Virus record (IMG/VR): IMGVR_UViG_3300014039_000028 | Span: 1 to 64,000 of that record | Strand: one strand, 5' to 3' | Source of the DNA: a virus | Lineage: Duplodnaviria > Caudoviricetes | Length of the DNA stretch: 64,000 nucleotides | In this document: in pieces, positions 1 to 64,000 of the stretch | How the letters are laid out: every line of letters starts with the position of its first letter | Position numbering within the stretch: position 1 is the first letter of the stretch | Notes under the pieces: generated by a model | Databases searched by the model: none | What the model was told of the DNA's origin: nothing | What the model saw: only the letters and a program-made list of their open reading frames with translations | Position numbers and translations under genes: made by a program

Positions 1-32
1 GAATTGGTGACGAAGAAAAAGTTTAGACTCTG

Positions 33-61
33 TTGCCAAAGTTCCGTTTCCGTCATATCAT
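33..61 (+). promoter_or_regulatory. sigma70/A-type promoter upstream of the packaging operon
   Basis: TTGCCA(33-38)-17 bp-TATCAT(56-61). Confidence 0.5.
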
Positions 62-82
62 ACAAGAGAACATAGAAAATTT

Positions 83-132
83 CAGGCAGAGTGCTCAAGA
101 TAGATATAGCGTGGGCGGCTCTGCCTGTTTTT
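83..132 (+). terminator. terminator-like hairpin in the leader of the packaging operon
   Basis: CAGGCAGAG(83-91)...CTCTGCCTG(119-127) followed by TTTTT. Confidence 0.5.
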
Positions 133-157
133 GATTTGCAGGAGAGGAGGGCGCGCC

Positions 158-1162
158 ATGGCAGATAACACAGTCGTACAGCGGTGCTGTTTATGCGACA
201 GGGAGCTGAACGATACGAACGCATGGACGCTGCCTGAACGCTTTGGAAAGCGTTACTCCCCTTACTGCATCAAGTGTCAGCCCAAGGTTTACGACCAGCG
301 GGCGGCAACAGTCGGCTACAAGCTTGCAATGTTCCTTTGCGCGGCAGAGTTCAATATGCCGTATATGCCTGATCTCTTTAAGGCAGCGCAGAAGCTCCAG
401 AACGACAAGACGAACCCGTGGGCAGCATACACGGTGATCCTGTGTCAGAAAGGCTATCACAAGGGCGAGAGATTCGTTCAGTTCGTCGATGGCGTGACTG
501 ATATCAAGAAAGCCTTTGACGGCAAATCCGAGACGCTGTATGTCGACGATGAAATGCTCTGCGCAGAGGATTACGTTGAGGGGCGTGTGGCGCAGGAGAA
601 GAAATGGGGCAAAGGCCCCACGGATCACCCTTACACGCAGGAAGATTACGACAAGCTTGACCGCATTTACTCGGCCATAGCGGATGGTAGACCCGCAATA
701 GGCCCTCAGACGCAGATGGCGATAGAGAAAATATCTCGGTGGACACTTGAACAGGATTATTACTTTTACAACGGCGACCCGCAGAAGGCAAAACTGCTGG
801 GTGACCTGATAAAAAGCGAGATGGAAAACGAACAGCTTCGCAAGAAAGACGAGCTTCCGCAAGACCTCGAAAAGCTTGACGGCATAGTGAGAGCACTCGA
901 AGCCAAAGGACTGCTTGGACTGCCATTCCCGGAACTGCTGGCAAAGCTCCATCCTGAGTACCAAATGACAAAGGACGCGGCGGAGCAGATTCTCCTCGCG
1001 ATTTACAACACAAGCGCGTGGAACGAGGGACGCGCAGAGGTGGCCAGCCTGCCGCCCTCGCTCCGGCTTGATGACGAGCTGGGCGAGTTCATGCAAGAGC
1101 CCGACGAGGTCGAAAAAGAGATTTACCGCAAGCTCGACCTTGTCCGCGGTGATGCGAAATGA
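158..1162 (+). CDS. phage protein with N-terminal CxxC..CxxC motif, possible terminase small subunit
   Basis: RBS GGAGAGGAGG before ATG 158; stop overlaps TerL start (ATGA); function inferred from position only. Confidence 0.45.
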   Translation: MADNTVVQRCCLCDRELNDTNAWTLPERFGKRYSPYCIKCQPKVYDQRAATVGYKLAMFLCAAEFNMPYMPDLFKAAQKLQNDKTNPWAAYTVILCQKGYHKGERFVQFVDGVTDIKKAFDGKSETLYVDDEMLCAEDYVEGRVAQEKKWGKGPTDHPYTQEDYDKLDRIYSAIADGRPAIGPQTQMAIEKISRWTLEQDYYFYNGDPQKAKLLGDLIKSEMENEQLRKKDELPQDLEKLDGIVRALEAKGLLGLPFPELLAKLHPEYQMTKDAAEQILLAIYNTSAWNEGRAEVASLPPSLRLDDELGEFMQEPDEVEKEIYRKLDLVRGDAK

Positions 1163-2964
1163 GGAAGGACTACGTTTACAGCCGCAGAAGCGGCGGTTTC
1201 ATCAAAAAGCAGACCCGACAGGGTGTCAACTATGATGACTTCACCGACGAATGGTGGGCGCTTCTAATATCGTTTTTCCGGTATTATCCAGATTATCTGG
1301 AAGATATCACAGAGAATCCGAACTGCAAATATCACAACAGTCTGATAGGCCGCATAATGCGGCGAGCAATGGTACGTTACCGCATGGTGGACATCATAGG
1401 TTCGCGCGGAACGACCAAAACCAGCGCCGTGATAAGTTCGGCAAGCAATAAAGGCATCTTATACCCCGGCGAAGTCACAGCGTATTACGGCCCTTCCAAT
1501 AAGCAGACAGCAAAGATCGCGTCGGAGGCGTGGCACGAATATCAGTACAACTACCCGTATTTGGCGAAGCACTGGAACGTTAACAATGATTCGTCGGACA
1601 CCTTCAAGATAAGCACGGCAGAGGGCAGCGCAGTCGAAGTCGCAATAGACCGAGGACGCAATACCCACTGTGTCATAGGCGAAGAGTGTGGTCAGGAGGA
1701 CGGCTCAGTTCCATTCAACTGGTCAGACTTCAATCAGGTGGTCAAGGCAACAAACCGTTTGCAGCACCTGATTGATGGCGTTCCGGATCCGTCTCACCAA
1801 GACCTTGCCGAGATATACATCACGTCGGCAAGCTCGAAAGAGAACCCCGCCTACAGCGTTTACATCAAGGCGCGCAAGAAAATGGCTGATGGTGAAAGCG
1901 CTTTTGCTTGCGCGATCCCTTGGCAAGTTCCCGTTTTGTGTCATGTAAGGCCGTTTGAATATTACGACGGACTGAGAGACACGCTGACGAAAGAAGAGTT
2001 CATGCGTGAGTGCGAATCCAAATGCACCGGCAGCGTGGACAATCCCCTCCTTCGAGATCAGTATGTGCAGGACGCTAAGACGCTGACCATTATGGAGGAC
2101 AGGCATTGCGGCGACCCGAACGTGCGGTACTACATAGGCTACGACGTCTCGTACCGACAGAGAAATGGCAATGCAATGTGCGCCGAGGTAGTGTTGAAAA
2201 CCTACGAGCAGCGCAGGAGTACCAGTTTTAAGAAAGACTGTGTTTATTTGACCGACCTTCCCCCGCTTGATGCGGAGCGGCAGGCGCGGAGAATAAAGAA
2301 CCGTTGGGCGCAGTACCGTCTTGAGGGAGCGCCTGAACCAATCATCGTTATTGACTCATGGCAGTTCGGTGAGGCTGTTGTGCAGCAGCTCCATAGAGAC
2401 CTTGGAGATGGGCTTCCGCCCCTCTGTACGGTCAACAATGACGACCGATACCTCGATTTGGTTCAGAAAAACGCAAAACCGTGTATTTATTCACTTTATG
2501 CAACACCGGGGCGCAGTGGCGCAGACCCCAACATCGACATGCTCGACTACCTCACACGAGAGTTTGAACATGGCAATGTGGGATTGCTAATAACCAACGT
2601 ACACGAGGGTACACGGGCTTATAAAATGGCACACAACATCAAGGATGATACGCAGGATGTCAAAATCCAGCATCCGTACATCAAGACCAAGGAACTGTGC
2701 GACCAAATAGCTAACCTGCGCCGAAAGAAAACTGGCAGCGGTTGGACGCAGGAAGAGATAAACAAGCACATCAACAAGGACTTGTGGTCGGCAATGATGT
2801 ACGCCGCGAGGCCGATAAAGCTTGACGAGGATGCTTTCGTAGCGTCGCAGAACCGGCGCAAGAGTAGCTATCAGGAAGCGGCTGAACATCTCGACAGTGA
2901 GATAACATACGCGCCGGTGAGGACGCGGAGCGTCAGACGCCTTGGCCGAGGAGCAATAGTTTGA
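1159..2964 (+). CDS. terL: terminase large subunit
   Basis: 601 aa; Walker A-like GSRGTTKT, Walker B-like VIGEE, nuclease motif YIGYDVS; lies before portal. Confidence 0.85.
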   Translation: MRKDYVYSRRSGGFIKKQTRQGVNYDDFTDEWWALLISFFRYYPDYLEDITENPNCKYHNSLIGRIMRRAMVRYRMVDIIGSRGTTKTSAVISSASNKGILYPGEVTAYYGPSNKQTAKIASEAWHEYQYNYPYLAKHWNVNNDSSDTFKISTAEGSAVEVAIDRGRNTHCVIGEECGQEDGSVPFNWSDFNQVVKATNRLQHLIDGVPDPSHQDLAEIYITSASSKENPAYSVYIKARKKMADGESAFACAIPWQVPVLCHVRPFEYYDGLRDTLTKEEFMRECESKCTGSVDNPLLRDQYVQDAKTLTIMEDRHCGDPNVRYYIGYDVSYRQRNGNAMCAEVVLKTYEQRRSTSFKKDCVYLTDLPPLDAERQARRIKNRWAQYRLEGAPEPIIVIDSWQFGEAVVQQLHRDLGDGLPPLCTVNNDDRYLDLVQKNAKPCIYSLYATPGRSGADPNIDMLDYLTREFEHGNVGLLITNVHEGTRAYKMAHNIKDDTQDVKIQHPYIKTKELCDQIANLRRKKTGSGWTQEEINKHINKDLWSAMMYAARPIKLDEDAFVASQNRRKSSYQEAAEHLDSEITYAPVRTRSVRRLGRGAIV

Positions 2965-3338
2965 TGGATATTACGAAAAACAAGCTGTGGGCGCTTCCCA
3001 CGACTGATAAGAACCTGAAATTGCAGGAAACATTCAGCCATTTCTACTCTGACGCAGACCATATACTGATAATTTCTTCCGATAAGCCAAAGGGCGCGAT
3101 AGAGGTCACGCCTGACCTCGAATACCTCCTGGCACAGTCCGATTGGCTGTGGATATGGAGCGAAAGTAACGCGGTCCGATGCGAGGAAGAACTAAAATAC
3201 CGCAAAGAGCTTGACGATTACATGAAGGACTTTGAGAAGCGCTTCTTCGCAGAGCTCGATAAAATGCAGAAAGGTGGAGCGGACATTGGAAATACAGCAG
3301 ATGGGGCCGATGGAAGCTCCGGCAGCGACGAGCTATAA
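2961..3338 (+). CDS. hypothetical protein
   Basis: coupled to terL; protein-like composition. Confidence 0.6.
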   Translation: MMDITKNKLWALPTTDKNLKLQETFSHFYSDADHILIISSDKPKGAIEVTPDLEYLLAQSDWLWIWSESNAVRCEEELKYRKELDDYMKDFEKRFFAELDKMQKGGADIGNTADGADGSSGSDEL

Positions 3339-5013
3339 AGCACTCGGAGAGATATTGCAGAAAGCCAACAGCATGTACGGCGGCATGGGAATGAGCGACT
3401 ATTTCACCGCTTTTTCCGCTGCCGGTGGGCTTGGATTTCTGAACAACTGGCCGCAGATACAGAATACCCGCGTAAAGGGCATAAACACACGCCCTGCCGA
3501 GTTCACCAAAGATCAGATAAGCACGATGGTGCAAAACCCGGATGGCAGCGAAAAGAGCCTGAGAGCGGTTTCTGCGTCACTTGCGTACAGCACCAAGACT
3601 TATGATCTGATCCTCAAGACCTATCCCGATACGCTTACCTATTCATGGTACGTATATCCCACGTACACCGATGCAGAGGTAAGCAAAAAGGATAAATTGC
3701 GCGACATGCTGCTTGCGCAGCGGCTCGTTCAGACTGTGGGGGCGAAAGAAAAAGCCCATGAGCTGTGTGGACTGTGCATGAAATACGGCAAAGTGTTTGT
3801 TACCCCGCGTATTTCGGTCGACAAGAGCCACAATAAGATAAACTACGCTTTCTTGCAGGAGCTCCCTATGGACTGGTGCAAGATCGTAGGTTACAACAAC
3901 GGACCCGGCAAGTACACAGTGGCATTTAACCTTTTCTACTTCATGCGACCGGGCAACGACTGGCGTCAATTCGGAGACCTTTTCGAGCCGTACATGAGGG
4001 TTTTCGATGAGGTAGTTGTAAAAACGCCGGGAAAGTATGTTTACAACACCATCGACACGGACAAGTTCAAAGCCATTCACGCGAATGAGACAATAGGAAA
4101 TCCCGAATGGGTGGCCGTAGGACGACAGTATTTCTACTGGGTAACGCTCCCCGCAGACAGGGTATTCACCATAGAAGTGGACGATACCACTCCCCTTGTT
4201 ATCCCGCCGAACACCGGCATGTTCGTGTCGCTTACGCAGATACCTAATTACGAGGCGGCACAGCTCGAAATAATCCTCAATCCGTTGACGTCTGTGCTGA
4301 CCGGCTCGCTTGAAACCTATGATCCGAAGAGCGCAACAGATAACGACCCCATAAGGGTCTCAGACACGACGAGGAAGCTTTTCGAGTATCTGTGGTATCA
4401 GATGCTCAACAAGAACAACACAAGCGGCATAGGGCTTTACCTTGCGCCTGCGAAGGACTTGAAGCTTCAGACGATTTCTGACACCGTGGCAAACACGGAC
4501 ATAAGCTCGACGGCGTATTCAGACCAAATTCTCAAAGCTGGTCTCCCCTCTCTCATCCCCACCACAAACGACCCAAAGGTCGGCGTGGCGCAGCTTTCCG
4601 CTTGGCTTGCGGCTTCTTATGCCAAGTTCATATATGGCAGCATGGAGCGGATTATGAACTGGATGATAGAGAGCCTGAACTGCAAGACCCCGATGCGCTT
4701 CAAAATGTTCGGCGACATCTTCAAGATAGATGACGAAATTGAGAACGCACGCAAGGGCATGACCAACGGCTGTCTCACCGATACGCTCAAATATGATGCG
4801 CTGTCCGGACACACGATACTTGACGATATTGCAATATCTGATTTTGTGGACGAAAGCGGCGTGATGGATAAGCGCAGACCGCTTGTGACATCGTATTCAG
4901 CCAAGCAGGATACCAGCGGACTTCCGCCGCAGGCAAAAAAGGAAATCTCCGAGGACGGGCGACCGGAAGAACGCGGCAGCATAAACAGCGAGACGCATGA
5001 GGAAGAGATATGA
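3286..5013 (+). CDS. portal protein
   Basis: about 575 aa after terL; TTG start at 3286 with GGAG RBS; size and synteny. Confidence 0.7.
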   Translation: MEIQQMGPMEAPAATSYKALGEILQKANSMYGGMGMSDYFTAFSAAGGLGFLNNWPQIQNTRVKGINTRPAEFTKDQISTMVQNPDGSEKSLRAVSASLAYSTKTYDLILKTYPDTLTYSWYVYPTYTDAEVSKKDKLRDMLLAQRLVQTVGAKEKAHELCGLCMKYGKVFVTPRISVDKSHNKINYAFLQELPMDWCKIVGYNNGPGKYTVAFNLFYFMRPGNDWRQFGDLFEPYMRVFDEVVVKTPGKYVYNTIDTDKFKAIHANETIGNPEWVAVGRQYFYWVTLPADRVFTIEVDDTTPLVIPPNTGMFVSLTQIPNYEAAQLEIILNPLTSVLTGSLETYDPKSATDNDPIRVSDTTRKLFEYLWYQMLNKNNTSGIGLYLAPAKDLKLQTISDTVANTDISSTAYSDQILKAGLPSLIPTTNDPKVGVAQLSAWLAASYAKFIYGSMERIMNWMIESLNCKTPMRFKMFGDIFKIDDEIENARKGMTNGCLTDTLKYDALSGHTILDDIAISDFVDESGVMDKRRPLVTSYSAKQDTSGLPPQAKKEISEDGRPEERGSINSETHEEEI

Positions 5014-5165
5014 AAGATCTTGCTCAAGAGAAACCGCCTGAGTTATCTGCCGAAATGATAGCAATTATCAACCGACTGCTTCAAGAAGGCAAGCGGCTGG
5101 AAATTGCCGCGAAACCCAACGGGATTCACCTTTGGGAGATTAAAAACAAGAAAATAGAGATGTAA
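5010..5165 (+). CDS. small hypothetical protein, 51 aa (MKDLAQEKPP...)
   Basis: read manually; ATGA overlap with portal stop. Confidence 0.55.
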   Translation: MKDLAQEKPPELSAEMIAIINRLLQEGKRLEIAAKPNGIHLWEIKNKKIEM

Positions 5166-5193
5166 GGAACCTCATGTAGGAGGTTCGACAAAG

Positions 5194-5250
5194 CCAAAGC
5201 AGGGCTATTAGCACGAAGAAATTCGTGTTGGTAGCCCTGCTTTTTTATTT
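5194..5250 (+). terminator. intrinsic terminator
   Basis: AAAGCAGGGCTA...TAGCCCTGCTTTTTTT. Confidence 0.65.
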
Positions 5251-5272
5251 CACTGCAAGGGAGGAATGAGAC

Positions 5273-5800
5273 TTGAGAGACTTTTACGCCGCATATCGGG
5301 AGGACAGATATTCCTTCCTTTATGAACCGATGCGCAGAGCTATGAGCGCGATGGGAAATGCCATGTGGAGTTTCGCGGCGATAAAAGAACAGACATGGTA
5401 CAGCGGCTATGCGGCGCTGACACGAGCCATTCACGCGCTTGAACACAAGCAGCCGGAGTACATAGACCAGCTGAAAGACATCATGGCGAAGCTCGGTTTG
5501 CCGCTGGTTTATCCGACAATCCCGGAAATGCAGGACAGTTTTTCTTCCGTGGAAGAGGTGCTGGATAAGTGTATCAACCTCATCGACGGCGTTAACGACG
5601 GGCTGTCCGAGGTCATCGAGGTTTGCGACAATGCCAATTTCGAGCCGCTGGCACGCTATGCCGAGAACGTCCAGATGGAGAACTATCAGGACAGGCAGTG
5701 GCTGTGCGAGGCCAAGGCAATGGCGGAAAACGGCGGGATTAGCAGCACCAGTTTTGATAACTGGCTCAACCGCACGCTCAACGTGCCGCAGAAAGAGTGA
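5273..5800 (+). CDS. helical head-module protein, possibly ferritin-like four-helix bundle
   Basis: GGAGG RBS; helical pattern with HALEH...IDQL...LGLPLVYP; fold call tentative. Confidence 0.4.
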   Translation: MRDFYAAYREDRYSFLYEPMRRAMSAMGNAMWSFAAIKEQTWYSGYAALTRAIHALEHKQPEYIDQLKDIMAKLGLPLVYPTIPEMQDSFSSVEEVLDKCINLIDGVNDGLSEVIEVCDNANFEPLARYAENVQMENYQDRQWLCEAKAMAENGGISSTSFDNWLNRTLNVPQKE

Positions 5801-5806
5801 TGTCTT

Positions 5807-7183
5807 ATGGCCAAGAACAGATACAAAGGCGCTGAAATAACGCGCACATCGCGAGGGCAACTAAAAATTCTGTCCTCTGGCGATAGAAAACTCTACCGGG
5901 TCGAGCTGTGGATGCTGAACGACAAGGTGAACCGCAACAACTGGAAGTACATCAACCTCGCGGCGCACCTGCCTGAGTTCAAGGACATTCCCATTCTGAC
6001 GGCCTATCTCCCAAGCGGGAAGATCGGCGATGGGCACAACTACGACCTCAAGAGAGACCCGAAAACGGGTGAAACCTACGCTTCTTTTACTGCCGCCGAT
6101 GCCGAGAGGATAGTCGGCTGGATCCCGAAAGATGCGGATATCCGCTTAGAGCGGAAAGAAGACACAAGCTGGATAGTGGCCTCGGCATTTCTGTGGAAAT
6201 GGTACGCACCGGAATTGGTTGACATGATCGCTCGGCAGGGGAACGGCATGGAAATCTCCATAGAAACGCTGGTGACCAAAGAACATATGGAAGGCGACGT
6301 TGCGGTCGAAGAGGAATACGTAGTGCTCGGCGTCACCGTCCTTGGCGCGGGAGTTGCCCCGGCTGTAGCGGGTGCGACCATCCAGTCCCTCTCTGCGATG
6401 AGAAACAGCATGGAAAAGATGTGTCTCAAAGCTGCCTCATACGCAAAGGAAGCTACAGCCAAAACAACCACACACGACAAAGGAGTGAAAGAAAACATGA
6501 TTGACAAAGCACGACTCAAGGCGCTGTCGGAGAAGTTCAACGGCTATACCGTGGTCGGCGCTTCGAGCGATCTGAAACTTCTGGCTCTTGTGAACGCGAA
6601 CGGTGAGCCTTTTACCTACTCCGTCGAGGAGAGCGACAAGGGCAACATCATTCCTGACCGAATAATGAGAGCCAACGCCTACGTTTCCTACAAGATAGGC
6701 GAATCCGAAGTTCAGGCGAGTCTCGATGCCTTTATGGGCGAGGCTGAAATCCGCTACAACGCCGCAGCTGAGCAGGCAAAGACTGACGCAGATACCATCA
6801 AGCATCTTTCTGAGCAGATCACTGCGATGAAGAGCAAGGAGGACAAGCGCCGTCTGAGTGCCGCAAAAGCCGCCCTTGAGGATGAGTTCAAGCAGTGCAG
6901 CGGCGCGGAGGGCAAGTTCGACAGCGAAATCCTCAAAGACCTCAAGGCGAGGGTTGAGAACGGCGATTTCACCGCTCGTGAGGACGCTGACGGCAACTGG
7001 ATCGGCGAAGCGGAAGTACGCATGAGTGTCAAGGCGCTGTGCATGGACGAGCAGAAGAAGCTCGACGAAGCAGCTGCCAAAGCAAGCGAGAAGCACTACT
7101 TCGACTTCAACAACATCAAAGGCAACTCTGGCGGCAGTCCGCGCACTTTCGGCGAGCTTTTCAAGGGCGACGCTCACGAATAA
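5807..7183 (+). CDS. prohead protease/scaffold protein
   Basis: N-terminal VELWMLNDKVNRNNW region plus charged coiled-coil C-terminus; between portal and capsid. Confidence 0.65.
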   Translation: MAKNRYKGAEITRTSRGQLKILSSGDRKLYRVELWMLNDKVNRNNWKYINLAAHLPEFKDIPILTAYLPSGKIGDGHNYDLKRDPKTGETYASFTAADAERIVGWIPKDADIRLERKEDTSWIVASAFLWKWYAPELVDMIARQGNGMEISIETLVTKEHMEGDVAVEEEYVVLGVTVLGAGVAPAVAGATIQSLSAMRNSMEKMCLKAASYAKEATAKTTTHDKGVKENMIDKARLKALSEKFNGYTVVGASSDLKLLALVNANGEPFTYSVEESDKGNIIPDRIMRANAYVSYKIGESEVQASLDAFMGEAEIRYNAAAEQAKTDADTIKHLSEQITAMKSKEDKRRLSAAKAALEDEFKQCSGAEGKFDSEILKDLKARVENGDFTAREDADGNWIGEAEVRMSVKALCMDEQKKLDEAAAKASEKHYFDFNNIKGNSGGSPRTFGELFKGDAHE

Positions 7184-7204
7184 TGAAAAAGGAGTGACAA
7201 AATA

Positions 7205-7765
7205 ATGGCTTTTACTGAGAAAACCGCATTCCTTCCGAGAATGTGGAATAACCGCAACGACGACCTGCAGAACATCGCGGGTAAGTTCGGCAGCCTCTCC
7301 GGCACGACCTTCACCCCCGCTGACTGCTCCGCAGGCTTCATCTGCAATAAGGGCGCACACATGGCGACCGGCGGCTACCAGATGACCGCAGCCGCAGACG
7401 GCAAGCAGGACGTTTATTTCTGCAATCCCGGCGATGTCCAGCGCGGCGTGATCGGCAACGGTCTGTACGCAGAGGGTATCAACACTCTCGGCCTTGGCAT
7501 CCCGTCCGGTGTACTGGACACCTTCTCCAAGGCTATTCCCGGCGAGACCTACGCTTTCGGCGAAGGCAACTTCTCCACCGCTGTAGATGCCACGACCAAC
7601 ATCTACGCCACCATCGCCAATGGACTGCTCGTCGGCACCAACGCCGCACCTGCAGCCGGTTCGGGCATCTACTTTGAGCTTGATAAGGGGCTCGGCATCG
7701 ACGCCTGGACTGAGTCCAACTATAACGCGGGCAGCAGATTCAACATGCTGTGCCGCAAAGCATAA
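7205..7765 (+). CDS. capsid decoration/minor capsid protein
   Basis: Gly/Ala-rich, highly biased codons, directly before major capsid. Confidence 0.55.
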   Translation: MAFTEKTAFLPRMWNNRNDDLQNIAGKFGSLSGTTFTPADCSAGFICNKGAHMATGGYQMTAAADGKQDVYFCNPGDVQRGVIGNGLYAEGINTLGLGIPSGVLDTFSKAIPGETYAFGEGNFSTAVDATTNIYATIANGLLVGTNAAPAAGSGIYFELDKGLGIDAWTESNYNAGSRFNMLCRKA

Positions 7766-7785
7766 GGAAGGGAGGAAGCACAACA

Positions 7786-9021
7786 ATGAATGAACTGCTG
7801 AAGTTTAACTCTGCCCTCGGCAACCTGACCAGCAAACCGCTGTCCGGTGACGAGTACGCAGACCTTGTTACTCGCGGTAGGATTCTCGCGCTTGAGAAGG
7901 CCGGTCGCGAGAAAAACAGAGCGCTTGCCGCTGCTGGCAAGCCCACTGAGGACTTTGCGTTTGCCTGCAACAGCGCGAAGGCTTTTGAGGAGCAGTGCCG
8001 AGAGTGGACTGATGACGTGCTCTACTTTGCCGCTTCCAAGGCAAATTCCGTTGTCGGCAAGTCTACTGACCGCAAGGATCGCAGCACTTTTGCCAATATG
8101 TCTCTCGCCACCGACCCCATCTTCCTCAAGGTCATGGCAACCATCATCGGGGCTACCTACTACCCCGTAACTCCTGCCCTCATTTCCCCGCTGGTGGGTG
8201 AAATGGTTTCCGTGGAGACCACACCCAAGGGCAAGACCAAGACCATCAACGTGACTTCCAACGCTGTGTTCCAGTACAGAGACACCTCTTGGACTGCTCT
8301 GCGCAGCGTGCCGCAGGATCAGCTCTACGGCAACACTATCACGCTCAACCCCAAGCCTTTTGCCACTCGCGGCGTTATCAACTTCTACCAGATGATCGGC
8401 AACGAGGGCAACCTCGTCGATACCGTCGCCGCAATGGCTGGCGGCTATGCGGCCTACATCATGCAGAAGTTCACCACCGCCTTCGTTGAGGTTGCGGGCA
8501 ACACCAAGTACGTCCCCTCCGCTCTGAAAGCCACCAGCTACACGAGCAACAACTGGGCGACCGTCTGCCAGAACGTTGCAAAGGCTAACCGTGTTCGCCG
8601 CGATCAGCTCATCGGCTACGGTGATTTCATGGCGCTGCGCAATGTCATCCCCGATACCACCGGGCTTGCCAGCGCGATCATGTACCAGCTCGGCGATCAG
8701 TACTTCCGCAACGGCTACATAACCTCCAAGGATGGCGTGCTTCTCTACGAGATTCAGCCCACCTCCACGCCGGAGACCATCAACACTACCCTGACCAGCA
8801 TCTTCCCGACCGACATGATCATCATCGCTGCCCGCGCAAACGAGCGCTATGCACCTATGGTCATGTGCTTCGAGGAGGGCGCTGACACTCAGATCACCCT
8901 CACTCCGGGCGAGGACACCATCGCAACCGGCAGAATCGAGCTTCTGCAGGTCGACAGCGTCGATATTGCCCCCGTCCTGGCAAGCCGTATAGGCATCATC
9001 TCTGGCGTCACCAGCGCCTGA
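7786..9021 (+). CDS. major capsid protein
   Basis: 411 aa, GGAGG RBS, strongly biased codons, followed by terminator. Confidence 0.75.
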   Translation: MNELLKFNSALGNLTSKPLSGDEYADLVTRGRILALEKAGREKNRALAAAGKPTEDFAFACNSAKAFEEQCREWTDDVLYFAASKANSVVGKSTDRKDRSTFANMSLATDPIFLKVMATIIGATYYPVTPALISPLVGEMVSVETTPKGKTKTINVTSNAVFQYRDTSWTALRSVPQDQLYGNTITLNPKPFATRGVINFYQMIGNEGNLVDTVAAMAGGYAAYIMQKFTTAFVEVAGNTKYVPSALKATSYTSNNWATVCQNVAKANRVRRDQLIGYGDFMALRNVIPDTTGLASAIMYQLGDQYFRNGYITSKDGVLLYEIQPTSTPETINTTLTSIFPTDMIIIAARANERYAPMVMCFEEGADTQITLTPGEDTIATGRIELLQVDSVDIAPVLASRIGIISGVTSA

Positions 9022-9029
9022 TAATCCGC

Positions 9030-9060
9030 AAGCAGAGGAGGGACAACCTCCCTCCTCTGT
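9030..9060 (+). terminator. hairpin after capsid gene
   Basis: GCAGAGGAGGGA-CAACC-TCCCTCCTCTGT. Confidence 0.5.
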
Positions 9061-9088
9061 CATCTGCCATGAAAGGAGAAATTGAGAG

Positions 9089-9736
9089 ATGGCAATGAGC
9101 GAAGAGCAGAAAAGAAAAATGGCCGAGGGCAGGAAGAAGAAAGCGGCTGAAAAGGCTGCCGAAGCTGCCAAGCCGAAAGAGGCGGAGAAGCCCGCAGAGC
9201 CTGTTGTACAGGCAGTATATGTCACTCCCAACGAGAAGATGGTGCAGTGCATCTACATTGACAGCGTTATCCCAAATAACGAGATCATCATCGGCAATGG
9301 CCGAAAGATAAGCGGCAGCGGACGAGTGTTCTCTGTCCCCCTGAGCGAGTTTGAGAGCACGTTCATCACACCGCTTATAGCAAAACTCATCAAAACCCGA
9401 AGAATCATAGTGCTGGACGGCCTGACCGACGAGCAGAGAAGCCTTTATGACTGCGAGTATGCCGAAAATGAAGTCATCCGCCGCGAGGGTGTTTTCGATT
9501 TCTTCTTCAAGAAGGAAATCCCCGAAGCCGCAGAGATATTTGGCAGTCTGTGTGCGGAGCATCAGGAACTTGTTGCGGCACGTTTCATGGATGCCTACCT
9601 GAGCGACAGCAGCCCCCTCAAACGGTATGTAAGCCGCGCCAGAGTCGTAGCACTCAACAATATATCCAAGGAAAAGCACAACGGCGACGGCATTTTCAAG
9701 CCCATGCTCGAAGCGCTGAACGCAGAAGAAGTCTAA
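9089..9736 (+). CDS. hypothetical phage protein
   Basis: RBS; Lys/Ala/Glu-rich N-terminus. Confidence 0.65.
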   Translation: MAMSEEQKRKMAEGRKKKAAEKAAEAAKPKEAEKPAEPVVQAVYVTPNEKMVQCIYIDSVIPNNEIIIGNGRKISGSGRVFSVPLSEFESTFITPLIAKLIKTRRIIVLDGLTDEQRSLYDCEYAENEVIRREGVFDFFFKKEIPEAAEIFGSLCAEHQELVAARFMDAYLSDSSPLKRYVSRARVVALNNISKEKHNGDGIFKPMLEALNAEEV

Positions 9737-9754
9737 TCAGGAGGACATACCCCG

Positions 9755-10201
9755 ATGAATGAAGTGGTCATTGCGATACTCGGCGGAAGCGCCGGAGCAG
9801 CCGTTATAAACGGCATAGTCAAGCTCACCGAGCTGATTGTGAACAGGAAGGCGCAGAAAGCTGATCGAGCGGAAGCCAAGGCAGACAATGACAGGCTTCA
9901 GGACAACGACATTACAGAGCTTAAAGACGATATCAAGTCCATTAAGGAAAGCATAAATGTCCTTACAAAAAGCAATGAGGACTTGATAGAGAGCGAGCGA
10001 GAGACACTTGGAGATCGAATAAAGCATCTCGGCTTGAAATACATCGAGCAGGGCTACGTTTGGTCGAATGACCTCGAAGATTTGATCCGGATGCACAAGG
10101 TATACCACGACACACTCAAAGGGAACGGCTTTTATGACACGCTCATGGCAAGCGTGAGGGCGCTCCCAATCAGAAAAGAAGAAAGGAAGATACAAAAATG
10201 A
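9755..10201 (+). CDS. holin-like membrane protein
   Basis: N-terminal TM (VVIAILGGSAGAAVINGIV), coiled coil, C-terminal LKGNG motif. Confidence 0.55.
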   Translation: MNEVVIAILGGSAGAAVINGIVKLTELIVNRKAQKADRAEAKADNDRLQDNDITELKDDIKSIKESINVLTKSNEDLIESERETLGDRIKHLGLKYIEQGYVWSNDLEDLIRMHKVYHDTLKGNGFYDTLMASVRALPIRKEERKIQK

Positions 10202-10629
10202 TGGAAAGCATGACCAATGCAGTAGTTGAAATCGCTGCAAATCTCATTACCCAGCTTGCGATCATAGCCCTGACCACCGCATTTGCGTGGCTCACGGCCA
10301 AGATAGGCCAGAACAAGCACCTTGAGAACATCAACGCGGCCAAGGACGAGCTGAAGGACGCCGCCATACAGACCGTAGGCGAGCTGAACCAGCTCTTCGT
10401 TTCCGCATGGAAAGAGACTCAGGGAGGCAAGCTCACGGAAGATCAGGTTGCAAAACTCGGCACAGAACTTGTTAATTTGACCCTTAAAAAGATGAGCGGC
10501 AGCGCGCTTAAAGTCCTTGAAGCCGCCAGCATAGACCTTGAGACCTACATACACGGCGTAGCAGAGGATTGGATTGGAACCCTCAAAGGCAACGGCGTAG
10601 AGGTTGGCGTCATCACCGGCATTAAGTAA
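10198..10629 (+). CDS. holin (LL-H-like)
   Basis: single N-terminal TM (LITQLAIIALTTAFAWL) plus helical tail. Confidence 0.55.
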   Translation: MMESMTNAVVEIAANLITQLAIIALTTAFAWLTAKIGQNKHLENINAAKDELKDAAIQTVGELNQLFVSAWKETQGGKLTEDQVAKLGTELVNLTLKKMSGSALKVLEAASIDLETYIHGVAEDWIGTLKGNGVEVGVITGIK

Positions 10630-10660
10630 ATGAATTTTCCGAAAGCGAGGTGAGTTTTGA

Positions 10661-11350
10661 ATGAGCACAGCATGGGAACCAATCGAAACGCAGGCGATGA
10701 CCTACATAAAAAACGATTTGTCCCTTGATTGGGACATGAAGAACCGCCTCGCTGTCTTCTACAACCGCATGGCAGCGTACATGGATTGGGCTATTCCCCT
10801 TTTCAACCGTCCGCCTGAAATGCTGTTAAAACTGCAAAACCTTACCGTCCCAGATTTCGAGGATGTGGACTACACCCCCACAGAGAAGCAGGAAGCACCC
10901 GTGACGATAGAAACAGGACTCACCGGCTTCGACATCTGCTCATGCGGACTTATGGGCAAAGATCAGTTTGGAAATGTGACCTACTCCCCTGTTTCCTGTG
11001 TTTACTCCGCCGAGACCGGCGACGTTGTTGTGAACATCGACCTATCCCCAGACGATACGTTGTCCATCAACCTTTATAAAAGTGGCGAGTTTGCCGCAGA
11101 ACTCAACCGCACGGAGCAGACAATCCTCGCTTATGGCATTTATGCCGCATGGGAGCATCGTTTTGACAACAACGCCACAGAGCGTACCTCGAAGATACGC
11201 GACAGTTCGTTTACCACGATAAGTGAGGCTTCCCAGACGAACTCCAATACAGCTCGGCAGAAAGAGGTCATGCAGCAGTTCTACGGCATGCTCCGCCACT
11301 ACGAGGAGAACAGAAACTACATAGCAACTGTTCTCAGCACAAATCTTTGA
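10661..11350 (+). CDS. head-tail adaptor-like protein
   Basis: synteny and size. Confidence 0.45.
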   Translation: MSTAWEPIETQAMTYIKNDLSLDWDMKNRLAVFYNRMAAYMDWAIPLFNRPPEMLLKLQNLTVPDFEDVDYTPTEKQEAPVTIETGLTGFDICSCGLMGKDQFGNVTYSPVSCVYSAETGDVVVNIDLSPDDTLSINLYKSGEFAAELNRTEQTILAYGIYAAWEHRFDNNATERTSKIRDSSFTTISEASQTNSNTARQKEVMQQFYGMLRHYEENRNYIATVLSTNL

Positions 11351-11366
11351 TAAGAGGAGGCGGGGC

Positions 11367-12680
11367 ATGAATCTGAACAAACTGGCGCGAAACGCCGGGA
11401 TGGTCGGCGGATGCGATTACGCCCCGCTGACAAACGAGTGGATGCACTCGCAAGGCTTGCAGAAGCAGTATTTCACCCATCCGACGCAGGCTAATGCCGT
11501 AGACGTTGGTGATCTCGCAGACAACATATTCAACACAGCCTGTCAGGGAGTAGATACATCCAAAGACTGGTACGAATACACGCCCATCCAGATCCGCTCG
11601 ACCTTTGCATCTTCCTCCGCCACGGGCGAATTGCAGCCGGACGACTGGCAGCGTATCTATATCATCCAACCCGCAGGACTGACTTATATCCCCATCGGCT
11701 CTTACATGCAATATGCCACCAACTGGTGGATCGTCTACAAGCCCAACAACATGGGGCTTGGAATAGGTCAGGCTGTTGTGCGGCGCTGCAACGCCGTCAT
11801 TAATGTCCTCGACTACTACGGCAACGTCATTTCTATCCCCATGAGCTACGCCAAGATGGGCACTCTCGGCAACGCAAGCCATGCAACGGAGAACAGTATC
11901 ACTGCAAAGAACTATATCTCCTGCGTGTGTCAGCTCAATAAATACTCCAAGGCGTTTGTAGAGAACACTCGGCTGCTCTTAGGCAATATGTCCTACGCAA
12001 TGCGCGGCGTGAACAACTTCACGAGGGAGTTCACGAACAAGGCGGACAGCGTACATATCATCACTTTCACGATAGAGATGACGGAGCCGCTTCCACAGGA
12101 CGACTTTGATCGCGGAGTAGCCGATGGGCTTGCCTTCAAGTGGCTGCTCTCCGCAACGGCTGACAAGAGCATGAACGTTGGGGCAACTCAGACAATAGCC
12201 GTAAAAAGCATCAGGAACGGCGAGAGCGTTGTTTCTACTGCCGAGAACCCCATTGCCTATGTATTTACATCATCTGACACAAACGTGCTCACGGTGGATG
12301 AAAACGGGCTTGTAAAGGCTGTTGGCGAAGGCTCTGCGACAGTAACCGTTACGCTTGCTCAAAATCCGGACGTTGCGCAGACCGTGGACATCACTGTTGC
12401 GGCTGCCGGAGAAGGCTACGTCGCCTTTACCAGCACTCCCCTGACAGCGCTTCACTCTCTTGAGACTGCCGAGATAAGCGCAGCTTGGTTCGAGAATGGT
12501 ACTGCAACAGACGATGTTGTCACTTTCAGCTTTTCGGGAGCCGACGAGGACGCATACAGCGCAGACGTGCGCGGCAATAAGGCAACACTCACCTGCTACG
12601 GGCTTTCAGATAAGCCACTGATAGTGACAGCCACGCGCGAAGACAGTACCGCTCAAATGAGCATAGAACTTTTGGATTGA
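11367..12680 (+). CDS. head-closure-like protein with C-terminal Ig-like (Big_2-type) domain
   Basis: FTSSDTNVLTVDENGLVKAVGEGSATVTVT is a typical Big_2 signature. Confidence 0.6.
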   Translation: MNLNKLARNAGMVGGCDYAPLTNEWMHSQGLQKQYFTHPTQANAVDVGDLADNIFNTACQGVDTSKDWYEYTPIQIRSTFASSSATGELQPDDWQRIYIIQPAGLTYIPIGSYMQYATNWWIVYKPNNMGLGIGQAVVRRCNAVINVLDYYGNVISIPMSYAKMGTLGNASHATENSITAKNYISCVCQLNKYSKAFVENTRLLLGNMSYAMRGVNNFTREFTNKADSVHIITFTIEMTEPLPQDDFDRGVADGLAFKWLLSATADKSMNVGATQTIAVKSIRNGESVVSTAENPIAYVFTSSDTNVLTVDENGLVKAVGEGSATVTVTLAQNPDVAQTVDITVAAAGEGYVAFTSTPLTALHSLETAEISAAWFENGTATDDVVTFSFSGADEDAYSADVRGNKATLTCYGLSDKPLIVTATREDSTAQMSIELLD

Positions 12681-12691
12681 GGTGAAATCCC

Positions 12692-12976
12692 ATGAAGTAC
12701 GAATGTACCCACGCTCGCGAGGCAGACGGCATCCCTTACATAATCTGTGACCGAGAACCAATGCCCTCCGCCGTGGATAAACAGAATCTGTATCATTCGC
12801 TTTGCCCCTATCAGCGTTTTTGTGGGCAGAAAAGATGCGCAGTGCTGCTCCCTGAATGGGTGCGTTGCAAGAAAAACGCCGCTGATAAGCCACAGGAGAG
12901 CGTAGAAAAGCCTGTGGTCGCAAAGGTGGACGCTGATACCCCTGCAAAGAAAAGCGCGCAGAAGCGCCGCAAATAA
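12692..12976 (+). CDS. Cys-rich hypothetical protein
   Basis: in operon; five Cys. Confidence 0.55.
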   Translation: MKYECTHAREADGIPYIICDREPMPSAVDKQNLYHSLCPYQRFCGQKRCAVLLPEWVRCKKNAADKPQESVEKPVVAKVDADTPAKKSAQKRRK

Positions 12977-13008
12977 GCTTTAACGCCAAAGGAAAAGGAG
13001 AAACGACG

Positions 13009-13596
13009 ATGGCGATCACGATAACCGAAGAGATTTTGAGAAAGGCAGACGATTATCTGAGCCTGTCTCAAAAGGAGGGCATGGCAAAGGCGTTTGCTAT
13101 TGCCTGCGTAGAAGAAATGAAAACTCCCGGAGGCGATACGCTGCCTCCTCTGCTGAGAGAACGTTTCGGCGTAAAGCAGCAGTTTCTTATGGGCGTTTTC
13201 GCAAAGAGTTATCTGCATCAGAACTTCAAGAAGCAGAACTTCATTTGGGAAGGCGTAGAAACGATTTCCGGTGAACTCGATTCCTGCATGAGCGAAGAGG
13301 CCTACGACGAGTGGGCGCAGAGCCATGTTTTCTCGCAGATGAACCGCTTTGTGCGCCGCCATGACAACGATCTTTCGGACAAGGCTTATGAAATCATGAA
13401 CGATTTCAAGACGTTCTCAATGATGCTAAATGACAGCATCCATGCGCTGATAGAGCAGAACAATGACCCTGTGGGTCGTGTGATGAGAACCTTGACCGCC
13501 GAGATCACGCCCGAACTCACAAAGGAGATCCTCGCACAGCTGGACGAGGTCAAGGACATGGCAGAGCAGCTTCAGAAGGAGAAAGAAAATGCCTGA
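13009..13596 (+). CDS. hypothetical tail-module protein
   Basis: RBS, in operon. Confidence 0.6.
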   Translation: MAITITEEILRKADDYLSLSQKEGMAKAFAIACVEEMKTPGGDTLPPLLRERFGVKQQFLMGVFAKSYLHQNFKKQNFIWEGVETISGELDSCMSEEAYDEWAQSHVFSQMNRFVRRHDNDLSDKAYEIMNDFKTFSMMLNDSIHALIEQNNDPVGRVMRTLTAEITPELTKEILAQLDEVKDMAEQLQKEKENA

Positions 13597-14251
13597 CTGG
13601 ATAGGCGCACAGCCCTCCACTGATAGCCCCTATTACCCCTACACGAAGGTAGTTGCAGGCAACACGATGGAGGGAGCCGAAGAGATTCCGTACAGGTTGA
13701 TGAAATACCTGATGGACTTGCCGTCGCGCGGCTATACGCCGCCCTCTGATAACAGTTTTCCGAGAGCGAGGCTCAAGAAGCTTCTGTATTGGGACGGCGC
13801 AAAGCCGCTTGAACAGCCGCTTCCGACGCCGCAGCAGATTAAGGCGATTCAATTCGACCCTCTGCATCCAGCAGACCCGCCAGATGCAGAACGCGGGTAC
13901 AGAATCTTCCCACAGGAACTCGTCAGGCAGAGTCAGGATACAGCGCAGAGCGTTTTGAGAATCTATCTCGGCCCCGCAAACCGCATCCAGCAGAAAAACA
14001 CCTACGTTTTTCGACAGACCATCATCTACTGCATCATGTGCAACTACGGCATTGAGGCAAACATGCAGGTGATGGGGAATTCAAGGTCTTACGCCATAGT
14101 ACAGGCGATTCTTGAAGCCACTGAGGGTGTGAACTTCGGCGGGGTCGGCTCACTGAACACCTACCAAATCACAAAGTTTGATGACGAGCGAGTGAACACC
14201 GGCTACAAGATTTATCAGTACATCGACTGGAACGGCGATGACAACATCTAA
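13589..14251 (+). CDS. putative tail completion/terminator protein
   Basis: synteny. Confidence 0.4.
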   Translation: MPDWIGAQPSTDSPYYPYTKVVAGNTMEGAEEIPYRLMKYLMDLPSRGYTPPSDNSFPRARLKKLLYWDGAKPLEQPLPTPQQIKAIQFDPLHPADPPDAERGYRIFPQELVRQSQDTAQSVLRIYLGPANRIQQKNTYVFRQTIIYCIMCNYGIEANMQVMGNSRSYAIVQAILEATEGVNFGGVGSLNTYQITKFDDERVNTGYKIYQYIDWNGDDNI

Positions 14252-14275
14252 AGGCATACACGCCGAGGAGAAAAT

Positions 14276-15073
14276 ATGCAAGGCGTTAATAAATATGCAA
14301 ATGAAGTCCGAGAAAACAAGGAAATCGAGTTCAATGGACTGACATTTTACCCGCTGACGGTGCGCGACTTTCCCCTGTATCGAAGCGCAGCCGCCGCATT
14401 TGAACTTATGCAATCCTCATTGCCGCCGAAGTTTGCCCGCCTGTCGTGGTGTCAGTGCCTTGACGAAATGGACAAGCTCGGCAACGGCAGTCCTTTTTTG
14501 GAACCAGTTCTCAATGTTGTAGCAAAAGCGTTAAGGCTCGAAAGAATCAAACTGCCTGACGGCGCATACGGGTATCAGCTTTCCACCCTGCGGAAAGAGG
14601 GCACTCTTATGGGCATTTACATCAGGGAGCACGAAACTGTTCTGACCATCCAGATGATGGATGAGGTACGGCAGATAATCGCCGCCCAAAACGACTACCA
14701 GCTTCCGGACGAAAAATGGAACCCGGAACTGGTCGCGGCAGAGCAGTACCTAAACAGCCAAAATATGCCAAAGCTCGATATTGAGATCGAGGCGTGGGTC
14801 TATTCCGTAGCCGCAAATGTGGGAAAAGATGCAGACGAGCTATGGGATTGGCCGATACGCAAGTTCAGAGGATTCGACAGAGCAATCGACAGAACCCTCG
14901 GTTACCAAATCTACACGTTGGCTCAAGCGGTCGGGTTCACGAAGTTTGAGAAAGGCGCGCCTTATCCGACGTGGAAATTCGACAGGATTTCGGAGCTGCC
15001 TGCCGGATTCAAGACACTGACACAGCTCGAAGCCAAGGCAAAGGGGCAACTCCCTGAGCCGATGTCACAATAA
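14276..15073 (+). CDS. hypothetical tail protein (possible assembly chaperone)
   Basis: synteny. Confidence 0.4.
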   Translation: MQGVNKYANEVRENKEIEFNGLTFYPLTVRDFPLYRSAAAAFELMQSSLPPKFARLSWCQCLDEMDKLGNGSPFLEPVLNVVAKALRLERIKLPDGAYGYQLSTLRKEGTLMGIYIREHETVLTIQMMDEVRQIIAAQNDYQLPDEKWNPELVAAEQYLNSQNMPKLDIEIEAWVYSVAANVGKDADELWDWPIRKFRGFDRAIDRTLGYQIYTLAQAVGFTKFEKGAPYPTWKFDRISELPAGFKTLTQLEAKAKGQLPEPMSQ

Positions 15074-15089
15074 CAAGGAGTGATACATA

Positions 15090-16214
15090 ATGTATTCTTT
15101 CAACCCTCAGTATGAGTTTTCCAAGGGAATCGTGTACTTTGAGGCGTTCGATGTCGCTACCGACGATCTTGTCGGCTTCTCCAAGTACGTAACCGACTTT
15201 TCTCCCGCGGGCAGCATGAATGACGGCGCAGTTGAAGGCGGCCCCGGCAACATGCTTATCATCAACATTCCCGACACCTCCCGTCTGACCTTCACGGCCA
15301 AGACCGCCGACTCCGCGCTGAACAACATGGCGCTGACTATCGGCCAGAGCCTGACCGGCAACGGCGTTGTGGAGACCTCGAAGCCCGTTGTAGCAAACGG
15401 TGCGGCGCTGACCATAACCGGTGCTGTGGCTCCCCTCGGCGGTCAGAACGGTGCTGTGGCCTATATTCTCGGTTCTACCGGCAATGACAAGGACACTGTG
15501 GCAGCGAACAGCGGCAAGGCTTATAAGGTCGGCAGCGACGGCACCATTCAGGGCTTCACCGCTGTTTCCGGCAACACCTACTGTGTGAAGTATTTCGTGC
15601 AGAACAGCTCTGCTCTGCAGCTCGCAGTTCCCGCGCTGTTCCAGCCGAAGGTCGTTCGAGTTCACTTTGCGGTCAACATCTACGCCAAGAACGGCGGCGG
15701 CGATGCGAAGAACTCTTCCCTCTTCAAGATTCGCCACTACTACATCCCCTACTACTTCTTCACCGGCGCGCTGTCCGACACCATCAACCAGACCACTCCT
15801 GGTTCTGTTGACCTGTCCGGCAACTGCCTGACCGCTGATGAAGTCGGCACCGATGTCTGCGCAAGCAACGCCATGCCGAACTACTGCTACATCGTTGATG
15901 AGTTCGTCTCCGGCACTTCCACCGGTTCCGTCGAGGGCATCTATTTTGTCGGTGCTGGCGCAGGTGTTTCCGTGGCAAGCAGCGAGACCACCGAGCTTGT
16001 CGCCAAGTACGATGTTGCCGGTAATCTCACCAACATCTCCGACATGAGTGAGGTCACGTTCTCCACTGCGGCGGAGGGAACTGCCAAGTTCAACGACCCG
16101 CACTCTCCTGTGCTGACCGGCGTAGCCGCTGGCACCACCACGGCCACTGTCACCGTGACCAACAGCATTTCCAAGGTGACCTACACCGACACAATCCCCG
16201 TAACCGTCACCTAA
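15090..16214 (+). CDS. major tail (tube) protein with C-terminal Ig-like domain
   Basis: highly biased codons; C-terminal GVAAGTTTATVTVT; terminator follows. Confidence 0.7.
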   Translation: MYSFNPQYEFSKGIVYFEAFDVATDDLVGFSKYVTDFSPAGSMNDGAVEGGPGNMLIINIPDTSRLTFTAKTADSALNNMALTIGQSLTGNGVVETSKPVVANGAALTITGAVAPLGGQNGAVAYILGSTGNDKDTVAANSGKAYKVGSDGTIQGFTAVSGNTYCVKYFVQNSSALQLAVPALFQPKVVRVHFAVNIYAKNGGGDAKNSSLFKIRHYYIPYYFFTGALSDTINQTTPGSVDLSGNCLTADEVGTDVCASNAMPNYCYIVDEFVSGTSTGSVEGIYFVGAGAGVSVASSETTELVAKYDVAGNLTNISDMSEVTFSTAAEGTAKFNDPHSPVLTGVAAGTTTATVTVTNSISKVTYTDTIPVTVT

Positions 16215-16221
16215 ATCAAAA

Positions 16222-16250
16222 TAAAGCCCCCGGCGCAAGTCGGGGGCTTA
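16222..16250 (+). terminator. hairpin after major tail gene
   Basis: AAAGCCCCCG-GCGCAAGT-CGGGGGCTT. Confidence 0.55.
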
Positions 16251-16309
16251 TCCAAGACAGATGAATGATTCTTTCAACAAGGGATTATTCCTGTGTTTTG
16301 GAGGGCAAT

Positions 16310-16738
16310 ATGAGCGTTTTACAAGATTATTTGCAGATTCGCGGATTGCTAGATTCGGCCATTGAAAATGCACTAAGAGGCAGCGTTGCTGATGGGCTAA
16401 AAGAAGCAATACAGAAAAAGGCAAAAGAAAATGTTTACAGCTACCCTGCGTCTCCATCCGCTATGTACAAGCGGCGCGAAGAAAATGGAGGTCTCATTGA
16501 TGACACGACCATGCTGACCACCGTCGATGGATTGACACTGACACTGGAAAACACAGCAGAGCCGCAGCACGCCGACGGCATTGATCTCACTCCAATCGTC
16601 GAGGAGGGCGATCCTGCTTGGCATCAGCCCTTTGCTCGTCCCTTTATGGATGAAGCGCGAGACGAATACGTGGACGATGGAAAGGCCGACAGCGACATTG
16701 CAAAAGAACTAAAAGCTATGGGATTTACGGTTTCTTAG
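16310..16738 (+). CDS. HK97 gp10-like tail component
   Basis: GGAGGG RBS before ATG 16310; C-terminal ARPFMDEA motif. Confidence 0.5.
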   Translation: MSVLQDYLQIRGLLDSAIENALRGSVADGLKEAIQKKAKENVYSYPASPSAMYKRREENGGLIDDTTMLTTVDGLTLTLENTAEPQHADGIDLTPIVEEGDPAWHQPFARPFMDEARDEYVDDGKADSDIAKELKAMGFTVS

Positions 16739-16892
16739 GCGGATTTGCAGGCTTTGGAGAGGACTTTTTCTTGGTTTTCGAGGGCTTATCAGTCCGCAGC
16801 ATAGCAGCAAGCGCCCACTGCTGGCCGAGAGACATACCTCCTTGACCTTGCGCGAAAGCTTGAGAGGCCATTTGGGATTCATCCCAATTCAT
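16725..16892 (-). CDS. 55-aa antisense moron protein (MNWDESQMAS...PPKKP)
   Basis: read manually; RBS AAGGGAG; own promoter at 16916-16944. Confidence 0.6.
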   Translation of the reverse strand: MNWDESQMASQAFAQGQGGMSLGQQWALAAMLRTDKPSKTKKKSSPKPANPPKKP

Positions 16893-16915
16893 GATATCAA
16901 CTCCCTTCTATATAG

Positions 16916-16944
16916 ATTATACACTATGCGCCGTTATGTTGCAA
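16916..16944 (-). promoter_or_regulatory. sigma70/A promoter facing against the tail operon
   Basis: TTGCAA-17 bp-TATAAT on the minus strand. Confidence 0.65.
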
Positions 16945-16961
16945 GCGGAGGATAACGCCGA

Positions 16962-19900
16962 ATGAGCACAATAGTACAGATACAAGTAAATGTAAATGAC
17001 GCAAAAGCGATAGCCTCGCTGACCAACATAGAGAACATCGGCAAAAGACTGAGCAGCACACCGATAGAGATAAAGGTCAACGCCGGGGCTGTTGACAAAG
17101 TCTCAAAGTCGGTTATCCAGCTGGCAAAAGAGCAGACCAAACAGGCTACTGCAAGCGCAAAGCAGGCAGCGGCAGAAGCCAAGGTTCAGGTCGCGCAGGA
17201 AAAAACGAAGCAAACTTCTAACAGACTTGCCGCACAACAAGAGAAAACCGCGCAGTCGGCCAATAGATTGGCTACTGGACAGACCAAAGCCGCATCCGCA
17301 ACGCAAAAAGCGGGCACCGAGGCGCAGAAAACTTCGGCGCTGACCGACCTGCTGGGAGACAGCCTTGGCCGTATCGTTGCAAAACAGGCCGCATGGCAGC
17401 TTATAGGCAACGGCATTACCGCTGTAAAGAACTCTTTTGTTGAAGCTCTTTCCACCATGAAAGAGGTCGACAGTGAGCTTGCGACCGTGCGCAAGGTAAC
17501 CGGCATGACCAAGGACGAGATGAATGCTCTTGGCGAATCGGCGTATTCCACCGCATCTAAGTACGGCGTTGCAGCAAACGAGTACCTCCAGAACGTTTCT
17601 ACTTTCGCCCGTGCAGGTTACAAAGAAGCCGCACAGGGTCTTGGCGAGTTGGCCATAAAGACGCAGCTTGTCGGCGACACGGATCAGGAGACAGCATCGC
17701 AGTTTCTCCTTTCGGCTGATGCAGCGTGGAAATATCACGGCAATGTTGAAAAGCTTTCCCTCGCGCTGGATGAAGCCAACACCATAGACAACAACTATGC
17801 AACATCCATCCAGAAAATAGCTGAAGGCTTGCCAATCGTTGCCAATGTTGCCTCGATGGCAGGAATGTCCATGGAAGAAACCATGGCCATGCTTGGCACA
17901 ATCACCGCCACTACGCAGGAGAGCGGTACAAAGGCGGCAACTGCGGCCAGAGCGCTTATTCTCAACATTCTGGGTGACACCACTACTGAAATTTCGGATG
18001 GTGTAACAGCAACCGAGGAATCTGTACAGTCCCTTAATGGCATACTCCAGAAGTACGCCCCCGACGTTGTCGCTGCGGCAGAGGCCACGGGGAAGCTTAT
18101 AAACCCGATGGAAGCCATCGAGGCGCTGTCAAAGGCGGCAAAGGACGGTTTAATCTCCGAAGCCGATTTGATGCAGATGGTTTCTGCTCTCGGCGGAAAA
18201 CTCCGCACGAACCAGCTCCTTGCGCTCCTTGAAAACTTTGATATGTACAAAAGCATGTTGGCTGATATGGGCGTCGCCGCAGGCAGCGCCGATCAAGAAG
18301 TCAGCGTCATGCTCGATACTTGGGACGCAAAGGCAAATATTCTCAAGAACACATGGACTGAGTTCATCTCCAACATGGTCGATACCAGCCTTATAAAAGG
18401 CGCTCTCGATGTCATTACCGGACTTGTCAAGGCTCTTGACAGTGGTTTTGGACACCTCGTGATTACCGTAGCTGGCGTAACGGCAACCTTTGCCGTACTG
18501 AGCAGCGGATTAAAAGCGCTAAAAGCTGGAGTAGCTGAGCTTGCCTTGTCACAAGGCCCGTTAGCAGCCGGGATAACGATGACTACGGGCGCACTTGATG
18601 TATTAACTGGTGCGATGCTTAAAAGCCCGCTGTTTTGGGTAGGGGCTGCCACGGCGGTGATTTACAGCATAGTAAAAGCCGTGGATGCGCTTACAGTCAC
18701 CTATGAAGAGCAGGCACAAATCTTGTCTGACCTTGAATCAGAGTATGAGGCTACCTACGGCGAGGGAACGCGCTTCGACGAACTCAAGAAGAAGGTTGGC
18801 GAACTGACAGTTGCTGAGCAGAATGAATATAACATTCTGAAAATGCGCAACGACGAGGCAGAGCGTCAACTCAAGCTCGCACGTGATGCAGAGTACGACA
18901 AGTGGATGAATGAAAACTGGAGTAAAAAGACCGCAGTTTCTTCGGACACTTTTAGCAGCAAAGCGGGGCAATCGTCCACTGCTGGTGCAGACACTGTAAG
19001 CAAGTTTAGGAGCGAGTTGGCAGCCGCCCATGACGAATACGCTAAAGGCGAAACTACACTAACCGAGTATAGGAACGCGATCCTCGACATTGCGTCAAAC
19101 TACGACGATCTCTATGACAAGCTTTCCGATTACAAAAAGGATGGCCGCGAGCTCGGCGAGGACGCAGAGAATCTCATTAAAACATATGAAGCTGTCGCAA
19201 AGCAAGCCAACGATATCGACACTGGCGGAATAGACGCGGAAGCGGATTCCTTCGAGGAAGTAAAGAGCTCGGTCGATGCGGCGACAGAAGCTTTACAGAG
19301 GTACAACGCCGAATTAGAGCAGCTTGGCAACCGGGAAGAAAATGCCAACGCAATCCAGTCTGCATTTAACAAAGCAGTCGAGGATTTTGGTCAAGGCAAA
19401 CTCGGCTCGTCTTACATCCGCAGCGTCGTGGATATGATCCTCCCTCCTGATGTATTCCGGGAACTCGGATACAGTTACGAAAAAGGGATGGACGAAATCC
19501 TCAACGGTGTTACTGGTAGAGTTCTTTCGAGCGATAACATAGGGACTGCTTGGTATAACGAACTTCTGGCCGTGCGGGATAGTGGTGTCCTCGACGGAAT
19601 TGTCGAGTTCGACGATAGCGGTGCAATAAAAACTATCGCATCCTATAAAAAAGTCGCGGAAGCAATGCAAACGACAGAAGCTTTCGCTCAGGCGGCAACT
19701 GAACACTTGATGTCTCAACAAGATGGGCTTACATTCACCGGTGAACAGGCTGCTAATATAATTGACCAACTCAATGCAAAACTTAAAGAGAACGGCACGA
19801 CCGTAAAAGACGGTCAAGCTGGTTTTGAGGCTTTTGTGGATGCATTGTCTTCCGTTACGGGCTTTACCACTGAGGGCACATTGTTCGAGGCCATTGAAGG

Positions 19901-21566
19901 CCTCAGCAATGCGGGAGCGATAGACTGGAATACACTCCTTGGTGTCAATTCCGCCGAAGAAGGTTTGCAGCGAGTAAAAGAACTCTTTGCAGAGATAAAA
20001 GAGTCTAAGGACGACGCTTCGTCAGGCGGAGAAGACATTATCCCTAAGCTTAATATACAGGGACTCAAATCTGTGCCGGAGCTGTATAACGAGATTGCAA
20101 AAGCGAAAGACAACGCTAGTGGCGATGTCGACGGTTCAGTAAACCTTTCCGGTGCAGCAGAGGCCGAGCAACAACTTGGCGATGTTAAGCAAGCGAAGGA
20201 TGACGCAAGTGGTTCCGCAGATGTCGAAACAGGCGCGTCCGGTGCAGCAGAAGCGGAGAGCGAACTGCGCGGCGTTGGTGACGCAGCAAATGAAATCCCT
20301 GATTCCAAGCAGATACGCGTTGCTGTCAGAGACAACGCAAGCGGCGTACTCAATGCAATCTATTCACGCCTTGCCTCGATTCGGAGCAAAACCGTCACGA
20401 TCACCACAATAGAGAAAAAATACAAGCAAACAGCAAGCGGTGCCCTCATCCCCACTAACGCGGGCGGCACTCAAAATTCTCCCGGTGGTCGCGCGGTAGT
20501 CAACGACGGTGCTCCCGTTAATGGCAGTTCGGCAGAACTTATCGTGGACAACGGCGATGCCTATATTGCAAACGGCGGCAAAATGGCAATTGTCGACTTG
20601 TCCCCCGGCGCTAAAGTCTACACGGCTAAACAGACGCAGGACATGCTCACCGGCGAGAAGGAAGAAATTCCGATGCACGCAGGTGGGGCGCTCATTCCAA
20701 GCTCTGGCGGCAATGGTGGCGTCTACGGTGGTGACCACAGCGGTGGAACTGGCGTCGGTGGCAGTACAGCCAGCAACACCGAAGAGGATGATCCGCTTAA
20801 AAAGGAAGTCAGTGAAAAGCTCGACAACATAGACAAGCAGATTGAGCTTGCCCGGAACCGGAATGACCGAGCCAAAGAACAGGCTTTGCAGGAGCAGGCT
20901 GCGAAGATGGTTCGAGATTTCGTACAGCAGTACCTCGACAACGGGTACAGCAATACGTCAAATGAAGTTCTCGACCTTCTGAACCGCGGTTACGGCTACT
21001 CTGATGACCTTATGAGCGAGTTGGTCGACTCCTTGGAAGCCCTCACCGATTCGACTAATGCGGCCAACAAGCTTGCAGAGAAGCAGCAGGCCGTTGATAA
21101 GGCACGGCAGGAGCTTGAGAACGCAAAAAAACAGCGCACGGTCAGAATCTATAACCCCGCCACTGGACAGTGGGAATGGGCGGCCAAGGCTGACGATATC
21201 CTCAAAGCTCAAGAAAATCTGGAAAAGGCCGAGAAAGACTATCAGGACACCAAAATTGAGCAGGAACTTGAGGCGCTCAAGAACGGCAACATCGGCGATA
21301 TAGGTGACCTGACCATGAGTCCGGCGCTGCGAGAACTGATAGCGAACGCGAGCGACGAAGAGCAAAAGCGCATTGCCGATATTCTGCACGCCATTTCAGG
21401 CGGTGCAAAGAACACTACTGATACTACCGGCGAGAGCATCTTCCGCAGCACCGATAGCCATGACGTATACTACCAGTTCGGCGATTTGAAGCTCTCCGAA
21501 ACAGAGGCAAAGAATATGACCGTCAAGGAGCTTGCCGAAATGCTCAAGGCCTTGAAGCTCACTTAA
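16962..21566 (+). CDS. tail tape measure protein
   Basis: 1534 aa, Ala-rich helical; TP901-like core (AGMSMEETMAMLG...SGTKAATAARAL); hydrophobic central segment. Confidence 0.9.
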   Translation: MSTIVQIQVNVNDAKAIASLTNIENIGKRLSSTPIEIKVNAGAVDKVSKSVIQLAKEQTKQATASAKQAAAEAKVQVAQEKTKQTSNRLAAQQEKTAQSANRLATGQTKAASATQKAGTEAQKTSALTDLLGDSLGRIVAKQAAWQLIGNGITAVKNSFVEALSTMKEVDSELATVRKVTGMTKDEMNALGESAYSTASKYGVAANEYLQNVSTFARAGYKEAAQGLGELAIKTQLVGDTDQETASQFLLSADAAWKYHGNVEKLSLALDEANTIDNNYATSIQKIAEGLPIVANVASMAGMSMEETMAMLGTITATTQESGTKAATAARALILNILGDTTTEISDGVTATEESVQSLNGILQKYAPDVVAAAEATGKLINPMEAIEALSKAAKDGLISEADLMQMVSALGGKLRTNQLLALLENFDMYKSMLADMGVAAGSADQEVSVMLDTWDAKANILKNTWTEFISNMVDTSLIKGALDVITGLVKALDSGFGHLVITVAGVTATFAVLSSGLKALKAGVAELALSQGPLAAGITMTTGALDVLTGAMLKSPLFWVGAATAVIYSIVKAVDALTVTYEEQAQILSDLESEYEATYGEGTRFDELKKKVGELTVAEQNEYNILKMRNDEAERQLKLARDAEYDKWMNENWSKKTAVSSDTFSSKAGQSSTAGADTVSKFRSELAAAHDEYAKGETTLTEYRNAILDIASNYDDLYDKLSDYKKDGRELGEDAENLIKTYEAVAKQANDIDTGGIDAEADSFEEVKSSVDAATEALQRYNAELEQLGNREENANAIQSAFNKAVEDFGQGKLGSSYIRSVVDMILPPDVFRELGYSYEKGMDEILNGVTGRVLSSDNIGTAWYNELLAVRDSGVLDGIVEFDDSGAIKTIASYKKVAEAMQTTEAFAQAATEHLMSQQDGLTFTGEQAANIIDQLNAKLKENGTTVKDGQAGFEAFVDALSSVTGFTTEGTLFEAIEGLSNAGAIDWNTLLGVNSAEEGLQRVKELFAEIKESKDDASSGGEDIIPKLNIQGLKSVPELYNEIAKAKDNASGDVDGSVNLSGAAEAEQQLGDVKQAKDDASGSADVETGASGAAEAESELRGVGDAANEIPDSKQIRVAVRDNASGVLNAIYSRLASIRSKTVTITTIEKKYKQTASGALIPTNAGGTQNSPGGRAVVNDGAPVNGSSAELIVDNGDAYIANGGKMAIVDLSPGAKVYTAKQTQDMLTGEKEEIPMHAGGALIPSSGGNGGVYGGDHSGGTGVGGSTASNTEEDDPLKKEVSEKLDNIDKQIELARNRNDRAKEQALQEQAAKMVRDFVQQYLDNGYSNTSNEVLDLLNRGYGYSDDLMSELVDSLEALTDSTNAANKLAEKQQAVDKARQELENAKKQRTVRIYNPATGQWEWAAKADDILKAQENLEKAEKDYQDTKIEQELEALKNGNIGDIGDLTMSPALRELIANASDEEQKRIADILHAISGGAKNTTDTTGESIFRSTDSHDVYYQFGDLKLSETEAKNMTVKELAEMLKALKLT

Positions 21567-21576
21567 ATCGGGAGAC

Positions 21577-21861
21577 GTGAATATGCTTGAAGGAATCATA
21601 GAGTTTTGGAATGCACTGAAACCCAAGGTGGAGCAGACAGTAAACGAGAAAACCGGGAACTGTCTGCGCGTGGACAGGTTCGATGTCGTAGCCGCTCCGA
21701 GCGATGGGAAGATATCTGTGCGTCAGCCATACGGTCGCACGATATCTATCCCGTACTGCGAAGAGGTCGCAGCCGCCCAAGCCGGAGACACCGTGCTTGT
21801 CATTTGGTGGGGCAGCCTGTCGACCGGCAAAGCATGGTGCTTCGGCGACGGGCCGAAGTGA
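21577..21861 (+). CDS. small tail/baseplate protein
   Basis: directly after TMP; beta-rich. Confidence 0.5.
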   Translation: MNMLEGIIEFWNALKPKVEQTVNEKTGNCLRVDRFDVVAAPSDGKISVRQPYGRTISIPYCEEVAAAQAGDTVLVIWWGSLSTGKAWCFGDGPK

Positions 21862-21877
21862 CGGGAGGTGAGAAACT

Positions 21878-23518
21878 TTGCTTTTCCAGCCATCAAACAT
21901 AAGCCCTGATGAAATTAACAGCAGCGGGACAGTAGACCTGACGCAGCCGCTGGACATAAGCTGGCAGGTCAATGGAGACTCCCCCATGCTAGCGTACCAA
22001 ATCGTTTTTTACACGAATAATTCTGCTTCTACCAAGAAGTATGATACGGGCAAAGTCTTACTGACAACGCCGTTTTGGGGCGTGAATTATGCGGGCGAGA
22101 CTCAATTCTATACCGTAACGATACCCAAAGCAACATTGAGCGCAAACGGCATTACAAACGGCAATGAGTACAAGTTCGTAATAACCCAATGGTGGAGCGG
22201 CACTGCTTCGGTAACACAATCGACCGCATCGCTGCTTCTCGGTCGGAGCACCCCCACAGTCAAAATATCCGCTATAAGCAATCCACTGACAGGGTATTCT
22301 GCCACATTCACCGGAACGTATTCACAGGCACAGGGCGATGCTCTTGCATGGGTGCGGTGGCGCATATGCGAAGTTGATAGCGAAGGCAACCGTGGCGATG
22401 CGTTTGTGGACACCGGCAAGATATACGGAACCGGTGAGTTGAGGGTCGACTACTCAGGATTTCTTAACGACACCAGTTACAGCATCGTCCTTGACGTTCA
22501 GACCGTAAACGGCGTTGATGCGTCAAGCGGCTGGGTAGATTTCCATGTTGAATACGAAGTATCCGAAGATTCGGGCGGCAGTGCAAGCGCCTGTCAGACC
22601 TCGGACGGAAGCGTGCTGGTAACTTGGGCGCAGATCGAAACGACTCAAGGTTACGACATCTATCGCAGAACGACCGGACAGAGCAATCTTGAAAAGATCG
22701 TGACCGTCGGGCGGACAGTCGGGGAGATTCGAGATTGGAGTGCGTGTTCCGGGCAGGAATATACATATTATGTCTTCCCCACAGGCCCATTGGCATACCT
22801 CACTGCTGCAATCGTCACCAACGCCGTGAAAGTGCAGTTCTGGATGTGGAATATCATAGAAGCCACTCCCAATGCAGACGGCACATATACCGCTGTGGCA
22901 AGCTACTTCTTCCGCTTTGGCAGCGGCGGTGTGGCTGAGGGACAGTTCTCCAACAACAACTCCCCTACCCTGCAGAAGAACTTCACCCGATACCCAACGC
23001 GGCAGCCAGAAACGCCTAATTACCTTACCGGCAGCGTCGGCGGTTATATTGGCAAGATAGGCAAGGATGCAACATACTCGGACACCTTGGCTCAGGCGCG
23101 GGCGCTGAGGAATCTCTCGACATCTGAAAACACCTTATTCCTGCGTGACCCCAAGGGGCATTTCCTTAACATCCACACCAATCAGCCGGTCACGGTAAGT
23201 GTAGACCACAAGAGCGTGGCCATGCCGCAGACTGTAACGGTAAGCTGGGCAGAAGTCGGGGATGCCACCGGGCTTAAGATAATCAACTCGCCCGAAGCGA
23301 CGTTCTGGCCGAGTGACGCCATTATATTTACCAGCATAAAGGTCGATCCGTCGACGGGTCGTCTTATATGGACTACCGAGGATGATTATGAGTTAGGCTC
23401 CGTACTCAGTCTCAAGAACGGAAGACTCATTCAGACAACGACTGACGGCTTTACCGTTGCTGGACTCGAAATCATTGACGGCAACACCCTTCAGGCGACT
23501 TTGAACGTGGGAGGGTGA
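21878..23518 (+). CDS. tail/baseplate protein with FN3-like repeats
   Basis: VLVTWAQIETTQGYDIYRR and YTYYV FN3-like pattern. Confidence 0.6.
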   Translation: MLFQPSNISPDEINSSGTVDLTQPLDISWQVNGDSPMLAYQIVFYTNNSASTKKYDTGKVLLTTPFWGVNYAGETQFYTVTIPKATLSANGITNGNEYKFVITQWWSGTASVTQSTASLLLGRSTPTVKISAISNPLTGYSATFTGTYSQAQGDALAWVRWRICEVDSEGNRGDAFVDTGKIYGTGELRVDYSGFLNDTSYSIVLDVQTVNGVDASSGWVDFHVEYEVSEDSGGSASACQTSDGSVLVTWAQIETTQGYDIYRRTTGQSNLEKIVTVGRTVGEIRDWSACSGQEYTYYVFPTGPLAYLTAAIVTNAVKVQFWMWNIIEATPNADGTYTAVASYFFRFGSGGVAEGQFSNNNSPTLQKNFTRYPTRQPETPNYLTGSVGGYIGKIGKDATYSDTLAQARALRNLSTSENTLFLRDPKGHFLNIHTNQPVTVSVDHKSVAMPQTVTVSWAEVGDATGLKIINSPEATFWPSDAIIFTSIKVDPSTGRLIWTTEDDYELGSVLSLKNGRLIQTTTDGFTVAGLEIIDGNTLQATLNVGG

Positions 23519-23525
23519 GCGCAGA

Positions 23526-24800
23526 ATGTATAGCAAAAACTGGCAGCAATACCTTTCCACGTTAAAGACCGACTTCACAAAACTGGCAAAACTTGAGTTC
23601 CTGCAGCCAAACGGAAGCGTTGCCTTCGCTCTGGATAATCAGGTGGCGAACAAACGTTCCAAAGCCTTTATTCAAGAAGGTGACATTACTGTGAACTTAC
23701 AGAATGGCAGCCGCAGGCAGGTAAACATCTCCCTTGCAAACCTCGATGGAGCTTATGATTATGCGCTTAACAAGATATGGTTCGGGCAGCAGATCAGACT
23801 CTCCGAGGGGCTGATACTTCCGGACGGTACAGACTTCTATATCCCACAGGGAGTGTTCCTTGTGGAGAATCCGGAAGAGGCTTTCGAGCCGGGACTTCGG
23901 CAGGCCTCATATCAGCTGACCGACAAATGGGCAGCAATCGACGGAACACTTGGCGGCAACCTTGAGGGGGCTTACGGCATAAATGCAGGAACCAACATCT
24001 TTGCCGCCATAGCTTCCCTGCTCAGGCTCAACCGCTTTGATATGTCCGGAACGACGGGCGCGCCTATAGATGCAGTCGCACCGCTCTTTACCAGCTATTA
24101 CAACGACAAGAAGCAGAAACTGACAGACGGCACAAGTGTGAGTTTGATAACCGCGCCTTACGACTATCTCAGTTCTGAGACAGGAAATATCGGTGAGGTC
24201 ATCCTTGGACTTGTAGAGATGCTGGCCGCTTGGGTCGGCTATAACCCGACCGGAAGGCTGGCTGTCGACCCGTCACAGGATGACATCCTTGATACGTCGA
24301 AGCCTGTTTTGTGGGATTTCTCGATGGGCAAGCAGCTGATTGGCATCCGGTACGCGCCGAAGCCCGCCGAGGTCTACAACGACGTCATTGTAGTTGGCGC
24401 GACGAACAACGAAAGCCTTACCGCCCGTGGCAGAGCGCAGAACCGCGACATTTCCTCTGACACCTGCATTAGCCGCATAGGGCTGAAAACCAAGCGACTT
24501 TCAATGAAGGACTATTACTCAGATGAAATGTGTCAGGCGTATGCCGAATGGCAGCTCAAGCGTTATGCCGTGCTGGGCAAGACTGTGACCTTGACCACGA
24601 CACAGATGTTCCACATTGTGGAAAACCAGATCATAACCATACGGCGAGAGGACAAGCCCGGAGCGCCCACGGAGAGGCATCTTGTACAGGGCTTCACGAG
24701 GCCGATAGGGCAGACGGGAACCATGACCATAAACGCAGTTTCAGTCAACGACTTCCCCATTGCTACAGCTGTCACAGACGATGAAAGAATAGGAGCGTGA
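23526..24800 (+). CDS. tail/baseplate hub-like protein
   Basis: VYNDVIVVG motif; synteny. Confidence 0.55.
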   Translation: MYSKNWQQYLSTLKTDFTKLAKLEFLQPNGSVAFALDNQVANKRSKAFIQEGDITVNLQNGSRRQVNISLANLDGAYDYALNKIWFGQQIRLSEGLILPDGTDFYIPQGVFLVENPEEAFEPGLRQASYQLTDKWAAIDGTLGGNLEGAYGINAGTNIFAAIASLLRLNRFDMSGTTGAPIDAVAPLFTSYYNDKKQKLTDGTSVSLITAPYDYLSSETGNIGEVILGLVEMLAAWVGYNPTGRLAVDPSQDDILDTSKPVLWDFSMGKQLIGIRYAPKPAEVYNDVIVVGATNNESLTARGRAQNRDISSDTCISRIGLKTKRLSMKDYYSDEMCQAYAEWQLKRYAVLGKTVTLTTTQMFHIVENQIITIRREDKPGAPTERHLVQGFTRPIGQTGTMTINAVSVNDFPIATAVTDDERIGA

Positions 24801-24806
24801 TAAGAG

Positions 24807-25487
24807 ATGGCACAATACGACCTCGGTAAAGTATCAATCAGACCACGCGGCGCATATGCCGCAAATACCAACTACGAGTTTCTTGACAGTGTGCAGAACC
24901 TTGGCGGCTCGTGGCTGGCGCTTGCTGCAAGTAAGGATGTTCAGCCCGGTGTCACCGCAGGGTGGCAAAATTACTGGATGATGATAACACGGGGCATCAA
25001 AACCATTGTCGGCAGCAGCCCGGCGGATGGTCAGACTAAAATCACAATAACATTCACTGATGGCGCGACTGCCACGTACACCTATAATAATGAGGTGCTT
25101 GCCAACGGCTCAGTAACCCGCGCAAAGCTGGCAAACGACGCGCTGATCAGCCCAGTAAAGTGGGTATCTGCGAGCCCTTACACGGTTATTGCTGATGACC
25201 TTGAGAAGACGATTGTTTTCGATGCGGCTTTAGCTGCCGTCCAGATAAATATGTCCAATGAACTGATCGCGGCATTGCCGACCGGTGCGTCATTTGCCTT
25301 TATGCAATGGTCATCCGCTGACAGTACCAAGCTGACCATTACGGCCGGCTCAGACTATTACATAGGCAAAGCCGGAGAAAAAAGCGGGACAAAGGGCGGC
25401 AGCGTTGCCACAAGCAAACCACGTGTCATGGTCGTAGCGAAAAAGATGACCACTTCAAGCGTGATGATTTTCGGCGTCACGGATTAA
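24807..25487 (+). CDS. tail fibre/baseplate protein
   Basis: N-terminal DLGKVSIRPRGAYAANTNYEFLDSV typical of phage tail appendage proteins. Confidence 0.55.
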   Translation: MAQYDLGKVSIRPRGAYAANTNYEFLDSVQNLGGSWLALAASKDVQPGVTAGWQNYWMMITRGIKTIVGSSPADGQTKITITFTDGATATYTYNNEVLANGSVTRAKLANDALISPVKWVSASPYTVIADDLEKTIVFDAALAAVQINMSNELIAALPTGASFAFMQWSSADSTKLTITAGSDYYIGKAGEKSGTKGGSVATSKPRVMVVAKKMTTSSVMIFGVTD

Positions 25488-25501
25488 AAGGAGGCAGACA
25501 T

Positions 25502-26422
25502 ATGGGAATGATACCAGTGGGTATAGGCGTCACAAAGGCTGCCGGAGTCGTCCGCATCAGCTACCCTGCGAACAGTACCTTGGTGGTCAAGGGAACGTCG
25601 AGCGGGAAGCAGTTCGCGAAAGACACCAACACCACCTCAAGAGCCAAGGCCTACATATTCCTTGCGCCGATAGGCGACGCGTCATACACTCTGACCGCGA
25701 CGAACACGGCGGGGAAAACCGTATCCAAGAAAGTCTACGTTGCCAAAGATCAAGTGCAGAGCGTGACGTTAGCCTATTTCTCTGCAACAATTAAAGTTAC
25801 TTACCCTGCTAAGAGTACGTGCGTTATAAAGAACAGTTCCGGAACACAGGTGGCCAGCGATACCAATACCGGAACTGCTGCCAAGACTTGGACGGCCACG
25901 GTTGATGCGAGCGGGACGTATACCATTACCGCAACTGCTACGGATGGTAGTGGCAAGACCAAGTCTACCACCGTATCCATAACCACTAATGGGCAGAACG
26001 TGAGTGCGACGCTAGCGTATGATTACATAATCTTTAGTAATGCAACCGGGTTAAACCCCATTTATTCCGATGGAGGCGGCGGCGCACCGGTTGAGATAGG
26101 TACAGATAGTAGCGGGAAAAAAACTCTAACCTTTACTGCCGATGGATATAGCCGCATGTCATATCTAAAACCCGCAATTGATTTGACGAATTATGCTACC
26201 TTAAAGATTTCCGGATATGCCGATGGCTCTGACACTTATCTTGCCTTTTGGAGCAAAATCCCGCAGGAATATGATCCGAGCATAGTTGCAAAAGTCGTTC
26301 TGTCCAATGGTAGCTCTCCCTCTTCATATACAATAGATGTTTCAAAGTTGTCAGGGAGCTATTACCTTGGAGCACAATATGCTGGTTCTTACATTGTCAC
26401 TTATGATTTAAGGCTTGAATAA
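25502..26422 (+). CDS. putative receptor-binding protein: two Ig-like repeats plus variable C-terminal domain
   Basis: two repeats (SYPANST...YTLTAT...SVTLAY / TYPAKST...YTITAT...SATLAY), then a distinct domain. Confidence 0.6.
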   Translation: MGMIPVGIGVTKAAGVVRISYPANSTLVVKGTSSGKQFAKDTNTTSRAKAYIFLAPIGDASYTLTATNTAGKTVSKKVYVAKDQVQSVTLAYFSATIKVTYPAKSTCVIKNSSGTQVASDTNTGTAAKTWTATVDASGTYTITATATDGSGKTKSTTVSITTNGQNVSATLAYDYIIFSNATGLNPIYSDGGGGAPVEIGTDSSGKKTLTFTADGYSRMSYLKPAIDLTNYATLKISGYADGSDTYLAFWSKIPQEYDPSIVAKVVLSNGSSPSSYTIDVSKLSGSYYLGAQYAGSYIVTYDLRLE

Positions 26423-26435
26423 GGAGGAGAGCAGC

Positions 26436-26735
26436 ATGACGATCTACATAGACGACGATTACAAGTGCTACGTCTCCGCAGCTGAGGGGCGCAGAGCAAT
26501 TGAGACAGACGAGTTCGACGGCAAGTGCGCGGAGTGGATAGAAAGCTACCGCCTTGTCCCGGCGGGCAAGACATGGACGCGCGAGGACGGCGAGGTATTC
26601 AAGGGTGAGATGGTGGCCCCGTGGAAAGATTTGAGCGAAGCATACGTAGCCCAGGCGCATTATGCTACGCAGTTAAATAGGCAGTATGAAACTGCTCTAT
26701 CAGCCATTGAGACCGCATTGGAGGTGGCGACATGA
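26436..26735 (+). CDS. tail-fibre-associated hypothetical protein
   Basis: AAGGAGG RBS. Confidence 0.6.
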   Translation: MTIYIDDDYKCYVSAAEGRRAIETDEFDGKCAEWIESYRLVPAGKTWTREDGEVFKGEMVAPWKDLSEAYVAQAHYATQLNRQYETALSAIETALEVAT

Positions 26736-26869
26736 CCATTGAAGAGAGAGCACAGCGGTGTCTTACCCGCATTGCAGAGATCAAGCAGGGCGGCAGCTCC
26801 GCAGAGATCGAGGACATGAAAGCCGCGCTTGAACTGCTCGGCGTGAAAGATGAGGAGGATGAAACATGA
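26732..26869 (+). CDS. small hypothetical protein, 45 aa
   Basis: read manually; ATGA overlaps at both ends. Confidence 0.55.
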   Translation: MTIEERAQRCLTRIAEIKQGGSSAEIEDMKAALELLGVKDEEDET

Positions 26870-27324
26870 GCTATCTTAAAGGTGCGCAGAGAATTCGTCC
26901 TATAATAGAAAAAGCTATGATCACCGCCGATGACACAACTGCTCTCGAAGCTCCGCAGCTTTCTAAATATTGGGTTGCCGGTGAAAAAGTCGAGCCGGGC
27001 GATAGACGTTATTACGAGCCTACCGAGCGTCTTTACAAGGTCAAAGAAGGTCAAGGGCATACAACACAAGAAGATTGGACACCAGATAAAACTCCTGCAA
27101 TGTGGGCAGTCGTGTCAAACGGCCAGACCGGTACTATCGATGACCCGATAGATGCGGTTCGCGGCATGGAGTATGAGTACGGACTCTACTATCGTGACCC
27201 GGAGGACGGCAAACTTTATCTCTGCGAACGCGCCGGTGAGCAGCCTGGCACAAAGATCACTTTACAGTACCTGCCGCATGAGCTTATCGTGCATTACTTT
27301 ACGGAGGTAATGACTGATGGATGA
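26866..27324 (+). CDS. carbohydrate-binding (CBM5/12-like) phage protein
   Basis: HTTQEDWTPDKTPAMW motif. Confidence 0.55.
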   Translation: MSYLKGAQRIRPIIEKAMITADDTTALEAPQLSKYWVAGEKVEPGDRRYYEPTERLYKVKEGQGHTTQEDWTPDKTPAMWAVVSNGQTGTIDDPIDAVRGMEYEYGLYYRDPEDGKLYLCERAGEQPGTKITLQYLPHELIVHYFTEVMTDG

Positions 27325-27368
27325 CGATGATAAAGCTTATAGCGGGCTTTTAACGGAGGATTAGGAAA

Positions 27369-28085
27369 ATGTCTATAATAGAAAAAGCCATTGCCCAGAT
27401 GGAAGCGTGGGCTCAGGACGATTCTCACGGTTATGACCAGGCTAACCGTTGGGGGCCTGACTACGACTGTTCATCTGCGGTCATACAGGCTTGGCAGAAT
27501 GCCGGTGTGCCTGTCAAATCCAAGGGCGCGTCATACACCGGGAATATGTATTCAGTATTCAAAGCTTGTGGTTTTGAAGATGCTACAGCATCGGTCGACC
27601 TCACGACTGGCGCAGGTTTGCAGCGCGGCGATGTGCTTCTAAATTATGTCCATCACACGGCCATGTATTGCGGAAATGGGCAAATAGTCCAAGCATCAAT
27701 AAATGAGTATGGGACTACTACTGGTGGACAAACTGGTGACCAAACAGGCCGAGAATTCTATATTCGTAGCTATTATAATTATCCTTGGGATGTAGTCCTT
27801 AGATATAATGGAAGCTCTGAAAATATAGCCCCATCAAACCCCGAAACGCCTAGGCTGAATCGTAATATCGCAGTATCTTTACCTGAGATACAAAATGGCG
27901 ATATAGATGTTTCTGTTGCTATGCTTCAGGCGGCGTTAAAGTATAAGGGCTACAATCCAAGATGGGTCGACGGCGAGTTCGGCGCTCAGACCGGAGCTGC
28001 GCTCAAAGCTTTTCAGTCCGACCATGGCTTGGACGCTGACGCAATCTGCGGAAAAGCGACATGGAGCGAGATAACCAAAGCGTAA
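27369..28085 (+). CDS. endolysin: NlpC/P60-like domain plus PG_binding_1 domain
   Basis: YDCSS...GDVLLNYVHHTAMY catalytic pattern; C-terminal VDGEFGAQT..ALKAFQ..HGLDADAICG. Confidence 0.85.
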   Translation: MSIIEKAIAQMEAWAQDDSHGYDQANRWGPDYDCSSAVIQAWQNAGVPVKSKGASYTGNMYSVFKACGFEDATASVDLTTGAGLQRGDVLLNYVHHTAMYCGNGQIVQASINEYGTTTGGQTGDQTGREFYIRSYYNYPWDVVLRYNGSSENIAPSNPETPRLNRNIAVSLPEIQNGDIDVSVAMLQAALKYKGYNPRWVDGEFGAQTGAALKAFQSDHGLDADAICGKATWSEITKA

Positions 28086-28096
28086 ACATATACAGC

Positions 28097-28133
28097 AAGC
28101 CCCCAGAGCGTCCATGCGGCGTTCTGGGGGCTT
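28097..28133. terminator. hairpin between convergent endolysin and recombinase genes
   Basis: AAGCCCCCAGA...TTCTGGGGGCTT. Confidence 0.6.
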
Positions 28134-28157
28134 TGCCATATCAATTCATCGCCGCGA

Positions 28158-29114
28158 TCAAACGGCTGCCGTAGGGCTTGCTACGGCGTTTTCAAGCACA
28201 TTGCCAATGCTGGCTGCGAGTTTTGCAGGGTGTAGGCGCTGGGCGTATATCGCCGTTACCTTGGTGTCAGCGTGGCCGAGAACGCCGCTTATATCGTCGA
28301 CCGCAACACCGGCTTCAAGCGCGGCGGATGCAAAGCCGTGACGCAGAGCATGAGAGCGGCAGGCGCTTTCTTCACCTATAACGGACTTGGTATATCCGTT
28401 GATAAGCTCGGAGAGCTGGGTACGCTCCAACGGCTTCCACTCCCCTGTTTTGCGGCTGACGCAGCCGAACAGCGGCGCATTGTCATCGGCAGAGTCCGGA
28501 CGTATACCGGAGGCGAGGTAGTTTTTCACAGCAGTCTGAGCCGCAGCAGAGAACGGAACCATGCGGGGCTTATCGCCCTTGGTGACGCGGAGCATGATGC
28601 AGCCGTTCGTCCAATCAAGGTCAGCCGGGGTAAGGGAACGAAGCTCAGAGTTACGCGCACCGGAGAGGAGCATAAGCGTGACCTCCGCCTGTTCCCTTGC
28701 CCATGTAGCCATTTTCTTGCCGTATACGGGGCGTTCAGCGGAGATAAGGGAATGTATCTGCTCAACGCTCAAAACGTGCTCATACGGCTTTTTCTTGGCT
28801 CTGGTGACCTTTCCCTTGGGCGGCATGGCATCGTCGAACACAAACGCCTCTGTATAGCCATATCTGGCCGCAAACTCGGAGAGCTGACGGAGCTGCCCCA
28901 TGTAGAGACTTGCTGTGGTGATAGCATCATGCGCGATGTCCGAACGGAACTTCATCACTGCGGCGGCGGTCACGTCCGCAAAACCGTGGCGCTCCATGCT
29001 CTCGCGGAAGAGTCGGAACGTCCGGGCATAACCAGTGACCGTCTGCACTGACAGCTCGTTATTGCGCATATTCTCTATGTAGGCCGCACATGCGGCGTCG
29101 TATTTCTCAAACAT
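28158..29114 (-). CDS. XerC/D-like tyrosine recombinase
   Basis: SGAR, TKGDK, HALRH, LGH and IY catalytic residues all present. Confidence 0.85.
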   Translation of the reverse strand: MFEKYDAACAAYIENMRNNELSVQTVTGYARTFRLFRESMERHGFADVTAAAVMKFRSDIAHDAITTASLYMGQLRQLSEFAARYGYTEAFVFDDAMPPKGKVTRAKKKPYEHVLSVEQIHSLISAERPVYGKKMATWAREQAEVTLMLLSGARNSELRSLTPADLDWTNGCIMLRVTKGDKPRMVPFSAAAQTAVKNYLASGIRPDSADDNAPLFGCVSRKTGEWKPLERTQLSELINGYTKSVIGEESACRSHALRHGFASAALEAGVAVDDISGVLGHADTKVTAIYAQRLHPAKLAASIGNVLENAVASPTAAV

Positions 29115-29139
29115 GGGGCGATGCTCCTTTACTATTTAA

Positions 29140-29454
29140 TCAGTAGTCCTCGTCGTCAAGGTCAATAGGGTCGATTTTGAACGTGTTGAGAACGTTCACC
29201 AGACTGTCCAGCTTTGCTTTCTGGGAGGAGAGCCTTGAGTATTTGTCCTCAACCTCCCACGCCATGCTGCTCTCCTCGTCGAACCTCTCACCGAGGATAT
29301 TGAGCAACTGAACAACGATGTGGCAATCGCAGTACAGGAATTTCTTCTTTTCCGCTTCCGTAGCGGTGCATAATGTTATCGGCTCGATATACATACGGAT
29401 GGCATCGAGCAGTCCCTGTGTATTTATCATGTGCTTTGCAACTGTATTTGTCAT
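29140..29454 (-). CDS. hypothetical protein
   Basis: AAAGGGAG RBS before ATG 29454. Confidence 0.55.
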   Translation of the reverse strand: MTNTVAKHMINTQGLLDAIRMYIEPITLCTATEAEKKKFLYCDCHIVVQLLNILGERFDEESSMAWEVEDKYSRLSSQKAKLDSLVNVLNTFKIDPIDLDDEDY

Positions 29455-29476
29455 TGTTGTAAATTCTCCCTTTTCA

Positions 29477-30235
29477 TTACTGCGCGTTTTTCGCGGATGA
29501 GATTTTCTTCGAGAAGTAGTTGCGCCCCTTGAAAGTGACAAGGGTCTGCACGGAGGAATAACCGCTTGTCTCCTTTTCAAATTCCTTGACGGTGAACAAA
29601 CCGTTCTGCTCATACTGTGAGTAGGGGCGGAGACGACCTTTCTGGTCACGGTATATGTAGTGGTTTATGCCGAGGAAGTTAATAAGCGTGGACTGTGACA
29701 CACCGAGAACCTTTGCAGTGTCGCGGAAAGAGAGGTTATCGCCGCGTTCAACAGCTCTGTCGAAATACTCAACCTTTGGAGCGTCGAGGGCTATCTTCTC
29801 TTTCGCGGCGGCAAGCTGGGCGTTGCGCTCCTTGACCTGCGTTGCAAGCTGGATGATAAAATCCGGGTCTTGCAGTATACGGTCAGCGGCGTTGCCGGTC
29901 ATATACACGCCGGTGGTACGGACGGATGGTAGCACTTCGGAAGTGACCCACTTACGGAATGGCTTTGCTTCCGGTTTGTCAGAACGAAGGATTACATTGT
30001 ACAGCCCAGACTCGTTGACGATATATGCAAGTTGCTTTCGGCCAAGAGAGTCGATGACCTCGGTCTGACCGACCTCATCCGAATCAAGGCGATTGACAGT
30101 ATCTTTGATGTGCGTAATTCCTAATATATCACACACATCCTTGAGGACAAACCACGTCGTACCATTGATGATGACGGTACGCATCTGCTTCTCGTTATAG
30201 TTGAAAAGCTGTAAAGAGTTTTCGCTATTTATCAT
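29477..30235 (-). CDS. antirepressor: BRO-N plus ANT/KilA-C domain
   Basis: WFV..DVC..LG, NESGLY, FRKWVTSEVLPSVR; C-terminal DAPKVEYFD...QTLVTFKG. Confidence 0.85.
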   Translation of the reverse strand: MINSENSLQLFNYNEKQMRTVIINGTTWFVLKDVCDILGITHIKDTVNRLDSDEVGQTEVIDSLGRKQLAYIVNESGLYNVILRSDKPEAKPFRKWVTSEVLPSVRTTGVYMTGNAADRILQDPDFIIQLATQVKERNAQLAAAKEKIALDAPKVEYFDRAVERGDNLSFRDTAKVLGVSQSTLINFLGINHYIYRDQKGRLRPYSQYEQNGLFTVKEFEKETSGYSSVQTLVTFKGRNYFSKKISSAKNAQ

Positions 30236-30258
30236 TCTAATAAATCTCCTTTTGTCGG

Positions 30259-30371
30259 TTGACATGGAGACTTCTCGTGTGGTAGTATCAGATTTACCAA
30301 CGAGGAAATCTCCGAGGGAGAATAAGCAAGTCGCATTACTTTGACGGGTATCGGCTTGCTTATTCGGTTTT
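30259..30371 (+). ncRNA. putative small RNA antisense to the antirepressor leader
   Basis: TTGACA(30259)..TG-TAGTAT promoter; terminator GAATAAGCAAGTCG...CGGCTTGCTTATTC. Confidence 0.5.
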
Positions 30372-30544
30372 CACCGATTTATTTCCTCGTCTATCTTCTG
30401 ACGAAACCACTCTGTCTTGCCGATGTTCTTTTCGGCAAGTTTGGCTTCAAACTTTTCTGCACGTTCTTTATCTATAAGAAAAGAATACTGCTGCATAGAC
30501 TTGCGACGGGCGCGGAAATAATCAGACCTATCTTTTTCCGCCAC
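30371..30544 (-). CDS. small ribbon-helix-helix-like regulator
   Basis: GGAGGTG RBS; QQYSFLIDKE beta strand plus two helices. Confidence 0.6.
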   Translation of the reverse strand: MAEKDRSDYFRARRKSMQQYSFLIDKERAEKFEAKLAEKNIGKTEWFRQKIDEEINR

Positions 30545-30557
30545 ACTTATCACCTCC

Positions 30558-30601
30558 ATGTGTGACTGGTCACATTATAGCTGTGACCAGTCACAATGTC
30601 A
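30558..30601 (-). promoter_or_regulatory. promoter with twin palindromic operators
   Basis: TTGACA-17-TATAAT overlapped by GTGACTGGTCAC and GTGACCAGTCAC. Confidence 0.7.
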
Positions 30602-30622
30602 ATAGTTATAAACAAATTATTT

Positions 30623-31387
30623 TTACGCGCTTTCCCATTTGCGCGACGCAAGATGCGCCGCATAACGCTGTACGATGCCCTCAAACACGCCGGTGAGCGA
30701 CGGGTCTTTGGCTATGACCGTGAGTTTGGAAACGCTCTGACGCTCCTTGTATGTCGCTCCTGCGGCCTTGAGACGCTTGCGGAGATTGCTCTGCCGCGTC
30801 GTGAGGTTGCACCCCACCTTGCGCTCTAATGCGCTATACAGGTCATCGTACATCACGGGATAGCTCATTCCGTATTCTTCGCACAGCCCGGAAAGGTACT
30901 TCTTCATGTTCTCCTGCCACTCGTCGCGCCCCACGGCGGGGACGGAACAGGCTTCAATGACTTTCTGCTGATTGGCTTCAATCGCGGCAAGTCTGCGCTC
31001 CTGCTCAACGTTTATCTGAGCTTGGAGCTGGAACATTTCTGCGGTGGTCATGGGCTTGGTGATTCTCTCGCGCATTTTCTCGAACGCGCTGACGTACATT
31101 GCGGTAAAGATAACGCCCTTTTCACCGGTCATCTTATTTGCCACCATATCACAGCCTTTTTTCGTCAGCAGATAGCACGGACGCTCTTTATCTTGGGAGT
31201 CTATGTAAGTACTGGGGATGAAAAAGTCAGCCAATCCAATTTTGGATTCGCTTGATTTATCAAGAATATCGCAGTAATTCTTGATGTCGCGCATCAGATG
31301 CGCGTGCTGTTTGCCGACAGCTTCGGCAACTTCTCTGCTGTCTATGACCTCAACACCGCTGCGGTCGATAATGGTCAATTCATTCAC
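30623..31387 (-). CDS. Rha-family phage regulator
   Basis: IDSREVAE..GKQHAHLMRDI; RPCYLLTKKGCDMVANKMTGEKG...YVSAFEKM. Confidence 0.85.
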   Translation of the reverse strand: MNELTIIDRSGVEVIDSREVAEAVGKQHAHLMRDIKNYCDILDKSSESKIGLADFFIPSTYIDSQDKERPCYLLTKKGCDMVANKMTGEKGVIFTAMYVSAFEKMRERITKPMTTAEMFQLQAQINVEQERRLAAIEANQQKVIEACSVPAVGRDEWQENMKKYLSGLCEEYGMSYPVMYDDLYSALERKVGCNLTTRQSNLRKRLKAAGATYKERQSVSKLTVIAKDPSLTGVFEGIVQRYAAHLASRKWESA

Positions 31388-31415
31388 TATTCTATCCTCC
31401 TGCGTAAAATACTGT

Positions 31416-31521
31416 TTGACAGGAGTTCCGCTAAATGATAGAATAATTTCACAAGCGGAGAACTCCGTTAGTGGAATAAGCAGGTCGTTTTCATTGGAAG
31501 TGGGGCGACTTGCTTATTTTT
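31416..31521 (+). ncRNA. putative small RNA antisense to the Rha leader
   Basis: TTGACA-17-TAGAAT; terminator AATAAGCAGGTCG...CGACTTGCTTATTTTT. Confidence 0.5.
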
Positions 31522-31690
31522 CAACAAAAGCCTCTAACATTTTTATGCCATCTCTTATCCCTTCCGTTCGTTTGAGATTGCGTTCTTCACAATATTTGTC
31601 AAGGACTTCGAGCTCGTGATTGTCGAGGCGAACATGAATAGGATTTGATTTTGGATTCTCTGCTGGAGGTCTACCCGTTTTAGGGGACAT
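31514..31690 (-). CDS. CopG/RHH-like regulator
   Basis: MSPKTGRPPAENPKSNPIHVRLD pattern; promoter with GGGCTACAA direct repeats. Confidence 0.7.
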   Translation of the reverse strand: MSPKTGRPPAENPKSNPIHVRLDNHELEVLDKYCEERNLKRTEGIRDGIKMLEAFVEK

Positions 31691-31806
31691 AGTTTTCACC
31701 TGCCTTTTTGTAGCCCCACAAGTATATTACTACTTGTAGCCCAAAATGTCAATAGCTATTATATGATAATTTTTACGCCCCGTGAAAACGGGGCGTTTGA
31801 GCCTAA

Positions 31807-32637
31807 TCAAAGGAATCTTCCTTTAAGTTCTGCATTGTAAGCGTCCATAGCATCGCAGAATTTTACTGTCCACAGTTCTACCGATAGTTCATCAACGTTG
31901 ACATTATAGGTGGCTTCCATCTTCAAATCGTCGTGCATTACTTCTGCCCCGAAAAGATTGCTCGTACTAAAAGTGATAGTCACATTGCAGTAGTAAACCT
32001 CCCTGTCGGCCAGCTCCTTTCTCGACAAAGAATCTGACGTTATCGAATAACGATGGTACGACTGCGGGCTCATAATGTATTTGTCTTTCAGCGTCTCCTC
32101 AACATCGAACATTGACGAAAAAGCAGCATAATACATTAAGCACGTCTGTTTTTGCTCACGTGTCATGAGAGGGCTGTACTCAACAATCTCGGCGTATATG
32201 TCGTCCAAGTCAGAAGAGTCTACCGTACTTTGCGTAGAAATACTCTCTACAACCGCCGCCGCTTTCAGTGTTCCCACTTGTTCAACAGCTTCCAGGAGCA
32301 TGTCAGTATTCGCGATACGATTCCGCACATCATCTGTGGCACTTTCATACTGCGCGTAAACATCCATGATAAGGTCATATTCGTCAGCGGTATAGTCAGT
32401 ACACACAGCGACTATCGACGCATCAAGCGTACTTGCCTCCTTTGCCAGCTTTATTCTCGGCACAAACACGATTGCAAATGCTACGATCAGAAGCGTAACG
32501 GCTCCTCCAATGATGCACCAAGTTTTCACTTTCTTTTTCGGTTTGCTCGCATCTTTGTTCAGTTCGTCCAGCACGTTGTCAGGTTGAAGCTTCGTGTCTA
32601 CCCCCGCTTCGCGATTGTCTGCAGAACATTCTTTCAT
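31807..32637 (-). CDS. single-pass membrane protein (moron; possible superinfection exclusion)
   Basis: KPKKKVK followed by TM WCIIGGAVTLLIVAFAIVFVP; own RBS. Confidence 0.6.
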   Translation of the reverse strand: MKECSADNREAGVDTKLQPDNVLDELNKDASKPKKKVKTWCIIGGAVTLLIVAFAIVFVPRIKLAKEASTLDASIVAVCTDYTADEYDLIMDVYAQYESATDDVRNRIANTDMLLEAVEQVGTLKAAAVVESISTQSTVDSSDLDDIYAEIVEYSPLMTREQKQTCLMYYAAFSSMFDVEETLKDKYIMSPQSYHRYSITSDSLSRKELADREVYYCNVTITFSTSNLFGAEVMHDDLKMEATYNVNVDELSVELWTVKFCDAMDAYNAELKGRFL

Positions 32638-32768
32638 CTCATTTACCTCCCATATTTATTTTCGGTTAGGATGTTTATAGTGTATCATAGCAGTGTGAGC
32701 AATTCAAGGGTGAAAGAAAATAGCAGGGGGGATACGTTTGCGTCGTTCCCTTCCGCTTAGTATGGCAG

Positions 32769-32797
32769 TTGACAGGCGCGGAGATAATAAGTATAAT
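32769..32797 (+). promoter_or_regulatory. consensus promoter of the TA operon
   Basis: TTGACA-17 bp-TATAAT. Confidence 0.8.
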
Positions 32798-32827
32798 AAA
32801 AACGGCAGAACGTAAGGAGGTGGAACC

Positions 32828-33316
32828 ATGGATAAAATTACAAATGTTGCCGACTATATCATTAAACGTTACCGCGAGTTGACGGGTGAGTATCTGGACG
32901 AAATGAAGCTCCATAAGCTTCTGTATTTCACTCAAAGGGAGGCATTTGCAATTTTAGGCGAGCCTGCTTTTGACGGTGAATTTGAAGGGTGGAAATATGG
33001 CCCCGTTTCGCGCGACGTGCGAAATAGCTTTATGAATGGCGAGATCATAGTTCCTACGCAGCCAATTTCCGATAGCGTACAATACATTGCCAGCAATGTA
33101 ATAATGGAGTATGGCTCGTTAGCTTCATGGAAACTAAGCGAGCTATCTCACAGAGAGATTTCATGGAACAATGCCCGAAAAGGACTTGCGCCGAGTGAAA
33201 ACGGGAACCGCGTTATTGACCTTAATGACATTAAGGAAGATGCGAAAAAGGTTCGCCCGTATGACCATCTGTGGGATATGTACTATGATGAATTTGATGA
33301 TGCCGATGCCTTATGA
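32828..33316 (+). CDS. panA: Panacea (DUF4065/SocA-like) antitoxin
   Basis: KLHKLLYF.Q...F...FEGWKYGPV...L.ELSHREISW motifs. Confidence 0.85.
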   Translation: MDKITNVADYIIKRYRELTGEYLDEMKLHKLLYFTQREAFAILGEPAFDGEFEGWKYGPVSRDVRNSFMNGEIIVPTQPISDSVQYIASNVIMEYGSLASWKLSELSHREISWNNARKGLAPSENGNRVIDLNDIKEDAKKVRPYDHLWDMYYDEFDDADAL

Positions 33317-33684
33317 TAGGGAAAATATATAAGGCATGGACATCATTTTACGATCAGACAACGCGCCGAATGTCATACAAGGCACGACCGGCATTAGTTT
33401 TAGCAAAAGCCGATGCCGACGATTATGTCATTTTGCCGGTTTCCTCTATCTCAATCAAAACCAATATTGATCCGATATATGACATAGAGATCGACCCTGT
33501 CCTATATCCGAAACTTAATTTAACAAGAACTTCATACGTCCGGACTCATAAGCAAACCATAGTACATCGTGCAAGTTTACGCGATGTAATCGGAGATATG
33601 AAATCAGACTATGAAGAGTTGTATCTTGAAATACTCGAAAAGCGCGAAGCATTCAGCAGTTCCATAACGCAACAAGCTCTTTAA
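33313..33684 (+). CDS. PemK/MazF-like toxin
   Basis: KARPALVL...VILPVSS...LNLTRTSYVRTHKQ; ATGA-coupled to the antitoxin. Confidence 0.7.
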   Translation: MIGKIYKAWTSFYDQTTRRMSYKARPALVLAKADADDYVILPVSSISIKTNIDPIYDIEIDPVLYPKLNLTRTSYVRTHKQTIVHRASLRDVIGDMKSDYEELYLEILEKREAFSSSITQQAL

Positions 33685-33756
33685 GCAAGAAAATAGCAGG
33701 GCAAATAGCCCAGCCTTTGTTCTATTCCCTTTGTCGCGTTTCCTTTGTTTTAGTTG

Positions 33757-33895
33757 TTGACTTTCGCTGTAGAAAATGATATATTCTCACTAAGGACGGT
33801 TCCCGCTGGTGTCACAGCAAGAAACGGCCAACTCTACAAGTTTATAGCTTGAAATTGCCGCTTCTTGCTGGGGTTAGGGGGCGGCTATTTCTTTA
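33757..33895 (+). ncRNA. type I antitoxin RNA with promoter
   Basis: TTGACT-17-TATATT promoter; ends in GCCGC...GCGGCTATTTCTTT hairpin overlapping the toxin 3' end. Confidence 0.6.
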
Positions 33896-33962
33896 GGTTT
33901 GCACCCAAACCAATAGCCGCGAGTACAAGCATAAATAGTGCTATTGTATCTGTTATACTCAT
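33885..33962 (-). CDS. type I toxin, holin-like hydrophobic peptide MSITDTIALFMLVLAAIGLGANLKK
   Basis: read manually; GGAGG RBS; single TM with KK tail; promoter TTGAAT-17-TATTAT at 34022-34050. Confidence 0.75.
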   Translation of the reverse strand: MSITDTIALFMLVLAAIGLGANLKK

Positions 33963-34087
33963 GGCGATACCTCCGTAGTATGTAACTTGCAGAAGTTCGC
34001 CTCCGTCCTTAGCTTGTAGGGATAATATCATATTATGCAGGATAATTCAACCAGAGAAGCTCCACGGATGACCGTGGAGCTTTTTGA

Positions 34088-34360
34088 TCATCTGGGCATC
34101 GCTGCGTCCTCAGCGCATTTGCGGAGGAATGCGTATAGTCCAGGAGCGACAAGTGTGTTGGTATAGAGTTCCTCATTCGGGGCATCCGCAAGGCTCACCG
34201 AAACATCAAACGTGCCAGCGGGATATGATGAAAAATCTCCGTAGTATTCTGCTGCTCCTCGCAGCGCGGCAGAAACTGATTCAGCCACTATACCAACAAG
34301 GTGCGTTGCAGAACCGTACTGTGAGGAGGTAGGGGCAGTGGTAGTCCTCACAAGGTACAT
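34088..34360 (-). CDS. hypothetical protein
   Basis: ATG at 34360 just after the SSB stop. Confidence 0.45.
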   Translation of the reverse strand: MYLVRTTTAPTSSQYGSATHLVGIVAESVSAALRGAAEYYGDFSSYPAGTFDVSVSLADAPNEELYTNTLVAPGLYAFLRKCAEDAAMPR

Positions 34361-34364
34361 ACGC

Positions 34365-34796
34365 TTAACCGTCTGCGTTTTTAAGTTCTCCACGCTCGAT
34401 AAGCCCTCCTTCGTCGAATCCTTCGTAGTAAAATTCCTCGCTGCCCGCTTCGCCTTTCTTCGGAATCTCAACCGACGGATCGCGGAGCCGGTCAAAGCGC
34501 ACTCTCGTAACAGTCGGGCGCGTCTGGGTAACTTTGCGCCCATCGAAATTGTAAGAAACCGACTTGAGTTGATACTCCACAATGACGGTCTGTCCTTTTT
34601 TGAGATACTGCGTGACGACCTCGCTCATGCGCCCGTAGGCCACGAATGACGGGAAATCATAGGTCGATTTCCCGTGCGGGCGAAAGTCACGCTCACACGC
34701 AAGAGTGAATTGCGCATAGGGCTTACCGTCGACTGTGCCGTACTTCTGTACCGGATTGCCAGTCAAGTAGCCCATTATGCGCCCATCGTTCAGCAT
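34365..34796 (-). CDS. ssb: single-stranded DNA-binding protein
   Basis: G.LT..P, FTLACERD, D...VAYGRMSE....YLKKG..V.VE OB-fold pattern. Confidence 0.8.
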   Translation of the reverse strand: MLNDGRIMGYLTGNPVQKYGTVDGKPYAQFTLACERDFRPHGKSTYDFPSFVAYGRMSEVVTQYLKKGQTVIVEYQLKSVSYNFDGRKVTQTRPTVTRVRFDRLRDPSVEIPKKGEAGSEEFYYEGFDEGGLIERGELKNADG

Positions 34797-35083
34797 ATCT
34801 CCACCACCAGTTTCAGTTTATTTTCGTAGTAGACGGCGCACTCACGGCTTATGCCGTTGCCGAAGAGACTGACGGGTATCATCTTACCCCCGATATTGCC
34901 GAAGCTAAAACCGCGTCCCTGTGCGCTCTCAGTAAAGGCGATAGTCTCTTTGAAATCTATGTCCTTGATATTAGGCACAAGCGAAAGCGACGTTGTGTCG
35001 ATGCGCATGGACTGCGGCGCTATCTTGATGGCCGTACCGTTATTGAAACGGATGTGATGTTCGGATATCTTTTCGATTTTCAT
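34790..35083 (-). CDS. hypothetical protein
   Basis: coupled in operon. Confidence 0.55.
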   Translation of the reverse strand: MKIEKISEHHIRFNNGTAIKIAPQSMRIDTTSLSLVPNIKDIDFKETIAFTESAQGRGFSFGNIGGKMIPVSLFGNGISRECAVYYENKLKLVVEIC

Positions 35084-35388
35084 TACTTGTCTGCTCCCCT
35101 TTCTCTTTTGTCTCTATACGGTTTACACAGCGTGTACTTCCAGCCATGCGGTACTTTTTCGAGTTTGCACCAGCCGTCGTAGAAATACCTCATATCGCCG
35201 AAGTATTTACCGCCGGGTGCGATGTTATTATACCATGTGTCGTAGTCCGGGTAAATGCCGGAATTGATATTTGCGCGGCAGTATTCAAGAACCTTTTCGG
35301 GATCCCGCTCCTGCGTGTAGATTTTCACTATCTTATAGTGATCGCCGCCATACTCACGCTGGCCAGCGAATAGTTTCTTATGGTACAT
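35083..35388 (-). CDS. hypothetical protein
   Basis: coupled in operon. Confidence 0.55.
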   Translation of the reverse strand: MYHKKLFAGQREYGGDHYKIVKIYTQERDPEKVLEYCRANINSGIYPDYDTWYNNIAPGGKYFGDMRYFYDGWCKLEKVPHGWKYTLCKPYRDKRERGADK

Positions 35389-35404
35389 TCTTGTATTCTT
35401 CCTC

Positions 35405-35677
35405 CTATTTGAATTTTACAGTCACGTCGTATTCCTGCTTGAGCGCGTTCTTGACGTCCGCAAAGGAAATGTCTCTGGAATTGAGCTGGGCACAGTAGAA
35501 ATCTACCTCTTTTGCAAGGCGCTCGATCTCGTCATCCGGGAAACCGTGCTTGTCCTTGAGGATAAACAGGATCATGGTAGAAATGAAGTTTGCACCCTCT
35601 GCGCGTCCGGAAGTAAGCGCCCGGTCGACGTCCTGCTGCGTGCGCGGAATACTGCGGGGAGATTTCTTTCTTTTCAT
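35405..35677 (-). CDS. hypothetical protein
   Basis: coupled in operon. Confidence 0.55.
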   Translation of the reverse strand: MKRKKSPRSIPRTQQDVDRALTSGRAEGANFISTMILFILKDKHGFPDDEIERLAKEVDFYCAQLNSRDISFADVKNALKQEYDVTVKFK

Positions 35678-36366
35678 CCGCGCCCTCCGTAGATAACTCC
35701 GCTGACGGAGATATTAATATTGTAGCGTTCCTTGAGCGTCATAAGAGACACTGTATCATCAAGAACTCTCTGCCGCTCTGCAAGCATGTCCGGGGTCATA
35801 TCTCCCTTTTTGAGCATCTTATCGTAGCCGTAGCGGGTGGAGACGCATTTATCGGCGATAGTATTTGCCTTTATGTAGTCCACTCTGACGGGTGCAACGA
35901 AACTATCTCTAAGTTTCTCCATTGCCTTGCGCTGATGCTCCTTATCGAGCATGCGAAAAACCTCAAACGCTTCTAAGCCAGTAGATTTTCGCAAAGACGG
36001 CAGGACTTCATCGAACAGCCATTTCTCAAAGCGCTCAGCAGAAGGCAGTTTGCTGTGCGCAATAAGACGATAAACATTGCCCTCGGTTATGAACGATATC
36101 TCATTTATTTGTTCGGTGGCCGTTCCGTACTGGTTTACTGTAAGGGAGACCCCCTCGCGTTTCACGACCCCCTCTCTTTTACAGTGTCTACGCACAGCAT
36201 CCCAAGGATTGGAATAGCCCAACACACGGCAAACATCTGTACTACTGAGAAGATATCTCCCGTCCTCGTATATTGCCCTGACCTTGCCGAAATCTTCATG
36301 TTCTAAGATTTTCAATGCCATAGGCGACGGTTCATTTTTGACTTTTACTTTCTGTTTTGTCATCAT
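35674..36366 (-). CDS. BRO-N family protein
   Basis: FGKVR, DVCRVLGYSNPWDAVRRHCK, FITEGNVYRLI, FEKWLFDEVLPSLRK. Confidence 0.85.
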   Translation of the reverse strand: MMTKQKVKVKNEPSPMALKILEHEDFGKVRAIYEDGRYLLSSTDVCRVLGYSNPWDAVRRHCKREGVVKREGVSLTVNQYGTATEQINEISFITEGNVYRLIAHSKLPSAERFEKWLFDEVLPSLRKSTGLEAFEVFRMLDKEHQRKAMEKLRDSFVAPVRVDYIKANTIADKCVSTRYGYDKMLKKGDMTPDMLAERQRVLDDTVSLMTLKERYNINISVSGVIYGGRG

Positions 36367-36590
36367 TCCCTCCTATCCTCGGTCGTAAATATTATCTTGC
36401 TGCCATTGGGAAACTCGAAATTGAGCCTGCATCCGAAGAAGTCCGCCGCGCCGATAAGATCGGACACGGAGAAACTGTCCTTCTGGAACTTATTGCTCAA
36501 GGCTTGCGGGGAAATACTCAAGGCTTCGGCAAGCTCTCTATGTGTCGTGCCGGTGAGCGCAAGCAAGGCCTTGACCTTTGTACCGACCAA
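36363..36590 (-). CDS. XRE/Cro-like HTH regulator
   Basis: THRELAEALSISPQALSNK; upstream ACGGATTAAAG direct repeats. Confidence 0.8.
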   Translation of the reverse strand: MVGTKVKALLALTGTTHRELAEALSISPQALSNKFQKDSFSVSDLIGAADFFGCRLNFEFPNGSKIIFTTEDRRE

Positions 36591-36664
36591 ATCTGCATCA
36601 CTCCTCAAATTAAATTAAACAAAATTACGGATTAAAGAAATGGCAAAACGGATTAAAGTGTTTA

Positions 36665-36943
36665 TCATTTTCGCGAGGTCACGAAAATGGTGGTTTCATC
36701 GGCCTTTTTTGCACGGTCTGCGCAGTCAGCCCAGAACGTGGCGGCAGAGCGCGGCGTGGCGAATGCAACAGGCGTTCGGTGCTTCAAACTGCCGCAGGCC
36801 ACGCCGAAGAGAGTCTTTGCGATACCCTTCGCGGGGTACGTCAGGGAGGTTATATGCGCCTCCGCGCCACACCATGGGCATTGGCAGAGAGATACGCCCT
36901 CCGGCGTCGGGATGGTCTCGGAAACGGGTCTACTTATTGACAT
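36665..36943 (-). CDS. Lar-like (restriction alleviation) zinc-binding protein
   Basis: LCQCPWCGAEA...VAC...AATFW. Confidence 0.5.
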   Translation of the reverse strand: MSISRPVSETIPTPEGVSLCQCPWCGAEAHITSLTYPAKGIAKTLFGVACGSLKHRTPVAFATPRSAATFWADCADRAKKADETTIFVTSRK

Positions 36944-37194
36944 TACAGCACCTCCGCCGGTTCTTTGAGCCATTCCAGACGGCACTCGGCACACGTCGGT
37001 CTACGGCAACGCCGACTTTCATCAGCCGGACAAAATGTGAGGTTTTCCGCCAACTCCTCGTCAGTCATATTTCTGATTTTGTCCGCGCGGGTGAATACCA
37101 CGTCCGGGCACTCCCGTTTTCTTGCATCTTTACAAGCTTTCCCGCCGTAGTTCAGCAGGCAGCCAGACACTCGGCATCTATCACAAAGTTTCAT
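36943..37194 (-). CDS. Cys-rich hypothetical protein
   Basis: ADKIRNMTDEELAE...C...WLKEPAE. Confidence 0.55.
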   Translation of the reverse strand: MKLCDRCRVSGCLLNYGGKACKDARKRECPDVVFTRADKIRNMTDEELAENLTFCPADESRRCRRPTCAECRLEWLKEPAEVL

Positions 37195-37389
37195 TCAAAG
37201 TCCCCTCTCCCAAATTTCCCGGTAGATTCGGAACTGTTCTCGAAGTGGTGCGGGAATCAATCTCCGCTCCATTTCCAGCATGAGTAACCGCTCTGCTTGG
37301 CGCTTGGACATACGATTTTTCTCTTTCGGCGGTAGCCTGCCCTCTTTGGCTGCGATCGCAACTGGGTTTGTTTTATGCTGACCCATCAT
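37195..37389 (-). CDS. hypothetical protein
   Basis: GGAGGG RBS. Confidence 0.5.
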   Translation of the reverse strand: MMGQHKTNPVAIAAKEGRLPPKEKNRMSKRQAERLLMLEMERRLIPAPLREQFRIYREIWERGL

Positions 37390-37576
37390 CTGCCCTCCTG
37401 TTCCATGCTCTAATTGCTTTTTCCCCTTCTTCGACTGAAGGTCAATCTCCTTTGTACCAGACACCCAAACCTCTTGCGCCACAAGTCCAACAGCTTCCGC
37501 AAACGGTCTTTTCCACGGCATCGACAGTCAAAGAGCCATCGCCCCCGCAGAACGGACACGGTCTAAGTTCGCTCAT
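37373..37576 (-). pseudogene. Lar-like gene with in-frame TGA
   Basis: MSELRPCPFCGG...KGD*PSVEEGEKAIRAWNRRA; TGA at 37442-37444. Confidence 0.6.
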
Positions 37577-38000
37577 TGGCTTCAGCATCCTTTCTCGGTC
37601 TGAGTTTCCAACCAAGGAAACCGCATTCTTTAGTCATATAAAGTTCGTACTTTTTCAGCGTCTCGTAGACTTTATCAATGCAGCAACAGTCATCTGCAGT
37701 GCACTCGCGATTTTCTCTGTCCCAATGCTCACAATCAGGACAGACAAAGTGAAAGCAGAAATCCTGGCATGCCTCCTGAAAATCGTCAGCCGTCATTCCG
37801 CTATCATCCGGATCAACGTATCCCCAAAGCTCACTGGACAGGAAGTCACACTTTTCATGCGAAAACCAGTCATACACACTTCCCTCGTATACGAGGACAT
37901 CATATTTGTACCTTTCCCCCGGCTCTATGTACTGGTTACAGAAGGAACACACATGGCGCTTTCGGGCTTTTCTCCACTGAGATTTCAATATATCAGGCAT
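37563..38000 (-). CDS. Cys-rich hypothetical protein
   Basis: RKARKRHVCSFC..I..GERY motif. Confidence 0.6.
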   Translation of the reverse strand: MPDILKSQWRKARKRHVCSFCNQYIEPGERYKYDVLVYEGSVYDWFSHEKCDFLSSELWGYVDPDDSGMTADDFQEACQDFCFHFVCPDCEHWDRENRECTADDCCCIDKVYETLKKYELYMTKECGFLGWKLRPRKDAEANERT

Positions 38001-38457
38001 CGGTGTAACCTCCGTCCATTCTCGCGCCGCAGTTGGGGCAGTAATGTCCAAGCGTAAATTCGGAAAACACGGTTCTGCAAGCGGAACACCTTTTGTTTTC
38101 GTACTCTGGTATCGGAATCCATCGTCCATGCGCCACATCCTCGAACTGTTTGAGGTGTTCGCGCAGTTCCGCGCATACCCATGCCGCCTGATAGAGAAGC
38201 GCTAAAACGCCCTCTATGCTGTCGGTTCCATCGACCAGCCACTCTGCCATAGTAAACGAAATATCGCTATCAGACATAGTTTCTGGAAATGCGGCGTATT
38301 TCGTATGTCTACGCACAAGCTTTCGTATCAAATCAAACAGGGTTATGTCCGCACCGTTCTCTCCGTATCCACGCACCCACGTTTCCTTGTCTTTGACGTA
38401 GAACAGATTTAGTGCCGTTTGGGTATTGTTTTTTGGGGTATCAGTTGTAAGCCTCAT
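37993..38457 (-). CDS. hypothetical protein with C-terminal zinc ribbon
   Basis: HGRWI...CSAC...YCPNCGARMD. Confidence 0.6.
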   Translation of the reverse strand: MRLTTDTPKNNTQTALNLFYVKDKETWVRGYGENGADITLFDLIRKLVRRHTKYAAFPETMSDSDISFTMAEWLVDGTDSIEGVLALLYQAAWVCAELREHLKQFEDVAHGRWIPIPEYENKRCSACRTVFSEFTLGHYCPNCGARMDGGYTDA

Positions 38458-39264
38458 TTAGTTCTCCTTTCTCACTCCACCGCTGCAAAAGAAATCGTCC
38501 TCCACAGGGATGCAACCGTAGAGCGCGCCCATCGGCTCCGAGCAGAATCTCTTTCCGAACATGTTCGCGATCTTCTTTCTGCCCTTGACAGTCACAAGCG
38601 TCTGCGCGCCGGTTTTATCGCCGTTGACGTACTCCTTGAGAGTGAAGTAGCCGTTATTGGTCTCGGCGTATGGTCTGAGCTGCTGTTTCTTGTCTCTGTA
38701 AAGATATCCCGCGGCAATTAGTGAACGTATCATTTCGCGCTCCCCAATGTGCAGTTCTTTGGCGGTCTCTCGGAATGAAAGATTGTTTCCACGGTCAATG
38801 AGCGCGTCAAAATAAGTGACCTTCGGCGTATCAGCCTTGACTTTCTCGTTGAGTCTCTTTACCGTCTCAAGGGTCGAGCGGAAAAGTATCTTCGTCTGCT
38901 CGTCCGCGTAGGGCAAATATGTGTCGATGAACATATCGTCATTTGCCACATAGCCGCCAGTACGCCTTATCGTCGGGATGATTTCATCAGCAACAAGCGC
39001 CTGAAATCGTTCCGCAGTTTCATTCTTGGCTTTCATTGCGAGACGGTAGAAGATATTTTCGGGGATGTAATCGTCGTGCCCACAAGTGGGCACGCCCAGT
39101 TCCTGCAAATACCCGTCGACTCGCTTCCATCTGACAACTTCGTTGCCACTGGCGGCAATGCGAGTAAATCCCAGCCCACGGGCAACAGCCTCAAGATTGA
39201 GGTATGCAGTTCCGTCCTTTTCGTAGCAGTCCACACCGCTGATGTTCATAATTTCGTTTGGCAT
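38458..39264 (-). CDS. antirepressor with ANT/KilA-C C-terminus
   Basis: IPENIFYRLAMKAKNETAERFQ; DTPKVTYFD...QTLVTVKG. Confidence 0.8.
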   Translation of the reverse strand: MPNEIMNISGVDCYEKDGTAYLNLEAVARGLGFTRIAASGNEVVRWKRVDGYLQELGVPTCGHDDYIPENIFYRLAMKAKNETAERFQALVADEIIPTIRRTGGYVANDDMFIDTYLPYADEQTKILFRSTLETVKRLNEKVKADTPKVTYFDALIDRGNNLSFRETAKELHIGEREMIRSLIAAGYLYRDKKQQLRPYAETNNGYFTLKEYVNGDKTGAQTLVTVKGRKKIANMFGKRFCSEPMGALYGCIPVEDDFFCSGGVRKEN

Positions 39265-39420
39265 TTGCTATGTTCCTTTCTGATTCTATGTAGTTCTTCT
39301 GAGGTGTTGGGATGGTAGCATAGCTGTCAAGCGCAAAATCGGCGTTTTCCTTGGTTTTGATGTAAAAAGCGCGGATTTTTGTATTGTATCCATAATGCTT
39401 TGTCCATCTACGCAGCAAAG

Positions 39421-39583
39421 TTTGTGCAGTTCTCCCCACGTAGTCGGGTGTTTTTCTGTGGCTCTCCTCGACCTTGTGGGGTGATTCTGTACAGATCCCC
39501 CGACGTAGTGACCTAATGTTGTACAGCCCTCCCGGAGGACGTTTTGGGAACGTAGTGACCTGTTTCTGTGCAGTTCCCCTAAC
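39421..39583. repeat. about five degenerate 31-33 bp tandem repeats
   Basis: recurring ACGTAGTGACCT and TGT(A/G)CAG..CCC motifs. Confidence 0.45.
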
Positions 39584-39722
39584 AAGCTTTTTGCGGTGAT
39601 ATGGTGTAGAAATAAAGCAACTGAACATCCATATTAAATGTTGCGGCGGTGAAGTCCCGCCAGTTGTCGAACTCGCCTTCGTGCAGCTCGCCCTCACACA
39701 GCCATTCGGCATAAATCTTCAT
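39579..39722 (-). CDS. small hypothetical protein, 47 aa (MKIYAEWLCE...)
   Basis: read manually; GGAG RBS. Confidence 0.4.
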   Translation of the reverse strand: MKIYAEWLCEGELHEGEFDNWRDFTAATFNMDVQLLYFYTISPQKAC

Positions 39723-39731
39723 TTCCGTGTA

Positions 39732-40154
39732 TTACATCTCCTTTATCAGTTTTATAAAGCCCTGCTGGTTGAGGTTCTTGAGCCAAATATGCAGGAACTC
39801 GTCAAGGCTCACGCGCAGACGCTGCGAGTACATCATCTGGCCGTCCACGTCCTTGTAAACTTCGTCGTAGCTCCCGGTATAGTCATTTCGGAAAAGTACC
39901 GGCTCAATGGTTTGTGCGGCTTCGTCGACCGCAAACTCGATCTCAGGATCAGCCATAAGGTCGTCGTTCAGCTCAGAGTAATGCGCGATGTAATACACGG
40001 GACGGCCTTTATAATCCGAGAAGTAAAGGAACTCGGCGGCAAGGCGCGTGTACGGTTCATTCTCCACACTGATATGAAAGTCGTGTCGAGAAAGCGCCTC
40101 CAAGATGGGGCGCAAGTCCTGATAGTTCTGCTTCGCGTGTTTCAGTTCGGTCAT
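39732..40154 (-). CDS. DUF1249/DUF6908-like protein
   Basis: IAHYSELNDDLMADPEIEF motif. Confidence 0.55.
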   Translation of the reverse strand: MTELKHAKQNYQDLRPILEALSRHDFHISVENEPYTRLAAEFLYFSDYKGRPVYYIAHYSELNDDLMADPEIEFAVDEAAQTIEPVLFRNDYTGSYDEVYKDVDGQMMYSQRLRVSLDEFLHIWLKNLNQQGFIKLIKEM

Positions 40155-40573
40155 GTTCGTAAATCCTCCCAAGTATTTTGCGGGCGCGTGTTCACGCAAA
40201 ACCCGCAGTTCTTCTGTTGGCCGTGTTCAGGGGCGCGGAAACTTCCCAGTAAAATCCCGCGGGCGTGTTCAGCCCCCCCAAGACTTCCGCGCTCCCTGTT
40301 CACATTCCGGGGCGTGGTCGCTCAACTCTGCCCCGTTCGGTGATCCTGCCGGACACGTCCGGCGGCGGGTGCAATCTGTTTTCTTCGGGGAGATGCACCA
40401 GCTCCCCACGGCCTTACATCAGCACCCCGGCAGGCTGACCGCCGTTTATAGCGATGGGCGCGCGTCCTAATATCTCGCGCCGGGTTTAATCCTGTTTTCT
40501 TGCCCATGAGCGCCCGCCATATAGGCGGCTGGACTTGCACCAGCGGCGGCGGATGCCGTCGGCCTTGCGGGTA

Positions 40574-41461
40574 TTAAGCGGCGATTATGGCCGCGCGTAT
40601 TTGCTCGATGATTTCATATATCTTTGCGCTGCCGGTGCCGCTGTTGCGCTTGTAATAGCGCACAGAGTACCGCGGCGCGCCCTCGATAATGGTAACGCTG
40701 CATTGCGCAAAGCTGTTGAGGATCCACCCGCGAGTGCGCAAGGGAATTTTCACGCCGTGCGCGTCGGCTATCTCTACCAATAAAGCGCCGTCTTTTATCA
40801 AACCGCCGCGGGTAAAAATCTCCTCGGCCTTCTTTATCTCTTGCCGGTGCTGCTCTTCCTGCTCTGCTCTTTCCTTTGTTTCCTGCTCTTCACGTTCACG
40901 GCGGGCGGCTTCTTCTCTCGCTTCTCCATCGGCGCGCAGTTTTGCGGACAGCTCCGCGCACTTGCCAAGCTCCCCGAGTACAGCCGCGCCGACGAAGTCG
41001 GCGAACGTGCCGCCGTTGTCGCGGGCGTTGATGTAATTACGAACGCGAACGCGCAGACGATCCCGGATATAATCCGCTTGCCGTGCTGGGTCTGAGCCGT
41101 ACCGAAGTATTACGGGCTCTTCCAGCTCTCGCAGCCTGTTAACCTCGTCGCCGCTGCTCCTTTGCCAGACTCGCGCGCGTTATTCCCGTGTGCCGTATAG
41201 CTCCACGCAAGCCGGGAAAAAACCTAGAACATCGGTAAATTTATAATCTGTCATCCGCAGCGGCACTAAATAGTTGTTGATCTCGACATAAAGAAAATAC
41301 CTGTCGCGCTCGTTGGCGGGGTATTGGTTTTTCTCTGTACAGGTCCAAAGCTTGTACGACTCCGCGCCGTTGCTGACCTCGCGCACAAAATCCGCGCGGC
41401 AGTTTTTGCCCTCGCGGTTATACATGCCATTGACAAAAAGCGGCTTTTTTAACGTGCTCAT
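40574..41461 (-). pseudogene. about 295-codon gene interrupted by one in-frame TAA
   Basis: frame open 41461-41183 and 41179-40577; TAA at 41180-41182. Confidence 0.7.
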
Positions 41462-41558
41462 GTGGTAAAACCTCCGTATTTTTTAGGCTCAAAGCCTGTA
41501 AAAACGCCTTGCAATCAAGACGCTTTTACAGACTGCCGGGAAAAGCCCCGGCAAGCTG

Positions 41559-41717
41559 TTAATAGAGATAGTACCAGACAATAAATTTTGATTCTTTGCC
41601 GTCTGCGCTGCTCCATGGGGTATACCATGCTTTCCGCCTTTGCTTCCGGCGCTGTTCAACAAATTTCTTTGCCTGCTCTTCCGTGTCGACGAAATGGAAT
41701 GTTTCTTGATGCCTCAT
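41559..41717 (-). CDS. small hypothetical protein
   Basis: GGAG RBS. Confidence 0.55.
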   Translation of the reverse strand: MRHQETFHFVDTEEQAKKFVEQRRKQRRKAWYTPWSSADGKESKFIVWYYLY

Positions 41718-41719
41718 TT

Positions 41720-42016
41720 CTATATCTCCATTCTTGCAAATTCCCGCATTTCCGCGGCTATATCTTCCGGGGTATTCGCGAATTTCGCTAACCATTCCGG
41801 GAAGTGCTGCGATAAATAGGACTCAAGGTTTTCAAGATTTCCCGGCTTGCCTGCGATTTCCTTTATGGCGGCTACAAAATCCGACGCCGCTTTTGCTGTC
41901 TCATCAGTTGTGTAAACCACTTTGCAGGACTTTCCGCCGGGGCAAATAAATTCTCGATCTTTTCCGGCATGTTCGCAGCGGCTCCCGCAATTCTTGCAAT
42001 TGTCATGCTTAACCAT
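41720..42016 (-). CDS. hypothetical protein with N-terminal Cys cluster
   Basis: GAGGAGG RBS. Confidence 0.6.
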   Translation of the reverse strand: MVKHDNCKNCGSRCEHAGKDREFICPGGKSCKVVYTTDETAKAASDFVAAIKEIAGKPGNLENLESYLSQHFPEWLAKFANTPEDIAAEMREFARMEI

Positions 42017-42028
42017 TTTGAAACCTCC

Positions 42029-42382
42029 TCAAATAAAATACATAGTCCCGTCCAGCTCGACGGCGACAGCCTCTTGTTTCAGTTCGTCCCGCATACGGAC
42101 GGCAAAATTAACTACATCGTCCAAGTGCTCATCAAGCGCAGACTGCGCAGCATAGGCGAACACGGCGTTGTTGTCTTCGGTAATAAGCCCGTGCGCCTCG
42201 CTCATCCAGTAGCCGCGAACAGGCGTTGACGTTGCCCCGCCGAAGCACTGAGACAGCAGCGTAGCGGCCTCATGCACGTATGCGCTTGTATCGCCTGCCG
42301 TGTTTGCGTCAACGGTTCCGGGAACGTAAACCGTTATTTGGTGGCTGAGGCTGAAAGAGTTTTTCAAGATATTATTATTCAT
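42029..42382 (-). CDS. hypothetical protein (GlnB/ferredoxin-like alpha-beta pattern)
   Basis: ITVYVP...FGGATS....GYW...LKQEAV. Confidence 0.6.
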   Translation of the reverse strand: MNNNILKNSFSLSHQITVYVPGTVDANTAGDTSAYVHEAATLLSQCFGGATSTPVRGYWMSEAHGLITEDNNAVFAYAAQSALDEHLDDVVNFAVRMRDELKQEAVAVELDGTMYFI

Positions 42383-42425
42383 GTTCTGACCTCCTGCGCC
42401 CGTCTGGGCTTGTCTGACTGTATGT

Positions 42426-42454
42426 ATAATACACTGTTTAACAGTACATTGCAA
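42426..42454 (-). promoter_or_regulatory. promoter with palindromic operator TGTACTGTTAAACAGTG as spacer
   Basis: TTGCAA-17-TATTAT. Confidence 0.7.
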
Positions 42455-42504
42455 TTCGCAAAATGAACAAATAACGTACTGTTTAATAGTGCATATTGTA
42501 CGGC

Positions 42505-42533
42505 TTGACAGTACACGAAAAGTTATATATAAT
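42505..42533 (+). promoter_or_regulatory. consensus promoter
   Basis: TTGACA-17-TATAAT. Confidence 0.8.
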
Positions 42534-42555
42534 GAGTGATGAAAGGGGGCTATTT

Positions 42556-42783
42556 ATGGCCGTGAGTGATAGCAGGCGGCGAGCAAATAATAAATGGGAT
42601 GCTGCCAACATGACAACGCTTGGATGTCGAATGAAACGATCTGACGCGGAGGAATTCAAGGCGGCGTGCAAGGACTCCGGAACGACCCCGAACGCCGTTT
42701 TTAATACTGCCGTCGCCGAATTTATGCAGGATTACGCAGAAGAAAAATTATTGAATGGAGGAAAAAAACATGGGTATGAGTGA
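42556..42783 (+). CDS. Arc/RHH-like regulator
   Basis: MAVSDSRRRANNKWDAANMTTLGCRM...NAVFNTAV. Confidence 0.65.
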   Translation: MAVSDSRRRANNKWDAANMTTLGCRMKRSDAEEFKAACKDSGTTPNAVFNTAVAEFMQDYAEEKLLNGGKKHGYE

Positions 42784-42916
42784 TGCGCAATTTAAGGCTT
42801 TTTTGCGGGTGGCTCTTAGGGATTTAACGGAAGCCCTGAAAGCCGCCACACCTGAAGAGAAAGATGCTATTATAAAAGCCCTTGCCGACGACTTCCAGAA
42901 GTCGCTGGAGGATTAA
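42770..42916 (+). CDS. 48-aa protein MGMSDAQFKAFLR...KSLED
   Basis: read manually; GGAGG RBS. Confidence 0.65.
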   Translation: MGMSDAQFKAFLRVALRDLTEALKAATPEEKDAIIKALADDFQKSLED

Positions 42917-42932
42917 ACGGAGGTAAAAAACA

Positions 42933-43085
42933 GTGCCGACTGAGCAGGAAATGAAAGAAGCCCGGAAGGCGATAGCCTACGATCTTTTACAGATTATCGA
43001 GGCACAGCCGGAAAAACAGGCGTACACCGCCGAAGAGGTAAAAAAACTTATTAAACTTTACGTCAGCACGGCGAACCAAGACTAA
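42933..43085 (+). CDS. 50-aa protein MPTEQEMKEARK...ANQD
   Basis: read manually; GGAGGT RBS. Confidence 0.65.
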   Translation: MPTEQEMKEARKAIAYDLLQIIEAQPEKQAYTAEEVKKLIKLYVSTANQD

Positions 43086-43103
43086 AAAGGAGGGTATAAC
43101 AAT

Positions 43104-43244
43104 ATGAATATGTCCGAGAGTGCAAGAATTATAGTAGGCTTGCGCAGTAAAGGTTGGAACGATACCGATATAACAAACTTTATCCTTTGGGTAGAAACCG
43201 GCGAAGAGCAGTACAGACCGGAAAAGAAAGCCGAAGAAAAGTAA
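43104..43244 (+). CDS. 46-aa protein MNMSESARIIVGLRSKGW...
   Basis: read manually; AAGGAGG RBS. Confidence 0.65.
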   Translation: MNMSESARIIVGLRSKGWNDTDITNFILWVETGEEQYRPEKKAEEK

Positions 43245-43348
43245 AAAAGAATGTAAAAAGGCAAGAGAGCAGGCTTGAAAAACTTCGGTCTGCTCTCTTT
43301 TTATATAATTTGTACTGTTTAACCGTGCAAATTTGTGCAAATTGCGTC

Positions 43349-43377
43349 TTGCGCTGTACTGTTAAACAGTGTATAAT
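43349..43377 (+). promoter_or_regulatory. promoter with the same operator TGTACTGTTAAACAGTG
   Basis: TTGCGC-17-TATAAT. Confidence 0.7.
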
Positions 43378-43436
43378 AACACACGTAAATAAGAAAAACA
43401 CATCTGACAGATCAGATATTAAACGGAGGGTTAAAA

Positions 43437-44426
43437 ATGAAGTATTTCGCACAGTGCAAAAACCTTGAGGAACTCAAGAAGGAATTTAGACGGCTGGCCA
43501 TGATCCACCATCCCGACAGGGGCGGCGACGTCGAGACCATGAAAGAGATCAATAACGAGTATGACATGATGTTTCCCGTGCTCAAGGCCAAGACAGCCGC
43601 GCAGAGCACCGAAACCGCCCAGAGCACCCGCAGCGAGTTTTACACCGCGAACGGCTGGAAGGGCGAACGGTACGAAGCCGGGCGCAGTCTCAAGGAAATA
43701 GCGCAGCTTGTCCGCGCGTACATTAAGGAATTTTTCCCGGACTACCGTTTCAGCGTCCGCACGGCCTACGCTTCCATGTGTCAGGAACTTCACGTTGACA
43801 TGAAAGAAGCCCCCGCGGAGATCTTCAAGACCTATGAGGAAATGACAGACGATGATATTTCCGAGTGTTGGCGGAAGGCCACCCGCAACAGTGTATGGAC
43901 CCTCAACAGCTGGAACAAGGCCGAGGAGAAAGCCGAATTTGAAAGAATTTGGAGCAAGTACGGCGCATTTTACAAGTGCTTGACCGACAAGACCCGCGCG
44001 ACAGTGAAGGCCGTTGACGAGTATGTGAACAGCTTCAATTATGATGATTGCGATAGCATGATCGACTATTTTGACGTTAATTTCTATTACTTCGGATGCC
44101 TGCAAAGCCCCGGCGCCGTGAAGATCGTTCCCCGCGCTCCAAGAGCCGAGAAGCGCCCCGCCAAGGCCGAGAGCAAAGCCCCAGCACCGGCAGACAAGGC
44201 CGAGAAGCCCGAACAGATAGCCCCGGCAAAGCTCGCAGCGCTCCGCGTTGAGTTTAATACAGAACATGACGGGATCGAGGTTTATTTTAACTCCAAGCCC
44301 TCACAGGCCACACGTGACGCGCTCAAGGCCGCGGGGTATCGTTGGCATAGCGTTAAAAAATGCTGGTTCGCAAAACGCACCGAGGCGCATTTACAGGCGC
44401 TCAAAAAGATAGAAGACGCAGCATAA
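43437..44426 (+). CDS. J-domain-like plus LPD29-like polyvalent-domain protein
   Basis: ELKKEFRRLAMIHHPDRGG (HPD motif); EIAQLVRAYIKEFFPDYRFSVR. Confidence 0.7.
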   Translation: MKYFAQCKNLEELKKEFRRLAMIHHPDRGGDVETMKEINNEYDMMFPVLKAKTAAQSTETAQSTRSEFYTANGWKGERYEAGRSLKEIAQLVRAYIKEFFPDYRFSVRTAYASMCQELHVDMKEAPAEIFKTYEEMTDDDISECWRKATRNSVWTLNSWNKAEEKAEFERIWSKYGAFYKCLTDKTRATVKAVDEYVNSFNYDDCDSMIDYFDVNFYYFGCLQSPGAVKIVPRAPRAEKRPAKAESKAPAPADKAEKPEQIAPAKLAALRVEFNTEHDGIEVYFNSKPSQATRDALKAAGYRWHSVKKCWFAKRTEAHLQALKKIEDAA

Positions 44427-44475
44427 AAGCCGGGCATTTGCCCGGCTTATTTTTTGAGAAAATGTAAAGTTATGC

Positions 44476-44504
44476 TTGACAATCAGTATATACTGATGTA
44501 AAAT
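44476..44504 (+). promoter_or_regulatory. promoter with palindromic spacer ATCAGTATATACTGAT
   Basis: TTGACA-17-TAAAAT. Confidence 0.75.
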
Positions 44505-44545
44505 AGAATCATCCCAAAAGGGAAATCTAAAAAGGAGGTTAGGCA

Positions 44546-44662
44546 GTGGCAAAAAGGCAAAAGAAAGCCCCTGACAAGCTGGAGATCGTCCGCGTGGTTT
44601 TGGAGATGCTGGCATACATCGCGACCATAGCGGCGGCAGTCTGGCAGATAGTCAAGAGCTAA
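44546..44662 (+). CDS. 38-aa basic plus hydrophobic peptide MAKRQKKAPDKLEIVRVVLEMLAYIATIAAAVWQIVKS
   Basis: read manually; AAAGGAGG RBS. Confidence 0.65.
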   Translation: MAKRQKKAPDKLEIVRVVLEMLAYIATIAAAVWQIVKS

Positions 44663-44730
44663 TCCGACAAGGGGCGCGGCGGCGTAAGCCGCCCGCCCTG
44701 CCTGAAGCCATTATAAGCCAATGTAAGAAG

Positions 44731-44889
44731 ATGTGCAAGCGAAAGTTTAGAAACTCGGCGTTATATCTGTTGTTTGCGCTCAACTGTGTAAATGCGATTA
44801 AGCAGGGCGCTAACTGGATCTTTTGGGTCTCCGCGGCGCTTGTCGCAGCTGTCGCAGTCCTTGACATTATGGAGGCCGTGAAGAAATGA
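44731..44889 (+). CDS. 52-aa two-TM membrane peptide
   Basis: read manually; weak RBS; ATGA overlap with next gene. Confidence 0.5.
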   Translation: MCKRKFRNSALYLLFALNCVNAIKQGANWIFWVSAALVAAVAVLDIMEAVKK

Positions 44890-45083
44890 GCGAACGACCG
44901 CAAGACCGATACAACAAGGCCAAGACAACAACGGTATTACTCCGGCTCAACAAGTCCACAGACACGGATGTTATTAACGCATTAGAACAGCAGCCGAATA
45001 AATCAGGCTATATTAAATCATTGATCAGAGCAGACATTGAAAGGAGACAGAAAAATGAAGAAAATAATCAGCGATTGTTTTAA
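44886..45083 (+). CDS. RHH-like regulator
   Basis: QDRYNKAKTTTVLLRLNKSTDTDVI..LEQQPNKSGYIKSLIRADI. Confidence 0.7.
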   Translation: MSERPQDRYNKAKTTTVLLRLNKSTDTDVINALEQQPNKSGYIKSLIRADIERRQKNEENNQRLF

Positions 45084-45297
45084 TCTTGGCGGCGAACGCC
45101 TTTATAACGGTGAGCAGCTTTTACAGACCGTCCGGGAATACGGCGATTATATCGACCTTGACAGCGGCGTAACGATAAAGGCAACCGGGGACGGCAGATA
45201 TTATAACGATGCGGACGATCTCGACAGATACGCGGCGGTCTTTGATTGGGACGAAGACGCCGAGCAAGGCGAATTAATCGGATTCGTGCAGCTGTGA
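45055..45297 (+). CDS. acidic hypothetical protein
   Basis: AAGGAG RBS; terminator follows (about 45324-45348). Confidence 0.55.
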   Translation: MKKIISDCFNLGGERLYNGEQLLQTVREYGDYIDLDSGVTIKATGDGRYYNDADDLDRYAAVFDWDEDAEQGELIGFVQL

Positions 45298-45394
45298 AAC
45301 AACGCAATATAAAGCCCCTGAGACGGTCAGCAATGGCCGTCTTTTTTATCGCCCTTATGCAGATGTCGACCGGAGACACGATCCGCGCCCACGC

Positions 45395-45800
45395 CCTTTA
45401 TTATATATTACTTAGATTATATATTATATATCTAAGATGTTATATATACTGTGTGTATAGGTATATATTAATAACCTATGTAATATTAGAATATGCCGCC
45501 GTTCCCGTTCAGGACACCGAGCACCAGGAGCGCCCGCGCATGCGACCACCAAAGCCCGAACCAGACGCAAGGACGCGCCACAGCAGCCCGTAACAAGTGC
45601 CATATATCGCGCCCTATTCTTTATATGCCTTAGCCCCCCCAAGCCCAGCACCACACACGGCGGAGCTTTACACAGCCGCACAGCTCCCCCCCACCCTTTT
45701 ATATATAAATATCTAAGATATATATTATATATATTTAAGATTTATAATATATGTGTGTATGTAATGTGTATATATCTCTATAGGTATATATAAAATAAGC
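45395..45800. repeat. two related AT-rich, TA-repeat, quasi-palindromic blocks
   Basis: CTTAGATTATATATTATATATCTAAG at about 45411-45436; related block at about 45698-45795. Confidence 0.6.
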
Positions 45801-46086
45801 GCTACTAAGAAGAGAGAGCAAACACAAACAGAGAGAACATCACGCACAGCCGGAGCAAAGAGCAGAGCAATACCACAAAGAAAAGAGAGAACACCGCCAA
45901 GAGAAGCAAGGACACAGCAACACCCAACACAACACGCCGCTGACTGTCGAACCATGTTGATACAGTTCTTCAGACGGGGGAGTGTCGCCGATTCGCACTT
46001 GTTCACGATTTTGGGAGAAATCGCGAGATTTTGCGAGTTTTCAAAAGCTCCACAAAACCGCCGTCAGCGCAGCCGCGGCCGCTTAA

Positions 46087-46116
46087 CTCTAGTCATTTGT
46101 GTAATAATGACTAGAG
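46087..46116. other. perfect 11-8-11 inverted repeat
   Basis: CTCTAGTCATT-TGTGTAAT-AATGACTAGAG. Confidence 0.7.
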
Positions 46117-46629
46117 ATAGTGCCCCGCCCCCACTTCCAAAACCGCGCGGGGGCTTGATTTTTCAAGGTTTTCCGGTGGCAGTCCCATTCTCTCACTCAT
46201 TCACTTCCTCCCTCCAACCATCCCTCCTTTCCATCCCCTCCCCCCCTACTTAAAAATCGAATTTAAGATTTCAAAAGGTTCTCCGGGCGAAGTTGCTATT
46301 TATAGGTCAAATCCCCCTATTCAATTATAATCTGGTTGAAATGCAGATAATCATCCGCTCTGTTTTTGCGTTATTCGTGCCTGACGCGCTCTCTGGCGCA
46401 TTTTGCACGTCTCGGCGGTGTAGTTTTATCCCTGAATATTAAAATCGATTTTAAGGTCGTTCTCGCGCGTTTTAAGACGCATTGTTTTTGAGTGACTTTC
46501 AGCCCACTCTCGGATAATAACCGGGTCACACTCAACAACGCTTCGTCTGTCGGTCGGGTATGGTTGAGATAGTGACCGGCGCAGAACGCAAAAAAGAGGC
46601 CACCTCCGTAGAGATGACCTCTTGATATT

Positions 46630-47484
46630 TTACTCGCTATAATCTAATTCACCAGCCAACACATCGGGAACAATGGCTGTGACAATTCTCCTCCCGCATC
46701 TTGGACAACGGAACGGATCAAATTTCCACAAGCGTACCATGCCCTCCGATTCCTTCTTACACGACAACGATGCGAGTGTGAACCCGCAGTGTTCGCATAC
46801 CGGCTTGAACTTCATGGTCGTTATATCTGGCTCTTCGCCGAGGAAGGTTCCTTCAAGCAAATCCGTCGAGTGGTCAACCTCCGTAAACCGCACCAGTTCG
46901 GCCATTGCGTCGTAGGCTTCCTGAGGAGTATCAAAGAGCATACCTCCCATCACCTCGTTTGCACCATCCGTGCATAAGAGGCACTCGCCCCAGCCGTCGT
47001 GATGGATACCGTAGCTCAAGCCGCTCCACGGGTCTGATTCGTATGCACAGCCGAGCTCACCATGATAGTTTCCCTCGTCATCATGCACGCCGATGTGCAG
47101 CTTCTCCTTGCCGCAGAGCGGACACCTATACATCTTCGGCGTCCCGTTGAGAGCGCACACGATGCCGTAACAGTATACCTCGCCCTCCTCCATGATTTTG
47201 AACTCTGCGTGCGGTAGCTCAGTCTCGTATGCCCATGAGCAGTCTCTTCCTTCGGGGCACCACACTGCTTTGATGGGCAGGGAACGTCCTTCTCCACGCT
47301 TGAGCACACCGCCCTCGAAACAGTCGCACTCTCCGTCTATTGCGCCCCTCAACTCTGCGAGGTCGTCGGATGCGCCGAACACGACGAGGAAATCCAGATT
47401 TTCTGCGAGGATTGCTTCATCTTCCGTTATCTCATTACCATACTGCCGCCCATCAAGTTTCGCGGCAAATTCTTCAACTGTCAT
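46630..47484 (-). CDS. composite phage protein with Cys/Zn motifs
   Basis: VVFGASDDL N-terminal domain, central CPLCG, C-terminal CEHCG..CPRCG. Confidence 0.6.
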   Translation of the reverse strand: MTVEEFAAKLDGRQYGNEITEDEAILAENLDFLVVFGASDDLAELRGAIDGECDCFEGGVLKRGEGRSLPIKAVWCPEGRDCSWAYETELPHAEFKIMEEGEVYCYGIVCALNGTPKMYRCPLCGKEKLHIGVHDDEGNYHGELGCAYESDPWSGLSYGIHHDGWGECLLCTDGANEVMGGMLFDTPQEAYDAMAELVRFTEVDHSTDLLEGTFLGEEPDITTMKFKPVCEHCGFTLASLSCKKESEGMVRLWKFDPFRCPRCGRRIVTAIVPDVLAGELDYSE

Positions 47485-48143
47485 TTCTTGTCCACCTCGT
47501 CTATAAAGGTCGCCGCCTCATCTGCGACGTGCAGGAAGAACGCCAGCGGATTGCGTCGGAAAGTATCTCCCGCTGCTCTGGCTTCACCCTCCTGCCATGA
47601 ACTCATGTGATAGCGGATTGCGGTCGCTTCGTCTACTGACAGAGACATGAACCGCTGGAGAATGAAAACGCTCTTTTCCCCGTGGCCGTAGATGAGCTTC
47701 TCGTCGATCTCATAAGCCTGTACTGTCTCCCAAATGAAATCTCCAACTGCGTCGTGCTTTACTGTCCACTTCTCCGCAGCGGCAACCTTTTCAGGATCGT
47801 ATATTTTCTGGTTACGGCAGCTCGGCTTGTACATATTGGCTTTGCAGAGATCGTGGAAAAGCGCGACAATGGCTATGGTTTCTTCGGTATATGGGCAGTT
47901 CTCGCCATATTCCTCGTGCAGAAGTCTGCACAGTCTCCCGTATACATTCAAACTGTGCTCGCACAGTCCACCCGGAACTGCGAGGTGATGACGCGAACTC
48001 GCCGGGGCTTCAAAGAAGTCCGAGTGCAGGTCAAGCCACGCTATCAGCCCGGTCGTGTTGTCGCGGGTGATGTTTTCCAAGACGATATTGACAAACCCTT
48101 CCTTGTTTTTCTCGATGTTAATCATTTTGTTCTGTTCCTCCAT
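47481..48143 (-). CDS. HD-domain phosphohydrolase
   Basis: APAS.RHH...GGLCEHSLNV, LFHDLCK, YHM, HVADE. Confidence 0.8.
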   Translation of the reverse strand: MEEQNKMINIEKNKEGFVNIVLENITRDNTTGLIAWLDLHSDFFEAPASSRHHLAVPGGLCEHSLNVYGRLCRLLHEEYGENCPYTEETIAIVALFHDLCKANMYKPSCRNQKIYDPEKVAAAEKWTVKHDAVGDFIWETVQAYEIDEKLIYGHGEKSVFILQRFMSLSVDEATAIRYHMSSWQEGEARAAGDTFRRNPLAFFLHVADEAATFIDEVDKK

Positions 48144-48148
48144 AAATT

Positions 48149-48388
48149 TCAGTCGCTTATCGCGAAGTTGATATTATTGGTCAAGCTCACCTCAAGCCAT
48201 TTCAACTCTTCAGCCGTCAGTATGCGATTGGTCGCGCGCAAGATAACCGCTGTCGTCCGATTCGGACAAGCTACACATTCGCATCGGTGCAAACTGCTCG
48301 ACTCGTTCACCCTGAACGGGCAGTTGCTGGCGTAGCACTCCATTACTCGATCTCCTGCAACCAAAATTCGCGACGGCAATCCGGACAA
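48149..48388 (-). CDS. Cys-rich hypothetical protein
   Basis: in operon; start uncertain. Confidence 0.45.
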   Translation of the reverse strand: MSGLPSRILVAGDRVMECYASNCPFRVNESSSLHRCECVACPNRTTAVILRATNRILTAEELKWLEVSLTNNINFAISD

Positions 48389-48708
48389 TATTTGTTAATA
48401 GTCATGCAGCTTCCATCTTCGCCGCGATGGCGCGGTACAAGCTCATTTGGGCAAATATCCAACACGCCATCGGCTCTTACTCGAGCGTCAGGCCACTGTT
48501 TCAGAAATTCGCTCTGCCGAGTCTTGACAGGGTTCCGTTTAGACCATTGTTCAACTATTCCAACCATTTCCTCAGGACGGTTATAGAGAAGTTGTATACA
48601 CGATATGCCAACGCTGAGGCTCTCTCCGAGGGGACAATAACGACATGTCGTTCTAAATGCTTGGCACATGCGATTTCTCTCTTTTGCAAATTCAACTGCG
48701 TCCATCAT
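48343..48708 (-). CDS. hypothetical phage protein
   Basis: MDAVEFAKE..RMC...KTRQSEFLKQWPDA. Confidence 0.6.
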   Translation of the reverse strand: MMDAVEFAKERNRMCQAFRTTCRYCPLGESLSVGISCIQLLYNRPEEMVGIVEQWSKRNPVKTRQSEFLKQWPDARVRADGVLDICPNELVPRHRGEDGSCMTINKYCPDCRREFWLQEIE

Positions 48709-49007
48709 TTACCCTCCATTTCTCGCCGCAGCGCTGCTCCCATCTTTACCATCTCTTCCAGCGTTGGTGCGTGTTCGCACACGAAACTGCCACTGAGGGC
48801 ACAACTCCAACACATAATTCCTCCTGTAAGCGCCCAGCACCGATTGCACAACACTCGGCAATCTTCCTTGAGGTTGGTGTTTTCTTCTTCCAGAGAGCCC
48901 ACCTTTTCCCGATACTGCTTTTTCAGCTTCGACAGCTCCGCCTTGAGCCTTTTATTTTCCTCGGTCGCGTCCGAGGACATCTTGTTGCGAAATTCATTTA
49001 AGTCCAT
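48705..49007 (-). CDS. coiled-coil/Cys hypothetical protein
   Basis: coupled in operon. Confidence 0.55.
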   Translation of the reverse strand: MDLNEFRNKMSSDATEENKRLKAELSKLKKQYREKVGSLEEENTNLKEDCRVLCNRCWALTGGIMCWSCALSGSFVCEHAPTLEEMVKMGAALRREMEGK

Positions 49008-49296
49008 TTGTTACTCTCCTTTCCGCATGCGAGCAAAAATCTTTTGGGTATGGATTTTGTAGCCCGTCTTCATGCACGCAAAATCCATTGCCAGTGAGCG
49101 CATACATGCTGAAGAAATTACATTCTTCACACCTTACCACTTTTATGACATCCGCTGCTGGGACATCGTTTATGGCCTTTGCAATTCGGCCAGTGCTTGT
49201 CTGCCCAAGCCACACCTCTTTTACTGCTGCTTGCGTAGCCGCTTCACGTTCTATGTACTCAGTCATTATTTTTTCTCCATTCTGAGCATCCGCCAT
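48994..49296 (-). CDS. hypothetical phage protein
   Basis: EYIEREAA...PAADV..VVRCEEC...DFCS. Confidence 0.55.
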   Translation of the reverse strand: MADAQNGEKIMTEYIEREAATQAAVKEVWLGQTSTGRIAKAINDVPAADVIKVVRCEECNFFSMYALTGNGFCVHEDGLQNPYPKDFCSHAERRVTNGLK

Positions 49297-49353
49297 TGTT
49301 CTTCCATACGCAGCGGTCGCATTTGCCGTAGCACTTTTTATGTTCAGCCATTG

Positions 49354-49527
49354 TTATTGCCTCTCTGCTGAACGGACTATTTGGAAGTGGCAGCAGATGC
49401 GATTTACAGTGTACTCAACACCATATCGGAAATCCATGTCGGTTCCGGCTACATCGTCAGTGTGATAGTCCGCATAAATCTCTTCAAGAATTTTCCGCAG
49501 TTTCTTCTTTGTGATAAGTCCGAACAT
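49354..49527 (-). CDS. small hypothetical protein, 57 aa
   Basis: read manually; GGAGG RBS. Confidence 0.5.
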   Translation of the reverse strand: MFGLITKKKLRKILEEIYADYHTDDVAGTDMDFRYGVEYTVNRICCHFQIVRSAERQ

Positions 49528-49536
49528 TTTTACCTC

Positions 49537-49851
49537 CTATTCGTCGCTCTTTTTCATTCCAAGCGAGCAAAAATCATTACACCTTGTTGTGACGGTTCCG
49601 AATCGTTCACACTTGCCGTAGTCTCGGTTGACCTGTGTATGTCTTTGCCAAAATTGGCAGTCTTTGCACCTAACCACTGGAACTGCGTCGACGGTAGGTG
49701 CAGAAAACAAGTCATCAACTTTCAGAAACCACTCATTTTTAGGGAAACATCCAAATTCAGTCTGAAAGCTGTATTTCTTCTTTTTGTTGAGTCTATCCGC
49801 GTCAATCAGCCGCATTGTCATCGTCTCCCCTTCTCTGCAATGCGGCAACAT
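49537..49851 (-). CDS. hypothetical phage protein
   Basis: MRLIDAD...APTVDAVPVVRCKDC. Confidence 0.6.
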   Translation of the reverse strand: MLPHCREGETMTMRLIDADRLNKKKKYSFQTEFGCFPKNEWFLKVDDLFSAPTVDAVPVVRCKDCQFWQRHTQVNRDYGKCERFGTVTTRCNDFCSLGMKKSDE

Positions 49852-50063
49852 CTTTATCCCAGCAGTCTTTCGGGAATCTATCGTTCATCAGGTGTATCAT
49901 CCCTTTCTCTCGGAAACGCTATGATTGCACCTTCGTACAGTTTGCTCCTGTCAACTTCGCAACTGTCAAAGAGTATTCCCCGTGGCCTTCCACATGCAAT
50001 AGCCACGCTGGCGGCTATCACGTCGTCGGGAATATCAAGTGTTATTTTCATCTCTGCTCCCCC

Positions 50064-50678
50064 TTACCACCCGTAAAAGAGCACGGTTTGGGTCTCCCAG
50101 TCTATCGCCTTATACAGCCTGACCAACTCGAAAATCTGGTGTTCGTACTGCCATGAGCCGCATATGAATTCATGCGTTTCATCAAGGTCAATAGCGCCGA
50201 GCCTCTCCCACCATTTAAGTTTTTCGGTGATAAAGTCGCGTATTTTATCTATGCTCTTGATGTCATCCCGCTCTATGGAAAAACCTCCCGGAAGAAGTTG
50301 CTTTCCGCCGTCCACAAGTAAGTCTTTATACGCCTCTATGATTTTGCGCTTGTATATCTCGATAGCTTCAAGCACACCGGGCTTACCAACGACATACGGA
50401 TCATAGTCCGAAACGTCCGCCTGAACTTCTTTGCCTGTAAACAGCGGTTCGCCTTTGCTATAAATCCGGTCTGCCGTATCGTCCCAATACAGTTTCCCAA
50501 ATTCAAAGATTTCCTTTTTGTCAAGAAACTTGTCGTCGTTAAACGAGAACCATCCGTTCCCAGCTTCTACACCCTTTGATTTTGCGTAGTCGCAAAGCTC
50601 ATTCAAGGTCATGTTCTTGACCTCTTCGCACTTGCTTTTATCAACAAGATAAAAATAATGTCTATATCCCATTTTCAC
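50064..50678 (-). CDS. hypothetical protein
   Basis: in operon. Confidence 0.6.
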   Translation of the reverse strand: MKMGYRHYFYLVDKSKCEEVKNMTLNELCDYAKSKGVEAGNGWFSFNDDKFLDKKEIFEFGKLYWDDTADRIYSKGEPLFTGKEVQADVSDYDPYVVGKPGVLEAIEIYKRKIIEAYKDLLVDGGKQLLPGGFSIERDDIKSIDKIRDFITEKLKWWERLGAIDLDETHEFICGSWQYEHQIFELVRLYKAIDWETQTVLFYGW

Positions 50679-50949
50679 TTTCCTTTCTGAACATCACTAC
50701 CCGAACCACATCATCGATCTGCACTTCCGTGTCCTCAAAGGGGAACTGGCCGCAATGCGGGCAGACAATAGTGTCGTGCACTTCGTCGAGGCCGAGTTCG
50801 CCGCCAACCCAAAGAGGTGTGGTATCAACTATCACAGCGCCGTTATCCATTTCCGTAAAGGAATGTTTTGTGATCGTGTTTCCACCGTCAAAATTCTCCA
50901 TCACAAGCTCTATTGCAGTGAGCTCACGACCGCACTTTTCGCACTTCAT
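50662..50949 (-). CDS. Zn-binding hypothetical protein
   Basis: MKCEKCG...CPHCG. Confidence 0.55.
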   Translation of the reverse strand: MKCEKCGRELTAIELVMENFDGGNTITKHSFTEMDNGAVIVDTTPLWVGGELGLDEVHDTIVCPHCGQFPFEDTEVQIDDVVRVVMFRKESENGI

Positions 50950-51161
50950 TTTCTCTGCCCTCCCATCTGCCCCCACAAATCCTTCAACGCAAGTTCCGTA
51001 AAGAATTTGTCCGAATACGCCGAACATCTGTTTTCGGGGTCGACCCACTGTGAGAAGCGTGTGCACCTGATCTTATCGTCTATTTTTCTTTTGGGATTCG
51101 CGTACTCGCAGTATTGGCACTGCACTTTATACGTCATCGCGTTCGCACATCCAGTCATCAT
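50946..51161 (-). CDS. Cys-rich hypothetical protein
   Basis: coupled in operon. Confidence 0.5.
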   Translation of the reverse strand: MMTGCANAMTYKVQCQYCEYANPKRKIDDKIRCTRFSQWVDPENRCSAYSDKFFTELALKDLWGQMGGQRK

Positions 51162-51640
51162 TTGCTACACCCGACCTTTTGCCCTTTTGGCGGATTGGGC
51201 AGCGGCATCCAATGAGAGACGAATTTGTTGAGTGCCCAGCCTTTTGAGATTTGAATTTCACAATCCGAACCTGCCATATCCGGGAGATATGCCAGAACAC
51301 GCTCGTCCTCCTCTGGCAGTTTGTCCTCGACTTTTGTCCACTTGGACGCGGGGGCGTCAGCATCCTCCTCAAGCCTCTGCATCCACTCGCACTCAGATGG
51401 CTCGCAAGGTTGGTCCGAGTGAAACTCATTGCACATATTGCAGATGATCGTCTTGGCTGTTTCGATTTTCGTATGTCCGTTCATTCTTTTCCCTCCATAA
51501 GTTACAACTGAGTCTGTTGTTGGAGGCGGCGGAATACTCGACGCATCGCTCCATCCAGTCGGTTGATATCCCCCGCTTCGGCGTTCGATGTCTGGCCGCT
51601 GAACACCACATTTTCTTCTATAAATGCAGTCACTCGTCAT
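51158..51640 (-). CDS. DUF551-like protein
   Basis: WTKVEDKLPEEDERVL...VSHWMPLPNPP. Confidence 0.6.
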   Translation of the reverse strand: MTSDCIYRRKCGVQRPDIERRSGGYQPTGWSDASSIPPPPTTDSVVTYGGKRMNGHTKIETAKTIICNMCNEFHSDQPCEPSECEWMQRLEEDADAPASKWTKVEDKLPEEDERVLAYLPDMAGSDCEIQISKGWALNKFVSHWMPLPNPPKGQKVGCSK

Positions 51641-51941
51641 CTTCTACCTCCGCTATCCACATACTTATTTCTTTCTCTGCCGCGTCTAATGCCTCGTCCA
51701 GTGTCCGCCCTTTCCATTCATAATGCCGCGCGGGGCCGAGCACGTAGCAATGAAGACTGATTACATACCAGTTGGGAGCGTCCTCTCCGCTTCCCGCCAG
51801 TTCAAAGTAGTCCGGGAACTCAAACAGCAGCTCCATGTGCCCCTCATACGTCTTACAACAGGGGTCTATTTCGAGCGCTTTCTTTATTCCAGCCATAACT
51901 TTCCGACGCAGCGCAAGGAATCTCTTATACGATTTTTCCAC
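51630..51941 (-). CDS. hypothetical protein
   Basis: in operon. Confidence 0.55.
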   Translation of the reverse strand: MEKSYKRFLALRRKVMAGIKKALEIDPCCKTYEGHMELLFEFPDYFELAGSGEDAPNWYVISLHCYVLGPARHYEWKGRTLDEALDAAEKEISMWIAEVEDDE

Positions 51942-52099
51942 TTAGATTCTCACCTCACCGCTTAATCAATTTCAGCCACAAGGCATCCGCGATTGAGAAC
52001 AGCGCCCATATTCCGAAAAATTCGGTTTTGGGCTCTACGTCGTTCATGTCATACCAAATTGCCACCAAGAAAAACAAAAGACTCATCCGCAGTCCCTCT

Positions 52100-52507
52100 T
52101 CACTCATAAAGCCCAAGACTCACAAACAGTCTCTTGGCTTCCTCGTCATACGCCTTATAATCCGGGTACTTGTCCAAAATGTCAGCGTACTTACACTTCT
52201 TCTGTCCCCCACATGCCTTGCGGTCTTTGCAATATACGCAGCCGTATTTCTTCTGCGAGTCCGGATTAACACCTACATACCCCTCCGAGCTGCCCAAGCC
52301 CTCGCGCGAGCCTTTTCGCTCTCTGGTACATCCGCAGTTTCTGACTCGTCCCGTGCGGATATCATATCCACGGCGGACAAATGTTTTCCCGCATATCCGA
52401 CAGCGGCAGTTGAAATACGCACCCAAAGACCCACCGGAGCGCTTTTCGTTGTAACTCAGGACTTCTATGTCGTGGAATGTCTGCCCTGATATGTCGATGA
52501 TTTTCAT
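52100..52507 (-). CDS. Cys-rich protein with an N-terminal module resembling those of AP2/HNH-type phage proteins
   Basis: IDISGQTF..IEVL...FNCRC.ICG...RNCGC. Confidence 0.5.
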   Translation of the reverse strand: MKIIDISGQTFHDIEVLSYNEKRSGGSLGAYFNCRCRICGKTFVRRGYDIRTGRVRNCGCTRERKGSREGLGSSEGYVGVNPDSQKKYGCVYCKDRKACGGQKKCKYADILDKYPDYKAYDEEAKRLFVSLGLYE

Positions 52508-52722
52508 GTTGTCTCCTCTATTGTCTCAAGCAAAGCGATCAGCCCGAAAAACGACCTCGGATTTATCCCAGTCTTTTCCTTTGCCGCTGTCAAATGAAAT
52601 TCCACTGTGGAGTTGTTCATGTTCAGCGCTCTGGCCGTAGCTGTGGCGTTCATATTGTTTTCGGCATAAGTGCAAATTACGCGCTTGCACTTCTCGGTTA
52701 ATGGCCGTGGGCATTTGTCCAT
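52504..52722 (-). CDS. LuxR-like HTH protein
   Basis: NATATARALNMNNSTVEFHL...KTG. Confidence 0.6.
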   Translation of the reverse strand: MDKCPRPLTEKCKRVICTYAENNMNATATARALNMNNSTVEFHLTAAKEKTGINPRSFFGLIALLETIEETT

Positions 52723-52755
52723 TCGGCTCCCCTCCTCTCTGCATAATGCGAATAT

Positions 52756-52968
52756 TTATTCATCCGGTAAAAATTCTGCGGGGCATATCATATTTGTCTC
52801 TATCAGGAACGCCAATTTGAACTGTGGTACGGTAAAAATGCCCTCTTCCACAAGAACTTCTACACCGTGCTTCAGCGCTTCTCCATCAATCACGGTTCCT
52901 TGCGGATAGCCAATAAACTGCGTGACAAAACGCTTTACCGCTTCAAATTGTTCGCTCGAAGCCCACAC
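52756..52968 (-). CDS. hypothetical protein
   Basis: in operon. Confidence 0.45.
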   Translation of the reverse strand: MWASSEQFEAVKRFVTQFIGYPQGTVIDGEALKHGVEVLVEEGIFTVPQFKLAFLIETNMICPAEFLPDE

Positions 52969-53281
52969 GATAGTCCCTCACTTCCGACATGTCTACAACT
53001 CTCAACCTTGCTTGGTAATGGAAATCACCAGAACCGTCCTGCCAGAATCTCCACTCTATGAAACGGCTAAGCTCCTTGGATGTAACGAGCTTTTCTACGA
53101 GATCCTTCTCGCCGAACTCCTTTATAATATCTTCGCCGAAGGTTTCCATCTCTTCGCGTGAATATATCCTTGTAGCTACGAAAGTTTCAGGCCGCAAATT
53201 GATCCGAACAACTTTAGGCGGCGGCAGTTGTTCTGTATACCCACCCAGTTTGCGTATGATCCAGCGCTTAATTTTGTTCAT
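52943..53281 (-). CDS. hypothetical protein
   Basis: in operon. Confidence 0.55.
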   Translation of the reverse strand: MNKIKRWIIRKLGGYTEQLPPPKVVRINLRPETFVATRIYSREEMETFGEDIIKEFGEKDLVEKLVTSKELSRFIEWRFWQDGSGDFHYQARLRVVDMSEVRDYRVGFERTI

Positions 53282-53981
53282 CGTTCATTCTCCCCTCCAT
53301 CACAAAAAGACTTTGCTGTGCCGTATATTCGTTGAAGCGCTCTTCTTGAAGCTTGAAATACGTTGGGTCTATTTCGCAGCCCACGAAATCAAGTCCTGCG
53401 TCATAGGCCGCGATTCGGCTGCTGCCGCTTCCGAGATGCGTGTCAAGGATCCGGTCTCCGGGTTTCGCGTAGTTTTTGAAAATCCACCGATAGAGTGCGA
53501 CTGCCTTTTGCGTAGGATGAATCTGTTTCTCGTTCAGCTTTTTGTTCCCCTGCTGAATCGTGCCCTCTTCAACGCTCTTCCCTTGCAGCATTCCATTCCA
53601 CATGAAGCGGAATATCCTGACGCTGGTAAAGAGGTCTGTCGCGGCCAGCTCACAGTCGGAAAAACTGCTTGAGGAATTGCACTTGTCCCACACGATTCGC
53701 CCCGGCGCGAAGCGATAGTCAAAGTAATTGCATCCCCACACTATGTAATGCTTGGCAACGCGCCGAAGTTCCTCAAAATATTCCGCGTTTGGAATGTCCC
53801 ACTGTGGGGAGATGGGATAATCCCTGTGAACGCCGATTTTGCTGACACGGCTCCCGTAATAGCCGCGCCTTTCCGGTCCTGAGAAATATGGCGGGTCAAC
53901 TACTGCGAGGTCGAACGCCTTGTCAGGAACTGTGCGCATGTACTCCATGCAGTCGCAGTTGACTACTATGCTTTCGCTCAT
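53268..53981 (-). CDS. N6-adenine/N4-cytosine DNA methyltransferase (beta class)
   Basis: DCMEYM, VVDPPY, HPTQK, ILDTHLGSGS. Confidence 0.9.
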   Translation of the reverse strand: MSESIVVNCDCMEYMRTVPDKAFDLAVVDPPYFSGPERRGYYGSRVSKIGVHRDYPISPQWDIPNAEYFEELRRVAKHYIVWGCNYFDYRFAPGRIVWDKCNSSSSFSDCELAATDLFTSVRIFRFMWNGMLQGKSVEEGTIQQGNKKLNEKQIHPTQKAVALYRWIFKNYAKPGDRILDTHLGSGSSRIAAYDAGLDFVGCEIDPTYFKLQEERFNEYTAQQSLFVMEGRMNDEQN

Positions 53982-53993
53982 TTCATCACTCCC

Positions 53994-54524
53994 TTACACT
54001 TCATCTCCCCATGCGTCCCAGCCGGGGAATCGTTCTCTCGCAAATATCTCTATGCGCGGCTCATAGCTCACCAGTTCTATCATGCGGCGCATTTCTTCGG
54101 GCTTGCGGCTGTGCACCGTTTTGGGTGCATAGAATCCCGTTTTTCCCTGACAGCGTTTACCTTCGGGAGAAACTTTGTAAGGCAAGCGCTTTTTCGTCGT
54201 GGCAAATATGCAATGTTCAGTCAGTCCTCTGTAATACTGTCCCAAGCCCTGCTGGTTTTTCATCCACGTTATCGTTGTCACATACTCGAATCCCCACGCC
54301 TTCACGCATTCAATGGCGGCGGGTAGATAATTATTGGTAGCCCAGCAGTACAGATGGCACCCGTCAGGGGCTGCAAGTTGCATGACCGGGAGCGCCTTGA
54401 TCTCGGCAACAGACATCAAACTGTAGTGCTTGTCCGCTCCGCGCTTGATTTTGCCGCCTCCCCGCTCTGGCCACGGCGGGTCTATGTAGATTGTGCGGTA
54501 TTTGTCACTTGGAAAGTCGTTCAT
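53994..54524 (-). CDS. MT-A70-like adenine methyltransferase
   Basis: TIYIDPPW, HYSLM, LYCWATN, WGFEY, HSRKP, EIFAR. Confidence 0.9.
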   Translation of the reverse strand: MNDFPSDKYRTIYIDPPWPERGGGKIKRGADKHYSLMSVAEIKALPVMQLAAPDGCHLYCWATNNYLPAAIECVKAWGFEYVTTITWMKNQQGLGQYYRGLTEHCIFATTKKRLPYKVSPEGKRCQGKTGFYAPKTVHSRKPEEMRRMIELVSYEPRIEIFARERFPGWDAWGDEV

Positions 54525-54646
54525 ACGCCCTCCTTGATTTTGAAAAACTGACAGCCGCGGCCTTTATCGCAGTCGTTGGCGCAGAACCGGCATGGATTCG
54601 CATCGAGCACCAACAGTTTGACGATTCGGCACAGCCGTTCTTTCAT
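54521..54646 (-). CDS. small Cys-rich protein, 41 aa
   Basis: read manually; ATGA overlaps at both ends. Confidence 0.45.
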   Translation of the reverse strand: MKERLCRIVKLLVLDANPCRFCANDCDKGRGCQFFKIKEGV

Positions 54647-54933
54647 GTTGAACTGTCCTCCTCAGTTTTAGGGTACAAATCTTCCAAATCCCCCGCGAGA
54701 CGGTGATACTCGCTGTTTTCCTCGATTTCAGCCTTGAGACGGTTCGCCAAATCCTCAATTCGCGTCTGTTGTTTGAGCAGTGTAGTCACGCACTCATCGA
54801 GATATTGCGCAGCGGCAAGATAGCCGCACTTGCCTATCGCTCTTCCATCCTTGCCATCTCTAAGAGCTTCCTCTTTAAGGTCAGCAAGGAACCTCACCAG
54901 AGTTGCCATACGATTTGGTGCATAATTACTCAC
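54643..54933 (-). CDS. hypothetical protein
   Basis: coupled in operon. Confidence 0.55.
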   Translation of the reverse strand: MSNYAPNRMATLVRFLADLKEEALRDGKDGRAIGKCGYLAAAQYLDECVTTLLKQQTRIEDLANRLKAEIEENSEYHRLAGDLEDLYPKTEEDSST

Positions 54934-55247
54934 TTTTCATTTCCCTCCTCATAATTGTCTTTCAAGTATCTGTTTCGTCTGCAACAGGAGCATTTCTGGT
55001 GCTTTTGCTTATTCTTGCAAGTACCGCAACCGCCGATAGTAATACTGTCTGCGAGAAGCGGATTGTTCGCTATGAAATTCGCTTCCAGTAGCTGGATTGT
55101 GTTCAGAAGAGCGCTGTCCATATACGGACTGTCATTCGTCATTCGGTTAAGGCGGCACTTACCTAAAAAATCCAGCAAGTGGTCAAAATTGATATACCTG
55201 ACTGCGTTGCCGTATAACTTCACGCGCTCCTTCTCTTTCCTTGTCAT
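54930..55247 (-). CDS. hypothetical protein with C-terminal Cys cluster
   Basis: coupled in operon. Confidence 0.55.
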   Translation of the reverse strand: MTRKEKERVKLYGNAVRYINFDHLLDFLGKCRLNRMTNDSPYMDSALLNTIQLLEANFIANNPLLADSITIGGCGTCKNKQKHQKCSCCRRNRYLKDNYEEGNEK

Positions 55248-57511
55248 TAGCGCACCACGGCTCCTCTCAAAAATTCATCTAAGTCACCGGATATACCGGC
55301 ATCCTCGTCTCCGAAATGTCTCTTTACGACAGCAATCGGGAACTGCTCAATTTCGCTTGCCCAACGGCAGTTTTCCGCGCCGTGGATTTCAGCCCAGCAC
55401 AGCGGAAACCCGCCTATACCGTCGAACAGTGAACCAAGCGTCGCGTCCGCCGGTAGATACTCGCTTATGCGGCGCAGCAGCCATTTCCAGAACGGGAGAG
55501 CGATGCTGTTGCCAAGGGCTTTATATTTAGGCGCATCAGATTCTTTATGTACGCGTCCTTTCTCATCTGTCCACTCACCTATGTCAACCCATCCGTCCGG
55601 GAATCCCTGAAGTCTGGTACATTCCAGCGGGGTCAGTCTACGCACTGCGCCTGACTGTCGGCATATATTGTTGAGATTGAGACTTGAGCCACCAGATTCT
55701 TTAGCTTGAAGCGTACCGTTCACATCGCCGTTCTCCGTAAAATTTCTGCAATCTACAGCAGCTGAAAGAACATAAGTTGTTGAATCCTCGCGAAACGAGT
55801 CCTTTCCTGAGGCGCGTAAGGTGTGTGCTACGAGCATATCGTTATAAGCGTCCTGCCCGTTGTAGCTTCCAGCGTGTGCTCCCGGTGAGAGTGTTCCGGT
55901 TACCTGTTGATATGTAAGTGGGACTTGATTTCCGCCAGTTCCCATCCTTGCTTGTAGGCTCGGTACAACCTCGCCGCACTCTCTTATGACATCATTCGCA
56001 TGGCTCATATCCAATATTGCAGGAACTTGATTCGTGCCGCTTGAAACCGCTGATAATGTAGGTGAGGTCTCTTCTGCATAACCTATACTGCCCGCTTTCG
56101 CACCTTGTCCAGACTTAAACGCTGCCACTATATGCTTGTCTGCCACGGTGATGGTCGGCGCAGGATCACCATCCTTGCCGATTCCAAGACCGTTCCCGCT
56201 ACCGTCGTTCTTGCGGGTATCTCCTCCGCCCTTGAATCGCGTCGCTTTGTCGTTTATTGGGATGACTACCGATTCCGCGCCGTGCTGTTGGGTGCTTGCG
56301 ACTGCTGGATAAGTGCCTGCTTCAACTGTTCCGGCAGGTCTTTCCCTCTGCTTTCCGCTCTCCGGAGTATCCCCTGACAGGCTGCACGGCTCAAATAATA
56401 TTTCGTGGGCGGTGCTTCCTCCAAAATCTGCGACAACCGAGATTCTACTGTTGGATAGTTGAACGTTCCAAGTCCGTAGAATGTCATGCCCGACCAGTTG
56501 AGCAAGGCTCTTTCCATTTGCGGATTCCTCATTCATATACCCCCTTATCACGGTTAAAACAGATTTTGCCCAGCCGAAGAAGTTCGGCGCATCGGGATTC
56601 GTCTCCATCGCACAGTTTAGATAAGCTCCAGTGACATTTAGCGTGCGCAGCAGGGTTTGGAAACAAGTGCAGATTCGACGGATCGTTATTTCGCTTGTTG
56701 CAGTCGATGTGATGAACTCGTTCTGAAGAAGTGAGTGCGCGTCCAAGGTGTTTCTCAACCACGCTCCTATGGATATATTTTCTTCTGCAATTTTCGATGA
56801 CGTACTCGTACCCTCTGTCATCTGCGCGAACAAGTCCATCTGGATTTCGCCAACTCTTGAACCCAAGTTTTCTTGCTCTTTTGGATAATTCGCTTCCATC
56901 TCGTCCAAGAAGCGTTGCCACCTCTTTATGGTCTCTTCCTTTTGAAGCGAGAATAATTTTATCCTCTTCTGGAGTCCATCTTCGGATAGCCACTTTGCGC
57001 GGCACTCCGATTTTTTCGGCGCGATGCCTAATCGCGCACACGCTTCGACCCAGTCTATCAGCAATATCTCTGTGAGGCATTGAAGCATAATGCTGTCTGA
57101 TATAATTGTCCTCTTGCTGAGTAAATAGTGGATGTTTGCCCATACTATCCCAATTCTCCTTCTTCTTTGCGGAACGCCGCAATACTGCGCATCGTGAATC
57201 TGCGGGTCTGGAATAAAGCCAATCTCAGTCATCATATCCAAGGCAGCTACAAAATCCTCTCCATTATTGCTACTCAACATTCCGGGCACATTCTCAAACA
57301 CCACAAATTTAGGGTACTTTCCTCTGGTCGATGAATACATCTCGCTGATTACCCTAACAGCTTCAATGTATAGACCAGAACGATTCCCTGCTAGTCCCAT
57401 ACGCCTCCCAGCGATACTCAAATCCTGACAAGGCGAACCAAAGGTGATGACATCTACCGGCTCTATTTCAGCGCCGTTTATCTTCGTTATATCTCCTAAA
57501 TGTCTCACCAA
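55247..57511 (-). CDS. C5-cytosine DNA methyltransferase, circularly permuted, with a long insertion
   Basis: GDIT(III), GSPCQDLS(IV), ENVPG(VI), PQRRRR(VIII), RRLTPLEC.RLQGFP(IX), LGNS(X), then SLFDGIGGF(I) and WASEI(II) at the C-terminus. Confidence 0.9.
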   Translation of the reverse strand: MVRHLGDITKINGAEIEPVDVITFGSPCQDLSIAGRRMGLAGNRSGLYIEAVRVISEMYSSTRGKYPKFVVFENVPGMLSSNNGEDFVAALDMMTEIGFIPDPQIHDAQYCGVPQRRRRIGIVWANIHYLLSKRTIISDSIMLQCLTEILLIDWVEACARLGIAPKKSECRAKWLSEDGLQKRIKLFSLQKEETIKRWQRFLDEMEANYPKEQENLGSRVGEIQMDLFAQMTEGTSTSSKIAEENISIGAWLRNTLDAHSLLQNEFITSTATSEITIRRICTCFQTLLRTLNVTGAYLNCAMETNPDAPNFFGWAKSVLTVIRGYMNEESANGKSLAQLVGHDILRTWNVQLSNSRISVVADFGGSTAHEILFEPCSLSGDTPESGKQRERPAGTVEAGTYPAVASTQQHGAESVVIPINDKATRFKGGGDTRKNDGSGNGLGIGKDGDPAPTITVADKHIVAAFKSGQGAKAGSIGYAEETSPTLSAVSSGTNQVPAILDMSHANDVIRECGEVVPSLQARMGTGGNQVPLTYQQVTGTLSPGAHAGSYNGQDAYNDMLVAHTLRASGKDSFREDSTTYVLSAAVDCRNFTENGDVNGTLQAKESGGSSLNLNNICRQSGAVRRLTPLECTRLQGFPDGWVDIGEWTDEKGRVHKESDAPKYKALGNSIALPFWKWLLRRISEYLPADATLGSLFDGIGGFPLCWAEIHGAENCRWASEIEQFPIAVVKRHFGDEDAGISGDLDEFLRGAVVR
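56266..56532 (-). CDS. nested M.EcoHK31I-beta-like peptide (alternate frame of the MTase)
   Basis: WSGMTFYG...ESRLSQILEE.PPTKYYLSRAACQGILRRAESRGKDLPEQLKQAL; ATGA-coupled to the HNH stop. Confidence 0.7.
   Translation of the reverse strand: MRNPQMERALLNWSGMTFYGLGTFNYPTVESRLSQILEEAPPTKYYLSRAACQGILRRAESRGKDLPEQLKQALIQQSQAPNSTARNR
56529..57143 (-). CDS. nested HNH endonuclease with Myb/SANT-like repeats (third frame of the MTase)
   Basis: FTQQED..I / WTPEED..I repeats; YIHRSVVEKHLGR.L...ERVHHIDCNKRNNDPSNL; RBS AAGGAG. Confidence 0.85.
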   Translation of the reverse strand: MGKHPLFTQQEDNYIRQHYASMPHRDIADRLGRSVCAIRHRAEKIGVPRKVAIRRWTPEEDKIILASKGRDHKEVATLLGRDGSELSKRARKLGFKSWRNPDGLVRADDRGYEYVIENCRRKYIHRSVVEKHLGRALTSSERVHHIDCNKRNNDPSNLHLFPNPAAHAKCHWSLSKLCDGDESRCAELLRLGKICFNRDKGVYE

Positions 57512-57659
57512 AAACCACCTCCTTCATGCCAGCGCGAGTGCGTCTGGCTCTTTGGTGCTGGGATGGTAGCACCCGTGTCAAGCGCAAACGAACCAGATGG
57601 CGCAGAACTGCGACGTTGTTTTGTGCAAGTATCACAAAATTTCAAGCTTAATGAACGTA

Positions 57660-57698
57660 GAAAAGCAGCCCTTTCAATTTGAAAAGGCTGTTTTTTTC
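57660..57698. terminator. hairpin with T-tracts on both strands at the strand switch
   Basis: AAAAGCAGCCCTTTCAA-T-TTGAAAAGGCTGTTTTTTT. Confidence 0.5.
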
Positions 57699-57796
57699 GT
57701 ATACCTATACAAATTTTGATGTTTTGGCGATTCCCAAGCGCAAAAATGCGCTTGACACGCCGTGTATCATCCTTGCACCGAAAAAGAAAGAAGCGG

Positions 57797-58009
57797 ATGC
57801 CTATGCAGGAGGCCGAGCTTAAAGCCGCGGCAGTCGGCATACTCACATATCTGGCGATTGCAAATGAGGAGACCACGCGGCACAGCGGAGAGGCGGCGGA
57901 AATTATGGAGTTTGACGCGCCATACAATCCATCCGCGTTCAAACTGGCGATGCAGTATCTCGCGCGGATGGACATGGAAGAAACGGAGGTGGAGTTATGG
58001 AAGCGGTAA
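57797..58009 (+). CDS. hypothetical protein
   Basis: 3' part of ORF 57716..58009; start uncertain. Confidence 0.4.
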   Translation: MPMQEAELKAAAVGILTYLAIANEETTRHSGEAAEIMEFDAPYNPSAFKLAMQYLARMDMEETEVELWKR

Positions 58010-58506
58010 TAATACTGCTTATCTGTACGGTTATCCCTGTAACAGTTGGTTGCGCGATGCACATCAAATTTGCGCACGAACGGTGGGTTTCTTATTTAGA
58101 GCAGAAATCAAGTTACAAACATATAACGGTCTCTCCTGAAATTTTCAAAACAATGCTTTACACCCTCTCCTATGAAATGAGCGCTTTGCCTTACGGCATA
58201 ATGTGGCATAGACCTACATCACGACGCCATGGGAGCGAGCCTATCTTGGTGTACGGTAGAAATCGGCTCGAACAAGAGCAGATGAACCTTGCTCTGACTG
58301 TATACCTCGATAAGCAAGCAAAAGCGCGGGAGAGACGCAAAGAACTCGCCAACGATGCAACTACTGATTCGTTAAAGCAAGTCCAAGACGACCTCCAACG
58401 TATCATCGACGGCAATCTCCGCGCCGCGCAGGAGGCCGCGCGGAAAAATCAAGAGATTATGGAGCGTCTATCAGTAACAACCGCTACACACGGAGGCGCA
58501 CCATGA
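57997..58506 (+). CDS. membrane-anchored coiled-coil protein
   Basis: GGAGG RBS; N-terminal TM. Confidence 0.55.
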   Translation: MEAVIILLICTVIPVTVGCAMHIKFAHERWVSYLEQKSSYKHITVSPEIFKTMLYTLSYEMSALPYGIMWHRPTSRRHGSEPILVYGRNRLEQEQMNLALTVYLDKQAKARERRKELANDATTDSLKQVQDDLQRIIDGNLRAAQEAARKNQEIMERLSVTTATHGGAP

Positions 58507-59021
58507 ACAGCCGTGAAGAGGCCGAGTGGCTTTACCTTGAGAATGAAAAACTCATTTATGGCGCTTTGTATCAATATTTCCCGGCGCTCGCGTCTGATGA
58601 GGACATTCAGCAGATCGCGGGGATCGGTCTCTGGAAAGCCTGTTTGAACTACGATGAGGATAAGTCGTGCTTCTCAACTGCCGCATACAAATTCATCAAG
58701 ACCGAAGTGCTGCAGGAACTACGAAAAAGGCGACGCCGAGGCAAAATCACAGCAATACCTTTCACTGCATTGGTGTGCGATTCGACCACCGAGGGCAGAG
58801 AAGAGCTGGATATCCTTACCATTAGTCCGAGTCTTGATGACATTGACTGGTGTGACATGGAAACGTTTTGGGCATCATTGACCGAACGCCAGCAGTTCAT
58901 CGTCAAGGCGCGTATATCTGGGCTGACTGATGAGGAAATCGCCGCCGCACTGGGTTTGTCTCGCACATTGATTATCCATGAAAAGAAAAACATTCGGCGA
59001 AAAGCCGAGGAAACATTATGA
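58503..59021 (+). CDS. sigma-70-family RNA polymerase sigma factor
   Basis: EDIQQIAGIGLWKACLNYD...FSTAAYKFIK; C-terminal LTERQQFIV...TDEEIAAALGLS. Confidence 0.8.
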   Translation: MNSREEAEWLYLENEKLIYGALYQYFPALASDEDIQQIAGIGLWKACLNYDEDKSCFSTAAYKFIKTEVLQELRKRRRRGKITAIPFTALVCDSTTEGREELDILTISPSLDDIDWCDMETFWASLTERQQFIVKARISGLTDEEIAAALGLSRTLIIHEKKNIRRKAEETL

Positions 59022-59038
59022 ATGGAGGAGGGCTAAAG

Positions 59039-59464
59039 ATGCCACTACTTAACTACACCACGAAAGTGGATGTCTATACCACGATAGGTGCTATACAGGG
59101 GCAGCTTGTAAAGCACGGAGCAAAGAAGATCATGCAGGAATATGACGATGCCGGTCGCATAACGGCTCTATCTTTCCAGATAGACACGCCCAACGGGATA
59201 CGGGGCATAAAGCTTCCGTCTAATGCAGAGGCGGTTAGGCACGTGCTCGCACGACAGAAAGTCAAATGTGATGTTGAGCAGTCTGAACGAGTTGCGTGGC
59301 GTATCATCAAAGACTGGGTAGAAGCTCAAATGGCAATTCTTGAAAGTGAGATGGTGCAGATGGATGAAATCTTTTTGCCATATATGCTCAACAGTAAAGG
59401 TCAGACAGTTTTTGAAGCATATCAGAGCCAGCAGTTATGGCTTGGAGATGGAGGAGAAAAATGA
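59039..59464 (+). CDS. hypothetical phage protein
   Basis: MPLLNYTT...RVAWRIIKDWVEAQMA. Confidence 0.65.
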   Translation: MPLLNYTTKVDVYTTIGAIQGQLVKHGAKKIMQEYDDAGRITALSFQIDTPNGIRGIKLPSNAEAVRHVLARQKVKCDVEQSERVAWRIIKDWVEAQMAILESEMVQMDEIFLPYMLNSKGQTVFEAYQSQQLWLGDGGEK

Positions 59465-60174
59465 GCAAACCAATTTATGTTCCAAAAGGAAAAGCCAAAG
59501 AATATGGCGACTATGCGATCAATATTTACACAGGATGTCCACACCGTTGCTTTTACTGCTTCGCCCCGAATGTGCTCCACCGCGACAGAGAGACTTTTCA
59601 CACAAATGTCAAGCCGAGAGAGAACATAGTCGAGGAAGTCCGAAAGCAGATCGAACGTGAACACATCACCGGACGGCTCATTCATCTATGGGTGCTTTCT
59701 CACATTAACTCCTTTATGGTGGTTATGACCCGTGATGGTTTTACCCTGCTCGTTATGGGCTACAACGGCAAACTCGCCATGAAGTTCAAGGAAGCCTATA
59801 TCAAGCAGTTCAATGCAATGGAAAGTGTTCTTCGCAAGAAAATGATAGCGCGTGAAAGAGGTCGAGCTTCCAGAGAATTTTTAACGGATTCCATACAGCA
59901 GTCCGATGAGGATGCGCGTATGCACGGGCACGCCTACTCAACCTATACCAACTGCATCTACAAGGTGCTTTTCGGGAAATCCGCGGCTCAGTTGCGGATG
60001 GACTACGGCATAGGCAGGACAGACAATCTCCGAGATTGCTTCTCGCCCGAGGATTTAGCGGCAGTGGACTCTATGGAGCATTTAGTAAGTGGTTTGGTCG
60101 CCTGTGGCTGGGAGTATGGGCGGATAAAAGACTTCATCGAGCAGACAAACACACAAAAGGCTTTAATGGCGTGA
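59461..60174 (+). pseudogene. in-frame chimera: truncated radical SAM N-terminus fused to Rha-family C-terminus
   Basis: GCPHRCFYC in the first 76 aa, then MTRDGFTLLVMGYNG..AMKFKEAYIKQFNAME. Confidence 0.7.
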
Positions 60175-60183
60175 GGAGGTCAC

Positions 60184-61143
60184 ATGACGTTTGACGAACT
60201 TAATATCATTATCCCCATATACGAGCGTGGGGAAAGCATAGTTCCCACGCTTCAAAGTCTGCTGTTGCAGACCAAAGACGATTTTTCAGTCACGTTTGTT
60301 CTCGACGGGGCGGACGCTGTTGCGGAAGATGCCATTGTCCGCCATTACATCGATCGTCCGTATAATATCTATCTCATGCCGCATAGAGGCGTTGGTGCTA
60401 CGAGGAATACAGGGCTGATAACTTCGGATTCACCTTACGTTATGTTCCTTGATGCCGACGATTTGCTGCTGCCAAACGCCGTAGGAACGATTCTGAACGC
60501 TATTGATCACGGCTTTGACATGATGGTAGGCAAGACCATGCGCGAAGCCGAGAACGGCAATTTTGAGGTCGTAGGGGGCGCACAGATGACATGGATCCAT
60601 GGACGCGTGTATTCAAGGGAGTTTCTGACGAAGTACGACATTCACTTTCCGGATCTGCCCATGTGCGAGGACTTGGCTTTCAATATGCTTTGCGCTGAGT
60701 TCGCCCAGCGCGTCCCTGAGACGCAGTGGCCGATACATATCCAAAGGTATACCCCCGGCTCACTGTCGCACGCAGAGGGTTCTTTGCGGCTCCAAGCTGA
60801 GACATACATTGAGACTTGCATATTCTACGTTGAAAGCGCAGCCAGATTCAGGTCACTGGACAAGCTCATGATACTACCCGCCGCGCTGGCCGCTTGCTAC
60901 TATTACCTCGATTCTGTGGAGCGAGAATTTCCGGGAGATACCGAGCTATATCACAAAATGTGCAAGCAGTTTTCAGACTTGATAGACATCAGCGATTTCT
61001 ATGCGCTCAACTCAATACCCGAATGGCAAAGCCGCTTTGCAATGGCTTTGGCAACTCCCGCGAGACCGTTCAAGAAAACCTATATACCGGCGCAGACATT
61101 TGAGCAGCGAATAACAAATGCGAAATTGGAGGCTTTGAAATGA
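60184..61143 (+). CDS. glycosyltransferase family 2
   Basis: IIIPIY, LDG, GVGATRNTGL, FLDADD, EDLAF; no TM segment. Confidence 0.85.
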   Translation: MTFDELNIIIPIYERGESIVPTLQSLLLQTKDDFSVTFVLDGADAVAEDAIVRHYIDRPYNIYLMPHRGVGATRNTGLITSDSPYVMFLDADDLLLPNAVGTILNAIDHGFDMMVGKTMREAENGNFEVVGGAQMTWIHGRVYSREFLTKYDIHFPDLPMCEDLAFNMLCAEFAQRVPETQWPIHIQRYTPGSLSHAEGSLRLQAETYIETCIFYVESAARFRSLDKLMILPAALAACYYYLDSVEREFPGDTELYHKMCKQFSDLIDISDFYALNSIPEWQSRFAMALATPARPFKKTYIPAQTFEQRITNAKLEALK

Positions 61144-61325
61144 AGAAACTTACGAAAGAAAGGGTACTATCCATAGAACACAGCATCCTCTTGGAGCAGA
61201 ACCTTTCCGCCACTTTTGGATTGCCGGATGCAAGCAATGCTTGGCTTGAGGCTTACATTTGCGGCGTTGTCGATATGACGCAAGCCATCATCGAAGCGCT
61301 TGAGGATGAGGAGGAAGCACAGTAA
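61140..61325 (+). CDS. small hypothetical protein
   Basis: coupled at both ends. Confidence 0.55.
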   Translation: MKKLTKERVLSIEHSILLEQNLSATFGLPDASNAWLEAYICGVVDMTQAIIEALEDEEEAQ

Positions 61326-61951
61326 TGCAAATTAAACTTTTTGAAAATGAGGAATTCGGCAAAGTCCGCACGGTCACAATTGATGGTGTCCCGTGGTTTG
61401 TCGGGGCGGATGTGGCTATAGCCTTAGGTTACATCAATCCTCGCGACGCGCTTGCGAAACACGTTGATGCAGAGGATAGGGGTGTCGCGAAATGCGACAC
61501 CCTTGGTGGCATACAAACCTTATCCATCATCAACGAGAGCGGCACATACAGTCTGATTATGTCCAGTAAATTGCCCTCCGCAAAGCGCTTTAAGCGGTGG
61601 GTTACGAGCGAAGTCCTCCCAGCACTCCGAAAGGGAGCTGGGCTTGAGGCCATTGAAGCCCTCAAGATGCTTTCGCGTGAGAATCAGAAGCGGGGCAATG
61701 CAGCCCTTTACGCCGCAATCCCGGATATTGATCGAGCCACATACTGCAAGGCCGCTTCCATAACCGGAAAAGAGATTGCCAACCGAATGGGGCTGGATAA
61801 GCGGATCCCAAAGGCCGACGTGCCACCTGAGTTTCTGCCTGAATACGATTCTGTGTTCTCCGATGTAACTCACCTCATGGTTCTCAACGAACGATATGGG
61901 CTTGGACTATCGGTAAGCCATGCGATCCATCAAAAGAGCAATGCAGTCTAA
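61325..61951 (+). CDS. BRO-N family protein
   Basis: FENEEFGKVRTV, WFVGADVA.ALGY, INESG.YSLI.SSKLPSAKRFKRWVTSEVLP. Confidence 0.9.
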   Translation: MQIKLFENEEFGKVRTVTIDGVPWFVGADVAIALGYINPRDALAKHVDAEDRGVAKCDTLGGIQTLSIINESGTYSLIMSSKLPSAKRFKRWVTSEVLPALRKGAGLEAIEALKMLSRENQKRGNAALYAAIPDIDRATYCKAASITGKEIANRMGLDKRIPKADVPPEFLPEYDSVFSDVTHLMVLNERYGLGLSVSHAIHQKSNAV

Positions 61952-61973
61952 ACAAAAGCTTCGCCCGAAGTCT

Positions 61974-62096
61974 TGCCACAAATATAATCCTTGTGTATTA
62001 TAAGAGTGTCATATACGTGGGTGATGTTCAACTCCATATAATGTTACCTCCTTCTCAAACGAAAGCACCGCTTTGACCGGCGGTGCTTTTGTTATT
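61974..62096 (+). ncRNA. putative small RNA with promoter and terminator
   Basis: TTGCCA-17-TATTAT; terminator AAAGCACCGC...GCGGTGCTTTT. Confidence 0.4.
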
Positions 62097-62127
62097 TTTG
62101 AACTTCTCGAAAAAGTTACCGATTCAA

Positions 62128-62386
62128 AAGTGTGGACATGTCCACACTTGATGCAGTAAAATGCGGTTTTTTGCTTAGTGGAACTGGAAATTGCATTTTT
62201 CAAAAGTTAAGAAAAAAGCCCCAAAACCTTAGTTTTTTCAAGGTTTTGAGGCTTTTTCTTTGGAGCTGGTAATGTGACTCGAACACACGACCTGCTGATT
62301 ACGAAGCAGTGTTCTATGAATCTATAACCGCCTCGTGCCAATGGTTTCCCGAACTGGAAATTATTTTGTCCACGTTTTTGTCCACA
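62128..62386. mobile_element. attP-like site: core plus flanking arm-type repeats
   Basis: TGTCCAC motifs at 62128-62149 (22-bp palindrome) and 62364-62386 (two direct copies) bracket the tRNA fragment. Confidence 0.7.
62261..62305 (-). tRNA. 3' half of tRNA-Thr(CGT), att core; not a complete tRNA
   Basis: TTCGTAATCAGCAGGTCGTGTGTTCGAGTCACATTACCAGCTCCA: anticodon loop, T arm, CCA. Confidence 0.8.
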
Positions 62387-63600
62387 TCCGGACTTTTTTT
62401 GTTTTTGCGAAATGCGTCAATAAGTTCAGAATCTGAGAGAAGATCATCCTCGTCGACGTCGGTATAAATGTTGGCTGTAAGCGCCATATCTGAATGTCCC
62501 ATGTACCGTTGGGCATCCCTAAGTTTGACCCCGGCTTTCTTCAAATCGGTGCAGTAGGTATGTCTTAGATCGTAAAGCACAAGGTCATCGGCTATGCGAT
62601 GTCCATTTCTCGGCTGCGTTGGGTTGTCCGGATCCGGGTACATTGGTGTGCCATCAGGCAGCAGATCGGACGGATCATATATATGTCCCTTTGCAGTATA
62701 CTCCGCTCCGAGAGCAATGTCCATATCACGTTTAAGATTTTCCCACCACCTGCGTATACAGGTTTCTGTGACCATCGTTTTTCCGTCTCGCTGGGTAAAC
62801 AGAAAATCTGTGGAAGATTTCTCTGCAACGGCCTTTTTCAGCTCATCGGCCAAATCGAGCGGGATGGGTATTTGCCGAAGTCCTGCATGAGATTTTGGGC
62901 CTCCACCGAGGGCTTTTGTTCCCGACTCAACACTGTCGCGAACAGTAAGAACCCTTTTCGTTAAATCGAGGTCAGCAACTGTCAGAGCGGAACATTCGTT
63001 AGGGCGCACACCGGTTCCGATAAGAAACTTTGCCCACAGTCCATGTTTATTGCGTTCCACTACGATGTCGAATGCGTCTCTCTCTGCAGCTGTCAGCGCT
63101 CTCCTACGCCCTTTTTCAGCGGCGGGCAATTCCAGTTTCAAAGACGGGTCAAAGATAATCACGCGCGAGGCTACTGCCTGTGAGAACATTGCTTTAATGA
63201 CTATGCGCAGCTTTGAAACATGAGAAAAGGATTTTGTGGCTTCCCGGTTCAGTATATTTCGCAGGTGCGTGTCTGTTACCGCCTCAAGCTTTTTTCTGCC
63301 TATTGCGGGTATGATAATGTTATTTATCATCCGCTCATACATACTGTACGATTTCTCGGTCATAGTATTGCGGCGTTTGGCCGTGCCCGGTTTACGCACT
63401 TTCGGCTTAACGTATGTGTCAAGCCAAGTCTGTGCCCAGTCCGCAACTGTGGGATTAACGAGTGCCTTTTCCTTGTTCTCCAGTTCTGCAAGTTTCAGGG
63501 CTATTTTTTCCTTGCAGTCCGCCTCATCTCTACCCTTGACGTAGTAGCGCTGCCCCATATATGTAAAACTTGCCGACTTCCGTGCAGGAGATTTTGTCAT
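62314..63600 (-). CDS. int: phage integrase (tyrosine recombinase)
   Basis: TGVRPNE, PKS.AG.R, YDLRHTY, YMGHSD..LT.NIYT; adjacent att site. Confidence 0.9.
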   Translation of the reverse strand: MTKSPARKSASFTYMGQRYYVKGRDEADCKEKIALKLAELENKEKALVNPTVADWAQTWLDTYVKPKVRKPGTAKRRNTMTEKSYSMYERMINNIIIPAIGRKKLEAVTDTHLRNILNREATKSFSHVSKLRIVIKAMFSQAVASRVIIFDPSLKLELPAAEKGRRRALTAAERDAFDIVVERNKHGLWAKFLIGTGVRPNECSALTVADLDLTKRVLTVRDSVESGTKALGGGPKSHAGLRQIPIPLDLADELKKAVAEKSSTDFLFTQRDGKTMVTETCIRRWWENLKRDMDIALGAEYTAKGHIYDPSDLLPDGTPMYPDPDNPTQPRNGHRIADDLVLYDLRHTYCTDLKKAGVKLRDAQRYMGHSDMALTANIYTDVDEDDLLSDSELIDAFRKNKKSPDVDKNVDKIISSSGNHWHEAVIDS

Positions 63601-63622
63601 TTCCTCTCTCCCCTTTTAATCA

Positions 63623-64000
63623 TTAACCTTTGCGCCATGCTCTTATCTCGCGCAAGGCTATCCATGCGATCGCACCTATCCCGATGATAAAGACGAGAAG
63701 GAGCACCGCGGCAAATATACTGAGCTGTCCAAAGAGGATAAGCCCCTTGTCGTTCAGATTAAAGTCCATAACGAGGTAGTAACCCAACGAGACTTCGAGT
63801 ATTCCCGCCAAGAAAAGCAAAATATAGATAATCGGTTTTCTGGACGTAAGTTCCTTAGTCACACGCGCATTTTCTCTCATCAGACCGTCGTTGATAGCGT
63901 TCAAGCGGTTTACCTCGCCTTGAAGTCGAACATTTTCCAGTTCCAGTTCGTGAACACGGTCACGCTGATCTGAGAGCTGCTCGCTGCCATTGGCAAGTCT
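63623..64000 (-). CDS. membrane protein with coiled coil and two TM helices, 5' end outside the window
   Basis: frame stays open to the window edge; two hydrophobic segments. Confidence 0.6.
   Translation of the reverse strand, partial: RLANGSEQLSDQRDRVHELELENVRLQGEVNRLNAINDGLMRENARVTKELTSRKPIIYILLFLAGILEVSLGYYLVMDFNLNDKGLILFGQLSIFAAVLLLVFIIGIGAIAWIALREIRAWRKG

Follow-up and report, generated by a model that had tools for sequence, protein, structure and literature searches.

An HNH endonuclease gene hidden off-frame in the open frame of a phage C5 cytosine methyltransferase, a widespread variant of the ShiLan-type arrangement

Phage group I introns typically carry HNH genes. RNA splicing takes out such introns along with their HNH homing endonuclease genes (e.g., I-HmuI in phage SPO1), and protein splicing takes out inteins; introns and inteins are the textbook routes by which a homing nuclease resides in an essential motif while the host gene survives. 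Free-standing homing endonuclease genes can also split their hosts, as mobE does in nrdA of Aeromonas phage Aeh1 and as is found for mobA with genes 39/60 of T4.

A third route, without splicing, is that of the hidden HNH endonuclease, which has been known only since 2023-2025 and from a few actinophage N6/N4 methylases. Its described form is the ShiLan domain, an HNH that lies hidden off-frame in DNA methylases of mycobacteriophages (Gosselin et al. 2023, PMC9957025; Arsenault, Gosselin and Gogarten 2025, PMC11855218). The methylase ORF of Pacc40 gp60 likewise stays open over a second HNH-like ORF, unrelated to the first and also in another frame, so that the strategy recurs (PMC11855218). 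In the C5 methyltransferase M.EcoHK31I, which has alpha and beta polypeptides, the small second polypeptide is coded off-frame within the gene (PMC2836561). An earlier note on the DNA analyzed here knew of no description of an HNH gene nested in a methyltransferase frame that stays open. This proved to be mistaken, as the arrangement was published, as the ShiLan domain or as a "hidden HNH endonuclease", for methylases of another class and an HNH of a different subfamily.

The window, a stretch of 64,000 nucleotides of phage DNA, has on its minus strand a C5 cytosine methyltransferase (MTase) ORF of 754 aa (55247..57511; alpha frame), which PF00145 (DNA_methylase) matches in two stretches (Pfam, E 9e-42). 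As read from its translation, the alpha MTase is circularly permuted, in the order motifs III-IV-VI-VIII, insert, target-recognition region, motifs IX-X, and motifs I-II. Motif I is also C-terminal in 57 of 80 MTase relatives. Relative to insert-less alleles, 711 nt are inserted at 56441..57151 (minus strand). These correspond to 237 aa in the alpha frame (MTase residues 121-357 in the alignment to L156, the closest insert-less allele), in agreement with the earlier estimate of about 230 aa after motif VIII. The junctions are taken from alignment with L156, L157, and L004, relative to which the insert sits directly after motif VIII; its position can be shifted by one Arg-Ile repeat. Across the 711 nt no stop interrupts the alpha frame, which remains one continuous ORF, and a gene-in-pieces layout, with the host gene as two separately translated ORFs, is not found at this locus. 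In the insert-less L156 and L157, the closest relatives, two overlapping ORFs (191 aa and 510 aa) encode the enzyme. Among four DNA runs, the whole inserted allele is present in X1, and no contig joining across the insert was seen. Short contigs of X3 and X4 match over motif VIII alone (57160-57194), beyond which they seem, as a weak indication, to go on as an insert-less methylase.

In the alpha frame, the insert has no Pfam family and no PHROG match. AlphaFold2 models it as all-helical with pLDDT of ~40-56 in the 754-aa protein (20-sequence alignment; mean pLDDT 44.9), and the insert alone (15 sequences) gives a mean pLDDT of 48.8 and no confident fold. By these models, both too uncertain for a comparison with structure libraries, the alpha-frame insert is probably a helical segment of 237 aa. 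The earlier note had said that it reads like off-frame text, but it is more than that, since its alpha-frame sequence is itself conserved among relatives (see below).

The HNH endonuclease gene lies at 56529..57143 on the same strand, in the +2 frame relative to the MTase. It encodes 204 aa from an ATG that is 9 nt into the insert; an alternative TTG start would give an ORF of 217 aa (56529..57182). That a complete HNH gene is nested off-frame in the open MTase frame, as was noticed from the sequence, is borne out: both ORFs are listed on the minus strand, and HNH_3 (PF13392) matches the nested ORF with E 2e-10 (Pfam; 40.4 bits against a gathering cut-off of 24.8). Its N-terminal part is a tandem helix-turn-helix-like repeat and its C-terminal part an HNH_3 core, whose catalytic His/Asn columns are invariant in an alignment (A1) of relatives of 28-46% identity. 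For the two Myb-like repeats of the earlier description, Pfam gives only the sub-threshold matches Myb_DNA-binding (E 0.007) and Sigma70_r4_2 (E 0.002), and the firmer match of the N-terminal half is to phrog_323, "transcriptional regulator, D5-like" (PHROGs, E 1e-20). A PDB sequence search with the HNH protein gives no significant match. Cluster J mycobacteriophages have HNH genes at this same site, and to these the protein is 46% identical.

This locus and the ShiLan domain have several features in common. Both are inserts of ~200 aa that interrupt a phage methylase at a conserved site and are absent from close homologues. In both, the methylase frame has no stop, the HNH gene is in the third (+2) frame and starts a few nucleotides into the insert, intron and intein features are absent, the insert is predicted with low confidence as a helical loop, and a short duplication of host sequence is found at the insert border. 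The ShiLan type, however, is hosted by N6_N4_Mtase (PF01555; Murica gp102, Mantra gp64) and the window type by a C5 enzyme (PF00145). The ShiLan HNH is zinc-finger-flanked, while that of the window combines a tandem helix-turn-helix with HNH_3, and only the HNH core is common to the two. HNH proteins of the Murica gp102/Mantra gp64 type match the window HNH over the core alone (24-31% of length), and the search with the window HNH did not retrieve the ShiLan-type HNH at E 1e-5. Judged by homology, the window element appears to lie outside the ShiLan family proper. For ShiLan, in which no ribosome-binding site was found, a leaderless GTG start is proposed (PMC11855218), whereas the window HNH starts at an ATG after a recoded Shine-Dalgarno sequence. 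Unlike ShiLan, the window cassette rebuilds a third overlapping ORF (beta), selection on both frames has been quantified for it, and its type is found in many bacterial phyla rather than only in actinophages. Pacc40 gp60 differs from the window locus in its insertion site, its helicase-methylase host, and its nuclease.

The other systems are more distant. With I-HmuI-type introns and inteins the window locus shares a selfish nuclease that sits in a phage gene at a strongly conserved catalytic motif, in an arrangement that would spare the host's function, but it has neither ribozyme nor Hint domain, its nuclease is coded off-frame, and it keeps the host frame open. As in the mobE and mobA cases, an HNH or GIY-YIG gene occupies a coding gene without intron or intein and host function is, here presumably, retained; there, however, the host becomes two ORFs whose products assemble, while the host ORF of the window is one continuous frame.

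Thirty other nested loci from ~20 distinct lineages are found by HNH-guided DNA searches (GC 0.37-0.68; HNH identity 28-46%). Their carriers are phages, MAGs of Verrucomicrobiota, Rhodocyclaceae, and Elusimicrobia, and cluster J mycobacteriophages. All of them carry the HNH gene past motif VIII of a C5 MTase, in the +2 frame (the host enzyme being Pfam-checked for three of the loci), and have no stop in the host frame along it. The earlier note had named stops in the MTase frame of most homologues as evidence against its reading; these are not found, as 30 of 30 loci are stop-free. The third frame of the nested loci is open for only 7-60 aa. In non-nested relatives of the HNH (L039, L238, L239, L242, L244, L245, L247, L248, L252, L289, and L291), the matching frame is open for at most 5-114 aa. 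Hosts of the insert include both permuted and standard-order MTases from very distant host phyla, and its distribution is patchy: the HNH is absent from all 80 of the closest IMG/VR relatives of the C-terminal part of the host gene (46-81% identity), implying a recent gain or loss on the window lineage. In most inserted loci the alpha frame takes in motifs IX and X without a break. Cluster J mycobacteriophages have their motif IX-X part in another frame, and the host frame of L030 and L241 comes to an end soon after the insert, so that the methylase of some carriers may be defective.

The open, conserved host frame is under selection. When the codons of the window HNH are permuted within the gene, 3.5 stops are expected in the MTase frame and none is observed (P(zero) 0.007). 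With the codon usage of the locus 7.4 are expected, and 0 of 1000 resamples are stop-free; the remaining frame of the gene has 15 stops. A naive estimate in the earlier note had also made an unselected open frame unlikely. Under synonymous resampling, 16 of 16 loci are stop-free against 2.3-11.4 expected stops, with P(zero stops) <=0.044 at each locus and often <0.001. Long alternative-frame ORFs are common in GC-rich DNA, and the two relatives found first are actinophage loci with GC of 0.58-0.65, as would suit an open frame that is a chance by-product of composition. That explanation is already refuted by these probabilities and by the comparison of nested with non-nested loci. The window HNH gene has a GC content of only 47%, loci with 36-43% GC are stop-free as well, the third frame has 8-25 stops, and non-nested relatives are not open.

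Selection is not limited to stops. At positions with the same HNH residue, wobble base identity is 0.61, against 0.38 in the non-overlapped MTase control (NTN codons being left out), and among the seven deepest lineages it is 0.55 against 0.35. The wobble positions of the HNH gene are constrained well beyond stop avoidance. Amino-acid identity in the alpha frame reaches 0.35, where synonymous permutation gives a null of 0.216 +/- 0.003; in the deep lineages it is 0.28 against 0.19. The sequence pairs in these statistics are phylogenetically non-independent.

The motif VIII codons of the MTase (57155..57169, minus strand) encode Gln and four Arg, all AGR, and contain the Shine-Dalgarno sequence of the HNH gene. 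AAGGAG is found at 57156-57161, within the codons AGA AGA AGG AGA, as the earlier note had read it, 12 nt before the HNH ATG (57143); the spacing is 8-9 nt in most relatives. Arg codons of the AGG or GGAG type are present at motif VIII in all inserted loci, GC-rich ones included. Among 82 insert-less relatives, by contrast, 87% of the motif VIII Arg codons are CGN, and GGAG occurs in none. The motif VIII Arg codons of inserted alleles are thus recoded from CGN to AGR, creating the HNH ribosome-binding site. This change should abolish the target of the nuclease itself as well. A short "inserted"-type motif VI-VIII linker is common to the window allele and L034 and sets them apart from their insert-less relatives (seven sequences compared), which suggests flank co-conversion.

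Downstream of the HNH gene is an 88-aa ORF, here called beta, in the +1 frame (56266..56532, minus strand). Its ATG overlaps the HNH stop (ATGA), and its own Shine-Dalgarno sequence, AAGGGGG, is inside the last HNH codons. Beta has no Pfam or PHROG family. It is conserved: it lies 3' of the HNH gene in all inserted loci, and of 80 insert-less relatives 64 have its motif in the +1 frame, as does phage Javan422; the motif matches 134 phage records. By frame layout this is an M.EcoHK31I-like arrangement, widespread in this MTase family; M.EcoHK31I has no nuclease insert, however, and the window alpha has its own motif IX. The 3' tail of the insert (56441..56532, minus strand) encodes a new N-terminus of beta (~30 aa). 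From the resemblance of the alpha- and beta-frame translations compared upstream and downstream of the insert, the tail is taken to be a diverged second copy of the motif VIII segment, and in the alpha frame it would be a decayed motif VIII look-alike. A programmed frameshift after motif VIII was considered as the source of the +1 motif and dropped, as the M.EcoHK31I-type alpha/beta precedent and separate start codons suffice.

The locus probably represents a mobile, hidden out-of-frame (ShiLan-like) HNH homing-endonuclease cassette in a phage C5 MTase, with the host frame kept open and no splicing. A cassette of this kind would have been inserted just after catalytic motif VIII and apparently is not removed at the RNA or protein level. 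Because its 711 nt are coded without an alpha-frame stop, the ribosome would read through and produce a single 754-aa methyltransferase, presumably active, with the extra 237-aa segment at the hinge between the catalytic and target-recognition domains. Breaks at this hinge of C5 enzymes are tolerated by natural and engineered enzymes. The HNH would be translated separately in the +2 frame from its own ATG and the recoded Shine-Dalgarno sequence, and the diverged target copy at the 3' end of the cassette would provide a new start for the +1 beta ORF, coupled to the HNH stop. The nuclease may cleave insert-less alleles at the conserved motif VIII DNA, with homing to follow. The earlier proposal that a homing-type HNH occupies its host gene without splicing, by way of an open frame, is supported by every comparative test run.

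An unrecognized self-splicing intron, or some other element excised at the RNA level with the HNH ORF as its cargo, would give a mature mRNA without the insert. Phage introns have such cargo, SEA-PHAGES annotators of the homologous locus in phage Schatzie were "unable to determine intron boundaries", and RNA structure could partly explain the synonymous-site constraint. An Rfam scan of window positions 54500-58500, however, gives no intron or relevant RNA family (no Intron_gpI at E up to 1), and a scan of 10 inserted loci gives no intron at E up to 0.1; neither has a group I/II match. The sole Rfam match in those scans is a chance lncRNA match (E 0.32). The HNH ORF takes up all but ~96 of the 711 insert nt, which leaves too little room for a ribozyme core. 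Splicing, moreover, makes no demand for a stop-free exon frame, whereas such a frame is found at every nested locus and is missing from free-standing relatives, and the analogous ShiLan element likewise lacks intron features (PMC11855218). We regard excision at the RNA level as highly improbable. An intein was considered as well, as the insert ends in Asn-Ser in one register, and was rejected: Pfam finds only DNA_methylase and no Hint/intein domain in the 754-aa ORF, Hint blocks are missing, the termini are unconserved among relatives, and the HNH is off-frame (+2). Selection for the open frame may also have another cause than a single-chain methylase, such as avoidance of polarity or mRNA decay affecting downstream genes or a separate C-terminal half, or a function of the alpha-frame peptide itself. 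The conservation of alpha-frame residues above the null would fit, and the two-ORF enzyme of L156 and L157 indicates that a single chain is not obligatory in this MTase family. Against this, the alpha frame mostly continues unbroken through motifs IX and X, as a single-chain enzyme needs, no start or Shine-Dalgarno sequence is noted in the window for a separate C-terminal half, and the insert is without a recognizable family or confident fold in that frame. Such a cause is very unlikely.

More weight, though still on the unlikely side, goes to the HNH being no longer mobile but a long-resident, domesticated partner of the MTase (e.g., a nuclease against competing phages or unmodified DNA), its dual coding being an old, vertically inherited overlap. 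HNH and host-MTase divergence are strongly correlated (r = 0.79; 105 pairs), as would be expected more from long vertical co-inheritance than from homing that is frequent and recent, so that the element may be largely resident or domesticated. The catalytic residues do not vary over 28-46% identity, purifying selection acts on both frames, and no near-identical HNH copies in divergent hosts are seen among the loci retrieved by the HNH searches. These points are opposed by the lack of the insert in the 80 closest host-gene relatives, by its presence in permuted and standard-order MTases of very distant host phyla, by a motif VIII flank recoded as expected for a cassette protecting its own allele, and by the linker shared with L034, which hints at co-conversion. 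A mobile cassette remains our preferred reading. It can be extended, doubtfully, to one in which all three forward frames of the ~0.7 kb cassette are coding and selected: the HNH in +2; in frame 0 a conserved helical module that is a working part of the MTase rather than a linker that is merely tolerated; and in +1 the beta N-terminus, derived from a duplicated and subfunctionalized target copy, with motif VIII recoded by the cassette as its own ribosome-binding site. If this were true, a selfish element would have evolved to repair both of the overlapping host genes that it interrupts.

The window locus is a distinct and widespread variant of the published hidden-HNH arrangement. Together with ~20 related lineages it brings the same solution to C5 cytosine methyltransferases across many bacterial phyla, with a host frame that is demonstrably selected in both its absence of stops and its amino-acid sequence. 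The element makes its own ribosome-binding site from catalytic Arg codons and restores an overlapping host ORF as well. Gene callers annotate such loci inconsistently, as one long methylase, as split methylases plus an HNH gene, or as an "intron", and nested nucleases are therefore easily missed. With ~600 nt of double coding and a short triple-coding stretch, these loci are a natural system for the evolution of overlapping genes.

The C5 cytosine DNA methylase ORF (754 aa) lies on the minus strand at 55247-57511 and matches Pfam PF00145 in two stretches (E 9e-42). Nested in it, on the same strand and in the +2 frame relative to the methyltransferase (MTase) frame, is an HNH ORF (56529-57182 with a TTG start, or 56529-57143 and 204 aa with an ATG start; HNH_3, PF13392, E 2e-10). 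In PHROGs, its N-terminal half has a strong match to the 'D5-like transcriptional regulator' family, and its C-terminal half matches many HNH families. An 88-aa ORF in the +1 frame (beta; 56266-56532, minus strand) has its own ATG, which overlaps the HNH stop as ATGA. The MTase is circularly permuted. It begins at motif III and proceeds as III-IV-VI-VIII, insert, target-recognition region, and IX-X, with motifs I-II closing the ORF. Because motif I is near the C-terminus in 57 of the 80 closest IMG/VR relatives, this permutation is a family trait, not an assembly artefact. An MT-A70 family adenine methyltransferase gene (53994-54524, minus strand; PF05063, E 3e-26) is found downstream, two small ORFs away; at least two DNA methyltransferases are therefore encoded side by side in this phage. 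A metagenome contig of 64,314 bp (L236) matches the window at 100% and provides minimal genome context past it.

In the closest insert-less alleles (L156, L157, and L004), motif VIII continues into the following strand without interruption. Compared with them, the window MTase has 237 extra residues (121-357), or 711 nt (56441-57151). The HNH ATG (57143) is 9 nt into this insert and the HNH stop is 88 nt short of its 3' end; only about 96 nt of the insert are outside the HNH ORF. Rfam E-value scans gave no matches in the window or in 10 inserted loci, and no Hint domain was found in the host frame by Pfam. If the element were spliced out, there would be no need for the exon frame to be open and conserved across it.

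The earlier note knew of no description of this arrangement, but one was already published, the ShiLan domain (PMC9957025, PMC11855218). This 202-aa stop-free insert in an actinophage methylase (PMC9957025) hides a 195-aa HNH in the third frame, lacks intron and intein features, and is predicted to form a loop (PMC11855218). 'Out-of-frame HNH endonuclease' is already a term in a genome announcement (PMC12613952). While the hosts at the two ShiLan loci checked are N6_N4 methylases, the window host is a C5 MTase, and the zinc-finger HNH of those two loci has only the core in common with the window HNH. The C5 methylase locus of cluster J mycobacteriophages belongs to the same family as the window, with 46% HNH identity, the same site, and the same frames; the cluster J paper does not mention it in its discussion of the phages. 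In mycobacteriophages Thibault, KashFlow, and Schatzie, the locus is annotated in three different ways: as split methylases with an HNH and a hypothetical protein, as a single 507-aa methylase spanning the HNH, and as a misc_feature ('unable to determine intron boundaries'). Motifs IX-X in these phages are in yet another frame relative to the N-terminal ORF.

Relatives were collected from IMG/VR, a one-genome-per-species collection, metagenomes, and GenBank phages using the HNH, not the methylase, as the query, so that the state of the host frame could not bias the test. Full-length HNH relatives are nested in a methylase at 30 loci (about 20 distinct lineages; GC 0.37-0.68; HNH identity 28-46%). 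At all of them the HNH is in the +2 frame, preceded by motifs IV, VI, and VIII and followed by IX and X; open stretches in the third frame are only 7-60 aa long. The three host ORFs checked are C5 methylases by Pfam. The nesting of an out-of-frame HNH in an open MTase frame, as described in the earlier note, is confirmed by the ORF listing, Pfam, and these 30 further loci; the check proposed there, for stops in the MTase frame of homologues, found zero across the entire HNH in every nested locus.

Chance as the origin of the open host frame is ruled out by the nested loci, by free-standing relatives, and by synonymous resampling. Where relatives of this HNH are free-standing, their +2 frame is not open (longest open stretch 5-114 aa). 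Sixteen HNH genes were resampled synonymously, either by permuting codons within the gene or by using the codon usage of the locus. The expected host-frame stops were 2.3-6.3 and 2.7-11.4, respectively, against zero observed (P <= 0.044 per locus), and the third frame has 8-25 stops. Three of the free-standing relatives (L238, L239, and L242; about 38% identity) are outside any methylase, have unrelated genes as neighbours, and carry an additional C-terminal extension of roughly 60-170 aa.

Selection on the host frame exceeds mere stop avoidance. HNH third positions are the second positions of the host frame, and their mean pairwise difference is 0.51, compared with 0.68 at third positions in the non-overlapped N-terminal part of the MTase. 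Given the same residue, and with NTN codons excluded, the wobble base is identical in 0.61 of the overlap versus 0.38 of the control (0.55 versus 0.35 for the seven deepest lineages). Host-frame amino-acid identity over the insert is 0.35 against a synonymous-permutation null of 0.216 +/- 0.003 (0.28 against 0.19 for deep pairs); sequence pairs are phylogenetically non-independent, making p-values rough, and the direction is consistent throughout. The insert, taken in the earlier note for off-frame text, is therefore conserved sequence in the host frame. AlphaFold2 predictions of its product are all-helical, with low confidence. At the sequence level, the contrast between nested and free-standing loci, the resampling, and the synonymous constraint support the interpretation that the host frame is kept open across a homing-type HNH without splicing.

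The beta ORF is part of the host gene family, not of the insert. Of 80 insert-less relatives, 64 have its motif in the +1 frame, as does Streptococcus phage Javan422, and the motif matches 134 phage records. Without the insert, the segment encoding the N-terminal end of beta overlaps that of motif VIII. Every inserted allele has a new beta ATG located 0-30 nt ahead of the HNH stop, and roughly the first 30 residues of the resulting ORF are similar to the lost beta N-terminus; the same 3' DNA read in the host frame is a decayed motif VIII look-alike. We infer that the 3' tail of the cassette arose by duplication of the target segment and has since diverged, in which case the upstream copy would retain motif VIII and the downstream copy beta. 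In L156 and L157 (around 2000-3700) the enzyme is split over two overlapping ORFs, one of 191 aa with motifs III-VIII and one of about 500 aa that lies in the +1 frame, opens with the beta motif, and continues through the target-recognition region and IX-X-I-II. Beta therefore exists either as a free-standing ORF or as a fusion with the C-terminal half, which is reminiscent of naturally split C5 enzymes. In Faecalibacterium phage FP_Toutatis (2495-3906), motifs III-VI are in frame with the beta motif, followed by a stop, and motif VIII and the remainder are in an overlapping ORF of another frame; either the phage has a further natural frame arrangement or the record contains a frameshift. The +1 ORF of the window resembles the layout of M.EcoHK31I, whose beta chain is encoded within the alpha gene in another frame (PMC2836561).

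The HNH Shine-Dalgarno sequence AAGGAG, correctly placed by the earlier note inside the motif VIII arginine codons, is at 57156-57161. In all inserted loci, also in GC-rich hosts, the last of these codons are of the AGG or AGA type and spell GGAG or AGGAG 8-12 nt upstream of the HNH ATG. Among 82 insert-less relatives, 87% of the motif VIII arginine codons are CGN and GGAG occurs in none. The cassette or a co-converted flank therefore recodes motif VIII into its own putative ribosome-binding site. This recoding also alters the presumed recognition sequence of the nuclease. Around the insertion point, insert-less relatives hardly vary in nucleotide sequence, likely because the stretch is read in two frames, and such invariance would make it a good homing target.

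The HNH is absent from all 80 closest relatives of the C-terminal part of the host gene, and the element is present in methylases of distant phyla, in permuted ones as well as in those with the standard motif order. Counting against mobility, HNH and host divergence are strongly correlated (r = 0.79); HNH transfers seem rare and long residence in the host gene is likely. The motif VI-VIII linker is short in the window (about 57170-57290, minus strand) and in another HNH-bearing MTase locus (L034), as in other HNH-bearing methylases; in insert-less relatives of these two it is longer by 22-40 residues (27 in most). This hints that the short linker may be a co-conversion tract that came with the cassette. 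A contig of public DNA sequencing run X1 holds the entire inserted allele; it differs from the window mainly in the 3' part of the MTase gene (55213-55598) and hardly at all in the HNH region, a mosaic pattern that suggests recombination within the gene. Short contigs of runs X3 and X4 from the same study match the window only at motif VIII (57160-57194) and beyond that stretch read like an insert-less methylase allele. The cassette and a potential natural target for it may occur together.

Judged from sequence, this variant differs from the known kind in the class of the host enzyme, the HNH architecture, a Shine-Dalgarno sequence derived from recoded catalytic codons, and a rebuilt third overlapping ORF. 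On this interpretation, an active MTase would be made by read-through translation of the insert, and the HNH would be able to home. For this HNH-in-C5-MTase variant, the analysis provides a wide phylogenetic spread and quantified selection on both frames.

Follow-up and report, generated by a model that had tools for sequence, protein, structure and literature searches.

Organization of the locus

The window, a 64,000-nt stretch of a Caudoviricetes genome (IMG/VR record IMGVR_UViG_3300014039_000028, positions 1 to 64,000), carries a C5 DNA methyltransferase gene within which two further ORFs lie on the same strand, each in a frame of its own (Table 1). The methylase has a circularly permuted motif order: IV-VIII come first, at the N terminus, followed by an insert, the variable region and motifs IX, X, I and II. 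Motifs I, IV (PCQ), VI (ENV), VIII (QRRRR), IX (residues 624-640, VRRLTPLECTRLQGFPDGW) and X were all located in this main frame (the A frame), and every catalytic motif of the long chain is intact. Directly after motif VIII comes an HNH homing-endonuclease gene, whose open frame spans 56529..57182 (-), with the ATG at 57143 as its likely start, and whose N terminus contains a helix-turn-helix or Myb-like region. A Shine-Dalgarno-like site ~12 nt ahead of this ATG is formed by the motif VIII Arg codons, an arrangement shared by the related locus L020 (GGAGGAGGG before its ATG).

Table 1 Coordinates of features at the methylase locus of the window
Feature	Position	Strand	Evidence
C5 DNA methyltransferase frame (A frame), 754 codons	55247..57511	-	Pfam PF00145 8.8e-42; TIGR00675; motif positions
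HNH homing-endonuclease gene, 204 aa from ATG 57143, frame A+2	56529..57143	-	PF13392 HNH_3 2.2e-10; PHROG HNH families
88-aa ORF (B frame = A+1)	56266..56532	-	ORF list, homologues, substitution pattern, AlphaFold2
711-nt (237-codon) insert relative to HNH-less relatives	56447..57157	-	blastn to L001-L004 and junction sequences
Motif VIII Arg codons AGA AGA AGG AGA as Shine-Dalgarno-like site	57155..57166	-	Sequence reading
AAGGGGG, Shine-Dalgarno-like site before the 88-aa ORF	56540..56546	-	Sequence reading
A-frame reading of the 88-aa ORF bases (residues 327-416 of the 754-aa product)	56264..56533	-	Linker, amino acids not conserved
Variable (target-recognition) modules and motifs IX RRLTPLECTRLQGFPD, X (GNSIALP) and I (LFDGIGGF), A frame	55250..56263	-	Near-invariant columns

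The 88-aa ORF sits wholly within the 754-codon methylase frame, in the frame used by neither the methylase nor the HNH gene, and its ATG shares four nucleotides, ATGA, with the HNH stop; this arrangement had been predicted from the DNA and is confirmed (minus strand, 56532..56266). In the methylase frame this stretch translates as VVADFGGSTAHEILFEP..., in the B frame as ESRLSQILEEAPPTKYYLS.... The AAGGGGG site, 7 nt upstream of the ORF, comes from the HNH codons for the conserved C-terminal 'KGVY', and L006, L007, L020 and L021 have similar purine-rich sites at a distance of 7-12 nt upstream. The original prediction also held that all three frames are used; the bases read in all three frames at once number strictly 4 nt in the window and 31-37 nt in L007, L020 and L021.

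The methylase frame avoids stops and is kept open across the HNH gene, and in the window it is open through the 88-aa ORF as well. The window has 0 stops across the HNH region (P(0 stops)=0.007, synonymous shuffles), and the frame is stop-free across the HNH gene in five loci (P(0) 0.0055-0.027 per locus, synonymous-codon shuffles), probabilities that cannot simply be multiplied because the loci are related. More than 30 protein clusters have the methylase frame read through the HNH insert. Over the peptide bases, the A-frame text of the window is unrelated to that of L006 or L024, and no in-frame copy of the peptide segment is present in the window's long chain.

Recurrence and selection of the 88-aa ORF

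The triple layout, with identical frame relations, recurs in eight further metagenomic loci, with gut phages at one end of the range and a virus contig of 62% GC at the other. Across the window, L006, L007, L020, L021/L022 and L023-L026, A = H+1 and B = H+2 throughout (H, the HNH frame), the B ORF measures 80-93 aa, its start and the HNH stop share 4-37 nt, and its stop falls 5-19 codons past 'LP..L..AL'. The peptide matches 2692 cluster representatives at E<=1e-3, and despite its presence in these ~2,700 representatives it has no family in Pfam, PHROGs or NCBIfam.

Substitution patterns indicate coding selection on the peptide frame. Between the window and L005, the contig of the closest relative (P0001), 13 differences fall in the ORF, 11 silent in B and 2 replacing; L005 is a rearranged remnant without the methylase N terminus and most of the HNH gene, and was used for the substitution pattern only. 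Over a 132-nt core, B-frame pN/pS was 0.03-0.69 in 36/36 pairs and A-frame pN/pS mostly >1, and over the N-terminal 25 codons the values were 0.17-0.62 for B and 1.1-1.5 for A, all drawn from short, partly saturated alignments. Purifying selection in the B frame also extends to the HNH-less relatives L001-L004. Judged by this recurrence and substitution pattern, the 88-aa ORF is a real, conserved gene nested out of frame within the methylase gene, and the prediction of a genuine ORF physically coupled to the HNH stop stands.

Origin of the peptide

In ordinary relatives, the segment corresponding to the peptide is encoded in frame, ~20 residues past motif VIII, where the variable region begins. 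For example, residues 182-257 of the methylase P0044 align with peptide residues 2-77 (55% identity, E 2.1e-12), and P0090, P0059 and P0271-P0295 (25 more in-frame relatives) likewise carry the segment after motif VIII. By these alignments, the methylase itself is the source of the peptide, which corresponds to its post-motif-VIII segment, the hinge or start of the variable or small domain, moved to the third frame. AlphaFold2 modelled the peptide alone with a mean pLDDT of 80, with residues 40-80 at 88-94 and only moderate confidence in the N-terminal third (66-77); in the P0044 model, stretch 182-258 reached 81-96 and adjoins the catalytic domain. A Foldseek search of the PDB with the peptide model gave no match at E<=0.001, and a PDB sequence search with P0044 aligned as far as motif VIII and resumed at motif IX, with nothing between, so by sequence the peptide is covered by no solved structure.

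The original prediction likened the peptide to the beta subunit of M.EcoHK31I, and homology to that subunit is not borne out. That subunit is defined by motif IX (PMC2836561, PMC3404938), whereas the peptide lacks motif IX (R.LT..E...LQ.FP), which in the window lies in the main frame, and aligns instead to the post-motif-VIII segment of ordinary C5 methylases such as P0044. The likeness appears to be one of layout only: in both systems an alternate frame of the large methylase gene encodes a small polypeptide that is presumed to be needed jointly with the large one, but EcoHK31I has no homing endonuclease. A further claim, that motifs VII-VIII are duplicated with a decayed downstream copy, is weak. 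Within the window the copies share 42% identity over 69 nt versus 25% in shuffles (P ~0.001), but the downstream copy is 26-32% identical to the motif VIII DNA of the HNH-less L001, L002 and L004, which is not significant, and the resemblance is absent from other HNH-bearing loci. The 'HD' behind the claim is a by-product of the conserved 'GMT' in the peptide frame.

The HNH insert and HNH-less relatives

Homologues of the HNH protein (39-65% identity) occupy the same site in other methylase genes. An IMG/VR search with the HNH protein alone returned one full-length relative (L007); the remaining matches were unrelated HNH contexts and were left out. Relative to HNH-less relatives, the insert contains the HNH gene plus codons 1-29 of the 88-aa ORF and is flanked by a direct repeat, AGAAT (57157-57153 and 56446-56442). 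The blastn alignment to L001-L004 picks up again at 56446, and excising the insert in silico yields PQRRRR|ISVVADFGG, identical to the L001-L004 junction. The C-terminal two thirds of the peptide fall outside the insert. The predicted history, in which an HNH insertion split an overlap of alpha and beta genes and left beta translated behind the HNH gene, thus fits this lineage, since the insert, set against HNH-less gut-phage relatives, holds the HNH gene and 29 peptide codons; the deeper ancestral state, by contrast, is an in-frame segment with no overlap.

HNH-less C5 methylases with the junction 'QRRRRI..VADFGG' carry the nested +1 ORF in 77/80 IMG/VR loci examined, and at least 590 matches occur in IMG/VR. 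Upstream of the core their +1 frame is open, a pattern that is only suggestive, synonymous shuffles expecting 1.4 stops per 100 codons. Cluster J mycobacteriophages share the triple layout, Thibault gp104 being the B ORF. Their methylase looks further broken, with motifs IX-X in another frame and, in Thibault, an extra shift near motif I, so the peptide ORF can persist in methylase genes that are possibly inactive.

Proposed mechanism and alternative explanations

Because the peptide derives from the methylase itself, it is best read as a small subunit acting in trans. We consider it reasonably probable that the peptide is a real small protein, made from the third frame, that docks on the long chain and completes the methylase. 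The methylase frame would read through the HNH gene and the peptide bases as a ~290-residue spacer, leaving the displaced segment missing from the long chain, which would then resume with recognition modules followed by motifs IX, X and I. Peptide synthesis would start either by ribosomes finishing the HNH gene, through the ATGA overlap, or at the Shine-Dalgarno-like site within the final codons of the HNH gene. The product would dock non-covalently on the long chain, completing the enzyme as the fragments of split C5 methylases do. Two such enzymes, M.AquI and M.EcoHK31I, are active as two polypeptides, and C5 methylases best tolerate bisection in the proximal variable region (PMC3404938), which is the position of the peptide. 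We infer that the peptide is translated, bound to the long chain and required for methylation.

An unlikely alternative is that the peptide serves the homing endonuclease as a DNA-binding helper, regulator or immunity factor, the two travelling as one mobile cassette. Its constant direct coupling to the HNH stop and the inclusion of its start and first 29 codons in the 711-nt insert would fit, and P0023, in which the peptide is fused to an unrelated HExxH domain, indicates that it can act as an independent module. Against this, the peptide sequence is an in-frame part of methylases that lack an HNH gene (P0044 and >25 relatives) and is under purifying selection in the HNH-less L001-L004, and its C-terminal two thirds lie beyond the insert. 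It is highly unlikely that the methylase died after invasion and that the 88-aa ORF is a frame-shifted relic open by chance. The extra frame breaks of the cluster J genes and the deleted remnant L005, which still keeps the ORF, are what decay might produce, but purifying selection acts on the peptide frame between loci whose silent sites mostly differ (pS up to 0.96), loci with HNH proteins only 39-46% identical still share its start and stop, and in the window the catalytic motifs are intact and the methylase frame avoids stops.

Two further readings would produce the peptide as part of a longer chain. Phage group I introns often contain HNH genes, and the order of motif VIII, HNH gene and peptide is that expected of an intron in an ordinary gene, with splicing joining motif VIII to the 88-aa ORF as exon 2; annotators of phage Schatzie assumed as much ('unable to determine intron boundaries'). 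We regard this as very unlikely. An Rfam scan of 54000-59500 at E<=1 returned only a chance lncRNA match, although a divergent intron could escape it, and the in-frame text shows no intein blocks by eye. The splice product would end at the peptide stop, which is conserved in all loci, without the variable region or motifs IX-X, and in the window the next in-frame ATG lies ~80 codons downstream of that stop. Nor does an intron give a reason for the A frame to be open across the HNH gene in every locus, and none was found in the published ShiLan case (PMC11855218). Recoding, in which a -1 shift near the end of the 88-aa ORF would lead into the methylase frame and yield a subunit of peptide, variable region and motifs IX, X and I, like the 'form 1' beta chains of HNH-less relatives, is extremely unlikely. 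The peptide frame continues into the variable region and motif IX in L002, P0002, P0021 and 6/80 IMG/VR loci, so a fusion of peptide and variable region is viable. Among nine loci, however, the peptide frame has no X_XXY_YYZ slippery site in the window and six others and only G runs in L020 and L026, and both the stop position and the surrounding sequence vary.

Building on the small-subunit reading, the HNH gene could be holding a piece of the host enzyme hostage, with methylase activity tied to HNH translation and the HNH-less 'QRRRRI..VADFGG' genes being scars of invasion, a view that we put forward tentatively and as rather doubtful. Coupling of peptide translation to the HNH stop would slow HNH decay. 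As for scars, deleting 711 nt between the AGAAT repeats gives the exact HNH-less junction, and the HNH-less genes still contain a nested, selected +1 gene that annotation misses.

Relation to known systems

ShiLan provides a published case of an out-of-frame HNH gene concealed in a phage methylase whose own frame is open (Arsenault, Gosselin and Gogarten 2025, PMC11855218). As in the window, the HNH gene is on the same strand, the host frame is stop-free, the insert length is divisible by three (711 nt in the window relative to HNH-less relatives) and the insert starts with a short stretch resembling the sequence that follows it. No intron or intein signature was found in ShiLan, and in the window the Rfam scan at E<=1 and a reading by eye showed none. 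Unlike that case, the HNH protein of the window has a helix-turn-helix or Myb-like N terminus and no zinc fingers, the methylase is a different one, a Shine-Dalgarno-like site is present, and behind the HNH gene the remaining frame encodes a piece of the host enzyme, a third gene absent from the ShiLan description (PMC11855218). This displaced third gene appears to be new, no counterpart having been found in the searchable literature.

M.AquI and the artificially split M.SssI and M.HhaI likewise owe their activity to the assembly of separate chains, with the break in the variable region that lies between motifs VIII and IX; the proximal part of that region tolerates cutting best (PMC3404938). 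In the window, by contrast, the long chain has both flanks (motifs IV-VIII; variable region, IX, X and I) and the short middle piece is separate. The small subunit of M.AquI comprises the distal variable region and motifs IX-X, which the peptide, stopping after 88 codons, does not contain; L002 and P0002, whose peptide frame runs on to motif IX, are closer to it. Fractured genes (Dassa et al. 2009, PMC2677866) also have a free-standing homing endonuclease gene inside a host gene expressed in pieces that need reassembly, but those pieces are joined covalently by split inteins, whereas the window shows no intein blocks by eye, its host frame is uninterrupted and any reassembly would be non-covalent.

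If the proposed mechanism is correct, the locus would represent a third way for a homing endonuclease to reside in a protein-coding gene without an intron or intein, with the host frame reading through and the last free frame re-supplying the lost piece. It would also be a natural example of a single locus in which every frame of one strand is used, each with a testable product. The same arrangement would explain puzzling annotations in cultured mycobacteriophages, namely Thibault gp102-gp105 and the intron boundaries sought in Schatzie. Phage C5 methylases are thought to shield phage DNA from host restriction, and the finding suggests that a large family of these enzymes harbours a nested gene missing from annotation.

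Three overlapping genes at the methylase locus

The window, a portion of a complete virus record of 78,386 nt, carries three overlapping genes on one strand: a C5 DNA methyltransferase frame (A), an HNH endonuclease frame (H) and an 88-codon ORF (B), whose predicted product we call the peptide. An ORF in the remaining frame, with an ATGA overlap on the HNH stop, had been part of the original prediction and is present. A Shine-Dalgarno-like site before the HNH ATG is formed by the Arg codons of motif VIII (AGAAGAAGGAGA), and AAGGGGG lies 7 nt upstream of the B ATG. One stretch of bases has two readings, '...SRISVVADFGGSTAHEILFEPCSLSG...' in A and '...ESRLSQILEEAPPTKYYLSRAACQGILRRAESRGKDLPEQLKQAL...' in B.

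Genes of the methylase locus in the window
Feature	Coordinates	Strand	Details
C5 DNA methyltransferase, frame A, 754 codons	57511..55247	minus	PF00145 8.8e-42; TIGR00675
HNH endonuclease, 204 aa, frame A+2, directly after motif VIII	57143..56529	minus	PF13392 2.2e-10; PHROG HNH families
88-codon ORF B, frame A+1	56532..56266	minus	ATG overlaps HNH stop (ATGA)

The A chain has a circularly permuted motif order, with HLGDIT / SPCQDLS (motif IV) at the N-terminus, followed by ENV (VI) and QRRRR (VIII, residues 115-119), and RRLTPLECTRLQGFPD (IX), GNSIALP (X) and LFDGIGGF (I) at the C-terminal end; WASEIE, like motif I, comes after motif X. This permutation is shared by many gut-phage relatives, whether or not they have the HNH insert (L001-L004, L023, P0152, P0154 and P0166), and other HNH-bearing relatives (L007, L020, L024-L026) retain the ordinary order. 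P0027 (412 aa) has the order variable region, IX, X, I, IV, VI, after which it switches into the peptide frame, motif VIII being absent; this order may reflect tandem methylase copies, possibly a permutation intermediate, or a faulty frame in the contig of origin.

The three-gene layout, with identical frame relations (A = H+1, B = H+2), recurs in eight further metagenomic loci (L006, L007, L020, L021/L022 and L023-L026), including L007 at 62% GC and with ordinary motif order. In each, a B ORF of 80-93 aa begins 4-37 nt ahead of the HNH stop and terminates 5-19 codons past 'LP..L..AL'. The methylase frame reads straight through the HNH insert in >30 protein clusters (566-1012 aa), and the peptide matched 2692 cluster representatives at E<=1e-3 in an exhaustive phmmer search. 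Judged by this conserved layout, the B ORF is not a chance observation. In P0177 (1012 aa), a relative of the window methylase, the out-of-frame HNH is accompanied by another HNH_3 domain, this one inserted in frame, with motif IX 'RLQGFP' before it and 'GWTDIG' after it.

Cultured cluster J mycobacteriophages share the layout, with an HNH gene and an 81-aa ORF inside a C5 methylase in Thibault (NC_023738, 60129-65353), Schatzie and Hannaconda. The one locus is annotated in three ways: as gp102 methyltransferase, gp103 HNH, gp104 hypothetical protein (the B ORF) and gp105 methyltransferase in Thibault, as a misc_feature 'unable to determine intron boundaries' in Schatzie, and as a single long CDS in Hannaconda. 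In cluster J, motifs IX-X are read from a further frame with a ~90-nt overlap on the end of the main frame, and Thibault has an additional frame shift near motif I.

Selection on the three frames

Between the window and L005, a rearranged remnant, 13 differences fall inside the ORF up to the point of divergence: nine at B third positions, two at silent Leu first positions and two replacing, with at least eight A-frame residues altered. Across a 132-nt core in nine loci, B pN/pS was 0.03-0.69 in 36/36 pairs and A was mostly >1; over the N-terminal 25 codons the values were 0.17-0.62 and 1.1-1.5, respectively. These estimates come from simple counts on short alignments. The A-frame amino-acid text over the B stretch of the window is unrelated to that of L006 or L024, so A is kept open there, yet without conservation of its sequence. 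Five loci are free of A-frame stops throughout the HNH gene, for which synonymous-codon shuffles preserving the HNH protein give a per-locus P(0 stops) of 0.0055-0.027; these values are not independent because the loci are related. The B frame has 9-15 stops over the same region. The loci differ at most silent sites, so there was ample time for stops to arise. Constraint in this region is stronger on the HNH frame (pN/pS 0.41-0.61) than on A (0.58-1.0).

The peptide as a displaced methylase segment

Uninterrupted C5 methylases contain the whole peptide sequence in frame, ~20 residues past motif VIII. In P0044 it reads '...QRRKRVFVVGVNRKYF...RDKRMQRALDAWQGETFHG...QKLSDILE...KYTLSRKACLGILRRAESRGKVLP..L..AL', residues 182-257 aligning to peptide residues 2-77 (E 2.1e-12), and P0090, P0059 and 25 further relatives (Oscillospiraceae, Clostridia) have a likewise in-frame copy. 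The long A chain of the window has no such in-frame copy. From this position after motif VIII in ordinary methylases, the peptide is identified by sequence as the proximal variable region, between motifs VIII and IX. AlphaFold2 modelled the peptide alone with a mean pLDDT of 80 (88-94 for residues 40-80) and helices at 4-12, 33-36, 49-62 and 68-79; this model had no fold match in PDB, and the peptide had no family match in Pfam, PHROGs or NCBIfam. The P0044 model matches M.HhaI (Z 26) and places the peptide stretch (pLDDT 81-96) beside the catalytic domain, the remaining variable region being unmodelled. The N-terminus of P0023 (236 aa) resembles the peptide ('MRQKNIREALRKWDGMTLYG...RGKELPEI') and is followed by a fused domain bearing a HEIAH metallopeptidase-like motif, so the module occurs outside methylases too.

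HNH-less relatives and history of the locus

Four gut-phage relatives (L001-L004) are without the HNH gene. Blastn similarity of the window to them ends near 57350 and restarts at 56446; the insert is exactly 711 nt with AGAAT at both bounds, and its removal gives PQRRRR|ISVVADFGG, the junction of L001-L004. The C-terminal 55 peptide residues are still encoded in these relatives, nested at +1 within the methylase frame, and are under purifying selection among them (B pN/pS 0.24-0.69); upstream of 'SRLSQILE' the text is a mere +1 reading of motif VII-VIII DNA. The motif V-VIII region of the window groups with ordinary and HNH-bearing genes, not with L001, as would be expected had the HNH cassette arrived along with its flanks. 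Only invaded genes retain the N-terminal part of the peptide seen in ordinary in-frame genes, which favours the order ordinary, then invaded, then scar; the HNH-less 'VADFGG' genes may be scars of invaded genes, though they could also be their ancestors.

Peptide alignment retrieved 80 IMG/VR loci out of at least 590 matches. In 57/80 the methylase frame connects VIII to IX and encloses a nested +1 ORF of ~135-155 codons, in 6/80 the +1 frame itself continues to motif IX, and in 14/80 the 3' end is unclear. The upstream part of the nested ORF is stop-free in 72/73 loci, which is only suggestive since shuffles expect just 1.4 stops per 100 codons. The nested ORF in HNH-less phage C5 methylases bearing 'QRRRRI..VADFGG' (these loci and L001-L004) ends in the peptide core and looks to be an overlapping gene missed by annotation. 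In many there is a conserved Met ~101-113 codons ahead of 'AC.GILRRA' ('G..QM..IQD..SGKT'), or else 'M[KR]WEDDGAW' after GGAGG. Near 'AVRIRGGCDGGGKG', the frame entering the variable region in L003 and L004 switches, relative to L002, at G-rich runs just past the peptide core, L004 using all three frames; assembly error or homopolymer frame switching could account for this.

Possible mechanisms and known systems

We consider it fairly probable that frame A would be translated whole, as a long chain carrying a spacer of ~290 residues, and that the peptide would be produced separately, behind the HNH gene, to complete the enzyme non-covalently. An intron holding the HNH gene is unlikely: a scan of 54000-59500 against Rfam at E<=1 matched no intron, splicing would end the chain where the peptide has its conserved stop codon, no restart being nearby, and the open methylase frame would be left unexplained. 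A -1 shift from B into A is disfavoured by the lack of slippery sites in the peptide frame of nine loci, G runs in L020 and L026 apart. A role of the peptide in HNH function is possible but disfavoured, as the peptide is also found in HNH-free methylases. Simple decay of the methylase is contradicted by the selection data, although the extra frame breaks of cluster J show that not every carrier of the layout need be active.

A 2025 description of the ShiLan domain reported a phage methylase whose frame stays open across a hidden HNH gene that uses another frame (PMC11855218). Both its HNH and its methylase differ from those of the window, and it reports no ribosome-binding site, in contrast to the Shine-Dalgarno-like site here. 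Neither that paper nor a related preprint on actinophage inteins mentions a third ORF or displaced host segment, and a literature search of incomplete coverage found no paper describing the third gene. The peptide had been proposed to be EcoHK31I-beta-like, a likeness that extends to gene layout, homology being unsupported: M.EcoHK31I beta, an other-frame gene inside alpha, contains motif IX (PMC2836561; PMC3404938), whereas the peptide lacks motif IX, which in the window remains in frame A. C5 methylases work as separate polypeptides, as in M.AquI and fragment complementation, and the proximal variable region is their most tolerant cut site (PMC3404938); by analogy, a peptide acting in trans is therefore plausible.
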